Shown here: in pieces, positions 1 to 64,000 of the stretch
Layout: each line of letters begins with the position of its first letter
Position numbering within the stretch: the stretch's first letter is position 1
From: Massalongia carnosa
Taxonomy: Eukaryota
Length of the DNA stretch: 64,000 nucleotides
Direction of reading: 5' to 3'
NCBI GenBank assembly: GCA_965645245.1
Contig: OZ287079.1
Span: forward strand, 1,674,001-1,738,000
Position numbers and translations under genes: made by a program
The notes under the pieces: generated by a model
The model's database searches: none
What the model was told of the DNA's origin: nothing
What the model saw: the letters and a program-made list of their open reading frames with translations, nothing else

Positions 1-1516
1 ATGATAAAATTTCCATTCTTTAGCGTTATTACACTCTTACAGGGACTAATACATCAGCATCTCTATCATCATTGCGAAGGGGAGCATTAAACCAAGATCT
101 ACTGGTCTCAGGAGGTAGATATGGGACCAGATAATGGCTATTCATGAAAATCGCTGGTTAAGAGAGAGCGACGGCGAGGACTGGTTTTAACATCATGGTG
201 CGGTAGAAAAATACAGCGTGAATTCTTGGTTTGGCACTTCTGACATGAAAGTCTATGCCTTGGGTAAGCCAAAAGGACTACGAGCTTATGCCCCTCTGGT
301 TCACGGCTGTACTCCTTGATGGCTGATTAGCGGTCAGGACTTTGAAGAACTGGGGTAAGGAAAGAAGAGACCTCAAAAAAAAGAAGCGCTATGAATCATG
401 ATGTTGCGAATGCCAAGCCGGCTGGATCATATCTAACGTAATATGCGAATGCCTTCGCGTATTTTACTGGTATGGGAATAGTTACATCTGAGAATTTCTG
501 GTATCTTCGATGCTTAGAAATTCAGGTCTATAGACGTTCGAGGAGAATCTCGAATGTTCTGTGATCAACATGTATATAGCATCACTCCTACGCATAGCCT
601 AGAGATCAGTCGCAATAATCTGAATTATTTCATTCATAGAAGTTCTGTACTGTGTACTATCCAGAGACTTCTGGCACTCTGCCACCTATTTTCTGTGCAT
701 TGGGTCCGTCATTCTCCATCTATCCCTCCTATTTTAAACACATGATTCATGGCAATGTTACTATACCAAGGAAGCCTTCAAAAAGACGCAGGCTAAATCT
801 TCTCGCACTTAAGAAAGGTTGACGGAACCTGCGCTTCTCAGCATTTTTGGTTCCATCTCTAAAATAGGGTTTCACTTGTGCCCGCAGCCGGGCTTCCTAT
901 CGCCGAGTGTGTTTTCGTTAAGATTATTTAGACGGCCTGGCCCCCTCTTAACCATCCTCATGGCCGGAATCCCATATCTTCTTGCTTTCGTTTGTCTTTA
1001 TTTCACCACCTTCTCCATGCATTCCTTTTCTGAACATACCTGTAAGAGACCAGACCCGTCAGAACGCAGTTTTTAGGCGATTGAACCGAAACACACTATG
1101 ATAGATTACTCCTAATTAGTTATGTAACCTTAACCCGATTTTCAAAAAAAAAAGACGCCACCTAGTCAGTCAGCATTAAGACCAAAAAGCACACTTATGT
1201 TCGCTGTAGGTCCTGCGTCCTGAACCACTCGTGGTTGAACCGTGACAAACAGAATTGACATCTCACATCAGTTAAATCAAAAATTCATGAAATACTTGCG
1301 TTTGGTAAAATCTTATACATGAATAGCTCGTTAGTTAAAAGTAACTCTAACTTGTAATTGTGTAATCTAAATGTCATAAATGTAGCGTCTGATCGCTTGT
1401 GTATGTGCATAAAGCTTAAATCGAGCTAATATTACGTATGTAATTAGGGGTAAGTAAAAAATACATCAAATTCTTTACGCGTCAAACTTTTTGTCCTCAC
1501 TGTTAAGGGTCTCATC

Positions 1517-2860
1517 ATGTCTACGACTACGGGTAAAGTGTTCCCAAGCACTCGCTGGACATCTTATAGTGACTGGGATTTCAATGGCATGAAAGGACGA
1601 CATGAGACATTTATGAGCACCCTCAACAAATCCACTCTAGTGCGCCATGCTGAACTTATCCTGGGTCAGGAAGTTTCGATCAGTGAGCCATTCTCTGCGG
1701 GACAAAACTGGGCCTGCTTTGAACTCGTTGTATCAGATGGTAGTCTCATAATCGCGCTTGTACGTCTTCCCGCGCATTCGAATGACGCTGGCGCTGTGAA
1801 TGAGGAATCAGAGTTATATTCGATTAATTGTAAGGTTGTCACCATGCGATTTCTACGCAAAAAAATCACTTCGGTTTCCATTCCACGTCTCTACACCTAT
1901 CAAGGTCCTGGTTCGCCATGGGCGGCGGAAGCAGGAGCGATATACATGCTCATTGAAGGATTTTATGGAAACACCCTACAAGATGTAGAATTTGATTTGT
2001 GTCATCTTCCGGTAAAGGGTTCTTTCGTAATTCCTAGGTCTGTCATTAGCTTTGGGCAGATCCCTATACAAATCATATCATTACATAATGGACATCTATC
2101 CAGACCGAACTGGTGACCATTACATTTTCTCAGATCGGATCAATCTCAAATGTCTTGGAGACAGGCAGCGCTAGTATCGGGCGACTATCTACTGCACCGG
2201 CTGATGGTCTGATAATCCATGGTCCATTCTCTGACGCAACAGCATACTTCACTGCGATTGCTGAAGCTAAACTCTGCAACGCCTACAAAAAGAGTCCCTC
2301 TAAAGAAAAGGACAAATTCATTAAGCTGGGCGCGTTCGTTTTCCTCGATATGGTGCGAAACACAGAGTTGTTTACCAGCCTCGATAGTGAAGGGCCTTTC
2401 CATTTTAACCATATGGATATGGGAACGCAAAGCATTTTAGATGATGATTATTTTAATTTTCTTGCGTCATTGACTGGGACTTTGCTCATGCGGCTCCTTG
2501 GCAGGTGAATCACTACCCCATGCCTTTCCCTTTAATTTCTTCAGAAGTAGAGACGGATGAAATATTGAATGACCCATATCACATTGCATACGCCAATTTG
2601 TCTTGGCAGGCAGTGGCTCGAAATATATACCGGCAGAAGTTCCTAGAGGCTGAACAAAAATCTTGTAAGAGAGGAAGGCCATCGCAAAAGTCGATAGCCC
2701 AGCTGTTGGATGGAGCAGCTTCCAGAATATACAGTTGTATTGAGAAGCTGGGAATATTTGGAGATATGGATCAAGACCTAACCATGAAATGGTTCGGCTT
2801 GCCTATGGATTCAATCTTGAACAGACAATACATTATCTTGGGGAAGATGAGGTCTAGAAT
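1517..2860 (+). pseudogene. APH/choline-kinase-like (protein kinase-like fold) gene, disrupted
   Basis: Motifs PFSAGQNWACFELV, V.TMRFL...IPRLY, YMLIEGFYG, HMDMGTQ.IL and, after a frameshift near 2465, IDWDFAHAAPW. Putative intron 2012-2059. In-frame TAA near 2086 and at least two frameshifts. 3' end approximate. Confidence 0.7.
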
Positions 2861-3130
2861 GGAAGGGATGGAGTGGGCGCTGATCATTTCAGCATCACGT
2901 GGCCAAATGTCAGTCGAGAAAACCGATGGCGGCAGAAGAGTATTCAATACCGTGAATAAGATGGTTCCTACTTCATGATACTGGCCGCTTCCTTCTCATC
3001 CTTCTTACAACGATCACTTTCTTTAGAGGTGGTAAGGTCTTACTATCAGGCACGAGGTATGTGGATCAAGTCTGGAGCTACTTCTGCTATATCAAGACAC
3101 TGGACTATAGCGGGGGTTCAGAGAACATGA

Positions 3131-3528
3131 GTAATTCGGCTAAGGCGAAAGGTAATGCCGGGACCGAGTGGAGGCAGGCCGCGAACAGCCAACAAAGGCC
3201 GAAGGACAAAGGAGGATGATGTCCAAAATAGTTGGACAAACAAGGGAGAGAAAGGGCATAAATAGGTGGCCTTTTGGCACTCTTCTCCTCATCATCACCA
3301 TTGATTCGGAGTTCAGCACCAAAAGGTCTTTTGCCCACCCACCCACTCCCTGAATCAGCCGCATAGGTAGATGGAGTTTTTCCCCTTACTGCTGCCAAAA
3401 CAAAGCCATTATAGGAGAGGCCCTCAGCATAACTGAGCGCCAGCAGGGCAGCAGCGAGGGGAGAGTTGCCCAAACATAGATAGAGATTATGTATATGTTC
3501 AGCTGACACGATGGAGCCCGCGAATTAC
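3131..3528. mobile_element. ~400-bp non-autonomous repeat, copy 1 (8-bp terminal inverted repeat GTAATTCG...CGAATTAC)
   Basis: Nearly identical to 14231-14688 with the same two boundaries; no target-site duplication found. Confidence 0.8.
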
Positions 3529-3795
3529 ACAAAGTTCGGGCTCGGTCTGCCCGCGATATCAAGCATTATAGAGAATTTGTTTGAAGTTATGGAAGCGCAC
3601 TATAAGCGCTACGGTACAACAAACATTCCTCTCTCATCATGACCTAATGAATAACAGTGTGTTTCATTCTGGCATAACCAACGATAGAAATCTTGTGCTC
3701 AATATCCTCAAGCCTCAAGCAAAGGGCTTGTTCTGCTCCAATCTTAGTCCAGATGTTTTAGCTCCTTCCAAAAAATGTGGATTGCTGACGCATGC

Positions 3796-4016
3796 CTATC
3801 TAGCAGGAGCGGGAGCGGAAGGTGGAGGGGGCGTCGGCTACAGAGGTTAGAACTGACATCATATGAAGACAAATAGTAATATAAACATTAGCTTACTTTC
3901 GGGCAGTTGTGCGCCCTGCCCTGTCCATACGTAGGCTTGCATTGAGGGTAGATGACTTGGTTGCCCGAGGATTTACCAAGTACTGATGCTCCTGGCTGAG
4001 CAGTCTGAATGGCCAT
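3796..4016 (-). CDS. Spliced 53-aa micro-protein MAIQTAQPGASVLGKSSGNQVIYPQCKPTYGQGRAHNCPK/PTPPPPSAPAPAR
   Basis: Exon 1 is 4016-3897. A 59-nt phase-0 intron (3896-3838) has GTAAGC donor, CTAAC branch point and TAG acceptor. Exon 2 is 3837-3796 ending in TAG. A TATATA motif lies about 110 bp upstream (~4126-4132). Confidence 0.55.
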
Positions 4017-4796
4017 TTAATCCGTGGCAGTTTGAGTAGTAGTCGACGAAGAATTTAAGGATTAGAATGTTTGCGGTCTATGAAAGACTCAAAATCCTAT
4101 AGGAATTGAGTTGTGGGATGAGAACTATATATTCAGGAAGGTCTCTTTTTATGTCTACCCACAGAAGGGTTATGGGTTAGACACAACGTCGGGAAGTCTG
4201 CTTCAGCGTACAAAAAATTTTAACTAGTCAAATTAAGACGGAGGAACGAGAAAATGAATGAATCAACGATACGGATGTCCTATCAACTAATCGCAAGGCA
4301 TCATATCAGGTTCGTGGGATCGGCGTTGATGGATGAGTAATTTATTGCCCGTGATGGAGGTAGGGCCACATGATGCGAGTTGTATCAAATCATTTCCTTA
4401 ATTGAAGCCAGAAAGGTTTGATCATCGGCGAATCGGGAATCAGCCCTGCAGGTGAGCAATTGCGAGTAGCTCCCAGGGCTAGCTAGGGGGTAGTTCGGGC
4501 TCATTCTACGCCCGGAGCAAGCACAGTGCGCCCGTAGCTAGTCTCTAGCTCACTGCGATGTCTGAGCTGTCTGAGTCCTCTGAGCAGTGAGAATTTTGAT
4601 GTTCGTACGACCGCATGGACATTTACACTTCATCAAATCGTGAAAATCAACGTTATTACAGTTAAAATTTCGTTTTCGATCTATTCGCGCAGTCAGCTCA
4701 GTGCTTCTAGGAGGGTTTGAAGTTGTTCAGGGAACTCGTCGCTCCTAAGGGGTTTGCGGAGGTGTGATCTTCACATAAGATTGTCAAGAGCAGCCC

Positions 4797-5975
4797 TCAG
4801 TGTAAATGACATTTCTTCAAATTGAGTGTTAGAGATACATTACAAATATCGCAAACATACATTTCTGACGAGATTGTGATATGCGTAGATAGATCTGCTT
4901 TTATGATCCTTGATAAGAGCCGAAATACGAAGTAGGCTGTATCCACCGGTATATATAGCAGGCTGTGTAGGGCATGATTTCGTTGGACAATAAGGAAGAG
5001 GATCAGAAACATGGCTGAGTAGAATGAGCGCTGTCTAGACATGAGCAATACAGAGTACCTAAGCAAGGTTGGCGGTGGGCAAGCCATGAGGAATACATAG
5101 TGCTGAAGCAGAGCGGTGATGCTGAATAAACAAAGCAGGAGGGAGAGTTTTTCATTTTTGAGATAAATGACGATCAAGGTATTGTAGGTATCAAATCCGT
5201 CGAGATTGAAATGTATCGAACCTGGGGGATGTAATAAAAACAACGCACAGAAATTGGTCCCGCAATTATGGACTTCAGCGTGGCAGTTGAATTCATGTCT
5301 GTTATTGCCATCCTTTGACTCTCCTATACCTCCAAGCGAAATGCAAAACCAACATATCGATCTCACAACCAGATCTTAGCGATTTATGAGACTAGATCTT
5401 TGCTAGATATTTGTCAAAGAAAGCCATATTCGAATAAATTATTCCACGTCCCTGTTAATGTTATTACTTAAGGAGCTTGAGGAGTACACAAGAAGTAAGG
5501 GCAGTCACAGTTGCAATTCCATTCTTAGTCGACTGGCTTCGCGTCAATGCCATAGCATTCAAAGCCGTTCTTGTCATATCTTTAATTCACCCTTCTTCCT
5601 AAACCTACACCTGCTGAATAATGAGGTTCGACATGTCTGGGCGCCCTGGATCTCGCATCATAGATTTGGCTAACGTCTGTCAGCAAGAGAGATATAGCCA
5701 GGTGGAAGGAGGGAGGGTTTTGGGTAGAGAATTCTGTCTTTTCATTGAGGATAGGACATCTAGATAGCGAGAGAGATTAATCTGTGTTAGAGTCACTGAA
5801 TGGGGTTGTAATGTTCGTATGCAGCTTCTGAGTCTACTTAGGTAGTCCAAGAGGGGTGCTCCACAAACTGTACGCCTCGCCTTGCTCAAAAAAGGTCAAA
5901 CCTTCGCGTTCCTTGCCGCTCCCAGAATTCTCGCCCTCACTTCCAATTCGCCTTGATCTGTACGTAGGTATGCTA
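4797..5975 (-). pseudogene. Highly degenerate gene, possibly DUF3723-like
   Basis: Ordered weak motif resemblances on the minus strand: RARILGAAR, CIRTLQPHSV, LPPSTWLYLSC, FCALFLLHPPG, LHSLLYIPVDTAYF. Many stops. Pattern recognition only. Confidence 0.3.
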
Positions 5976-6279
5976 TAGTAAGTGGTCTCGACAGGATGTT
6001 TCAAGATTCACTGCAGCCTTTGCGCTCTAGCAATATTCTCGTTGCACTTGATGCGCCTCTCCGGCATCAAACAACGGTTTCTCAAAGGACAAGAGGGATG
6101 TGTTTTCGTCATGGCCAGACAAATACATCATATTTCTGATATGATCGGGAGCTGGATCGTCAAGTTGAATGAAACGTTCTATCAGGGTTTTGACAACAGG
6201 TGACGGGAAGTGACTGCGAAGATGACTGCCGATAGAGTAGCAGTCTGCAGGGCTGAACTGGTACCTTGTATAATGAGGC

Positions 6280-7082
6280 TAAAGCGAACAATCTATCACG
6301 GCTACGTATCTCTGGATTAAGATGATCGATAGGTACTAAAATGCGATGGTTCGAAGATCAAAAAGGTCTTTTCAATCGACGCTCAAAGTAAGGTGTTTAT
6401 CCATTATAATAGTGCAGCTAATAATGACCAATATCGCGGCTACCTACATCGAGGATGATATGGCTGCAACGAAAGAGCTATGTAAGCCCCTATGCTCGGC
6501 TCGCGCCTGAATGCTGCAGGAGCGAGCGGCTATTATCACGAGCGAAGGGTCGAAAATCTTTTTCTCGAACCAGACGGTTTCTGCTGGATTTTGGCTCAGA
6601 GCTTCTCTCAAGTTTCCATAACAAAATTACAGTGAATTTCGATCCTTGATGCTGTCAGTCAGGAAAATAGATGTCAAATCAGCTAAGATTGATAGGTACA
6701 AGAGAAGGAATAAAGCAATCGATCACGTTAATAAATTGATGATGTTTTGCAAGACCAACGTACTCATCACAGCACTAGAATCCCTTTAACACAGATCAAT
6801 AATCAAACCCAGCGCTCTTGAATTCCAGCGAACCATGATATTGACTTACCGAATACTATAGCAGGCGCAGCTTTACCAGAGAAGTGATAACTGATAGTGC
6901 GCTCCGATTTCGTCCAACAGGCTCAAGATACGACAGGTCTTCGGTATTGCGCTGGAATCTGGCTGGACATGATTCATGCTGAACTGTGCTGGATAATCCC
7001 GGGGCCCAAGACCCCCAGCTATCGAGCCTCTGTGTGGTCATGGCCCTTAACGAACGGGGCTGCCGCTTCTACTGCTTTTTAA
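6280..7082 (+). pseudogene. HET-domain (PF06985/TOL-like) heterokaryon incompatibility gene relic
   Basis: Collinear motifs across frames: YLWI (~6306), LLSR...RFLLDFG (~6530-6595), EYYSRRSFT (~6850), YCAGIW...ELCW...YRASVWSW (~6945-7040). These match the usual YSxRxLT / YLAGLW / RAPSWSW tail of HET proteins. Confidence 0.55.
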
Positions 7083-8127
7083 AGCAGTGCTGCGACGAGA
7101 ATGAACTATAAAATTCGCCCGAAATTTGATTAGTTGGGGCGATTTGCACATTGCGAATAATGGGCATTTCATCCGCCTAGATAGTGCTATTTGAGCGTCT
7201 TTCGGCCAGGACGCCTTAAATACAGTAATTCGTGGTTCTCAGACTCACCAAATAGTCAACGGCGGGAGTTCGGATGCTCCTGGCAGGGCAAAGATGTTAC
7301 TTGATCGACGTATACGGCCGCCGAAAGGTCCCGAACTCGCAAATGGTACGTACATTCACGGAAGATATGGCCGGAGAAGAGCAACAGTCACTACTTTATC
7401 AAATACTGTACAGCAGCATCAGAAAACGGAGCGACAACATAATCTCTGGCCGCTTTTATGAAGTTTTAGCGCCTGGAACGATCGAAGGACGCATTGATAA
7501 GTTCATGCGTCTCGATGCAGGCGTAATTGATATTGATTTTAGGTTTTTGACAACCACCCATTACAACGAATCACTATATTTTAATTCAGAGACAAAGGAG
7601 CTCGATGATTGACAAATACAGAGCTCGTCTCCAGCTGCAATTTAGTACGCGAAGTATTTAAGAATAGTTGTCCAATATCTCGACTAGATCTTCACTCTAG
7701 TCAATGCGAAAAAACCTATTACTTTGCTTCTCTCACAGATAGGGGCTTGTTGAATTATGTCCAACGAAGGCTTCCAGATGTGTTCCATCGTCTCTGCTTT
7801 AATGACAGTAGAGCACCCAATGGAAGGCCATTTAAACAGTAAACCTTGTAAGGTTACACAGTCTCCCGCTGGAGACTCGATCGATCTTAAATAATACGAG
7901 GATGACGCAGTTACATGACGTTACGCAAGCCCCTCCAACTAATTATCATAAAACGCCAGTCCTGTCCTTCTGCTTCATCCACAGCCTTCTTATTGATAGC
8001 ACCAGCGACACTTCACGACGCTACAAAATACCCCAAGGTCGGTAACTTGAATTCAACTTACTCGCATGGCTACTGACAGAACCACAACCAGAACCAAAAC
8101 CAGAACAGAACCGTAATTATTGTGACG

Positions 8128-8379
8128 ATGCATCTCCCGTCATCTTTGTTCATCGCTCTTACGCTCGGCTTTGCGAATCCTACCATCGCTGGTCCTGCGG
8201 CCTACGGAATCTGCCAAGCGGGCTGCTCAGCAGTCGTCATGGCTTGCTACGGAGCTGCAGGCTTTACGTGGGGAGCAACTCTTGGGGCAACAGCCCCAGC
8301 CACAATCGTCGGCTGCAACACTGCATTTGGCGCCTGTCAGGCCGCTTGTGCGGCAGTGCTGCTTGCTCCAACACCGTGA
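8128..8379 (+). CDS. Small secreted cysteine-rich protein, 83 aa (GPxxYGICQAGC...CQAAC...APTP fungal family)
   Basis: Hydrophobic N-terminal signal peptide, 6 Cys, intact ORF from ATG 8128; likely 5'UTR intron 8042-8079 (GTAACT...CTGACAG). Confidence 0.85.
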   Translation: MHLPSSLFIALTLGFANPTIAGPAAYGICQAGCSAVVMACYGAAGFTWGATLGATAPATIVGCNTAFGACQAACAAVLLAPTP

Positions 8380-10729
8380 TAAAGTCCTAGTATCGAGGGT
8401 GGAAAGGAATGGGGTTTGAACCGTCGAGACTTTATCTGCGGACGCAATGTGTAAAACGAACTCCAAGTGTTCTTTTGCCTTAAATTGGTGCTTGACTGCT
8501 AGGTTTCGGAGTGTACCCACACAAAATGGTAGGCGATTGAGAAGGGAAATTGAGGAATGAAAAGGACTCTGTCTTCTGTGTCATGATTTGCTTCCCCCCC
8601 CAGAGGTCTATCGTTATGGCGGTAACAAAGCTGCAACACCGTCAAGTCTAAATAACGCTTTTCAATTTGTATTTGACATGTCTTTCATCTGTTTGAAATA
8701 TAGCTTAGTCGAACTGTCTTGGCCTAATGCTTGGTATAAGGATTATTAGAATACTTTTACCATCGACAATTCCTTTATTTATTTTATTTATTATCGCTGC
8801 TTCGAGCTCGTATATTCAAAAACCTCGTCAAGTTAATCCGTTATTCGATTACGATTTAGCTTCGAATTGAGATTAATGGACATGAAGATTAATCACGGTT
8901 GCGATTCTTTCATCGTGCCTCGACGAAATGACAACATTCTAGCATGATCGAACGGCATTAAAGGACGAAGATATGCATGATAGTCTTGAGGATAAAGGAT
9001 ATAATTATACATGCGGCAAAGACACAATGCAGTCTCATCTTGTGAATTATGGTACATCTAAACTATCACAAGCTGTCGGCGTTCTAACCATTGAGTAAAG
9101 AGTTTAAAATTGCCTAGCCTTCAAGCCTGCCGCCGGGGTCAAGAGAGCGTTGAGCGAACATGTTTCCTTTCTACTTTTTCAAATTCTAACCGTCGCTCAT
9201 ATGTTCGCTACCGCTGCCATCAGCCTCTTGCTCGGCCCCTTGGATGCCACAATCCTATGGATGACTAGTATCCTGGCATCTCTTCTGGCCAGCATTAACA
9301 TATTCAGCCATAAATGGAGCCGACATACCAATGTTTTTTCCACCTCTTCTCTGCCGGAGACTAGCCATTCTTACAAAAATTGAGACAGCATCCGCTTCTT
9401 ACTATTACGCAAAGAATTTTGATTTTATTAACATTGGACAGAAAAAGCCAAGACGTTAAGTCGAAGTAAACTGGTGAATCGGCTATATTGCCTATAGTAA
9501 CGATGCTCAGAAAGTCCAAGCACATAGCTAAGCATAGCTGATGGATACATGACATTGACAGTATCAGAAGAGCATGAAACCCCCAGCGCATTTCCACATA
9601 AAAAAACCGATTCATCATTAAATTTTTACCGACAACCACGATGATAATCACCCCTTCCTAGCTCGAAGCCATAACAGGGTGTCTTGCCCATGATAGACTC
9701 TAGTGTCTTCTTCTTGGTTGCAATTGAGTCACACCTCCAGATCTTGTAACAACTATGTAATGACAGTTGATTAGCGACTGATTTATTCACTCCACTAAGT
9801 TAGAAAGAAGAAAGTAGATAACTAACGATGAAACCTAGAAGATTGCACTCCCGCTTAAAGCCTAAGAAGTGGATGTATTACTCTGATAATCCCCTTTCCC
9901 AAGATCTTCATCGCTTTTCTATCACTCAAACTTGGCTTCGTCAACTGCCTTCTGTTCATCTCCGCCTCGCAGATCTTTCTATCCTTTTCGAAAACCATAC
10001 CACGTATTTGAGTATACGAGAAGGTAGCGGTATGAAAAGCCAGACTCAAACCGCCGCTAATAGGGGTAGAGAAAAAAGCTGTGGGAAGATGGGAAAGTCG
10101 AGTGACGGTGAATGCTGCATTCTCCTCGATGCAAAGTAGATACTCCTGCGAGAGTGCACTATCAGAGAGACTTGTGATCTACAGAGTGTATTTCTCGGTG
10201 CTAAAACGATCTCTCAGCTTAGCTGGTATATCGCTTTCAGACAAGCCGGCTAGTATATTATTGTTAGCCATTTTCCTTCGGGTCAATCAAAGCAGCCGAT
10301 AATTCACAACTTTTCAGAAGGGGTTTACGAGCAACCTACAGCTATAACCATGATTCTGAGCGCTAATCAAGTCTCAACCGTTCCTTGGACCCTTGCTAGC
10401 TCATGCAACCTATATCCCGTAAGGCAGACCCACAATCCTGTTTTCTGAAAGCGCTTAATGAATGCTTTCCAATAATATCAAAGTGTAGCGATATAAACCC
10501 TGCTTCAATGCGGATTAGAGCGTACACGTTGAGGAAAGATTTTCGTTCACCGCGCAGGTCGTCACATTTTTGCTTCTCAAGTTCTCACATCGCTCGATCT
10601 GCCCCATGAAAAAGACACTAGCGAACTCATTATCAATTGTACTTTATCTTGTCGCATCTTATCACATTTCCCCAAAAAACATTCCGCGATAAGCAGCTCC
10701 GCGGACACAACGGCAAACTTATCAGCCTC

Positions 10730-10770
10730 CTTTTTTTATTTTTATTTTTATTTTAATTTTAATTTTTATT
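10730..10770. repeat. T-rich hexamer microsatellite (TTTTTA/TTTTAA)n
   Basis: Directly visible; explains the spurious IKIKIK translation. Confidence 0.8.
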
Positions 10771-11899
10771 TGACTTCTTCTCTTCCTCACTGCATTAGTC
10801 ATATCTTGTTCGCTAGAATCTGATTTCATCATGCCGGATGCTATGGAGCACGATAAGCCTGTCATGAGTAGTAAAAGCACTCGTATCCTCAATGCCGATG
10901 CATTTCTCACTTGAAATGCTCGCAGGGAAAATTGTCATCTAAAACGAAAAAGCTCGACCAAAACATTACTGTACAAGGTGTTGAACAAAAAATCAACCAG
11001 GCATACGGCAGCGGGATGCAGGAGAAGAGGGTCTAGGGCTATCAAGGATAGGCAAAGAGAAGTGCTTGGCAAACGTGATGCAGGTACTCCGTATTTCCAG
11101 TGAAGAGACTCCAAATTTAGCTATCGGCTGAACTGAATTCTGAACGACTGAATAGCTAAATTACATGAGGAATCATCGTCTCTTTATACTGCTTGAGGGC
11201 CTCCATCTCGGCCTATATCAAATGCATGAACCTGCTTCCTTTGAACCTTTTCAGCTGGGCAAAATATACCTTATTGCTGACCGGAGACACCGAGACACTC
11301 AGTGATCATGAACAGCTGAATTGCCTCCGAAATGTAGCATTCTTGCTGCATACCTTTGCCTCCTCGTAATTGCCGAAGTCGTGCCGATATCTGAAGCTTT
11401 TCGCATATAGCATATGATTGCCTAATCTGGAAATTAGTAAGCAGGAGGCAAAAGAACCTCGGTCGCAAATATTCAGGTATCTCGGCAAATTCCAGTACAA
11501 GGGATACGGCAAGAGGTTAATCTATTGTCGTTCTATGTTTGTATGCATTGATTATTTCTTAGTTCTTTTGACGTCCCGATGGCACACTTAGAAAAGTTGA
11601 AGGATTGAAACTATTGCTCCCGATCCATCCTCGAGTGCTCTGACAAAGTTTGGGAACTACGAGGAAAGTGGGATCTGGGATCGATTGATTGACATTAATT
11701 AGGGTCTACTCTTGTTTGACAATCATGGTTGTTGAATCCAAGATTATTAATGGAAACAGTGCTCATAATCATTCCCTGAATCCCTTTGACTTTCGCTGGA
11801 TTGTGTTGCTTAGCTATCATTCTTCGTTCAGCGGCTAATGTCGTCTCATCCTATCCTGGGATTGCGGTGCTGCGTTCTTAGTTCCATCCTCCACTTCAT

Positions 11900-12960
11900 C
11901 CTAATTTTATCGTTGGTCTCATCCTTATTATTATCCTCATACTCCTACTGATCTTCATAGACGTCCTTGACTTTAACCTCCTCGCTATCTGATGGATAAA
12001 TTGGTACACTCCATATTTTTCCAGGTGCCAAAGTAGTAGCTTTCCATGGCTTGCTCTTCATGTCATGCATAGCTTCAGCTTTGGTCAAAAATCTTTCTAG
12101 TTGCTTAAACGAGATTCTCACAGCAAAGTCTCAAGAGGTTGAAGCAGTCGCGGCGCTAGAAGGGAGGAGATCCAGAGATGCGAACTCTTTGAGAGATAGA
12201 ACAAGAACTCCGTCGGCCGTCGTGCCATCTTTGTGACGAAAGATCTAAGATTTGCTAAATTAGCGTTGTCAAACTTTCGAAATTATGGGGGGTTTTCACC
12301 TACCGATTTAGCCCTGCGTTGAACTTCATGTGTAATCTCTCCATCAATCTCTCATGATGGTTTCCATCTGCCACACTAATACACGAGCTAGCTCGGATTC
12401 TCGATGGTTGATATCTAGAGCTACAATCATCTGAATACTTTTGTGAGATCCATAGACGTAATCAGCCAAGTCCGGTAAATCATTTGATTTATCCGAGTGG
12501 GCTACTTCAAGGACAATTCCTGGAAAACGGGTTATAACACGTCCAATTGAACAGTCTGGGCTGCGCTCGCCAAACTCGGAAAGATACAGAATTAAACATC
12601 CAAAGTTAAGAAGTCCATTGATCATTTTCTTGATTTCCATGTTTTCTGCCATATTTGCAATCATTTTAAGCTGATTCATGATCTATCCAATGAAACAAGA
12701 CCGCAGAACTTCTTGAAGCGTTGTATTCTTGCGAAAAGTGAATTGTTGTTTTTGAGGATTGTAGTCATATCTGTCAAATCATCAAGATTAATCATAGATA
12801 TCATTGAACGATAGTAACAACGAGCAGCTACAAACATCTTACCGAAACTTATCCTCAACATATCCCCCTTAGATCTTCATCTTTTACAAGTTGCTTCAAA
12901 ACTTCGCGATATTCATCGGATATCAATTTGAGCTTAACTCAAGATCCATAAGTGTGACCG
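11900..12960 (-). pseudogene. Fungal hypothetical protein with PD-(D/E)XK-like nuclease motifs, degraded
   Basis: DEDLRGYVEDKFR exon, then SPDCSI...FPGIVLEVAHS...LADYVYGS...IVALDI, then a downstream exon IFRHKDG with an in-frame stop. Boundaries approximate. Confidence 0.55.
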
Positions 12961-13436
12961 ACTCGATGCTGTCGGAGCAATTTTAGTGCTTTCACGATGG
13001 CTGAGGATGACAATGAGTTTGATGATCCGGCCGAGTTCAAAGATACCAAAGATATTATAGGAGCATGATTATACATAACGAGATTTATCAATCACTGTAA
13101 ATCTTGTCTAAAACTAGGACTGGAGAGTAATGAAGAAAGAGTAGGATGATAGTAAACATAAAGGAAGAAAGTAAAAGCTACGCCACAAGTGTTCCATTCT
13201 ATTAGTTAACATAACTTGAAAAAACCCATTCACTCGGAGAGACGCACATACTTAGCGACACAAATATCCTTTCTTCTGGTATTTTCAATCGTTAGATAAG
13301 TTAACGCAAGCAAAGAAGAATACATGTGGAATATCAACTATATGCTCGTCGAAGTTCCTCTCTAGTTCTCGGCTTGTTCCTTCCGTCGCTATCTCTGTCC
13401 CTCCTACATTTTTGTAACCTTAAAAAGAAACACAAC

Positions 13437-13510
13437 TGAGGCGAAAAGGAATGCCGAAGTCGAGTGGGAGGCAGGCCATGGGTAGCCAACGAAAGCCGAA
13501 TGTTGGAGGG
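13437..13510. repeat. Diverged relative of the left part of the ~400-bp repeat, starting TGAGGCGAAA (LTR-like end)
   Basis: Similar to 3141-3205; right boundary not resolved. Confidence 0.45.
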
Positions 13511-13674
13511 GGATAATATAGTGTTCGGAAAGGTATGCAGGATATTAAGATGAACAGTTAATAAATGTTGAAATTGCTACGGAGTTGACTGTTTAGCAAT
13601 GCCTATCGCAGTCATGGCAGCGGGTGGAGGTTGAGCTAGAGCTAATGGGCTAAGCAATAGGCTGTTAAGACCAC

Positions 13675-15819
13675 GAGATGCTTAGGGACAGTCCCCCCCC
13701 CGACCGTCCCCCTTTGTGTAAATCTTTACTAGTAAACAGCCATTTTACTACTCATCCAGGGTGCCACGGTGCGTACAAGCTAGCAGTTACACTACGTATT
13801 AATAATGTTGCTGTTACTGACTAAGTGTATTCAACACCTACAAATCTACCGATTGCGATGACCTCAACTCCAAAAACTCGTCAGCCAATTGCGATACGTC
13901 ATCTTTTCTAGGCTTCATGGTTTTAGCCACCTTTCTCATCGCCGTTTCTTTCTCGCTTGAGCCCTAGCCTGTTTGACTGATCTCTCGACTCTTTGCTGAG
14001 ATCCCAACTCCAACTGAGCCTTTGATTTCTTCGCCACACCCCGAGACCTTCGCGTTGTTGCAGAGGAAGTAGGGAGAATTTGACTGGCGCGCACGTTTTG
14101 GCTAAGACTATAAAGAGATGGAGGCGGCGCTGCCTGAGGTAGGATTAAGTTATATAGCAATAAGCGACGAGAAACGAAAGGTCGGTGTTAGTGATTCCAA
14201 CCAAAACGAATAAAGGCAGGTTCAATATAAGTAATTCGGCTAAGGCGAAAGGTAATGCCGGGACCGAGTGGAGGCAGGCCGCGAAACAGCCGACGAAGGC
14301 TGAAGGCCGTGGATAGCCGAAGGACCGAGTGGAGGCAGGCCGCGAACAGCCGACGAAGGCCGAAGGACAAAGGAGGATGATGTCCAAAATAGTTGGACAA
14401 ACAAGGGAGAGAAAGGGCATAAATAGGTGGCCTTTTGGCACTCTTCTCCTCATCATCACCATTGATTCGGAGTTCAGCACCAAGAGGTCTTTTGCCCACC
14501 CACCCACTCCCTGAATCAGCCGCATAGGTAGATGGAGTTTTTCCCCTCACTGCTGCCAAAACAAACCATTATAGGAGGGGCCCTCAGCAAAACTGAACGC
14601 CAGCAGGGCAGCAGCGAGGGGAGAGTTACCCAAACATAGATAGAAATTATGTATATGTTCAGCTGACACGATGGAGCCCGCGAATTACTTAGTATTGAAC
14701 TTTGCATCCCGTCTCTAATAGAAATCTACCCACGAAACGTCGAGCCAGCCTAATTTGCTCCGCATTGCAAAATAAAAAATGTTCTATCACCCGTCTCTCA
14801 CGCACATTATTCTTAACAATATATTTTTCCTTACACCGTAGATGAAAGCCCCTGTCTTTCAACGAGCCCAAGGCAAAAAGAAGCTCTTCTTCAGGCGTGT
14901 GAGCTCCCTCTGAATGAGCGAGATTACAATAATCGCTCCTCGACAGACGGAGTCCTTGGATTCCTAATATTCTCGCTGCTTGGCCATATGGGTTTGACGA
15001 TGCACGGAGACTCTTCCCTTGATCTAGGGCATCTGTTCGATCAGGGTTCCTACTATGATGTTCTCTGAATGCAAAGGGATCAGTGGCCATCTCATGATTG
15101 TGCTCGGAGTTAGTATCTATTAGTCTCCATGCATTGTCTTTGTTTTTTTTTTTGAGACGGAGGCAATAAGGGCACTCATTGAACGAAACTTTGGTATTGG
15201 CTCGCACTCAGTCTTCCTCCTCTACTTTTCTAGTGTTTCTAACTCCTTTGTGATCGCGTGTGTAGTCTAATACGATTAAATGGTTTTTCTTATCGTGAGT
15301 TTCTGTGACTAACGCGAAGCCTTGAGTGAAGGCACAGTCTTGAAGACGAGTCTTTGCCTTCTTTCAAGACGAAAATAACTCATTTTCTTGCGGAGGAAGG
15401 AGGTGAGATGAGGATAGAAGGGCAATGACATGTTGCTTTCGTGCATCCAAAGAAGTGGGATCAAACTCCAACGCGATGAGGAGTAGTAAAATATATATAT
15501 AATATGAGGTATAGCATAAGTGGAAGTAGAGATTTAGAGAGGGCAAAGGGTTAGGACAAGGGCAAGGGCAAATGCTAAGTGTGGGTGTGGGTGAGGGTGA
15601 GAGTGAGGGTGAGGGTGAGTTATCAGACCGAGTAGGGTAATTATTAGTAGCAATAAACACGTCATACGATTTAAACCGAAAAGAGTTTAATGTGCTGTTG
15701 ACAGCTGCATTACTAGCTTGTACGCACCCTGGATGAGTAGTGAAATGGCTGTTTACTAGCAAAGATTTACACAGGGGGGGAGGAGGGGGGGCGGGAGGGG
15801 GGGACTGTCCAAGCATCTC
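13675..15819 (-). mobile_element. Mutator-like element (MULE), internally deleted, ~110-bp TIRs
   Basis: TIRs GAGATGCTT...AAGCATCTC. Flanks GTTAAGACCAC / GTTAAGACGAT (degenerate 11-bp TSD, 9 of 11 match). Transposase remnants are collinear with the 23.4-26.6 kb MULE. Confidence 0.9.
14231..14688. mobile_element. ~400-bp repeat, copy 2 (with 60-bp internal duplication), inserted in the MULE transposase
   Basis: Interrupts the DAKFNT/N.LNLPLFVLVGITN motif; same 8-bp termini as copy 1. Confidence 0.85.
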
Positions 15820-15891
15820 GTTAAGACGATTTTTTGTCAACCGGCAGGATTATTTTCGTACCTTTCGTTTTTTGCAGCATCGAGAGTAAAA

Positions 15892-17807
15892 ATGTTCAAA
15901 CACAACATCCATAACGTTTACAAAGGCCCAGATGCGTTGCACAAGTATTTCGACCCTGACTTCCAACCGCCCTTACCTTTGATCGAGTTGCCAAAGAAAT
16001 TGAATCCGTTTCGCGACGATAATGTTCGCGTATACGCCAAGATGATGACAGCTCTTCCTACGCAGAATGTCAAGGGGCTTCCAGGTAATCTCCAAGCTCG
16101 AGCTATCTTACATGCTGAAGCTGACAGTTCAAAGCACTGAACATGCTTCTCAATGACCCTTCAGCTGCCAAGAAGTGTATAATTGAGCCGAGTTCTGGTT
16201 CAACGATCACATCCCTAGGGATAATCGCTCGAGTCTTGTACGACAACGAAGATACAGTCGCATGTGTCAGTAACAAAAACGAGCTGAATAGAATTCGGCA
16301 GCTTCAATTTTTCGGTCTTAAGGTGTAAGCATCCCATTCATTAGTCTTTTCCAAATCCTCTCTATGTAACCTGGAGACCAAGCATAGATACTTATTGAAC
16401 GCCAATTTCTCTAAGTGAACTCTACGGAGGACCGTCTCAGCCAGAGATCACAGATCACAGAGGTACAATCCGTAAGGCGGATCGACTATCGAAAGAGGAT
16501 CCGAAATTCTGCAATCCTAATCAGTATGAAAACGAGTACGTGAGTGCTCCTCTTCAAATCCTCCCCCAGTGATGCCCGTTACTGAGAAGGTGTAGAACTG
16601 GGGTGCGCATATACGTTGGACGGGTCCACAAATATGGAGACAGCTCCCAGAGATTAACGTCTTCTGTATGGCAATGGGAACTGCTGGTCGGTATTCACTA
16701 CTCTGGCATCTTCACATCATCAAGCACTATTCTAAGCTATTCTGCAGGATGCATCGCCGGAACCGGCATCTACTTGAAGTCGCAAAAACCGTCTGTTAAA
16801 GTTCTAGGGTAAGCGCAGCTTAACATCAAATTGTTTTTTGATGACGGCGATACCGATCGATATCATCGTTGGTAGGGTATGCAATTCAGTTGGAGATCCA
16901 GTCCCGGGACCAAGGCCCTTCCCATTATTTGAAGTATGTGAATTTCCATGGAGAAAGACTGTCGACTCGGTCGAGAATATCAGTTCGGTGGATGCGTACC
17001 GAATATCAATGCTACTTTCACGGGAAGGTTTGATCTGCGGTCCGTCATCCGGAATGGCGCTCAAAGGACTCTTCAATTTCTTACAGAGTGCTAAAGAAAG
17101 GGGCGAACTACATGAGTATACAGAACCTAGCACCGGAGAGATCTCATGTGTATTCATCTGCTGCGATTTGCCGTATCAATATCTGGATACGTATTTTCAG
17201 AAGCTAGGAGAGAAGGACTTTCCGCCTATCATCAACGAGGTCCATGACTCTCCTGTCAATCTCTGGTATCTTCTGACACATTAATTAGAGCCTTCTATCT
17301 GTCGATACCGACAAGTACGAGTCAAGATGGGAACTAAGCGCATCGGATGCGATGAAGATGATTTATGGGTCAGCTTGGAAAAAAGATATTAAACAGTTGT
17401 GCAGGAATTCCAACTGTAGCAAAAAAACCTGTGCACATCATTTCGGCTCATCACCCGTCACTTTGATTGACTTGCGTTCGAGCCGAGACTTTGATGAGGG
17501 TCATATCGCTGGTTCCATCAGCGCGTCACTTCCAAACTTGTCGGCGGCGACTCCAAGCCCATTCGACGATACCACTACCCTTTGTATTCTGTGGAAAGAT
17601 CTCAAAGCCATGTTCAGCGACCGGGAGGATCGCCGAAGGCTAGATTCAACATCTAATCCTGTCATCGTGATCTGCTACCAGGGTGAAGCCTCACGGCTCG
17701 CCACAGCTATCTTGCGAGGACAAGATATAGAAGCTTATAGCGTTTACGAAGGAATAGTTGCGATTTCGCAAGTATGTAAAGATACGTCGCGCAACGGGTT
17801 GGGTTAA
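15892..17807 (+). CDS. PLP-dependent cysteine synthase-like protein with C-terminal rhodanese domain (~513 aa, 7 exons)
   Basis: Exons 15892-16084, 16135-16324, 16416-16539, 16596-16686, 16748-16808, 16876-17239 and 17289-17807 splice in frame. Motifs NVKGLPA (putative PLP Lys), EPSSGST, NPNQYEN, MGTAG, EGLICGPSSG; rhodanese LIDLR...FDEGHIAGS and ICYQG. Confidence 0.88.
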
Positions 17808-18285
17808 ACTCGACGGGGTTGGGTTTTTTATGCGGATCCACGTGTTAAACCGTTCAAACAATCAGTCTTTTTTAACAAATTTAATTCGAAAATCCGATGT
17901 TTCTATAACGTTTAACATGACAATAATTTTGTAGAATAATCAACATACACCGCACAACAGGATAGGATGGGATGGGTTTTAAACCTTTGAAATTCAACCC
18001 GATACCGGATTGGATTTCGGGATGAAGTCTTACAAGAGGTTTCGGGTTCGTCTTTGCTATTCTCAATTGCATTTACCGGGTATGTTTAAAATGCGATATG
18101 TTTACTCATTTAAATAATCGGTCATCTAATTTACAGGTAAATCATAACGACAATTATGAGGTTGAATATCCACACCTACCAGCACAATGAACATCTATTA
18201 ATTCAATGAACACCTATCAGTTCAATAAACATAGCACCTACGACTGTCCTAGGTGGACAGGCACGCGGGGGACAAAAAAAAACTA

Positions 18286-19563
18286 CACCAAAATTTAAAC
18301 GGGTTAAACCCCCCACCAAAACACAAGCAATTTACATACAATTTTGATAGGATAATCACCATTTCAACAATGAGTCATCCAATTCATTCAATCTATTCAA
18401 TAACCAGTCATTTTACCCTCACCTTCCAAAACAGCTCTCAATCTATCTGGCATAGTAGACACCCGTTCATTGGTAAAAGGCTGAGAAACGTTCGCCTACC
18501 CCTCATAAATTAGCCCCTTGGTCGTACTATCATCCCAATGAGGATATTTTTTTTAAATATTGCTTCGGGGCCTGCCAGCAATTTTCTATGGGGGCCAAAT
18601 CAGGTGAACATGGACAGTTGAAATAGTGCTTCAGATCGTTGTTCTGCTTCCAAGTGCGTAAAATGTTTGATTTGCCTGGTCCATGTCCAGAATCACCGTC
18701 TTCTTCTAAGACGAAATCGTGTTTTGCTTCAATCCAGGGCTTCACAATAGGCTCCAATATAGAGTCGATATAGACTCGTTGACTCATCTTTCCATTGAAC
18801 TTTCCAGGAACTTTGTATAAGTAGATATCTGACTTGAAGTCATGACCTGCAGCAGCCCAACAATGATGTCTCTTCTTGACGGCCTCGTCTGGTTTATCTG
18901 CTTCTTGAATACAATCATGACAATAACGTTCACCTAATCTTCGTATGATGCGTAATTTGCCCTGAGGTCCCCATACAATGTGCACTTCGTCGCTAAATCG
19001 AACTTGTTTCCAGTCTTCTGCATTTGGATATCTAGAAAGCATAGCATCTGACCACTTCATACGAATCTTTCTTGTCTTCTCGTTTACCCATCCCTTTCTG
19101 CACGCAATGCATTTGTGATAGTCCATGGTGCCCATGATTCGTTGAATGGTTTTGCCACTGCAGTCTAGGCCTACTTCGAAGCCCAATTGCTCCCATGTAA
19201 GAGCGCGCGCCTCCATACCTTCTTCTTTCAATAGCCGTTCCATTTCTCTAATCAATTTAGGCGTAACAATTTTGTGACACCCACGAGCTTCAGAAACATC
19301 GGAATTATTATGATGACGGCGTGATAAGGCTCCTTCACGCAGGTATGCATAACCCCTCGTACGTTCCACATCAAATGTGTGAAAAACATCCTCTTTGTGA
19401 TAAGAAATGCCTTGCTTTTCGCAAAATTCAACGGCTCCCTGACTTTTAGCTTTGGTAGGAGTCTCGATATGTTTAGAATTCATAATAATGATGATTATCC
19501 GATCAAAATCGTATGTAAATTGCTTGTGTTTTGGTAGGGAGTTGAGCCGGTTAAATTTTGGTG
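18286..19563 (-). mobile_element. Tc1/mariner transposon (DD37E spacing), full length, frameshifted near the C-terminus
   Basis: ~75-bp TIRs CACCAAAATTTAA..., TA on both sides. ORF 19483-18530 contains FSDE, EEDGDSG and SPDLAPIE, with 37 residues between D and E. Frameshift in an A-run near 18550. Confidence 0.92.
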
Positions 19564-19840
19564 TACCGAATTATTGACAGATAAAACCCCCTTGACCATA
19601 AAACCCTGTTCTGACTGGCTGATTTCTGATCATAGGGGGGGGGTTGGCCCGTAAAACCAGGTCCTTTCGAATGAAAAGGAAAGATACATAAATTTATATG
19701 CAAACGTCACCAAAGCTTATGTATCCTTTCTTAGAAATCAATTGAATCGGAAATTTAATCCCCCCTACCCAATCCACCACCGCTTGCATGTTCTGTTTCT
19801 TCAACATCAAGAACAGCCTCCTGATCGTTCACGTTGAAGG

Positions 19841-22800
19841 TGTCAGGGGAGGGCTGGAGAGATACAAGACTCTATCTTGCAGAACGGATATCTAGATATG
19901 CTAAAACTAGAAGTTGAGAATAATACACAAGACGTCCGATGAAGAGCTCTAAACACCTGGGAAACCACATAGACTTTATAGCCATGGCTTTCAACTCTCC
20001 TATTCTCGACTTGCCCCATCTCTGTTCCTATACTAATTTCCTTAACATGATTGCTTTGACCTATCCCGCCTTTATCTGTGCTGAAGCACTCTCAGTCATA
20101 AGCCTGGATAGTGCAGACGTGGAAATTGGATACGCATTGTAGGAAATTGATAGTGCGCTGAGGGCGGCAGAAGAACGCCTGAGCACGATGGGTGAGGTTT
20201 CACAGCAATGGGCCCTGTTAAATACTAATCCGATCAGGACAAGCGGGAGGGTGCGAAGCGATTCCGTGACAGTAGCTCCCCTCTTCAAGAACGAGCTCCT
20301 GCGAGTTGACTAAATTTCTTGGCAACGACAGCGGGGAGTTGTACATGGGGTTATGTGTGGTCCGGCGGCGGCAGGGTAAGCAGAATGAAAGTCGTCTAAG
20401 GCTTGCTGACAATTAGTTAGGAAGTTGAATGGTTCCCAAGTAGGGGTATGTCCTTCCCAATTGACGAAATACTGCAACAGAGGCGGCTGATAACGGCGAT
20501 CGTATTTTGAGTTCAGAATGCTGTTTACATACCATTCCCGTTGCCCGTCTTCTGCGATAACAGGATCACGCGGTGCTGGGTGTTGACCGGGCAAAGGGTC
20601 GGCAGGGTCGTGTTGCAAGAGATTGACATGGAAAACAGGATGAATCTTGACAGTCTCTGGGAGTTCCAACTGTACGATTAGAGGATTGTTTGGGAAGACA
20701 CGATTCACCCGATATGGTCCTATATTTCTGTCGTCCAATTTCACCGTAGGTCTGGCAGTCTGGATCTTCTTTGTGTTTAACCAGACCATATCTCCGACAG
20801 AATAACGAGGGCAGGGACGACGATTTGCGTTGGCGTTGGATTCATATATGGCTTGGGCAATTAGCATTTCGTCACGCAGGTGAGAATCTAATTTCTGCGT
20901 CCTGTCAGCGAATTTATCAGCAGCAATCAGATTTGCCCGGGCCTGGGTCGATATATTTTCCGGTAGAGGTTCTGCAGGTTCAAAGCCCATGCGGGGGTGT
21001 TGCCCTGAATTTGCTAAAAAATGGCGATGCCAGAGTGCTAGATGAATCAGTGTTATTGGCAGCGAATTCAGCGCCAGGAAGAAATTCGACCCAATCATCC
21101 TGCATATAATTCACATAAGCCCTAAGGTAATGCTCCATTGACGCATTTGCTCTTTCCGTTTGACCATCTGTTTCAGGATGATAACTGGTTGATAAACGAG
21201 CATCAATCTTTAGTCGTTTGCACAATGTTTGCCAGAAGTCCGATACGAATTGGGATCCACGATCAGATACTAGAACATCTGGCAGGCCATGGTGTTTCCA
21301 TACATACCAATAGAAAGCTGTTGCGGCTTCTTCGACTTCCATCGTTATGGTAGGTGCATAATGCTTTTGTTTGGATAATCGATCAACGAATACGAGAATG
21401 TAGCGATAGGTGACTCCCATAAAGGTACTTACGGGGAGAGGACCGACATAATCCATGGATACGTCGCGCCAGCGGCGTTCTGGCGGAGGCAACGGTCGCA
21501 ACCATCCTTGATATCTTTCCCGCGATGGTTTAGACCGTTTACACACATGGCAGTTTCGCACAAATTGCTGAATGGTCTTATGCATACTGGGCCACCAATA
21601 GGAGCGGTCGATAATCTCGAAGCATTTCGCACGTCCTGGATGGCCACCTACCACACTATCGTGGGCTAATTGCAGAATCCTAAGTCTCAATCTGTCTGAT
21701 TTTGGTACATATCGTCGATTTCGGATGTAAAGAACACCATCCCTGTCTTCGCATTCAGCCAACTGAATTCCGCTGTGATATCTGGTTCCGTTTTGCAGCA
21801 TTACTAGAATTTTCGGGGCAAAGCGATCTCTTTGAATGGCTTGATTCCAAAGCTCGTCGGTAGGGATATCCATCGGGTCATTGTCAGAGGCGATCTGATC
21901 TGAATCTGGATCGAGTTGAGGTTCGTCAGTATGCTTATCATCTTCGTTGCCTAGATTTTCGGATTCATCGAGTTCGTGTTCTTGTTCTAAAAACGCAGGT
22001 GCTAGCCTCGTGACTTCTTGTTCTAGGAAAGCGGGTGCTAATCTTATAGCAGGGCATAAATTCAGGTCTCGGGCAACTCCTTCATCTATATTATGCGATT
22101 TAATGACAGTTTGATGTTGAAATTGTCGGCGTTCGTCTGTTTCATCCCCTTCTTTAGGGAGATCTCCTGATCTCCTTGTTAGGGCGTCTGGTTTCCCACC
22201 TGCTTTTCCAGGGCGATAGATTATTTTATTATAAAATCGGGATAAGAACTCGCTCCAGCGGGCTTGACGGCGGCTCAATTGCTTGGAAGACGTGAAATAT
22301 TCTAGATTTTTGTGATCCGTGATTACATTGATTGGGTGAGCGGAACCCTCCAATTCGGGTCTCCATTCTTCGAAAGCCCGAACGATTGCCATTAACTCCT
22401 TATCATAGATTTCATAATTACACTCCGCCGGATTGTGTTTCTTGGAAAAGTAAGCAATAGGTCTTAGAACACTGTTCTTGTCATATTGCGAAAGAATTCC
22501 GGCGGATATATAATCAGAGGCATCTGTCTCCACGATAATTGGCTTATCTGGATCGAAGTGCAATAAGACTACGTCTGAGGTGAAGGTTCTCTTCATAGTG
22601 TCGAAAGCTTGCTGACATTTATAAGTCCATAAAAATTTCACGTCTTTTCGTGTGAGGTTGGTTAATGGGCCAGCAATCATGCTAAACCTCAGAATGAATC
22701 GTCTGTAAAAGTTCGCAAACCCTAAGAAGCTCTGTACGTCTTTCACGTTTTGGGGAGTGGGCCAATTAATAACAGTTTCGACTTTGGCAGGGTCCATTTT

Positions 22801-23358
22801 TATCCCCTCTGTGGTCACGATTAGACCTAGATATGAAACTTCTTTCACATGAAATGCGCATTTAGTGATGTCTGCTTGAAGGCCTGCCTCACGCAGTTTG
22901 ATCAGAATTCTTTTGATGTGAATCTCGTGCTCTGATTCAACGTCACTGTATATCAGAATGTCATCCAAATATGCGATGCAAAGTCGTCAGATACTCTCGC
23001 AGAGTATCGTTGATAAAGTGCTGAAAAGAGGCGGGTCCATTACACAACCCGAAAGGCATTACCAGGTACTCAAATAGACCAAATCTTGTGCGGAATGCGG
23101 TGAGTTCTTCGTCACCTTCCTTTATGCGTAGGCGATTAAAGGCTGCTATTATATCTAATTTAGTAAATATTTTAGCTCTGGACAAACGATTCAAGGTCTC
23201 GGCTATCAATGGCAACAGATATCTATTCTTGATAGTGACGGCATTCAGGCCTCTGTAATCAACATAGAAGCGAAGGCCCCCTCCAGGCTTTTTCACGAAC
23301 ATGACAGGAGACGCCGCATGCGAACGGCTGGCACGAATGAACCCCTTGGCCAAATTAC
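19841..23358 (-). mobile_element. pol: Ty3/Gypsy chromovirus, 5'-truncated (RT-RH-IN-chromodomain plus 3' LTR 19841-20271)
   Basis: pol fragments 23353-22961, 22968-20980 and 21098-20310 with frameshifts. Polypurine tract next to an LTR that starts TGTCACGG on the minus strand. Cut at 23358 by a MULE TIR. Confidence 0.92.
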
Positions 23359-26300
23359 GAGAAGACTGGGGACAGTCCCCCCCCCACCGTCCCCCCAGCG
23401 AAAATCATTGCAAATTAGGACTAGCTACAAGCCACCTCCCCACACTAAATATGTGCACGTCCACCGTCTCTCCGCAAGCTTCCTCTAGCTGATTTAGCTT
23501 AGCCCCGCATTCTGAAAAATCCTCATCTATTCATACTACTACTATTACTACTACTCCTACCACTCATTGCGATGATCTCAATTCTGAAAATGCATTACTT
23601 AATTGCGAAACATTATCCTTTCTAGGCTTCATAGTCTTAGCAACCTTTCTTGCAGCTGCGTTTTTCCTCTCCTCAGCCCTTGCTTTTTTGGCCGCTTGGT
23701 CGGCCCTCTGCTGAGACTCCAACTCCAACTGAGCCTTCGATTTTTTGGCTACCACACCCCGTGACCCTCGTGTTGTTGTTGCAGACGATGTGGATGGTAG
23801 CTGGCTAGCGCGGATGTTTTTTTGACTGAGGCTATAAAGGGAAGGAGCTTTTGGAGAGGGAACCGTTTGGGAAAGAGCCTTTTGGCTATGTTTCGCCAGC
23901 ACTTCATCAATATCTTCAAATGAATCGGAAGAAGATGCCGGGGATGGAGGGATAAAATCATCATTCTCATTCAGAGAGAGTGGAGGATCGGGGGTGGGCT
24001 AAGTTGCTATATATTGCAGGGCATCGTCGTCAGATACGATGATAGCATCTCCGGAATCTATACCGAATATTAGCCGCGCTACATCGATCGATTTGCTGAT
24101 ATCGTGGGTTTTTTATCATCAATCATACCTTTGTCTTCACCGTCTGCCCGCAATTCATCCTCATGCCTTCTTCTCCTCCCTTCTTCAATCGAGTCCTTAC
24201 GATTAGCACGTCGCTGCTTAGCTTCATCTGCCTCAGCTGCCTCACGGCCAGTGTAAGCCCGCCGGCGACTCCCACTCTTTTTATACATGAGGTTGTCCTT
24301 AGGTCGGATTTCGTCGGGGAAAGTTGTAGGGATAAGTGGCCTCGCCAGCTCCTTATCCTGCCATTTTTTATTGAAAATAGCAGTGAATTTGGCGAAAGCA
24401 CGAGCGTATCCCTCCCCCCTTCTATGCACATTTTCTATTGATTTATGAAAATCAATAGATTGATGTGCGGCCGCATGCAGCAAATCAACACCCCCGCGAC
24501 GAAATCTATCCCCAGTATTATTGTCAACTGCCTTCTCGATCTCCTCCTCCGGCTCAGATTCTTGACTTTGTTGAGCATTCCCCCCCTCATCCGCCTCCTC
24601 ATCCTGCTCTTCTGTGGTCTTCCTGTGAGCTGCTCTCCGAAACATCTCAGCGAAATTTATGGTGGGGTCAAAAACCATGCTCCACGAGACCACAAAAGGC
24701 GGGCCATCGAAAAACCAGCGGGGATGAATGAGGGAGATAGGTATGGGGATAACATCAATGACGCAACGATACAGCCAGCAGCTGCACGGAAGACCGTATC
24801 GTGGAGGCAAATCACAATCATACATACAATCCTCACCGGTTGGTTCGATTAATCCAGTCCCTTCAACTCCAAAAGAAACCTGTTGATTGAAATCTTCGGC
24901 TAAAAGTTTAGCTGCATCCAACTCTCTAGATATGAGGTCAATAGCATGATGAGTTATTAAACCTATGAGGTCTTTGAACGCACTTCTATCTATTAGCTGG
25001 GGGTTGTTGATTCGTTGATGATTGGTTGATATTTCGTAGTCAACCTGAACCCTTTGCACTGTTTCGCATATTTTCCGCACCGAGTCCTTAATAGGTGTAT
25101 GCCTATTTGTCACATTCTTTACCATCGGATGCAAACCTTCCACCCTTTGTGTGCTATGTGCACCTAAATTAGGGAACTTTCTGGTGTATGCGGAAACAAA
25201 CTGACACTCCTGACGTTGATAATAGCTAGTAAAATACTCCTGGAAATAGGAGTGAGTTAGCCCTGATTAACGTTTTTTGATGGCTTCATACCTTTTCTGA
25301 AGCATGAAGCTTCAATATCAACGCGTTTCTCTTCTCATCCAGCTGTTCAACGGTAGGAGTTTTGATCCACTCCCATATCAATTCATGCAGCTCTTTCCGT
25401 ACTACTAAAGGATATGAACCCGCCCTGATCAGGCGTTTCTTGATTGCCTCCGCTGCGTGCCACGTGCATAATTGCAACACACAATCAGGGTCGGTTTCGT
25501 GTATTGATTGGGCGACTTGCCATGCAACGGTCATTGCTGCATCCGGGTTTATTTCCTTAGCCCGTTTTTTATGCATCGCTGCAGTCAATCCAGCGGCGAA
25601 GTCTCCGAGGATGACCCTAGAACCAGAACATGTATCATGAAAAAAGAGATCTTTCATACAATCAAATAGAAACGTAAAGCACTCAGCCGATTCAGAAGTT
25701 ATATAACAATAGGCCGCGGGGAAAGTCTGATTTGTGTTGGTGATGCCAACCAACACCGATAGAGGTAAGTTCAACTGATTTGTATTGAACGTAGCATCCG
25801 TTTCTATCAAAAATCCACTGACGAATCGTCTAGTCAGTCGGATCTGTTCATCGCTACAGAAAAAGAAATGTTCAACAACACGTCTTCGGGGAGTATTGGT
25901 TTCAACGAGATATTTCTCCAAAGTCCGTACATAAAACCCTTCTTCTTCTAGAAATCCAAGTGCATAGGTCAACTCTTCTTCAGGTGTATGTTTGCCCTGG
26001 GATCGAGCCAGGTTGTAATAGTCTTCTTCGAAAGGCGCAGGCCAGTCATTCCCAAAACGCGAGATACTTGACCGTATCTAGTTGATGCATCACGGAGACT
26101 TTTTGCTTGATCTAGGGCAGTTGCTCGATCGAGGTCTTGGCTACGATGCTCTTTGAAACCGAAGGGGTCTGTAGCCATCTCGTGATTGTGATCAGGATTG
26201 GTGATGATTAATCTCTACGATTCGTCTTTGTTTTGCTTCAGTCTTAGTCGATATTTGCACTCGTTGAACGAGACCTCCGTGTTTTTTCGTACGCGGTCCT

Positions 26301-26590
26301 TCTCCTCTAGCTTTCTAGTGTTTCTTTCTCTTTTGTGATGACGGGTGCAATCTAGTATAACGAGATGATTCTTCTTATCATTAGTCTCTGTGACCAATGC
26401 AAAGCCTTGAGTAAAGACATAATTCTGAGGGCGGGTTTTTCCCTCCTCCCAGGAGATAAAGATTTCACTCTCACTCGGAGGAAGACGATGAGAAGACGGT
26501 AAACTCGCTATAGCCCTTTGCAAACGTGCATCCAGGGACGTTGATGTGAGGGCCATAGCAAAGAAAAAGATAAGGGAGAGAAAAAGTGCG
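23359..26590 (-). mobile_element. MULE with near-complete frameshifted transposase; only one TIR present
   Basis: TIR GAGAAGACTGGGGACAGTCCCC at 23359. Motifs ETDATFNTN, GDFAAG, LCTWH and CDLPPRYGLPCSCW. Intron at about 25241-25291. Confidence 0.9.
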
Positions 26591-27149
26591 GTCTACCTAT
26601 CATAGTGATAAATTTGAGCATAACGAACTGTATGAGCAGCTCCGTGCCTCCAACAATGAAAACGTTTCTGCTCGCGCCATTGTCTCTACCCTCCGTCAGC
26701 AAATCCGAGCATCAGTGTCAAACCACAGCCAGAGGAGACAGTCGTTCTGAAAAGCTTCCTGATATTCCAAAGTTTTCCGGAAACAAGGAGGAGCTTTGTT
26801 CCTGGATCACTCAACTTCATCTCAAGCTCTTCGTTAACGCTGATCGATATGCAGGCCCCAAGGCGAGTCTTATTTATGCTATCAGTCGACTGGAAGGTTT
26901 GGCATTGTCCCAGATTCAGCCATATGTCAAGTCCGAGAACGAGATCGCTCTCGAGGATGTTCCATCCCCGTTAGTGATGTTAGAGAGATCCTTCGGCGAC
27001 CCAGATAAGAAGGCAACCGCTCAACGAGAACTCCGCTCCCTCCGTCAGCGCAATCGAGAATTTCATGTGTACCTCTCCGATTTTCAGCGCTTAGTCCCTG
27101 ACACCAACTTCGACGAGGAAGCCCAACGTTCAGCCCTTCTAGACGGGGT
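26590..27149 (+). mobile_element. gag: Ty3/Gypsy gag (capsid) fragment
   Basis: KLPDIPKFSG...YAISRLEG.AL...FGDPD...LRQ...YLSDFQRL capsid motifs; ends abruptly at the TPR cassette. Confidence 0.85.
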
Positions 27150-27854
27150 GAGCATTCTTCCACGCTGACTAGCATGGCCAATCTTGCGTCGACGTATTCG
27201 AATCAAGGACGATGGACGGAGGCCGAAGAGCTGGAGGTGCAAGTGATGGAGACGAGTGCGAGGGTGCTAGGGGCGGAGCATCCAGACACGCTGACTAGCA
27301 TGGCCAATCTTGCGTCGACGTACAGGAATCAAGGACGATGGATGGAGGCCGAAGAGCTGCAGGTGCAAGAGATGGAGGCGAGTGCGAAGGTGCTAGGGGC
27401 GGAGCATCCTTCCACGCTGACTAGTATGGCCAATCTTGCGTCGACGTACAGGAATCAAGGACGATGGACGGAGGCCGAAGAGCTGGAGGTGCAAGTGATG
27501 GTGACGAGTGCGAGGGTGCTAGGGGCGGAGCATCCAGACACGCTGTCTAGCATGGCCAATCTTGCGTCGACGTACAGGAATCAAGGACGATGGACGGAGG
27601 CCGAAGAGCTGGGGGTGCAAGTGATGGAGACGATAAAGAGGGTGCTAGGGGCGGAGCATCCTTCCACGCTAACTAGCATGAGCAACCTTGCATTCACGTG
27701 GAAGTCTCAAGGCCGCAATGATGAGGCTCTCTCACTGCTAAAGGAATGTTGTCAGCTACGAAGACACAAATTGGGTCCTCAACATCCTGATACAGAGTCT
27801 TCGCTTAAGTATCTCAATGAGTGGCAGATGGAGAGTTTATCATTGGAGTCTTAA
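27150..27854 (+). pseudogene. 5'-truncated copy of the NLR TPR array plus C-terminus (open 226-aa ORF from ATG 27174)
   Basis: Four STYxNQGRW units plus the terminal cap, nearly identical to 59173-59877; no NB-ARC upstream. Confidence 0.9.
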
Positions 27855-28016
27855 AGCGATTCATATAATTCAGAACTAAATCCCACTACCCTTGAAACTT
27901 GATCTTCTGAGCGTTTGATGAACAAAGCAGCATAAGAATACTACTTTTTATTTTGTCCAAAGCTGAAAGCTCAGAACATGAATGACAGAATGATCGAGCT
28001 CGCTGACGCACGCGAC

Positions 28017-28330
28017 CTAGGTTTTACACTCGCCCGCGTTAGCAGAGAGGCCTAAGCGGTGCGCTCTAACTGTTCCAAATAGCAGGAAGTCGTCAAACCC
28101 TCTCCCTTGAGCATTCACCTCCGCGCCCTTGTCCAGCAACATCTCCACAACCTTCTCGTGGCCTAGTTCTGCTGCCCAAATTAACGCTGTCCGCCAGTGC
28201 TGATCTTGTGCCTCCAGATCTACCAATTTAGCATCCTCGATCATTCTTAGGATGACTTCGTTTTCATGGAACGCTGCAAGCCTGTTGTCATTCATGACCG
28301 GCTGATCTTCATATCTTGATAAAGCCCGCC
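28017..28330 (-). pseudogene. Ankyrin-repeat gene fragment
   Basis: RTALIWAAELGHEKVVEMLLDKGAEVNAQG; a more decayed copy lies at about 60050-60340. Confidence 0.75.
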
Positions 28331-28472
28331 ACAGTAAGGGAAATCATAGTCGAGGTTAGTTATCTTCTCCTCGGCTTAGTTCACGGTCCCTTGACATATC
28401 TGCATCTTTCAACCCGAAAGTAGCATAAGTAGCATTTCGGAAATGGGCCGTCTGATGTTCAGAACCTGATGT

Positions 28473-31400
28473 TTTCAAAAGGCAGTATAGTAATATATAG
28501 GCAATAGAGGATAGAACGCTTGCTTTTGTTCTAGATTTATAGACAATGTACGGTATGCTAGTATTAGACTAGCGATATGAGTGCGGGTGAAATGAAGTAG
28601 CCTGATTTGTACATTCTAACACTCCCACTCAGGCACTGAAATAGCACTCCCACATGATAAAGAGAAATCAAATAACTCCCACATACTCCAGTATAATATC
28701 ATGCTTCCTAGTGGATCACCTGTAGGTGAGTCAGTGTACTCCGTAGGCTAATGCTGCTGGTGATGTACGAAAACACCCCCGTAGGCTCAGCTGTGGGTGA
28801 TACTTTTTTTTGGGGGGGTTAAGGTCGGATTTTTACGACAAAGGGCTTCTGGTTTACTTTAAGCCTAAAGCCCTTCGAAAGACAACAAATTTATCGTTTG
28901 GTAGGGCCTTTATTAGGCCGACAGCTACCTGCTCTTCGGTAGGAACATAGCGAAATTCCACTGATTTGTCTTCGATCTTCTCTCTTTGGTAGTGCCATTG
29001 GATGTCGATATGCTTGCTCCGCGTGTGTGCCTGGGGATTTTTGGCAAAAGCCATTGCTCCTTGATTGTCGCAGTGAATGATGATAGCGTTTAGGGCGAAA
29101 GATATAGGCAAGTAGGCAAGGGCTACAGAGGTGCTCTGGGTTTGGATAGAGTTATTCCCAAGGACTTGAGGTGTTGAGAGTTGGTCGAGAAGACTAGACA
29201 ACCAGGTAGCTTCCTTGGTGGCTTGGGTCTGACCCATGTACTCGACTTCGCATGAAGATAGGGCTACGGTCGGTTGTCGTTTAGAAGACAAGCTAATAGC
29301 GCCACTACCCACATTAAACACGAAGCCAGAGGTAGTAGACCTTCGGGTATGATGATCTCCGGCCCAATCCGCGTCAGTGTAACCGCTCAAGGGTTGAAGG
29401 CGACCTTTGTATGTTGACTGCAACGGAAGAGTGCCCTTGATGTATCGAAAGATGCGTTTGACTGCCTTCCAGTGCGTGTCGGTCGGGTTCGAGGCATAGC
29501 GGCTGACCACCGGTACGATGCAGGCTAAGTCAGGCCTGGTGCCTAGCATAGCATACATGAGAGAGCCCACCGCTGATTGGTAGCGGAGGCGAGAGTCATC
29601 TGTGGCCTGATGGCCCTCTGGTGCAGCCTCCAGTCGCCCATCCATCGGGGTAGCCACGGGTTAAGTGTCCCACATGCCATGGTCGCGTAGTACTTTTTCC
29701 AGATAGGCCTGCTGACCAAGGCGAAGAATCCTATTAGCCCGATCCCGAGTTATCGTCATGCCCAGGTAGTAATTGATAGGGCCTAAATTAACCATCGAGA
29801 ACTCGTCGCTCAGCATTTTCTTAACATGTTGTATCTCAGAAGAAGAAGGGCCAGTGATGATTAAATCATCGACATAAATGGCTACGATAACCCCTTCTTT
29901 AACGAAAACGCTAAGGTCGGCATTGACTGGAACGAAGTTATGAGACTTGAAAAAAATAGTGATCGTTTCATACCAGATTCTAGATGGGTGTTTCAGGCCA
30001 TAAAGAGCTTTCTTCAACTAGCAAACTCTCGTTGACCCGTCATCCAGACCGGTTGGTTGCTCCACGTCGATTTCTTCGTCCACCCTTCCGTACAAGAAGG
30101 CTGGTTTTACGTCCATTTGGTGAATTTCCCAGTCATTGGCTGCAGCGATAGCGAAGATGGCTTTAGAGCTCATTGGATTCACTACTGAAGCAAAAGTCTC
30201 ATTGTAGTCAATGCCTTCACGTTGCTCAAAGCCTCTGACCACCCATCGAGCCTTGTAACGAAGAATCTCGCCAGCCGGGCCTCGTTTGATTTTATAAACC
30301 CATTTGCCTCGCCGGGCTTTGCGGTCCGAGGGCAGGGAGGTGAGGATCCAGGTATCATTTTCGTTGATAGAGTCGATTTCTTCCTGCATTGCCCTTCGCC
30401 ATGTTAGAATGTACAAATCAGGCTACTTCATTTCAGCCGCACTCACCTTCTACCGCACGAGTATGACGCACGCTAATGGCTAGACGTATCGCTAGTCTAA
30501 TACTAGGATACCGTACATTGTCTATAAATCTAGCTATTCCCACTATATAGAACAATAGTAAGCGTTCTATCTTCTATCTACTATACTACCTTTTGATACG
30601 CCAATCCTTTTCCTCCCGACTGTCTACGGCCTGTTTATAGGATTTAGGCTCGTATGGCTCCGGGTCATTGGCTCGAGCAAGAAGGGCCAAAAAAGCTAGT
30701 GGGTCAGGCGAGGGGGCACGAAGTTCTGGGTGCTTAGAGAGAATATCTGCCTAGGACCAAGGCTCAATGGGCTGTTGGTTTGCCACTGCCTCTTGTCTAG
30801 CGTTTGGTGAGAGAGGTCCAGTGGGAATTGATTCTATGGATTCATGAGCGTCGACTAAGTCCGTATGAGGGGCGTCCGTATGATGGGTAATTTTTTTGCT
30901 TTCTCCTGGGCGGTCCTGACTGTCCAACATGTAGGGCTCTTTTAGTTTGAGAGAATGATAAAGAAGGAGGAGTTGGGGTATTGTTATCTATCCACTGAAT
31001 ATTGGAATAACGCATGACCGCGCCCCGTAGATTTATCATTCGATAGATGTGATCGCTTTCGTATCCTACTACAGTACATTTGGTGGCTCGTTTCTGAAAT
31101 TTCTTCCATCCGGTGGAGGGCTTGCGATTTTGCGCATAGCCAGACTGTCCTATTATCTATCCTTAGATGTCCTAGTTCTGGTAGGCTGCCGGTGTGAGAC
31201 TCGTAGGGGGTGATGGAGCGTCCCGCAGGTGGTTGTCGATTTCGTAGGTAGTTGGCGGTGAGAACCATTTCAGCCCAATATTTGATGTCGAGTTTAGCGC
31301 CTTCTCGCATGGTGCTGGCTAACTTGTGAAGCGTTTGACCTAGGCGCTCGGCTGTCCCGTTCATGGGTGGATTTCCCGGTACGGTAGGCTCCCACTGAAT

Positions 31401-32865
31401 GCCATGCTCGTTTATGAAATTCTCGAAGTCTTTGGAGTCATACTCACCCCCACAGTCCGATCGCAAGCGCTTAATTCGTTTGTCCCCATATTCGTTTTGC
31501 TTCTTGTAGTTTTTAAAGGCTTGAAGGACTCCGCTTTTGATGCGCAGTAAAGTGACGTGAGACCGTTTATCGAAATCGCAAAGAAAAGTCACCATATATT
31601 TGGCGCCATTCAAGGCTTCTGGGAAAGGTCCTGGACATGGCTGTGAGTTAAGTCCAGCGGGTGCTTGCCTGGTTGGATGGGGGCCCGGTGTGGTTCTACT
31701 TGGGACTGAGCGATGGCGCAAGGAGGACAGGCGTCTTGGGGCGGGGGCTTGGTGAGGTCCATTCCTTTTGACATGCCAGCGAGCTTGAGAATGTTTTGAT
31801 TTCCAAGATGGCCTAAACAAGCGAGCTACATTTTTATCGCCTCGCTATTAATTGCAGCGAGAGCGAGAGCGGCTTCAGAGACGTTCCACATGTTCAGGAT
31901 ATACAGATTGTTGTCCTGGCGGCGAGCAGTGATACCATAGTTCCCGGTTTCAACTCCATCTGGTACGATCTTCAGGGGACATCCATCTCGTTGTAATTGT
32001 CCTTGGGAAATGAGCTTTAGGCCTCCGTCCGGAACGTATAACACATCGAAAAGAGGGAACTCCCGAAGACTATTCCTTTGGGAATTGATACTCCTCCAAT
32101 GCCTTGAATTGGTGGGCAATCGGATGTCTTGAATGAGGTGAAGATGGAGCGATCGTGGGTAATATGTTGGCTAGTTCCAGAGTCACAGATCCAGAGCTTA
32201 GATATTTTGCTTATATCCGCGGTGGCCATGTAGGCGCAGAAGGCTCCTTTGGTTGAGTCATTGTTTCCGGTTGGCTTTTGACTTTGATCTTGACTTTTGA
32301 CTTTGATCTTGACTTTTGGAACTCCTGCGACGCTTATTGGACTTTACGCCGTGAGTCTTGGTTAACGAGGTGTGGATATTTTTCACGACACTCGCTCTCT
32401 ATGTGATAGTCCTTTCGGCAGTGGTTGCAGTACTTGATGGTCTTGGTGATGATTCGAGAATGGGCTGTTCCAGGTTGAGCTCCTGCTTGGGTTTGAGCGT
32501 TTGAAACAGCTGCCATTGCGATTACGGCCTTATCGTTGGACTTTGCTTGGGTTGGTCACCGTGTTTTGGAAATGCTGCATAGCCTGACTTAATGTGTGCT
32601 TGGGTTCACCCATTTCATTGAAAGGATCATGATCCTGAGCGTATCGTTCGAAATAGCTGTTGTATTCGAAGCCTAAATTGGTATGAAAGCGATAGATAAG
32701 CCAGTTTTCGTCCAGGCTTAGCTTGCTTGAGAAGGTGCGAAGCTTATTGACCGTGACGAGAAATTGGGTAACAGGGCTGCTGCAATCCGATAGGATAAGG
32801 TTGTCTAATTTTCTGAAGGTGTTATTGAGGAATCCCGAACCGCGAGGCTTATAGTTTGATTGGGA
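28473..32865 (-). mobile_element. Ty1/Copia element, degenerate, with 3' LTR ~28473-28621
   Basis: gag CNHC..H....C knuckle, protease WICDSGTSQH, integrase LRSDCGGEY, RT YVDD, RNase H GYTDADWAG and KHIDI; many stops and frameshifts; PPT next to the LTR. Confidence 0.92.
30402..30598 (+). mobile_element. Solo LTR of the same Copia family, inserted antisense in its pol
   Basis: Inverted homologue of 28473-28621; 5-bp TSD CGCCA at 30397-30401 and 30599-30603. Confidence 0.9.
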
Positions 32866-33236
32866 GCGTTTGTTCAACCCAAGGCCAATCAAAGGAAAGT
32901 ACGGCATCTGCCGGCGAACTAACCGCTTCCGTTACTCAACCCTTTTAGCAATCATAGGGGCAATCAACGGAAGTCTGAAAGGACTGAAAGGGACGTATCG
33001 GAACGACCTTCTAATGCAAACACAAATGGATGAAAGGGATAAAGGACAGAAAGACTGTTTGACTAAACTGTTCACTTATTGATGAAGACACAAGCAGCTG
33101 GCTCGGGCCAAGCGAAAATCTATATAGACTCCTAGGGAGGGCAGCCTTTGCTTGTTTCCTTTCTGCATCTTCGATATTTTCTAGTGCATAGCTTCCCAGT
33201 AGATAGTCAATTCCACATCCTGGTTGAACCGTCACA
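32866..33236. mobile_element. Probable LTR remnant separating the Copia and Tc1 fragments
   Basis: Ends ...GGTTGAACCGTCACA exactly where the Tc1 reading frame resumes; left end unresolved. Confidence 0.45.
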
Positions 33237-34350
33237 AAACCAACCGAAAAACCCGCATTAGACAAGAAGATGAAGGCGGCTCGATTGAAATAGTGTTTGG
33301 AGCATCAAGACTGGATTATGGAGGATTAGAAAAACGTCATCTGGTCAGACGAAACAAGCGTTATGTTGAACATGCGTCGGGGTAAGATCAGGGTGTGGAG
33401 GAGGCCTGAAGAGACGTACGAAAAACAGTCAGCTGCCGTCGCTGGCATGGAAGCTCGGAGTTCATGTTTTGGGGATGTTTTTCATACTACAAAAAAGGTC
33501 CTTTTCACATTTGGAGTAAAGAAACAGCTGCAGAAAAAAAACAAACGACTAAAGAACTTGACGAAATAAATGAGGCTACAGAAAAAGACTGCAAATTGGA
33601 ATGGGAGCTTTTTACAGGCATGCAACGTACAGGTCTTCGTAGGAAACCTGGCAAAAAACCTGTATGGAGGTTCACCAAAGACACAGGAAAGGTGACTATA
33701 GAAGGCCAAAAAGGAGTTATCGATTGGTATCGCTATCAAAAAAAAATCCTCATACCTAAACTCCTTCCGTTTGCTAAGGAGTGTATGGTTGATCGTCCAA
33801 ACACGGTGGTGCAGGAGGATAATGCACCTTCGCATGCACATAAAAATCAGCACAAGGTCTATATAGATTGGGGTATCAATCGACTGTTTTGGTGTCCAAA
33901 CTCACCCGATATGAATATGATCGAACCTTGCTGGTATTGGATGAAGCGAAGGACGACTCGTCATAGACCTCTTCGAAACAATAAAGAAGCGTCTTTGCGG
34001 TGGCAAATCTGCTGGTCGGAGCTATCACACAAACGAATTCAAAAATGGATCGAGAGGATTCCGCGTCATATTCAGGAGGTGATCGAGGCTGGAGGAGGAA
34101 ATGAGTATCGAGAAGGACGTAAAAACGGTGTAATAAGACCGTACGACAGCGAGGAACGTCGCCGTCGCTATAGGGTAGGTTCCAAACAACCTGAGGATGA
34201 TAACTGGGAGGATGGGTAGTCGGTATGAGGTGGTAGATGAGTATAATGAGGCAAAACTGGTGGTGGAGGGGTAGTTAGGGCTAGGGCTATAGAGGTCGCT
34301 AACTATATATGGGTTAGCGGTAAATTTTAGCGGGGACGCATTACACTCCG
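33237..34350 (+). mobile_element. Tc1-like transposon (DD34E), 5'-truncated
   Basis: VIWSDE, MFWGCF, QEDNAPSH and SPDMNMIE motifs; ORF ends 34219; probable right TIR ending ...TACACTCCG followed by TA. Confidence 0.85.
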
Positions 34351-34373
34351 TAAAAGAATGATCTACTCCGTAT

Positions 34374-34513
34374 TGAGACATGCGAGCAAGCTCGTCTATA
34401 TAGAGCTAATCTAGACTAGTCCCATCTGGACCTGCTCCTATCATGGAAGGACCAAAGGTTAAGCCGGGCTTATCACGGAGATAAAGCAAGTGTTATGTTA
34501 TATTACCGTGACA
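34374..34513. mobile_element. Short LTR-like remnant (TG...CA)
   Basis: Minus strand starts TGTCACGG and truncates the adjacent Tc1; no matching TSD. Confidence 0.4.
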
Positions 34514-35770
34514 AACGAGCCTCCTTGGAATGGTGAATGCTCGCATTGTCTTGCGTGAATATGGGACGATGACCCTGTGCTTTGAGAGCTTCGTACCAAG
34601 GAAACAGACATGATTCCAGAATCTGATTGATCTAACCAGTAGTGGCGATCGAGTCCTTTAAGAGATCTTTATTTTTCCCCCTCTTTACCTTCTTCAAAGT
34701 CTTCTTAAACTCTACCAATTCGCTCGCCTGCTGTCCACATATCCCTCCCCAGACTATGACTGACTGTCCTCCCGAATGCTTGAAGATATTTGTTGAAACA
34801 CCAGGCTATTGATCATGAAACGGAAGTAGGGCAAATAAGAAGCATACATGTCATTGAGGGTTATTATCTATGTGGGCTATCTACCTGCTTTTATAGCAGT
34901 CACACAGCAGTAATGCTGTAGGCTTCCCATAGCTGCCTGTTAGGCACCTCCATAGCTGCCTGTTAGGCACCTCGATAGGTGCCTGGTAGACACCCGTGTG
35001 ACTCACGATGGATGCCTATATTGATGGTAGCCTGACCATCTAACCAATGGTAGCCTCACCATCTAACAATATATTCCGTTTTGCCTCCCTTAGCTGGCAG
35101 ATGGATGACATCTCGAATGATTAGTGATGTGTTGCCACGGCCGAAATAACCCTTAGTGCTTGATCCGCATTCGGTTAGTGCTCTTATTAATAAGCAGACA
35201 TCTCGGCTCAATTCTCAACAATATTCAAACAATCGGAATAGTAGTACTTCTCCCCCGATCTTCCGGTAACGAACTGACGAGCTCTCTGTCCTGTTTCAAA
35301 CGTGCTCTCATCGATAAAAATAATGCGCGACTAGTCTTCTTCTTGCCAAGAGAGGTGCTCTCGTGCCCATTTGAGACGTTTGCGACGATTAATCCAGGAA
35401 ATTAGAGGCTTGGGACAGGCCACACAGCGACGAAAGCCCGCTTTTCTAAGTGCTAGAGGAATAGTCGATACGGAAGCTTGAATTTCAAGATATCCGGCAA
35501 TCTTCATGCAGGATGCTTGTCTATCATCTTTGGAACTCGTCACTGCACGTACAAGATGTCGCACGTCTCTGGAGCTGAGTTTGACAGGCCATCCTGAGCG
35601 AGGGTGTGTATCGTGCTGAGGCTCTTCAGACTTTATCCATCTTCGTACAGTTGGTGTGGGTACATCAGTTGTTTTAAAAATCCGAGCAGCTGACATATGA
35701 TTGTCATGATATAAATCTAGTACTCGCTGACGTGTGGGAGTTTCCCATTCACAACTGGGTCGATAGGGGG
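34514..35770 (-). mobile_element. Tc1-like transposase relic interrupted by a solo LTR
   Basis: HTH region, KPLIS...RLKWA, IFIDES, and after the insertion SVIVWGGI...QDNASIH. Confidence 0.85.
34791..35220. mobile_element. Solo LTR (430 bp) with internal short tandem repeats
   Basis: TGTTGA...TCAACA ends; TSD ATATT on both sides; ~23-bp tandem units at about 34928-35070. Confidence 0.9.
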
Positions 35771-36353
35771 GGTGATGCAGAGAAGATGAGGGGAAAGTTG
35801 CAAAATAAGCGAAAATCCATCAATACTTTTCGAGCTAACCTCGCACGCGGGGGAAGAAAAACTCGCAACGTGGAAGCGAGTTTACCCCATTTAAATTTAT
35901 CCCTTTTTACCTATCATCATCCATTAACCATGCCTCGACAACGAAAAAATCACTATGATACACCCGTAAGGGCCGGTGTTCCGCGTGTCAAATGCAATTC
36001 CAATTCGATCCACGAAATATTTTCAAAGAATTCGGAGTTTCGGAGCGTGTCAAGCAGCTTGCCCTGATATATTCAGTAGCTATGAACTAGAATTTAACTA
36101 CAAGGAAGGAAAGAAAAGAATAATCATCGCTGAACTCCTAAACAAAATCTACCGTGGTGCGCTAGCCAGTCAAGCGACGCGCGCTACTGCTTAGGCGAGT
36201 CACGCTGTCCCGTGACCACCAGAGCATGTCGGGTCAGGCCAGGACCCTGCCTGACACTACCCCCCCTTCTATGGACGACGTCTCGGAGTCGTGAATAATC
36301 CGCTCCGTTCATCCAGTTCTTGAGTAAAGAAACAAATAATCCCTTATTCGAAG

Positions 36354-39300
36354 CTAAGCCTCATCGGGTCCATCTACGGTTTCCGTAGATGGTCTGACGT
36401 TATCGATCGTCTGATCCATCCCTGTGAGGTCCTCTGGCGCCTTCGGTTTTCGAGGATGTTCTCTATGATATTGCAGAACCTTTTCGATAGACTTTCTGAA
36501 GTCGGTCCATGGTTGCCAAGGTGGGTCGGCGTTCCATTCGTCCCAACTTCCAATATATGTGGCCTTATACTGTACCCCAAATTTCCTTGTCTCTCGACAG
36601 TCCACTATCTCTAAGATTTCCCACTCTTCATGTGTTGCCTCCTCATCGTTCTCAGTAATCAAGACAGGTGGGCCGGGAGGCAGTACTTGCCCTGGGAATG
36701 GATTGGACGGAGCGAGATGCAACTTCCATGGATGAAATATTGGGGTTAGTCCCACAGTCTTTAAATGCTGTGGTATGTCAAGCTCATATGCCTTGTTATC
36801 GATTATCCTAACGATTTTCCAGGGACCAACGTTTTTAAACCCGAGGGAACGACTTGGACGCTCTGATGCGAAATGTTTAGCATTAACGTACACTAAATCG
36901 CCCACTTTGTATTCTGGGTGCGGTTGACGATCTTTGTTAGCATGTCGTGTTTGTTCTTCCTGGGCCCATGTTAGCTGATTTCTTAACCATTCTCGCATTG
37001 CTTCCTGGCGAGCGACTATCTTGTCAGCATGAAGTATCTCGGCTCTTCCCTTTTCTTCATATGTTCCTGGAGGCTCTATTCCCGAACGAGGATGAAAGCC
37101 GTGATCTGCGAAAAATGGTGTCATTCCTGTCGAAACGTTAACATGATTGTTGACGGCGAACTCGGCATCTGAAAGATAGTCGACCCAGTTGTCCTGAGCA
37201 TAATTGATGTATGATCGAAGGTAGTTCTTCATTACTTTATTTGCATTCTCAGTTTGACCATCCGTTTCTGGATGATGCGCTGAAGAGAACTTTATCTTTA
37301 CTCCGTATCTTTCACAAATTCTTTTCCACAGATGAGCAGTCAGCTGACTGCCTCGATCGTTTACCGTTGACAATGGAAAGCCATACGAGGAGAAGAGTCG
37401 TCGAGACATGGCGTCCATTAATTCGTCGGTGGAGAGTGACGTAAGCGGTTCGTATAATCGTCTTTTGGTTAGACGGTCTACTATCACTAATATGTGTTGA
37501 TACACTCTATTCCTTCGTCGACATTCCGGCAAAAACTCCACAAAATCTAAAGAGACGTCTGTCCATTTTCTGTTCGGTATGGGTAGAGGATTCAGTAAGC
37601 CCTGTTTCTTGACATTGTATGATTTTGACCTTCGACACATGGAGCAGTTCACTGCGTATCTTTTGCAGTGATACTTCATGTCGAACCAGAAGTAGTTTTC
37701 CATCAGTGACTGATACATGCTTTTATATCCCGGGTGTCCTTGCAGAGGAGGTTCGTGATGTTTCTGCAACAGGCATAATTGAAGGGGTTCATGATCTGGG
37801 ACATACAGCCTTTCTTTGACATATAGTCTTTCATCTTTCACTTTGAGATCTCCCATGGCTAATTTGATCCCTTTCTTTATAAGATGCGATGGAAGCTTGC
37901 GAAGTTCTCGTGTTTTGGCAGCGATTATGTCTTGAACTACTTCATCTTTTTCATAAGCTTCTTCAATTAGTTCTTCTAGAGGTTTCGCTGATGGATCTTC
38001 TTCCGAATCGTCGCCTAGTTCGTTCACCGGATTTTCATTTAAAATCTGACTCTGAGCCTCTACATCGTCCTCGATGTCCTGAGGTTCCTCAGCTTCTTCG
38101 TCAGTGTCATTTGTTCTTGTGTTTGCACAGAAGATCACTGATAAAGCCTTCTTTACGTCATCGTCCAGTTGATGCTCCTGTAGCAATGTCTGGAATTGAT
38201 GTTGTTGTCGAGAGTCGTCAAACCCTTTTGGAAGATCTTGAGAACGTCGAGTAAGTGTGTCCGGCTTTTCGCCTTGTCTGCCCGGTCGATACATGATTTT
38301 GAAATTGAACTCCGAAAGGAATTCAGCCCATCGGGCCTGTCTGCGGTTCAGTTGCTTTGTCGTCATAAAGTGTTCCAGGTTTTTATGATCAGTATAAACT
38401 TTGATTGGCTGGTCAGGCGCAGCACTTGCTGCCTCGGGCCGCCAGACCTCGAAGCTCTTTATGATAGCGAGGAGTTCCTTATCATATATCATGTAATTAC
38501 ATTCGGCCGGTGTCATCTTCTTGGAGAAATATGCTACAGGTCTGAGCACTCCGTCATGCATCTGAGATAAGACTCCGGCAGTGACGAAATCCGAAGAGTC
38601 TGTTTCTATCCATGTCTCTAGAGAAGGATCGTAGTGCGCTAACACTGGTGCAGTAGTGAAGGCCTCTTTCAAATCTTCGAAAGCTTTATTACAATCTTCG
38701 GTCCAGATGAACACGTTATATCGGGTTCTCTTCTTGCCCGACTTGGTCGTTATTTGTTCCCCTTTTGTTAATTCCGTCAGAGACCTTGTACGCTGAGAAA
38801 ACTTTGATATGAATCGTCGATAGAAATTTGCAAAGCCTAGAAAAGCTTGCACGTCCTTCACGGACTCCGGAGTTTCCCATTTCAAAATCGCTTCAATCTT
38901 CTCGGAATCCATTTGTATTCCTTCAGTGGTGACTATAAGTCCGAGGTATTTTACTTTAGTCACCGAGAATTCACATTTGTCAATGTCAACTTGGAGTCCT
39001 CGTTCCCCCAAGCGTTTAAGAACCTTCAAGACGTGATCTGAATGTTCTTCCTCATTATCACTGTAGATCAAGACGTCATCCAGATAAGCAGTACAAAAGA
39101 CGTCTAAATATTCCCGAACAGAATTATTTATATAACTCTGAAAAGTCCCTGGAGCATTGCATAAACCGAAAGGCATGACCAGATATTCGAACTGGCCATA
39201 TCTTGTGTTAAAAGCGGTAAGCCATTCATGTCCTTCTTTTACTCGAAGACGATTGAATGCCGTAATAACGTCTAGTTTCGTGAAGCGTTTTGCCTGCGAG

Positions 39301-40427
39301 AGTTTTCCGAGCGTCTCGTTAATTAGGGGAATAGGATATCGATTCTTTACTGTGATGGCATTCAGGGCTCGATAGTCCACACAAAATCTCAGTCCACCAC
39401 CTGGTTTTCGAACTAGAAGGACTGGAGCAGCTGCTGTCGACGAACTGGGACGAATGAATCCCTTTCCCATATGTTCGTCAATATACTTCTTGACAGCTTC
39501 CAACTCCTGTTCTGACATAGGCTTATAGTTCCTGACATAAGGGGGTTCTTTTCCGTCCATGAGGTTAATCTCGTGATCCTCCTTACGATGTTCCGGTAGT
39601 TCGTCTGCTTTATGCTTCATAAAGACTTCTATCATGCTATGATACTCTGAGGGGATTTTCTTCAACAATTCTTCGCGGGAGTACTCGGGTTTGCCTTTCA
39701 TAAACTTGTCATAATCCTTTGAGGTGACGGCCCCAGTGGTTGTGGCACAGAAGGTCTTATGTTTTCGGGGAGTCCATAAGTATCCCTCGTGATCTTTCTT
39801 CCTAACCATCCGAAAGAAATGTTTCGCATTGACCGGAAGGACTTCGATATCGTCTTTTGTTCCGATCCTATTCTTTGCCCTACTTCCAACAGCAAGTTCG
39901 GTGCAGGTTATTCCACGCGAAAGGCATCCCATTTCCAAGCAATCGGCAGAGTTAAACTTCATAATTCGCTCTTTCCAGTCAATGCTGGGGTTGTGAGTTT
40001 GTAGCCACCCATCTCCTAGAATAATCGCGTATACGTCCAGTTTTGCTACATAGCAAAGGACTTGTTCTTGATGATCCCCGATTTTGACGTCGACTAGGGC
40101 GGTCCTCGTGAGAAGTTGGGCAACCTCTCCGTTTCCAAGGGTCAGTTTAACCCCCGTTTCTAATTTAGAGGTGTTCAGTTTATTTACACGCGCGAAGGAT
40201 TCATCAATGAGCTCAGCCTCACTTCCATTATGAACAAGTAGACGAGTCTTAATTCCAGCTATGCTAGTTTTAAATACTAGATGCTTGCCCTCGATCTTCT
40301 TTTCAGTATCGAGAACAGCACAACTAGAGACCCTTACTGTCTTCATTTCAGCGCTACCAATTTCACAAATGATATCTTTCTTAAGACGTCCTTGATCGCG
40401 ATTTTGATCAAGGACTAAGCTTTTCCC
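36354..40427 (-). CDS. pol: Pol (PR-RT-RH-IN-chromodomain), reached by -1 frameshift from gag
   Basis: 1330-aa ORF with YLDD, an HHCC-type zinc motif and HPETDGQTE; the frame is open back to the GGGAAAA heptamer at 40427-40421. Confidence 0.93.
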   Translation of the reverse strand, partial: GKSLVLDQNRDQGRLKKDIICEIGSAEMKTVRVSSCAVLDTEKKIEGKHLVFKTSIAGIKTRLLVHNGSEAELIDESFARVNKLNTSKLETGVKLTLGNGEVAQLLTRTALVDVKIGDHQEQVLCYVAKLDVYAIILGDGWLQTHNPSIDWKERIMKFNSADCLEMGCLSRGITCTELAVGSRAKNRIGTKDDIEVLPVNAKHFFRMVRKKDHEGYLWTPRKHKTFCATTTGAVTSKDYDKFMKGKPEYSREELLKKIPSEYHSMIEVFMKHKADELPEHRKEDHEINLMDGKEPPYVRNYKPMSEQELEAVKKYIDEHMGKGFIRPSSSTAAAPVLLVRKPGGGLRFCVDYRALNAITVKNRYPIPLINETLGKLSQAKRFTKLDVITAFNRLRVKEGHEWLTAFNTRYGQFEYLVMPFGLCNAPGTFQSYINNSVREYLDVFCTAYLDDVLIYSDNEEEHSDHVLKVLKRLGERGLQVDIDKCEFSVTKVKYLGLIVTTEGIQMDSEKIEAILKWETPESVKDVQAFLGFANFYRRFISKFSQRTRSLTELTKGEQITTKSGKKRTRYNVFIWTEDCNKAFEDLKEAFTTAPVLAHYDPSLETWIETDSSDFVTAGVLSQMHDGVLRPVAYFSKKMTPAECNYMIYDKELLAIIKSFEVWRPEAASAAPDQPIKVYTDHKNLEHFMTTKQLNRRQARWAEFLSEFNFKIMYRPGRQGEKPDTLTRRSQDLPKGFDDSRQQHQFQTLLQEHQLDDDVKKALSVIFCANTRTNDTDEEAEEPQDIEDDVEAQSQILNENPVNELGDDSEEDPSAKPLEELIEEAYEKDEVVQDIIAAKTRELRKLPSHLIKKGIKLAMGDLKVKDERLYVKERLYVPDHEPLQLCLLQKHHEPPLQGHPGYKSMYQSLMENYFWFDMKYHCKRYAVNCSMCRRSKSYNVKKQGLLNPLPIPNRKWTDVSLDFVEFLPECRRRNRVYQHILVIVDRLTKRRLYEPLTSLSTDELMDAMSRRLFSSYGFPLSTVNDRGSQLTAHLWKRICERYGVKIKFSSAHHPETDGQTENANKVMKNYLRSYINYAQDNWVDYLSDAEFAVNNHVNVSTGMTPFFADHGFHPRSGIEPPGTYEEKGRAEILHADKIVARQEAMREWLRNQLTWAQEEQTRHANKDRQPHPEYKVGDLVYVNAKHFASERPSRSLGFKNVGPWKIVRIIDNKAYELDIPQHLKTVGLTPIFHPWKLHLAPSNPFPGQVLPPGPPVLITENDEEATHEEWEILEIVDCRETRKFGVQYKATYIGSWDEWNADPPWQPWTDFRKSIEKVLQYHREHPRKPKAPEDLTGMDQTIDNVRPSTETVDGPDEA

Positions 40428-42019
40428 GACTCGGAGTCAGAGTCTATCCCAACAATTCTTGTAGTGTTAAGCTTTTTTTCTTTAAATTGAGGGCAGATCG
40501 AGTCGTTTCCTCGATGACCTGACCCCCGACATGCCCAACAGCGTCCCTGACGCGACAATGTATCTCGCTCTTCCTTCTCCAACTTTTTGGGGTTGGGGTC
40601 AGGATCGTACCAAACCCCTATCCAACCAGCGGGTTTGACTATCGTGGCGCTGAACTTGGAGTTTGGATGATCACCCGACTTCTTCTCTTTTGCACTCGAT
40701 TGACGAGAATCGGAAATGGAGGTTTCTCCACTCGAGGACTTGCCTTCGCGACCAGAGTTCTTTGACGGACCAGACTTCTCTGGCCGAGGAAAGTAGTGAA
40801 CGACATCCTTGCGTCGATCTTCGATTCTCCTAGCTTCGTCGAGCAAGGGACGAAATTCGGTGAAAACTGAACCCATCAGTGAATTAGAGATGTTTGGCTT
40901 CAATGTTACAAGAAACTTCTCTATCCTCTCGTCGATGGAGGTTTTGGCCTTTTGCCAAAGCTTAAAAATTCGATGATAGTACTCGCTTACACTTTCACCA
41001 CTTTTCATTGTGATGGTGATGAGTTCTTTCTTGGCATCTCGACTCTGGAGATGTATGCCCATATAATGTTCGATCTCGTCGAACAGAGCGTCAATGGTGA
41101 GAGAGTCGCCCATGTCGACGACCCAAGAGTGCATAGCCCCAAAGATAGGCGCTTCCATCTGCGATAGAGCATAACTGACCTTTTCGCCCTCGTTGGCATA
41201 AAGCGGAGAATCGGTCTTAAGCTTGTTTCGGACTGAGTATTGCCAAGGACTATATTCCTCAGCGTCTCCGCCTTTCAGAGGCTTGCTGGGATGAATGCCA
41301 CGTGGACGCCAGTTCTGGGGATTTATAATGGTGCTCTGGGTTGTAGCAGTGTCCTCCCGTTGGCTACGAGAGGGGTCGGGAGCTGCTAGCCGTCGCTCAA
41401 GTTTCTCCTTCTCTTTCTGTAAGTCCTGTTGGGCCCGAAGGGCTTCTTCCAACTCAATTTCTTTATGCGAAAGCTCTTCCTGAGCAAGAAGGATTTGGCG
41501 TTCGTCTTCATCCTTTTCGTCAGCGAAACGGTCATTAATCTGCTTATATTGTTCTAAATGCTTCTTGGTCTTTATAAGCTTCTCATGAAGCGCGAAGCTT
41601 TTTTCGTACAGTGTTTTGTCATAGGGAATTGCTCTGGACAAAAACTCATACCAACGAGGACCTTCGTTCTCGTCTAGGACGGCATTTCGGAAGTCTTCTA
41701 GGTTGCGAATTTTGTATCGTGCGGGATGTTTCCGAGTTTCTCGTTCGTAGTATGGATGTTCCGAGATGTCAATCTCGCGAGCCCCTTCCTTCTCATTTCC
41801 TGACCCAGCCTTCGGGGTCTTTTCTAGTGTGCATTCTGTCTCGTCTCCCATCTGCTCACCGAGTGTAAGCTCGGAGTCTTCGAACGTCCCTGGCATACTA
41901 TCAGAGCGAGCCGAATGACGGGACATGGAACGGGCGCGAGTGTTAAAGGTAGGGCCTGCTTGAGTGTCTTCGCGAGGAGCGCCGGCCTTTCGAGCAGTCA
42001 GGGGAGTTTTCGAACTCAT
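40415..42019 (-). CDS. gag: Gag with CCHC knuckle
   Basis: 534-aa ORF with coiled-coil and capsid regions and CWACRGSGH......C. Confidence 0.93.
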   Translation of the reverse strand: MSSKTPLTARKAGAPREDTQAGPTFNTRARSMSRHSARSDSMPGTFEDSELTLGEQMGDETECTLEKTPKAGSGNEKEGAREIDISEHPYYERETRKHPARYKIRNLEDFRNAVLDENEGPRWYEFLSRAIPYDKTLYEKSFALHEKLIKTKKHLEQYKQINDRFADEKDEDERQILLAQEELSHKEIELEEALRAQQDLQKEKEKLERRLAAPDPSRSQREDTATTQSTIINPQNWRPRGIHPSKPLKGGDAEEYSPWQYSVRNKLKTDSPLYANEGEKVSYALSQMEAPIFGAMHSWVVDMGDSLTIDALFDEIEHYMGIHLQSRDAKKELITITMKSGESVSEYYHRIFKLWQKAKTSIDERIEKFLVTLKPNISNSLMGSVFTEFRPLLDEARRIEDRRKDVVHYFPRPEKSGPSKNSGREGKSSSGETSISDSRQSSAKEKKSGDHPNSKFSATIVKPAGWIGVWYDPDPNPKKLEKEERDTLSRQGRCWACRGSGHRGNDSICPQFKEKKLNTTRIVGIDSDSESGKA

Positions 42020-43093
42020 GACTGTGTTCTTGAGGTAAAAGAGCTCTGTCTTTCGATTCTGGAAGTTCTAAAGGTTCTGGAGTGAGGACCAGCTCGGATT
42101 CTCACGAATGGTCGTTCTGGAAAGCTAAAGGAGCAGGTCGTTGTCCCTTTCTAAATGTACTGAAAGTTCTAGAAGACTGGAAGAGTTCTAATAAGCATTA
42201 AAGGTAGTTAAATTATGTCAGGCAGCTTGCCCTGATATTATTCAGTAGCTATGAACTAGAATTTAACTACAAGGAAGGAAAGAAAAGAATAATCATCGCT
42301 GAACTCCTAAACATAATCTACCGTGGTGCGCTAGCCAGTCAAGCGACGCACGCTACTGCTTAGGCGAGTCACGCTGTCCCGTGACCACCAGAGCATGTCG
42401 GGTCAGGCCAGGACCCTGACAGAGCGCTCGGGCTACGAAATGCTTCAGAGCGGAGCTTCTTCGCGTACATATCATCATTCAGATTTCATCGAAACGCGAG
42501 GCCGAAAACGAAATATCACTGAAGATCAGATAGCTGAGGCACATTGAATTCTACAAGATAAGGAGCTGCAGTTGGAGGGAAAACGCTACACTTGGGAGCA
42601 GTTGGCCATTGAAGTCGGGGCCGAGGTCACGATTCGTACGATGAAGATTACTCTTCAAACGTCTTTGAATTATCACAAATGTCTAGCCTGTGTCAGAGGA
42701 TGGCCGATCTACTAATGGAAAGAAGAATGGATTTTTCTACTATGATACTAGCTAAATATCCCAAGTCGGAAGACTGGTATCGTGTACGATTCAGAGATGA
42801 CATACATTTTGGGTATGGGCCTGAAGAACAATTACAAATCATTCGTCAGCCTTGCACGCGATATCGTTGGGATTGCACAACATCGCGATCCGCCTTCTAA
42901 GAAAGATTGAAAAAGAAAACATTGCTGGGCTGCTGTTGATTATAATTTCAAATCAGATATCATCTTCTACGACGTTCCTAACAATAGCAACGGCAAGATG
43001 ACTCATCAAGTACACATCAACTTCATTCTCGAGCCCGTTGTTAAGCCGTGGCTGAACGAGGTGACGAATTCGTGCTAGAAGAAGATAGAGAAT

Positions 43094-46000
43094 TGTCAAC
43101 CTTTCACATGAATTCAGGAAGGATGGAAAAAGGCTGTATTCTGTATGTGGGAAATGCCCACATCTAGCTACCTATATAGAAGGGAAAAGGGGTCATGGCA
43201 GCAACGATATTAACCCCGGCAAATTGAGGGGTAAAGGTGTGGAAGAAATGGCGTAGCTTAGCGGCATCTGCCGCGACAGGGGGTCGAGGATCGGCGATGA
43301 GAATCGACCACATTCAGGTTTGACACACCCCCCCAGGATGCGAAGCATCCTGACCAAAAGAAGAAAACATGAAGCAATTCCCATTCGAGAAAAAGGTGCA
43401 ATTCTTGCAAAATCAAAATGAGATGCCAGTGAAAAGAAATTTCTGCCCGCCGAGAGGAATTCCGCCCGGTTCACTCCCGCCTGCCCCATTCCTAAATCAG
43501 ACACTTGATATCAATAAGGCCTAGCATTTCCAGAAAGGAACGATGCTTTTGCGGAGGCAAGGGCTTGGTGAGACCATCTGCCGTCATCCGGTTGGTCTGT
43601 AGATAACCCACATTGAGATGACCAAATTGAACGCTCTGTCTCAACCACAACTGAGCGATGTCTACATGCAGAAGTTTGGTGGTAACTTTGGGCTGTTCCG
43701 ACGTCAGAATGCGGATGGTCTGCATGTTATCATTGTAGATTTTGACCGAATGGTCGTAGTCGAATCCCAGCTTGCCAAAGAAATTAATCCACCAGATGCA
43801 TGCCTTGCCGGCATGGAGAAGGGCAAGCAATTCTGCCTCTGTCGTCGAAGTTGAGACGGTCGCCTGCTTCCTGGCAGCCCAGTCGATCATGCCGCCATAC
43901 AGCTTGAATGTGAAACCCTCGTAGCTGCGTCGCTCGGGACTATTTGCAAAGCTGGCATCGGCAGTGTTTTCGAAGACATGCTTTGCCGAGAGCTGATCAT
44001 CATCCGGAGACTGCACGGTAAGCTCGCCACCTCCCGAGGGTGAGTATTTTATCGCCAGATACTTAGTCGCGTGTAGATATTGCAGGCAGTGATTTGCCGC
44101 GTCTAGATGCTCCAGACCGGGACAGGTGAGATGCTCTGCCAATTTGGAGGCAGCTTTGGCAACGTCCGGCCGAGTGATATTCGCGGGATAGCAGATCGAT
44201 CCTACCTTTTTACGATATTCCTGCCTCAGGGATTGGTCGACTGACCGAGGCGAGTCCGAGTCTGGGCTAGCTGCCGAGGCAGAGGTGAATGCGATGAAGT
44301 CTGACGGTAGCGGGGATGACGGAGATTTAGACGTGTCTATCTCGTATTCAATTGCCAACTTGTCCATGTAGGAGTCTTGACAAAGATAAATGTCGCCAGC
44401 ATTTCGAACAATCCGTACACCGAGAAAGAAGCTCAATTGGCCCATGTCGCGTAATTCAAATCGAGCATTCAACTTCTGAATCAGCAGATCTACGTCTGCA
44501 GCTCTACTTTCCGGAAAGATGATGACTATGTCATCCACATAGAAAAAGAGGATGATGCCAGAGTAGTCGGTAAAAAGGCAGGGCTCGCCAGGGATCTGCT
44601 GCATGTCCAATGAGGTGAGTGCTTTGGAAAATTCTCGTAGCCATAGTAGAGGCGATTTTCGAAGCCCGTACAAAGCCCGGACCAGGAGCAAGCATTTCCC
44701 CTCGATGACGAAACCATCTGGCATATACACGTGGATGACCCTATCGGCTTTGGCATTTAGGAAGGCATTGATCGCGTCAAACTGCCTTGTCCTGAGTCCG
44801 AAAGCAGACGTCAGGGCCATGAGGCACCTGAAGATCTTAATTGCCAGCGTAGAGGCGTATACATCTTCTGCCGAGACTTCTTCCAAATCCCCTCGGACTA
44901 CCAGGCGTGCCTTGTATTTTACTAGAAAGCCATCCGGGTCGAACTTGTATGTAAATACCCACATTAGTGGAAGCGGCTTCTGATTGGAAGTTTTGGGAAT
45001 GACGACGAAGGTGTCCATTCTGAGAAGAGTCTGATATTCAAATTCGGCTGCTTTGCGAAATCCTTCTGCATGGGGATGTCGAAGCATACCTCGCCACTGC
45101 TTCGGCGGCGGCGGCAGGCTGTCCCTATGCAATCTGGTCGACCTAGTGGTCACTGCAAATGCCAAATAAACTTCCTTCATCCCGTCATCCAATCCCGAGT
45201 TTGTATTCCCTAGTGGTTCCGAAGCGATGCCGAGTGGTCTGATGCCGAGAGGTGCTGCAAGATTTGCGAATTTCTGCTTCGGTTTTCTGACTCGTTTTCC
45301 TTCGACGATATTGCTGACATCCAATTTGGCAGATCCGATATTCCTACTGGGACCGGTGCCAAAAGATTCGGCAATGCCGAGAGGCGTCCGGCCGGTTTCT
45401 GGCAGATCAGTCGGTAGATCTATGCTACTCGGAAGACTGTCTTTTACCACCCGTTTGTCGCGAGATGTTGACGAAGATGTAGCTGCAGGTGCTGAGGTCG
45501 ATGGAGGCGGAGTGCTCTCGGGAGTCGGAAGATGCTGCTGACTCGGTGAATGTCTCGGCATGATAGGGACGTCTTTCGCAGTCAACGACGCGGGCACATC
45601 CAGTGCGGACGAATTTTCAACCGACGAAGAAGGATCAGCAAATGACCGATTGCGCACAGATGTCGCCAGCCATTGCTCCTCATTTTCTGCCAAATCAACA
45701 ATGTAGGGAGCAGCATCGAAAACTTCCAGCTCTACAAACTCGGCCACCTTCTCTTCGGGAATCAGATCCTTTTTGACGTATGTGGAGAAGGTTTGATCCT
45801 CATCAAAGATAACATCTCTATATCCGCTGACCGACCAGGTCTCGGGATTCCAGACTCGATAAATGTTTGTAGAATCGTATCCGACCAGATAGCCAACAAA
45901 TGCTCGAGGGGCTAGTTTCTCACTTTTTGGCGGGGCATCTTTACCTTTCAAAAGGGGATATGCCTTGCACCCAAAGACCTTGAGATGACCAATTTCGGAA

Positions 46001-48921
46001 TTGTATGGCTTCTTCAGGGCTCGGTGCAGGGAGATGTGAGGCGATTTCCAATCTAGTCCTTTTGTCGGCGTCCTATTTAGCAAGTGTCCAGCAGCGAGAT
46101 AGCACTCGGGATACAGATCTTCTGGCAAATCGGCGCCGATGCGAATGCATCTAGCCTTCTGAGTCAAAAGGCTTCCTGCCCTCTCAGCCGACCCATTCTG
46201 CTCCTTAGTATGCTTTGCGGACCATTCAAACGCGATTCCCTGTTCCTTGACGAAGTCCTGAATGACGTCTCCAACCGACGTTTCCTGATCCATTCGAAAG
46301 GTCTGAACGAAAAGACCGAATTCGGCTCCGAGTCGATCGCACCGATTTATGACATGCTTGACAATCCTAAGTAGTGTCTCCTGCTTATGATCTTGCAGGG
46401 GGAAGACCCAATGAAACGAGGTGAAATCATCCTGAAAATGAGCGACGCAGGTGGTCCCATCGAAAGCAGTCCTTTTCAAAATAATGAGGTCAAAATGAAG
46501 ACGCTGGAATGGTTTAGTGGCTTTAGTAGCCGAGACCCTTGATACTAGTGTATGCATTTTTGACAATGCGCACGTCTCACATTTCACTGTCTTTGGAGCA
46601 TCTTGACCACTGTTACCTCTTGAAATCTCAATCATCTTCTGATTCGACAATTGGTTAATGACTTCCGGTTGGCAATGTCCTAGGCGGAGATGAAATTTCC
46701 ATGGCGTGCCTTTTGGGATGGCATCTGCCGAGACTCGGGAACCGACGAAATTTGCGAAAGCACCAGCGTGGCCAACGGGACGATACTCGGCAGTGTAGAG
46801 ACCGAAATGCTCTTCCAATTCGAAGATTGAAATACCCTTCTTCTCGACCGTGTCCGTATGCATGTTCCACAGAAATCCATCCTTTTTCAGCTTGCTGACC
46901 GAAATCAAAGTCACCGATGAGTCGGGAACGTATGCTGTGTGTCGAAAATGCAGAGGCTGATTCTTCCCTTTTAGTGTCCCATTCACCAACATTGTCCCAA
47001 AACCTTCAATAAGGAGATCTCCGTCGGGAGTCGAGACCCACTCGTATGCCGGGATGATTTCGTCAATAAAACGGGATTTGTCCCAGGTCAGATGATTGGA
47101 GCATCCCGAGTCGTAGGAGACGCTGAGATGAAGCAGATTGTCGCGATCCGAGATAGTATTTCCAAAAGAGACTGGAGCATTCTCGACAACAGGGAGCTCG
47201 GCGGGAGCATTGCCATTGCCTCGGCCACGACCTCCATCTCCGCGACCCCCTCGACCTCCACCTCTTCCTCTTCCTCGAGGTTTCAAAGGTTCATCAGGCT
47301 CGGAGATGCCGTTGAGAATGTCGGATGTAGCGGCGCGTTTGACATACCAATAAAGCTTAGAATTGGACCCGATTTTCTGTCGGATGTGGTCGCGTATCTC
47401 CTTATTGAATTTCCATCCCGAGATTCTAGACTCGACTGTCAAATAAGGGCATCTTTTCCAGGAGTGAGTTTCGCCGCAAAGGCATTCGTTATTGCTGTAC
47501 TTGCTATCGTCAGAAGTGGAATTTCCCTGATCGGAAGACTGTCCTTGTAGAGAAGCGGAATTCGCCGAGAGCTGCTGACGACGACCAGTGCTGATTGCAT
47601 TTTCTTCTATCTCGGTCCGATACTCATTGGCGGCCTCGAAGAATTTAAGGGGACGACCTGATACATTTCGTATCTTGATCCAGGTGTCGCAAAAGAATGG
47701 TGCCCATATCCGAGCGGCTTTCAGAAAGTGCTGAGTGTAGATATACTCACTATAGATGGGTTCAACTTTCAAAGCAACGATTTCTTCCCTCAGCGTTTCC
47801 CATTGGCAGATCCAAGATTCGATCTTCCCTTTCACCGGGTGAGAATTTCTCAACTCGTCGTATTGGCGATCGATCTGCCTTTGAACTTCGTCCGGACTCT
47901 TTTTGAACTTATGGGCCAGGGACTGAAGAATTTCTCGAACCGAGGATGATCTGACATTCCTGGCGACATAATCTTTAGCCGACTCTAGGATGACCGTATG
48001 AACCTTCTCAATTCCCATGGCTGCGGCCCTGGCATCTGCCTGAAGCCCTCGATGTGACCGTTCATCTGCATTGTACGACTCCTTCTGTGATTCCGAGAGA
48101 TCGGCATACCGAGAACATGGTTCGGGAATCAGGACCGGCGGACCATTTAAATCGCCGAGAACTGTCCCTTGAGAAGAACCTTGAGAAGCGACAATAGCAG
48201 GCGTAGGGGTATTGGTAGAGTCAGTGCCAGGCGTATTTGCCGAGACGACTTTGACGTAATCACTGTATTTGGGAAATTTGGGAATGGTAGGTTCCGACTC
48301 TGATCCTTCCGGATCGACGTACTCCCATACCTGAGATCGTACCGCGATACCCTTGATTTCCGACAACCAGGAATTGTAGGTCCTAGGCGTCAGAGCCGAG
48401 ACGATGAGTTTCCGAGACGATCCCGACGAGTAGTCTTCCATTTGGGATAACCGACCAAAGATGGAGACAGATGGGAAAAACAGGGAAACGACCAAAAAGG
48501 CAAAGGAAAATAGAAGCACGAGGAATAAATCAACTCTGCGATGCTCCATGAGAGATACGATAATTCCGGCGGCGATACTCAGCCTGCCTAGGATATTTCG
48601 GGGTCGATGAAGGCAGCGATAAATCAGCTTACCAATAACTAAAGTTAAGACGGAGGCAGCGAAAAATTCAGCTAACCCGGGCTCATAACTGTCAACCTTT
48701 CACATGAATTCAGGAAGGATGGAAAAAGGCTGTATTCTGTATGTGGGAAATGCCCACATCTAGCTACCTATATAGAAGGGAAAAGGGGTCATGGCAGCAA
48801 CGATATTAACCCCGGCAAATTGAGGGGTAAAGGTGTGGAAGAAATGGCGTAGCTTAGCGGCATCTGCCGCGACAGGGGGTCGAGGATCGGCGATGAGAAT
48901 CGACCACATTCAGGTTTGACA
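43094..48921 (-). mobile_element. Intact Ty1/Copia element with identical 232-bp LTRs (43094-43325, 48690-48921)
   Basis: TSD AGAAT; PBS-like GTTATGAGCCC after the 5' LTR; PPT before the 3' LTR. Confidence 0.97.
43492..48549 (-). CDS. Copia Gag-Pol polyprotein (up to 1685 aa; the true start may be the downstream MEDYSS)
   Basis: Uninterrupted ORF: CLCGETHSWKRC knuckle, YDSGCSNH protease, HHCC/DDE integrase, YVDD RT, ADASFA RNase H. Confidence 0.95.
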   Translation of the reverse strand: MEHRRVDLFLVLLFSFAFLVVSLFFPSVSIFGRLSQMEDYSSGSSRKLIVSALTPRTYNSWLSEIKGIAVRSQVWEYVDPEGSESEPTIPKFPKYSDYVKVVSANTPGTDSTNTPTPAIVASQGSSQGTVLGDLNGPPVLIPEPCSRYADLSESQKESYNADERSHRGLQADARAAAMGIEKVHTVILESAKDYVARNVRSSSVREILQSLAHKFKKSPDEVQRQIDRQYDELRNSHPVKGKIESWICQWETLREEIVALKVEPIYSEYIYTQHFLKAARIWAPFFCDTWIKIRNVSGRPLKFFEAANEYRTEIEENAISTGRRQQLSANSASLQGQSSDQGNSTSDDSKYSNNECLCGETHSWKRCPYLTVESRISGWKFNKEIRDHIRQKIGSNSKLYWYVKRAATSDILNGISEPDEPLKPRGRGRGGGRGGRGDGGRGRGNGNAPAELPVVENAPVSFGNTISDRDNLLHLSVSYDSGCSNHLTWDKSRFIDEIIPAYEWVSTPDGDLLIEGFGTMLVNGTLKGKNQPLHFRHTAYVPDSSVTLISVSKLKKDGFLWNMHTDTVEKKGISIFELEEHFGLYTAEYRPVGHAGAFANFVGSRVSADAIPKGTPWKFHLRLGHCQPEVINQLSNQKMIEISRGNSGQDAPKTVKCETCALSKMHTLVSRVSATKATKPFQRLHFDLIILKRTAFDGTTCVAHFQDDFTSFHWVFPLQDHKQETLLRIVKHVINRCDRLGAEFGLFVQTFRMDQETSVGDVIQDFVKEQGIAFEWSAKHTKEQNGSAERAGSLLTQKARCIRIGADLPEDLYPECYLAAGHLLNRTPTKGLDWKSPHISLHRALKKPYNSEIGHLKVFGCKAYPLLKGKDAPPKSEKLAPRAFVGYLVGYDSTNIYRVWNPETWSVSGYRDVIFDEDQTFSTYVKKDLIPEEKVAEFVELEVFDAAPYIVDLAENEEQWLATSVRNRSFADPSSSVENSSALDVPASLTAKDVPIMPRHSPSQQHLPTPESTPPPSTSAPAATSSSTSRDKRVVKDSLPSSIDLPTDLPETGRTPLGIAESFGTGPSRNIGSAKLDVSNIVEGKRVRKPKQKFANLAAPLGIRPLGIASEPLGNTNSGLDDGMKEVYLAFAVTTRSTRLHRDSLPPPPKQWRGMLRHPHAEGFRKAAEFEYQTLLRMDTFVVIPKTSNQKPLPLMWVFTYKFDPDGFLVKYKARLVVRGDLEEVSAEDVYASTLAIKIFRCLMALTSAFGLRTRQFDAINAFLNAKADRVIHVYMPDGFVIEGKCLLLVRALYGLRKSPLLWLREFSKALTSLDMQQIPGEPCLFTDYSGIILFFYVDDIVIIFPESRAADVDLLIQKLNARFELRDMGQLSFFLGVRIVRNAGDIYLCQDSYMDKLAIEYEIDTSKSPSSPLPSDFIAFTSASAASPDSDSPRSVDQSLRQEYRKKVGSICYPANITRPDVAKAASKLAEHLTCPGLEHLDAANHCLQYLHATKYLAIKYSPSGGGELTVQSPDDDQLSAKHVFENTADASFANSPERRSYEGFTFKLYGGMIDWAARKQATVSTSTTEAELLALLHAGKACIWWINFFGKLGFDYDHSVKIYNDNMQTIRILTSEQPKVTTKLLHVDIAQLWLRQSVQFGHLNVGYLQTNRMTADGLTKPLPPQKHRSFLEMLGLIDIKCLI

Positions 48922-49396
48922 AGAATCGGGACATGGCACGGGCAAAACGAGAATTGCGGTCAAAAAATAGAAGGAAGATCATTATTTGAAGTACTATTTC
49001 AACTGTGCTTCCTCACCTGACTTGGCCGTTATTGAAAACTGCTGGCAGCCAATCGAACAGCACGTACGAAAATATCCTCGCTGGGACGATGCATCTCTAG
49101 AGGAGTTGATTCATGAGGGGTAGAGTCGGGTGAGTCAGGAGTTCATCAATGAAAAAGTACGTTCAATGCCCGATAGATTGAAAGAGGTAAAAGAAGCTCA
49201 GGGTAGGATGACGGGCTATTGAATTAATATAAATAGTAAAATTTCAATGATTATTTCAATAATTATTTCAATGATAATTCACGATAATTGCAAATGAGAT
49301 AGGTAATAATGAAAAAAGGGGGAAACTTTAATAGGGTAAACTCGCTTACACGTTGCGAGTTTTTTCTTCCCCCGCGTGCCTCGTACCCTTGTACTT

Positions 49397-49452
49397 TGCC
49401 ACACCACCAGTAATCGTTTTCGCTTACTAAAACGATTACTGGTGGTGTGGCA
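49397..49452. repeat. Perfect 24-bp inverted repeat with 8-nt loop
   Basis: TGCCACACCACCAGTAATCGTTTT-cgcttact-AAAACGATTACTGGTGGTGTGGCA. Confidence 0.95.
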
Positions 49453-49668
49453 CGATTATAACTGATGTGATATCCCTCTCGCTGGTGAATTGGCACCCCC
49501 CTTCTGCACTAGCTATAGATAGTTTAGAGCTCCCGAAACCTTAAATATTTACCAATCAAATAAGCGGCTTGCTACCCCTTTCTGACCTTTTTTAAGAATT
49601 GCCCAATCAAATTACTATTTACCTGAACTCCATCTACTTCTTTCAATTCAAATGCATTGCCGCCCAGC

Positions 49669-52600
49669 TGTTAGAGTGACTCTGGACTAGGAGTAGCGTA
49701 GTGGGTTAAGAGTAGAACAATTTAGTACGGAGTAGTTAAATTGTAAGATGATCTATCTAGGTGGGCCTAACACCATATTATATAGATCAGTAGGAATAGT
49801 CGAGGTCGAGTTTCTTCAGTACTCTGCCAACTATGCCAACTAAGGGCGGACGTTCCTCCGTGGGCTCAGACCTTCTGTCCCGTCCCATTAGTCATCGCTT
49901 GACCTGACTATAGTATGACTGTGTTCAGCACCGCTGAGTCATCAGGCTTAGTAATAATCAGCCTTATACGGCGGCTGCTCATCCACGATATAGGCCCTCC
50001 CCCTAGCATGTACACGTATCCCAAGATCGATTTTCTTTCGAGCCTATCAGCTGCGTAGTCTGAATCGGAATACCCAATGAGGCCTTGGCATGATTCCCCC
50101 CAGCCCCATACAGTATACCGATGTCAAGGGTGGACCGAACGTATCTAAGCAGCGTCTTTAGTGCATGACCGTGATGAGCAGCTGGATCACTGAGATATTG
50201 GCTCAGCCTTCCAAGAGCAAAAGCTATATCTGGCCGCGTATGAATTGCCGCGTACATCAGGCTTCCAACAATTTGCTGATATTCTCTTTGATCTATGCGC
50301 TTATCATCTTTTCCAGCCGGTCGCAATGAATCATAGCCGTTCATTGGAATTTCGGTAGGCCTATGTTTGTCAGCGCTCATATGTGTTCTCTCCATCACAT
50401 CTTTGAGATAATGCGTCTGGTCCATTCGAAGAGTTCGATTTTTCCGATCTCTGGTTACTCGTATGCCCAGAACCTTCGACACTTCTCCTAGATCCTTGAT
50501 GCTAACGGCAGCATTGAACTCTTTCTTGAACCAATTAATCTCTTTCGTCATTTTGGAGGCGATCACTAGGTCATCTACGTGCATGAATATAATGATTCCC
50601 TTTTTAGGATGAGTGAATAGGCATGGGTCAGATGAGCATTGAATGAAGCCTAGTTTGGTCAGCTCATTTGTACAGCGGCTATTCCATTCTCTGGCGGACT
50701 GCTTTAAACCGTATAGACTTTGCAGAATCTGAAGAACTCTACCAGGGGCAACGTTTACTCCTTCTGATGCGGTCATGTAAATGACATCTTTCAAGGTTGA
50801 TTGGGTAAATGCGTTATTCACGTCCACTTGATGACATTCCAGGTTTTCCATCGCTACTATGGCAAGCACTGCACGTAGGGTATCCGATCTTACCGTGGGG
50901 GCGAAAGTGTCCTCATAGTCGATGCCGTATTTTTGAGTAAACCCACGGGCGACTAATCTTGCTTTGAACTTCTCCAATGAACCATCGAGGTTGGTTTTTA
51001 CTTTAAACACCCATTTGCAGGTGACGATGTTCGTTTTGTGAGGTGGAACAACTTCTTTCCAAGTCTTATTACCGATGAGCGCCTTGATCTCGGTGTTCAC
51101 TGCTTCTTTCCATAGTTCCCCCCACACCGGATCATTTACTGCTTCCTTGTAAGACTTAGGCTCGGGTATGTTTCTTTCAAATGCAGAAGCACCAGCCGAT
51201 AGGGCAGATTCGAATTTGAGATAGCCATCTTCATCCTCGTTATTATCGTCGGCGAACAGCGCTAGAAAAGTGCGCGGTATTTTGAAAGCCGGTTCTTCGG
51301 GAACTGAGTCTTCATCAGATCGCTTTCGCTTCGGGATTGCAACATGAGAGAATATGCTAGTGCTAGCCTTAGGCACAGCTCCGGCTGGGATTGAATCATT
51401 CGCTATGGGCGACTCTTCGGAAGTTGGGATTGGTGGTACGTTTTGAGTGACATCATCTTTCGGGTTTGGTTGGTCATGAGTTTGATTCTGTTGACTAGGA
51501 ACCTCCACATGCGAAAATCTTTCTACTAATTTGGCGGGTTCGCTGATTTTCGTTTCTTTTGTCTTTTGTGGTCTTCCTACTGGCCGTCTTTCTGGTAGCA
51601 CGTTGGGTGTCTGCTTCCGCAAGTTTAAATCAACGCTGTCACCTTTTAAATTTTCATCAAATTTTACGACATGGCTTCTGCTGATTTTTCCCATGTCGGG
51701 TGCCCAGAGACGATACTGTTTAGTTGTCTCTTCTACATATCCCATAAAGACTCCGATTCTGCCTCTGTCCATGAACTTGTCTCTTCTGTCCCCCGCGGGT
51801 AGCGATTTGGGATCGACGTACGAATAGCATTTGCATCCCCATACCCTAATATGATCAATGGATGGCTTGACGCCCGTGAAGGCTTCTCCCGGTGTGCTAG
51901 GATAGCCGTTGATGATCGGTCCGCATCCCGTGCGATTCCGAAGATATGCATCAGTTTCCATGGCTTCCTTCCAGAATTCGATTGGGAGTTCTGCGTCCTT
52001 TATCATGGCTCGCACCGAGTTCTCGGTGGTACGAATTGCTCGCTCGGCGACTCCGTTCTGAATAGACATATGAGGAATGGTGTATTGCGGAATAATACCG
52101 ATTGAGGAGCACCATTCATCAAGAGTAGCCTTCAGCTCGGTGGCATTGTCACTCCGTACAGCCAATAGTCTTTGTGCACTTTGTAATTCGACTTTTATTC
52201 TCCATTTTCGCAATTCACCTGGTGCTTCGTCTCGCCTTTTGAGTGGAATGGACCATATCTTTCTAGAATAGTTGTCCACAATTTCCAAAAAGTATATGTA
52301 TCCTTCTCGAGAGGCAGGCAAAGGACCGCAAATATCGATGGAGACCAGAGCCAGAAGAGAGGTTTTTCGCTCGGTCGCTTTGCCTCTTTTATTGGTGAGC
52401 TTAGTGAGCGCGCATACCTCGCAAATGTGATCCTCTTCTTTGCTGACCGGAATAGGCTTTTCTAGGGTGGTGACCTTATGCAGATTACGAAGCTTTTCTC
52501 GGCCTAGGTGAGCAAATCTTCGATGCCATAGCCTGTACGTTTCAGAGTGTTTGTCCGTCTTGGTTGGGTTAAGTGCGGGTGTTGACTCAATCTCGATTTC

Positions 52601-54713
52601 CATATTGTTATGTATTTTTGGACATGTTAAACCCGCGCCGCGCGGCTTTAACGCCTCTGATGAAGACGAGAGTGATGCAATATCAACTTTGCTTGGAAAG
52701 GCAATGTCATGATGCATGGACGCGGTTAATGCGAATTGATCGAGATCCTTTGCTATTTTCTCGACGATATATACTCCCCCTCGCTGCCGTGCCTCCATGA
52801 TCTCCTTGCCTTGCTTGTCATGCATCTTCAGCCCGTGCTGGTCGAAACTTCCGATGAGGCCCTTCTCGCACATCCGCCTTCCAGACAAGAGATTAACCCC
52901 TAGCTTGGGGACATAAAGGACAGAAGAAAGAAATCCCTGATTTCCGTGCCCATCCTTGATCACGCACGTACCGCGATGACATGCTCTCAATTCTCCCCCG
53001 CCGACCTTTATTCTTCTTTCTCTGATCTTTGTCAGAGGTCCGCTAAAGAGCTGAAGCTTGTCAGTCATGTGGGATGATGCGCCAGAGTCAGCTACCCATT
53101 TTGATCTGGGAATCTTACAGACAGCTTCTCTGGAGAGAGCCGCAGTTTCCTCGAGATCATCTAGATCATCGTCATTGTCGCCTGATGAGAAGCTATCGTT
53201 CTCGTCCTCTTCTTCTGACTCGCCAGCGAGATAGCTCCGATGGCGCTTGACGGATGATTTGCCCTTATTGACCTCTTCCTTCTTCTTCGCGAGGCTCCTG
53301 ACGTGGCTGCGAGTGCTTTCCAAGAATTCGCACTCTTTGGTCCAGTGGCCGACTTCTCCACAGATTAAGCATCCCTTTTGCGAGTTGACCTTGATTTTCG
53401 TTTCTCTCTTTGCACTTGAGGACCTTTCGTGCCGTCTGGATCGCTCCTGCCTGGAGTTGTTGAATGTGCTTCGACTTCTGGATGGGTTGAGAGGCCGTCG
53501 CTGCTCTCTTCGCTGTTCTTTCTGCTTTGCGAGCAAGGCTAAATCTGCTTTCGCCTGTGTTAGCTGCATTTCTTTGTCTTCCAACCTTTTTATGCCAATT
53601 TCGGCATCTACTCCCCCAATTGCATCAATTCCGTCCCTAATGACCGCGTACTCGGCTGGGAGAGATTGTAAGAGTAATTGGAATAGTTGCCGAGTGGGAA
53701 ATGCGTCTCGAAGTGTGGGTGTGGCCACGACGACCTTGTCTCTCAACAACAAAAGTTCCCCCCATGCCTCCTGAACGGTGGTGTTCTCTTTCATTTTATA
53801 TGACACCAGCTCTTGAAGGTAATGCCTTCCTGAAGTGGGAAGGATGTTGTTGTACTTGCTTAACAGCGAGGTCCACTTTTCCGCCGCTGTCTTCATCACT
53901 CTTACGCGTTCTTGATCGAATTGGCTTAAGCAGATGGTTATAAGATAGCATGCTTTAGCGTTGTCCTTTCTCCATCTTTCCGAATCGATGAATGGGGTTC
54001 CCGGGTGAGGGGTGTGTCTGATTTATCTATTTCCTTTCCATCAAGGCTTAATTTGTCCATTCGCTGCTGAAGGTACGAGGAATTGGGCTGTGGCTCGCTT
54101 ATTGTATGAAAGATGCCTTCCGCTTCGAAATGCATTTCGGCCAGCTCGAAGCATCTTTGATAGTTCTCCCTTGTCAGAACGGGCAAGGGTCTTCTTTTCG
54201 CTAGATCGTCTGCGATTGTTGTCATTTTTGATATTTGATTGTGCTTGTTGGATCCGTCGTATCAAGCTGCCGGGAGTGCTGGTTTGTCCTGCCACAGGAA
54301 TCGTAAGGAGCTGCCGAGGTGCTGGTTTATCCTACCATAGGAATCGTAAGGAGCTGCCGAGGTGCTGGTTTATCCTACCATAGGAATCGTAAGGAGCTGC
54401 CGAGGTGCTGATTCTTCCTACCTAAAGGAATCGTAGTCGAGCTGCCGAGATAGCGATTTGCGAAGAGCTATATCCTTTTCTGATGTTCGGAAGCTTGTTG
54501 CTGACCGTGCTCATACCAGTTAAAAGGAGACTCTGGTTGCAGGTGATCGCATTGACTATGAAGCTATCTAAAAGGAAAAGAGCAGACTTTTCACCAAAGG
54601 GCAAAGCACGCTAAACCTAAAACCTTCCTAGAGAAGATTAGACTACCCGCTATCCACGTTATGAGGCAGTGAGCCCAAGCCATTATAACCATAATCGCAA
54701 CCGCCATTCAACA
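49669..54713 (-). mobile_element. Ty1/Copia element with frameshifted gag, truncated RNase H and non-matching LTR-like ends
   Basis: ORFs 54225-53938 and 53899-50003 (CLICGEVGHWTKEC, WVADSGASSH, VRSDN, HVDD). RNase H stops after GGPISWMS (~49975). Candidate 5' LTR 54519-54713 is followed by TGGTATGAGC. LTR-like DNA at 49669-49975. Confidence 0.88.
54256..54450. repeat. 43-bp tandem repeat (~4.5 copies) in the Copia 5' leader
   Basis: AGGAATCGTAAGGAGCTGCCGAGGTGCTGGTTTATCCTACCAT units at 54296, 54339, 54382 and 54426 (partial). Confidence 0.9.
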
Positions 54714-55720
54714 AGAAAGACACTAACTTTGGATAAAAGATCTCAAGTAGTTATATTTTAAACCCCTTTCCAGCCTGCTTTGAGGTTATTTGTAGAGTAT
54801 GACGTGATCCACCTTCGACTTTAATAAGCTGCTCATCAATTGATATGATTCTTCCTGGTTGATAGTACTTCAACGAGGCCTGACGAAAATCAGTAGCAAG
54901 AGGTTCCAACTTCTTCCACCAATCGAGGTTCTGTACGTCCATTATTAAGCTTTAAGAATCTCTTGATTTGTTGAAATCGTACGAGGGACATGGCTTCTGA
55001 AATAGATAGGAAAATAGGCTTGTCGGGGCATTGATTCCAGTTGTAACGGTTCGACCATGCGTGGTGCGGACGGCAGGACCTACAGCGAACATTGCAGGAG
55101 TCCCATTTATAGAGGACATGTGGCGCAATGGTTGAAATCTATTCACTATCTCGCTTCGTCACAGAAATGTTATGATCTACCTAGCGACAAGTCATAGGGA
55201 CGCTAGAAACGAATACAATAAAGATAAAGAAGGAAAAAGACAATCAACAACCAGAACCTTCCCCTATACATCCTCTACTGCTCTAGTACCCATGTGGTAT
55301 AGTCGTCATGGAACATTCTAGTAGCTGCGGGAACGAAATCGAAAGTGCCTGCGTGTTCCATCTACGATTGCCCTAGGCGGTGTCGAAGTCGTGCCGTGTA
55401 GATTCGTGACACCAGTAATCTTCTGTGGCAGACGCATGATCCATGCCCATCAACAAAAGAATGCCCAAAAAAACCTCAATTTCTGGTCCAATGGTGTCAT
55501 ACCATGGGCGATAATTATTCTACTTTTCTTTCTCTGTATGGTCGTGGGCGTTGATGTTCGTGTGATAAGCGATGGTCCGACAGAGCTGAGTCGTAATAAA
55601 GAGCTGAAAAAATCCAAAAGGAGTATCAAAAAGACCATTCACCAGCGATCTTGGAGGTCTATCATCAATTGAAATGGGGTTGTAACTCGAAAGAGGAGTA
55701 GGAATGTTCGCCAAGATGCT
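54714..55720 (-). mobile_element. piggyBac-like transposase relic
   Basis: EIEVFLGILLLMG...EDYW/NQ, MSLVRFQQIKRFL, WWKKLEPL and ISIDEQLI...GKGFKI motifs; termini not found. Confidence 0.8.
55042..55411. mobile_element. Solo LTR (370 bp) inserted in the piggyBac relic
   Basis: TGTAAC...GTGACA ends; TSD CCAGT; right part matches 62482-62706. Confidence 0.88.
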
Positions 55721-56266
55721 TTTAACAGTACGTTTGCTATTTATCTTATATTGCTTTGCTGCAACGGGGGATTTGTCTGAAACACTCGGAATTTCTTCTT
55801 CATTCAGTCCATGACGCTGAATAAAATATAATATAATGTTTGAAGCAATTGATGGTAGGGAGATTTATTTTCTAATGATAATAATGGTGATGTTTTGAGG
55901 TAGAACGTAAACAAATTTTGATGTTCTTGCTTACTAACACTATGCGACTAACAGCTAGTGCGGGAGAGAACTGATGCGTATGCGAGATAATTGTAGTACC
56001 TGCATGGAGAGACCAGGCGCTTGAGCACGTGCATAGCCTTGGCTCTATCAGCCTGTCATCTATCCCGCCGTGCCCGCATGATGGGCCTTCCATCGGCGAG
56101 TCCGTGCCTATATTTTTTTATATAGATGAATCGTGCTTTTGGAAAGTCTTGGGCGACGAGTTTCTGACCGAGCCTAGGTGCGGTCCTGAGGACGGTAAAG
56201 ATAGGGGGTTTCAGTCTTATTCAATACAGCCCTGAGCTCTAATGTCTACAATCTTCCGACGCAGGA

Positions 56267-59200
56267 ATGCCCGGTAACACGCTAGCAGTCTCTACAGGCG
56301 CGAAGGATTTTGGCACGATTTCTGGCAACCAAGGCGCTGTGATCGGTGACGTCTCAGGCTATGCGAAAGTGATTGGTTTGCGTCCTGTTCACATCGATAT
56401 TGATCTTATGCTAAATCCTGATTAGGCTCTCAGACAAACAATATTGTTCAATATCCAGGCAAGTCGCCATTCGCAATGATATAGCGTCCTGTGAGCCAAG
56501 GCTGATAGCATTCTGCGTTTGTAGAAAGACCCGATACCCCACCAAGCCCATCATCTGCTGTTCCTTTCCGCCGCGACCCTGATTTCGTCGATCGCGGAAC
56601 GCTACTTGATCAGATCCACGAAAAGTGCTCCGCGCCAGCATCAAGAGTAGTGCTTGTCGGCCTAGGCGGCGTTGGGTAAGCCAAAGGGCCTCAGGCTAGT
56701 TCTAATAGCTTACTTTCGCAAAGAAAGTCGCAGCTTGCCATCGAGTACTGCTATCGAATCAGAGAGCAGTTGCCGACGACGTGGGTGTTCTGGATACACG
56801 CTAGTAATGCAGCCCGTATCGAGCAAGGTTATCGGGATGTTGCAGAGCAAGTCAAGATTCCTGGCAGGGAGGACCCAAAGGCGGACATATTCCGGCTAGT
56901 TGACAAGTGGTTACGCGACGAGAAGAACGGAAAGTGGGCTCTGGTCCTCGACAATGCCGACGAAGCTACTGTACTTTTCGAAACTCATGCTACAGGCCAG
57001 AAGGCGCAGGATGGCGGCATTAGAAGCGGGCTCACGCAATCACTGTTAGCATATCTACCTCAGAGTCGAAACGGCTCGATTCTCATCACCTCCCGGACTA
57101 AAAGCGTGGCATTGCGGCTAGCAGAAGAAAGCGACATAATACCGGTTGAGCCGATGGACGATACACATGCGCTAGCGCTCCTTGAAAAGAAGCTGGGAGA
57201 ACAGATGGACAGAGATGATACTGCTGAGCTAGCAGCAGCACTCGAATTCATGCCGCTTGCCATCGTTCAAGCGGCCGCATACATTCGACAAAGAGTACCA
57301 AGATATTCTGTTCGACAGTACATAAAAGAGTTCTATAAAAATGATAAAAGAAAGACCAGTCTGTTGAATCACGAAGCGGGACATCTTCGCAGGGACTTGG
57401 AGGCTAAAAATTCAATCATTATAACCTGGCAAATATCGTTTGATCATATTCATCAGATCAAGCCTTCGGCAGCTAATCTGCTGTCGCTTATGAGCTTTTT
57501 CGATCGACAGGGAATTCCTGAGGCTTTACTCAAGACACAAAACGATGCAGGAAATGAAAATACGGGAGAAAATGCTGGAAATGACGAAGATGATGACCAC
57601 GAAGACGATAGCGATAAGGATACCGTATCCGATTCCAGCGTAGACGAGTTCGAAGCCGACATACTTGTCTTGAGAAACTTCTCGTTCATCACCATCAGCA
57701 TGGATGAAACCACCTTTGAGATGCACGGGCTAGTGCAGCTAGCGATCAGAAAGTGGCTAGAAGCATCCAATCAGCTCGAAAGATGGAAGCAGCAATACAT
57801 CAAGAATCTCTGTACAGTATTTCCAACGGGAAATTACGAGAATTGGACAAAGTGTCAAGCGCTTTTTCCTCACGCAAAGTCGGCAGTAGCGCAGGAGCCA
57901 GCTGTCGAAAGCTCATTACAAGATTGGGCCTTGATACTATATCACGCTGCATGGTATGCGTGGGCGAAAGGGAGTTACGCTGAAGCAGCGACAATGGCCC
58001 TAAAAGCAACAAGAACCAGACAAAAAGTGCTTGGTCCAGAGGATGATGAGACATTGAATAGTATGACTATGCTAGCCTTGGCATACAAGGGACAAGGACG
58101 ATGGACGAAGGCCGAAGAGCTGGAGGTGCAAGTAATGACGACGAAAAAGAGGGTGCTAGGGGCGGAGCATCCTTCCACGCTGACTAGCATGGCCAATCTT
58201 GCGTCGACGTATTGGAATCAAGGACGATGGACGGAGGCCGAAGAGCTGGAGGTGCAAGTGATGGAGACGATAAAGAGGGTGCTAGGGGCGGAGCATCCTT
58301 CCACGCTGACTAGCATGGCCAATCTTGCGTCGACGTACAGGAATCAAGGACGATGGATGGAGGCCGAAGAGCTGGAGGTGCAAGTGATGGAGACGAGTGC
58401 GAGGGTGCTAGGGGCGGAGCATCCAGACACGCTGACTAGCATGGCCAATCTTGCGTCGACGTACAGGAATCAAGGACGATGGACGGAGGCCGAAGAGCTG
58501 GAGGTGCAAGTGATGGAGACGAGTGCGAGGGTGCTAGGGGCGGAGCATCCTTCCACGCTGACTAGCATGGCCAATCTTGCGTCGACGTATTGGAATCAAG
58601 GACGATGGACGGAGGCCGAAGAGCTGGAGGTGCAAGTTATGGAGACGATAAAGAGGGTGCTAGGGGCGGAGCATCCAGACACGCTGACTAGCATGGCCAA
58701 TCTTGCGTCGACGTACAGGAATCAAGGACGATGGACGGAGGCCGAAGAGCTGGAGGTGCAAGTGATGGAGACGAGTGCGAGGGTGCTAGGGGCGGAGCAT
58801 CCTTCCACGCTGACTAGCATGGCCAATCTTGCGTCGACGTATTCGAATCAAGGACGATGGACGGAGGCCGAAGAGCTGGAGGTGCAAGTGATGGAGACGA
58901 GTGCGAGGGTGCTAGGGGCGGAGCATCCTTCCACGCTGACTAGTATGGCCAATCTTGCGTCGACGTACAGGAATCAAGGACGATGGACGGAGGCCGAAGA
59001 GCTGGAGGTGCAAGTGATGGAGACGAGTGCGAGGGTGCTAGGGGCGGAGCATCCTTCCGCGCTGACTAGCATGGCCAATCTTGCGTCGACGTACAGGAAT
59101 CAAGGACGATGGACGGAGGCCGAAGAGCTGGAGGTGCAAGTGATGGAGACGAGTGCGAGGGTGCTAGGGGCGGAGCATCCTTCCACGCTGACTAGCATGG

Positions 59201-59877
59201 CCAATCTTGCGTCGACGTATTCGAATCAAGGACGATGGACGGAGGCCGAAGAGCTGGAGGTGCAAGTGATGGAGACGAGTGCGAGGGTGCTAGGGGCGGA
59301 GCATCCTTCCACGCTGACTAGTATGGCCAATCTTGCGTCGACGTACAGGAATCAAGGACGATGGACGGAGGCCGAAGAGCTGGAGGTGCAAGTGATGGAG
59401 ACGATGAAGAGAGTGCTAGGGGCGGAGCATCCTTCCACGCTGACTAGCATAGCCAATCTTGCGTCGACGTACAGGAACCAAGGACGATGGACGGAGGCCG
59501 AAGAGCTGGAGGTGCAAGTTATGGAGACGATAAAGAGGGTGCTAGGGGCGGAGCATCCTTCCACGCTGACTAGCATGGCCAATCTTGCGTCGACGTATTG
59601 GAATCAAGGAAGATGGACGGAGGCCGAAGAGCTGGAGGTGCAAGTGATGGAGACGATAAAGAGGGTGCTAGGGGCGGAGCATCCTTCCACGCTGACTAGC
59701 ATGAGCAACCTTGCATTCACGTGGAAGTCTCAAGGCCGCAATGATAAGGCTCTCTCACTGCTAAAGGAATGTTTTCAGCTACGAAGACACAAATTGGGTC
59801 CTCAACATCCTGATACAGAGTCTTCGCTTGAGGTTCTGAATGAGTGGCAGATGGAGAGTTTATCATCGGAGTCTTAA
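56267..59877 (+). CDS. Fungal NLR: short N-terminal motif, NB-ARC, TPR array (~1148 aa, 4 coding exons)
   Basis: Exons 56267-56375, 56426-56458, 56525-56675 and 56724-59877 splice in frame. VPFRRDPDFVDR, Walker A GLGGVGKS (split by an intron), Walker B LVLDNAD, ILITSR, MPLAI (GLPL-like), MHGLVQ (MHD-like). The first two exons are less certain than the rest. Confidence 0.9.
58093..59705 (+). repeat. 126-bp (42-aa) near-identical TPR tandem array, ~13 units
   Basis: 12 STYxNQGRW units plus divergent cap repeats. Confidence 0.97.
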
Positions 59878-60942
59878 AGCGATTCATATAATTCAGAACT
59901 AAATCCCACTACCCTTGAAACTTGATCTTCTGAGCGTTTGATGAACAAAGCAGCATAAGAATACTACTTTTTATTTTGTCCAAAACTGAAAGTTTAGAAC
60001 ATGAGTGACAGAATGATCGAGCTCGCTGACGCACGCGACTACCCCTAGGTTTTGAACTCGCCCGCGTTAGCAGAGAGGCCTAAACAATGTGCTCTAACTC
60101 TTCCAAATAACAATAAGTTGGCATACCTTCTACCTTGAAAATTCACCTCCGCGCCCTTGCCCAGCAACACCTCCACTATCTTCTCGTTCTGCTGTTCAAA
60201 TTAACGCTGTTCGCCCGTGCTGATCTTGTGCCTCCAGATCTACCAATTTAGCACCCATGATCATGCTCAGGATTACTTCGTGTTGAACGCTGCAAGCCAG
60301 TTGTCATTCATGACCGGCTGGTCTTCATATCATGATAAAGCCCGTCATAGTAAAAGAAACCATAGTTAAAATTAATTATATTGTACTCAGCATAGTCCAC
60401 GGGTCTTGACACATCTGCATTTTTCAACCCGAAAGTAGTATTTCGGAAATGGGCCGTCTGATGTTCAGAACCTGATGTTGTTGTATCTCGAGCAGCATTT
60501 GACTAGTTAGTCACGACACTATTTGTTTGACAGGAAGAACTGATGCTGCTTCTCAATGATGCTTGGAGTTGTGATTTTCTTGCATCTATTTGGATAGCTT
60601 TGATAGTAAGAATCGCTGTTACTCTTAATTGAAATCAGCATTATGAATTAATCCGTTGTAGTTTTCTAGAATCTACAAACATCTTGAATCTTGATATTTT
60701 GACTTTCGCTTGATCAGAACACCACAGAACGGAAAGTATAGCAATTAGCATAGCGAGGAAGCGGTCGCCAATCATACTTTGAGATAAGATGAAACTTCGT
60801 CATGTATCTTTAGCTGAAGAAGCAGTACGAAGTAACAACTGCATTGAATATATTCTGAAAGTCTCTGTCAAGCGATCCGTCACTTATTTTATTCTCGTCT
60901 TTTTCATTAGCTGCCTCTGATTTGGATTACTCCTATTCCGTC

Positions 60943-62481
60943 GAGTAGATTCGGGACAGACCCCATCTGGCAGACCCCTCGGAAAGTTCTACTGCTTATT
61001 AGGACTAGCTTAAGCCTCATCCTCACACTAAATTAATAGTCCATCTACTGTGTACTAATGCAACGTCCCCCCGCAAGCTTCATATACCCAGTCACTTGCA
61101 ACATTACTTATTGCTGTAGCCAATTCAAACATCACACGTAGCTAGCCTCGGATTATTTGATGAGGGGTAATCATCCCATATACGCTGCGGGAGAGGGAGT
61201 GGCGGAGCCAGAAGAGGATAAGGAAGATGATAAGGAGGAGGTATGGGGGGAGGGTGAGGATGAGATGGAAGAGGAGGATGAGGAGGAGATGGAAGAGGAG
61301 GATGAGCAGGAGGTGAGAAGAAGGAAAGGCGAAGGGGGAGAAGTGAAGAAGGACGGTGATAGATATCGCCGCGGTGGAGTTGATATGATGCAATCCGCAG
61401 CATTTGAGTCAATGGATTTGCACAAATCAATGGAAAATTCACATCGAGATGAGGAGTATGCTCGAGCAGACGTAGCAAACAGCGCCAAATTCAATCAACA
61501 ATGGCTGGAAAGGGAGTCGGCTAGATCTCTTATCCCAACAACTTTCCCTGATGAAATCCGACCGAAGGAAAACCTCAGGTGGAAAAATGGAGGAAGTCGT
61601 CGCCGTGCTTACACTGGCCGCGAGGCAGCTGAGGCAGATGAGGCCAATCAGCGACGTGCTAGACGTAAGGACTCGATTGAACAAGGGAGAAGGCGACGGC
61701 AAGATAAACTGCGTGAAAGCGATGAAAACGAGAGTGTGATTAGCGATGGTAAAAACCCAAGATATAAGCAAATCGACGCAGCACGGCTAACATATGACGT
61801 AGTAGATTTGACTGAAGATGCGGTCATCGTCTCCGACGACGATGACCTGCATTATGTAGACACTCAGCCGATTCCCGATCCTTCTACGAGTCTCACACTT
61901 CCTTCGAATGACAACGATGCATTTCAACGTCTTCCGATTCGTTTGAAGATATTGATGAAGTGCTGGCGAAACATAGCCAAAAAGTCTCATCTCAAACGGC
62001 CCCGTCCCTTTATAGTCTCAGTCAAAACCTCCGCCTCAGTCAGTTGCCTCCTACTTCGTCTGCCACAACGCGAAGGTCTCGGGGTGTAGCCAAAAAATCA
62101 AAGGTTCTGTTGGAGTTGGAGTCTCAGCAAAAGGCTAAAGCAAGCAGATAAACAGGCTAGGGCCGAGGCGAAGAAGCAGGCGGCAGCTATGAAGATTGCT
62201 AGGACTATGAAGCCTAGAAAGGAGGATGTTTCGCAACTGATTGATGAGTTTTCAGAGTTGAGGTCATCGCAATGAGTTGTATAATAGTAATGAAATAGTA
62301 GAGTGTAATAGGTGTGACTTTTTCATACAATCAATCTGGATATAACGACTTATCAGCTAGGTATATGTTGCATTAGTAGATGGACTATTAATTTAGTGTG
62401 AGGGTGAGGCTTAAGCTAGTCCTAATAAGCAGTAGAACTTTCCGAGGGGTCTGCCAGTTGGGGTCTGTCCCGAATCTACTC
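60943..62481 (+). mobile_element. Non-autonomous MULE derivative with ~115-bp TIRs
   Basis: TIRs GAGTAGATTCGGGACAGACCCC; the interior is the 3' part of the transposase, homologous to 23564-24520; flanks do not form a TSD. Confidence 0.9.
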
Positions 62482-62706
62482 GACAAGTCATAGGGACACT
62501 AGAAACGAATACAATAAAGATGAAGAAGGAAATGGACAATCGACAACCAGAACCTGCTCCTATATATCCTCTGCTGCGCTAGTACCATGTGGTATAGTCG
62601 TCATGGAATCTTCTAGTAGCTGCGGGAACGAAATCGAAAGTGCCTGCGTGTTCCATCTACGATTGCCCTAGGCGGTGCCGAGGTCGTGCCGAGCAGAATC
62701 GTGACA
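62482..62706. mobile_element. Partial LTR, same family as 55042-55411
   Basis: Close match to 55186-55411, cut by the MULE TIR. Confidence 0.85.
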
Positions 62707-62940
62707 GCATGCATTTGTGAAGTAACTCTTTTGACCATTTCGACATAGGCGTTGTCTGGTCTGGGCCTGTAGTTGATCTAAATGTATGTCAATTGAGGCT
62801 ATAAATGTCTCTGCTTCTAGGACAGCTACGGGCGTTGCTTTGAAGGCTCCGGCTATGTTTCTTAGACATTTGTTTTGTATGACAGCCAGTTTGTTCGAGA
62901 TGACGTTTGATTTTTGAATTTCTTTTGGCATGTGCCAAAT
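62707..62940 (-). mobile_element. LINE (non-LTR) ORF2 fragment
   Basis: LAVIQNKCLRNIAGAFKATPVAVLEAE, typical of the post-RT region of fungal LINEs. Confidence 0.75.
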
Positions 62941-63103
62941 AAATCGAATCTGATATAATCAAGAAAAAAAAACTCGAAAGATAAATATTTAATTTAAAAA
63001 AGGAAAATTTATTAAATTTCTAAATCAAGTCATGCTTTACATACTTTTCTATTAATTAAGTAATCCGTGCTCGAAGTTTACCGAGGTCCCAGCTGCCTGA
63101 CAA

Positions 63104-64000
63104 CTAGAATGAATGCTTCGCAAATGCATTTTCAACTGTGTCATAAACATCGTACGAAAAGATCCATGACTGAATTTTGGGATGTGTCCTACAAATATTA
63201 GGGCACTTTACTGTTACAAAAGTCACCATCGCTTACCAGCATTCCTTTCCGGGAGTATCAGGAACATATGGTTCGAAAGATTCTGCAAGGCGCAAGTCTC
63301 GCGCCACCTGCTCCTCGCCGTCTGGAAGATGATGTTCATGGCCCTGAAGAAACGTTTCTCGAACTAGTTGATCGAGCCGCGGACGTCGGATAGTATCATA
63401 TAGATCCATGGCGTTAGGTATCTGCTTTGTGGATGAAACATGGGAGAGCAGTGCGCCAAGGGTTGCACCGTCTTCGAGAGCGGAATTCGCACCCTGAGCC
63501 ATGTAAGGGAGCATCGCGTGACAGGAGTCGCCTCTGCGATGTCGACAATCAGTTCTTGAAACTTCATTCTATCCAATCTGTTGTAAGTCTGGGGGCTGCT
63601 TACGCCATAACGAAAGATCCCGATGAAGTTTTCCACGACTTTAGCGTAGGGAGGTGGTAAAGCCGCCACTTTTCGACCTTGTTCGTACATTTCAGGAAAC
63701 GAGTGAGTCTTACAGGCTAGTGAGCTCTATATTACATATCGACGTGATGCCACAACTCACATTGGGTCCCACCCTTCGAACAGTTGCATCATTTCGTCCA
63801 CGTTACCCTTGGCTTTTGCAGCATTTTCTGGCAAGTCATCCGGAACGAGTAGAACTAAATTGAGCAAACGTCCACCTTGAATGCCATATGCAACCGCATG
63901 AGCGCTAGGTCCTGCCCAAATATGAATCCCGACTTTCCGAATCCATGCTTTCAGCTCATCATCCTGAATATTTTCGGTGTCGAGCACTATTCTGTAGGCT
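63104..64000 (-). CDS. FAD-dependent monooxygenase (salicylate hydroxylase-like), 3' part
   Basis: W.GP..H.VAY, FEGWDP, KWRL and GDSCHAMLPYMAQGANSALEDG motifs; three GT-AG introns keep the frame to TAG at 63104; runs off the window. Confidence 0.9.

Follow-up and report, generated by a model that had tools for sequence, protein, structure and literature searches.

A candidate amyloid signalling motif on two micro-exons of an NB-ARC-TPR receptor, matching the tail of a SesB-like hydrolase

The stretch of DNA analysed here, called the window, covers 64 kb of a fungal genome of 52 Mb (G000:C13:1674001-1738000). It contains a receptor gene whose N-terminus probably serves as an amyloid signalling motif belonging to no catalogued family, and by analogy with studied systems this motif would act on the tail of a SesB-like lipase. 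The N-terminus is encoded on two very short exons, and a matching tail is found in a hydrolase gene which lies beside the receptor in sister loci of the same genome.

The receptor gene and its copies

The features of the window used in the following are:

50003..54022, minus strand: pol ORF of a retrotransposon, judged from the sequence to be in Copia-type order
55979..56266, no strand assigned: what is left of the intergenic stretch that the receptor has in common with the divergent hydrolase gene of sister loci
56195..56264, plus strand: probable 5'-UTR intron of 70 nt (GT-AG), with 2 nt between its end and the ATG
56267..56375, plus strand: exon 1, 109 nt, residues 1-36, with the bulk of the candidate amyloid signalling motif
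56267..56375, plus strand: within exon 1, core N-x-G-h-h-x-G (h = hydrophobic or small)
56376..56425, plus strand: intron 1, 50 nt, GT-AG, phase 1; position kept in metagenome contig L050
56426..56458, plus strand: micro-exon 2, 33 nt (30 nt in L050); the motif region ends here
56459..56524, plus strand: intron 2, 66 nt, GC-AG, phase 1; switch point to a NACHT-ankyrin gene at three other loci
56525..56675, plus strand: exon 3, coding for the linker and the first part of NB-ARC as far as the P-loop
56724..59877, plus strand: exon 4, NB-ARC, DUF7779 and TPR array

The model of four exons gives an NB-ARC-TPR protein of 1148 aa, in which an N-terminus of 47 residues is followed directly by ERPDTPP. 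According to this model the N-terminus is short, non-globular and placed immediately ahead of the nucleotide-binding domain. The first-pass annotation had described it as a spliced, G/N/Q/V/I-rich peptide separated from NB-ARC by phase-1 introns, and the exon model reproduces it: introns 1 and 2 are both in phase 1, exons 1 and 2 are open in all 34 genomic copies, and residues 7-47 contain 17% G, 15% N/Q, 22% V/I and 10% charged residues. The pseudo-repeat (ISGNQGAVIG / VSGYAKVIG) read in the same peptide did not stand, since its self-alignment score was reached by 118 of 500 shuffles and is not above chance. We regard the 47-residue N-terminus on two micro-exons as a gene model confirmed by sequence comparison. 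The proposed splicing of exons 1-3 is based on sequence conservation together with the protein records of relatives, and the records P0055, P0105, P0126 and P0210 run on past exon 2 likewise. In contigs from four runs whose type is not on record, the introns are read through and no splice joint appears, a result that bears neither way on expression. The AG at the end of the probable 5'-UTR intron is kept in 32 of the 34 copies and in L050. An out-of-frame ATG (56242-56277) overlapping the main start lies within this intron, and would be relevant only if the RNA is left unspliced.

The TPR array at 58093-59714 consists of 12.9 copies of a 126-nt unit with 94% matches, and the number of units differs widely between sister copies. 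Transposable elements had been reported upstream of the gene, and retrotransposon pol ORFs are indeed located there. A 43-nt tandem repeat of 4.2 copies (54265-54449) adjoins the ORF at 50003-54022, and at the other end of the window (63233-64000) pieces of a minus-strand ORF resemble, from a reading of the sequence, an FAD-dependent monooxygenase.

A DNA search of the genome gave 36 matches at 34 loci, and a search with exon 1 gave 34 matches. Exon 1 measures 109 nt in 33 copies, with one copy at 91 nt that stays in frame; exon 2 has 33 nt in every copy; the donor of intron 2 is GC in 33 copies and GT in one. The copies are 90-100% identical to one another. Of 31 NB-ARC-TPR copies, 24 are open through the last exon to a common end, with repeat-motif counts from 4 to 30, and 23 are counted as intact receptors, one of the 24 having an insertion in exon 3. 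Compared with L050, exon 1 has pS of 0.63 and pN of 0.26. Among paralogues the variants comprise 10 synonymous and 14 non-synonymous changes, a ratio of 0.45, which is a weak signal of selection.

At C13:39405-117396 and C12:1840000-1930000 (L027, L026, L031, L032, L057-L068) inverted pairs of receptor units, each of ~12 kb and with 98% identity, stand on either side of blocks of ~55 kb. Where the ends of these blocks were sampled, they are 99.5-99.7% identical between contigs C12 and C13, and a similar spacing is seen on C1, C7, C16 and C17. The ~55-kb block of C13 contains an apparently distinct hydrolase-NB-ARC gene that carries a short tandem array (C13:86311-88640, L060), together with NRPS-like remnants (97462-101585). 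In a clade of 12 copies a decayed tyrosine-recombinase-like coding remnant lies ~3 kb upstream (L031:400-1250). Carriage by a Starship element was considered and found no support: DUF3435 matches are many in the genome, and none is within ~50 kb of a motif locus.

Three loci, L047-L049, retain the promoter, exons 1-2 and 36 bases at the start of intron 2, after which a NACHT-ankyrin gene follows. This gene has 13 further copies, and the 10 of them which were fetched have a common, different 5' part. That alternative 5' part likewise stops at an intron of phase 1, within which the swap has its junction. The spliced chimeric model of L047 is in frame over the ~330 residues checked. Judged from these sequences, recombination within a phase-1 intron has placed the motif exons in front of a NACHT-ankyrin receptor at the three loci, so that the exon shuffling which the first-pass annotation had thought the phase-1 introns would allow is seen directly. 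The direction of the swap is drawn from the hybrid intron and the copy numbers, not from a tree. The alternative N-terminal domain gave sub-cut-off Pfam matches to NACHT_N (E 0.0012) and DUF7708, and we take it to be the domain named 'Goodbye-like'. With 13 copies (L070-L079, e.g. C10:56033-56688), NACHT-ankyrin genes having a NACHT_N-like N-terminus make up a second expanded receptor family, and several of these copies are close to contig ends.

The hydrolase partner and the shared motif

Most sister loci have common upstream DNA, and this DNA contains a gene for an alpha/beta-hydrolase of 350 aa, with five exons, which is transcribed divergently from the receptor. In this way the search that had been proposed, for a SesB-type protein ending in a similar motif, found its object head-to-head with the receptor. 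Ser118 of the hydrolase is retained in 39 of 41 homologues, Glu222 in 40 and His256 in 39; the Pfam match of the protein over the cut-off is DUF676, and two of the homologues are called SesB by their sources. A PDB sequence search gave a single weak esterase match (E 0.0013). We interpret the protein as a SesB-like alpha/beta-hydrolase with conserved nucleophile-elbow Ser, acid and His, a predicted enzyme. Its exon 4 codes for the tail which matches the receptor N-terminus. A Y-P ending that appeared common to both motifs was discarded, being due to intron read-through in the hydrolase; the fifth exon was seen via L050.

In the window copy, homology to most sister loci ends at 55979, just before the expected start codon of the hydrolase, and retrotransposon repeat DNA occupies the place of the gene. 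No hydrolase partner was found by tblastn within the 64-kb window. The statement that no cognate effector is adjacent is thus right for the window copy and wrong for the sister loci with their divergent hydrolase. No HeLo-like partner bearing the motif was found. Among 29 distinct hydrolase loci examined, three are intact (L038, L040, L051), and a further one, L053, is open with its last donor altered. An early frameshift is common to 12 hydrolase copies. Some of the breaks could be assembly errors, which the frameshift of the 12 copies can hardly be.

The start codons of hydrolase and receptor are 299-344 nt apart in all five pairs measured, a distance too short to hold an effector exon ahead of the receptor. 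Upstream of its start the window copy has no in-frame Met, and such a Met is present in just 6 of the 34 copies and in L050, unconserved. An upstream coding exon was accordingly rejected as an explanation of the short N-terminus, and the sequences speak against the splicing from an upstream effector-domain exon which the first-pass annotation had considered.

The likeness of the two termini was measured in several ways. A profile built from four NLR sequences only, when run against 41 full-length hydrolases, matched solely at C-terminal residues 296-339. The profile-profile match of receptor and hydrolase had a probability of 91% and an E-value of 1e-6 over 38 columns, with five members of the 41-hydrolase alignment having been found via motif search. 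The four-sequence NLR-only HMM gave 12.5 bits on the hydrolase tail of the same genome, and none of 1000 shuffles scored as high; in the reverse direction the hydrolase-only HMM gave 9.8 bits on the window peptide, a score reached by 2 of 1000 shuffles. Similarity of single pairs varied more, the numbers of shuffles out of 2000 reaching the score being 47 for the own pair, 24 for Lobaria, 8 for Dendryphion, 1 for A. nanangensis, and 0 for both L050 and Lindgomyces. Cognate motif pairs did not outscore non-cognate ones in a 6x6 matrix, a small sample of closely related motifs, and this matrix consequently does not support pairwise co-evolution. Charged residues make up 10% of the receptor-side motif and 20% of the effector side. 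The pattern N/K-x-G-h-h-x-G fits 16 of 16 receptor-side sequences, 11 of which were retrieved with the combined profile, and 23 of 42 hydrolase tails.

Pairs of this kind occur in other fungi as well. Lobaria immixta has an adjacent pair on one contig (MMC22_008330/008331), and another adjacent pair is present in Aspergillus nanangensis (KAF9893431/KAF9893432), the receptor of the latter being of NACHT-ankyrin type. Metagenome contig L050 carries a head-to-head pair separated by 284 nt, with the same 109-nt phase-1 exon. The motif partners are therewith adjacent in four genomes, this one and three others. In Lindgomyces and Dendryphion both partners are present, apparently on different contigs, and altogether the motif is kept in no fewer than five other fungi, named or located. 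The combined profile, searched over 1.84 billion representatives, gave 54 matches at E <= 0.001: 13 receptor-type by eye (9 by the strict pattern), 38 effector-type, and three long repeat proteins which were discarded as false. Twelve of the 13 receptor-type matches are short ORFs without context, which we infer to be linked to receptors; ten receptor-type matches, when aligned, agree as far as the intron position. The C-terminus of a PNP_UDP-type protein of A. ellipticus (PYH93623) is a motif tail of the hydrolase type. Next to a Pseudogymnoascus homologue of the hydrolase lies, according to the listed part of S1 Table of PMC9815663, a NACHT-ANK model which starts with its nucleotide-binding domain and to which no motif is assigned; this fits micro-exons hiding the family and does not prove it. 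A search seeded by words of the receptor motif recovered nothing beyond the three input proteins and one nearly identical ORF, a PDB sequence search with the motif gave no match, and ESM Atlas gave no usable match.

Relation to catalogued motifs and the proposed mechanism

To our knowledge, only five or six families of fungal amyloid signalling motifs have been catalogued. The first-pass annotation could not assign the N-terminus to any named class, and the tests that were scored, for PP, sigma, PUASM and HRAM, led to the same result. The full PP pattern NxGxQxGxN, the sigma sub-motifs GxGxQF and GGTQN, which stand in a three-fold arrangement in sigma, and the short HRAM pattern R/K-h-x-h-G (positions 15-19, as defined in the available text of PMC4518210) were found in 0 of 16 receptor-side and 0 of 42 effector-side sequences. 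The PUASM pattern FxGxGxQxxGxGxF is absent from the motif sequences, no receptor-side sequence has the BASS3 core G-h-Q-h-G, and the GDQN core GxGDQN, taken from the available text of PMC12261475, occurs in 0 of 51 motif-bearing matches. Pfam gave no match to Ses_B (PF17046) with exon 1 at E <= 10 or with four full-length relatives at E <= 1, and none to Ses_B, NACHT_sigma or HET-s on the motif or 24 tails, while two of two sigma sequences used as control matched NACHT_sigma at 61-65 bits.

The motif could instead work by the same mechanism as a divergent branch of a described family (PP/RHIM-like, PUASM2, NLR34, NLR40 or a BASS class), with cross-seeding. Its spacing is PP-like, F-G...N-x-G-h-V-h-G standing against F-G...N-x-G-h-Q-h-G, so that an aliphatic residue replaces the core Q, and the short core G-h-Q-h-G does appear in 3 of 42 hydrolase tails, as against 0 of 16 receptor-side sequences. 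These two features suggest that the motif either descended from the PP/RHIM core or converged on it. The nearest NB-ARC relatives carry mostly PP: among 120 matches listed, the N-terminus is on record in 64 close NB-ARC-TPR homologues, 33 of which have a PP-like motif in the very same position and three the present one. One PUASM2 example, in the available text, has by eye a loose V-V-x-G core. The PP HMM (20 homologous N-termini), however, gave only 3.1 bits on the window peptide against 40-56 bits for eight PP members in leave-one-out runs, and the Pfam searches were empty. Among the rows listed in S6 Table of PMC9815663, all 24 associated with hydrolases are sigma or PP, from which the present pairing differs, and among the 25 rows listed for NLR34 most are Fusarium NACHT proteins and Tuber. 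We regard such a branch as possible, though on balance improbable.

The motif family is probably undescribed, judged against the PP, sigma, PUASM, HRAM and GDQN patterns and the Pfam and PP profiles. Neither twelve effector accessions (S1 Table/S2 Data, 23 of 127 clusters) nor six 5-residue motif words (S2 Data) are among the rows listed in the supplements of PMC9815663, which counts as a weak negative. No description of the motif was found in searches of the literature outside subscription journals, nor in the available text of PMC5485727, PMC8086366, PMC13449251, PMC12881547 and bioRxiv 2020.01.06.895854. We give an even chance to the fuller proposal, that this is a separate motif family with an aliphatic residue at the place of the PP/RHIM core Q, one that extends across classes of ascomycetes and has escaped surveys because of its micro-exons, and which in this genome serves as a plug-in cassette, intronic recombination converting receptors, and by which more than 20 sensors with two nucleotide-binding types would converge on 3-4 lipases.

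In the mechanism we favour, ligand binding at the repeats would cause the receptor to oligomerise, the assembled N-termini would adopt an amyloid fold, and this amyloid would template the matching C-terminal motif of the SesB-like lipase, which once switched on may lead to cell death or defence. The receptor architecture, shared motif, gene adjacency, conserved Ser-Glu-His and exon swap are read from the sequences; amyloid folding, templating and enzyme activation are carried over from the HET-S/NWD2, PNT1/HELLP/SBP and HET-eN/SesA/SesB systems. The window copy, its own hydrolase lost, would act in trans on one of the 3-4 hydrolase genes still intact, and in that case many sensors with different repeat arrays share few executioners. 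The breakage of most hydrolase copies beside persisting NLRs is also compatible with a motif that has lost its role with this partner.

It is unlikely, in our estimate, that the motif is a non-amyloid module for binding or scaffolding, for example one exchanging a beta-strand between receptor and enzyme or only stabilising the NLR oligomer. The low pairwise identity of the partners and the many NLR copies without a linked intact hydrolase would suit such a module, and a scaffold role of partnerless motifs is discussed in the available text of PMC9815663; against it, the motif is terminal in both partners, the genes are neighbours in four genomes, and the composition is G/N/V/I-rich with low charge, all as in tested amyloid systems. 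Still less probable, and unlikely for the family as a whole, is that the N-terminus is a functionless relic of recent segmental duplication and the window copy an orphan with no output, for although the copies are nearly identical, some of them in large blocks 99.7% alike between contigs, and one early hydrolase frameshift is common to 12 of them, exons 1-2 have stayed open throughout beside decaying hydrolases, pN is well under pS against L050, and other fungi keep the motif.

If the amyloid reading is correct, a further family would supply ready peptide pairs of receptor and effector. Such pairs allow a test of whether the core glutamine is necessary for this type of amyloid, and a study of how SesB-like lipases get switched on. 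The genome also displays two things usually merely proposed: a change of receptor N-terminal output through phase-1 intron recombination, and the use of a few unlinked effectors by a large number of receptors. The micro-exon structure points to protein-based surveys overlooking families of this kind.

Comparison with known receptor and effector systems

The wiring of receptor and effector as two components is itself of a known kind. One close likeness is to PNT1/HELLP/SBP of Chaetomium globosum, in which, according to the available text of PMC7885112 and PMC3321046, an NB-ARC-TPR receptor with a short N-terminal motif is clustered with a SesB-type lipase ending in the receptor's motif. The spacing F-G...N-x-G-h-x-h-G of this PP system recurs here. 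The differences from PP are that the central Q and the pseudo-palindrome are lacking in 16 of 16 receptor-side motif sequences, and that the matched region covers ~38 columns as against 17-18. The sigma locus HET-eN/SesA/SesB of Nectria haematococca is similar in its SesB-like alpha/beta-hydrolase effector, in a motif of ~40 residues and in the presence of NACHT-ankyrin receptors, and its receptor-side motif was initially overlooked owing to an unnoticed 5' intron (PMC3321046, available text); GxGxQF/GGTQN are absent from the present motif, which has no match to PF17106. As in HRAM (HET-S/NWD2), there is a single receptor-side copy, less charged than the effector side, and as in the NLR12 variant of HRAM, with a reported mean of 5.7:1, receptors outnumber effectors. 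In contrast to HRAM, the effector has no double repeat and is a hydrolase instead of a HeLo protein. With PUASM and PUASM2 (PF01048_015, Wojciechowski et al. 2022), which the available text reports solely with PNP_UDP, the present motif shares a PNP_UDP-type carrier and, with the one PUASM2 example, the loose core noted above; that example is shorter and terminates in F-N-F, whereas the present motif ends in I-G-S.
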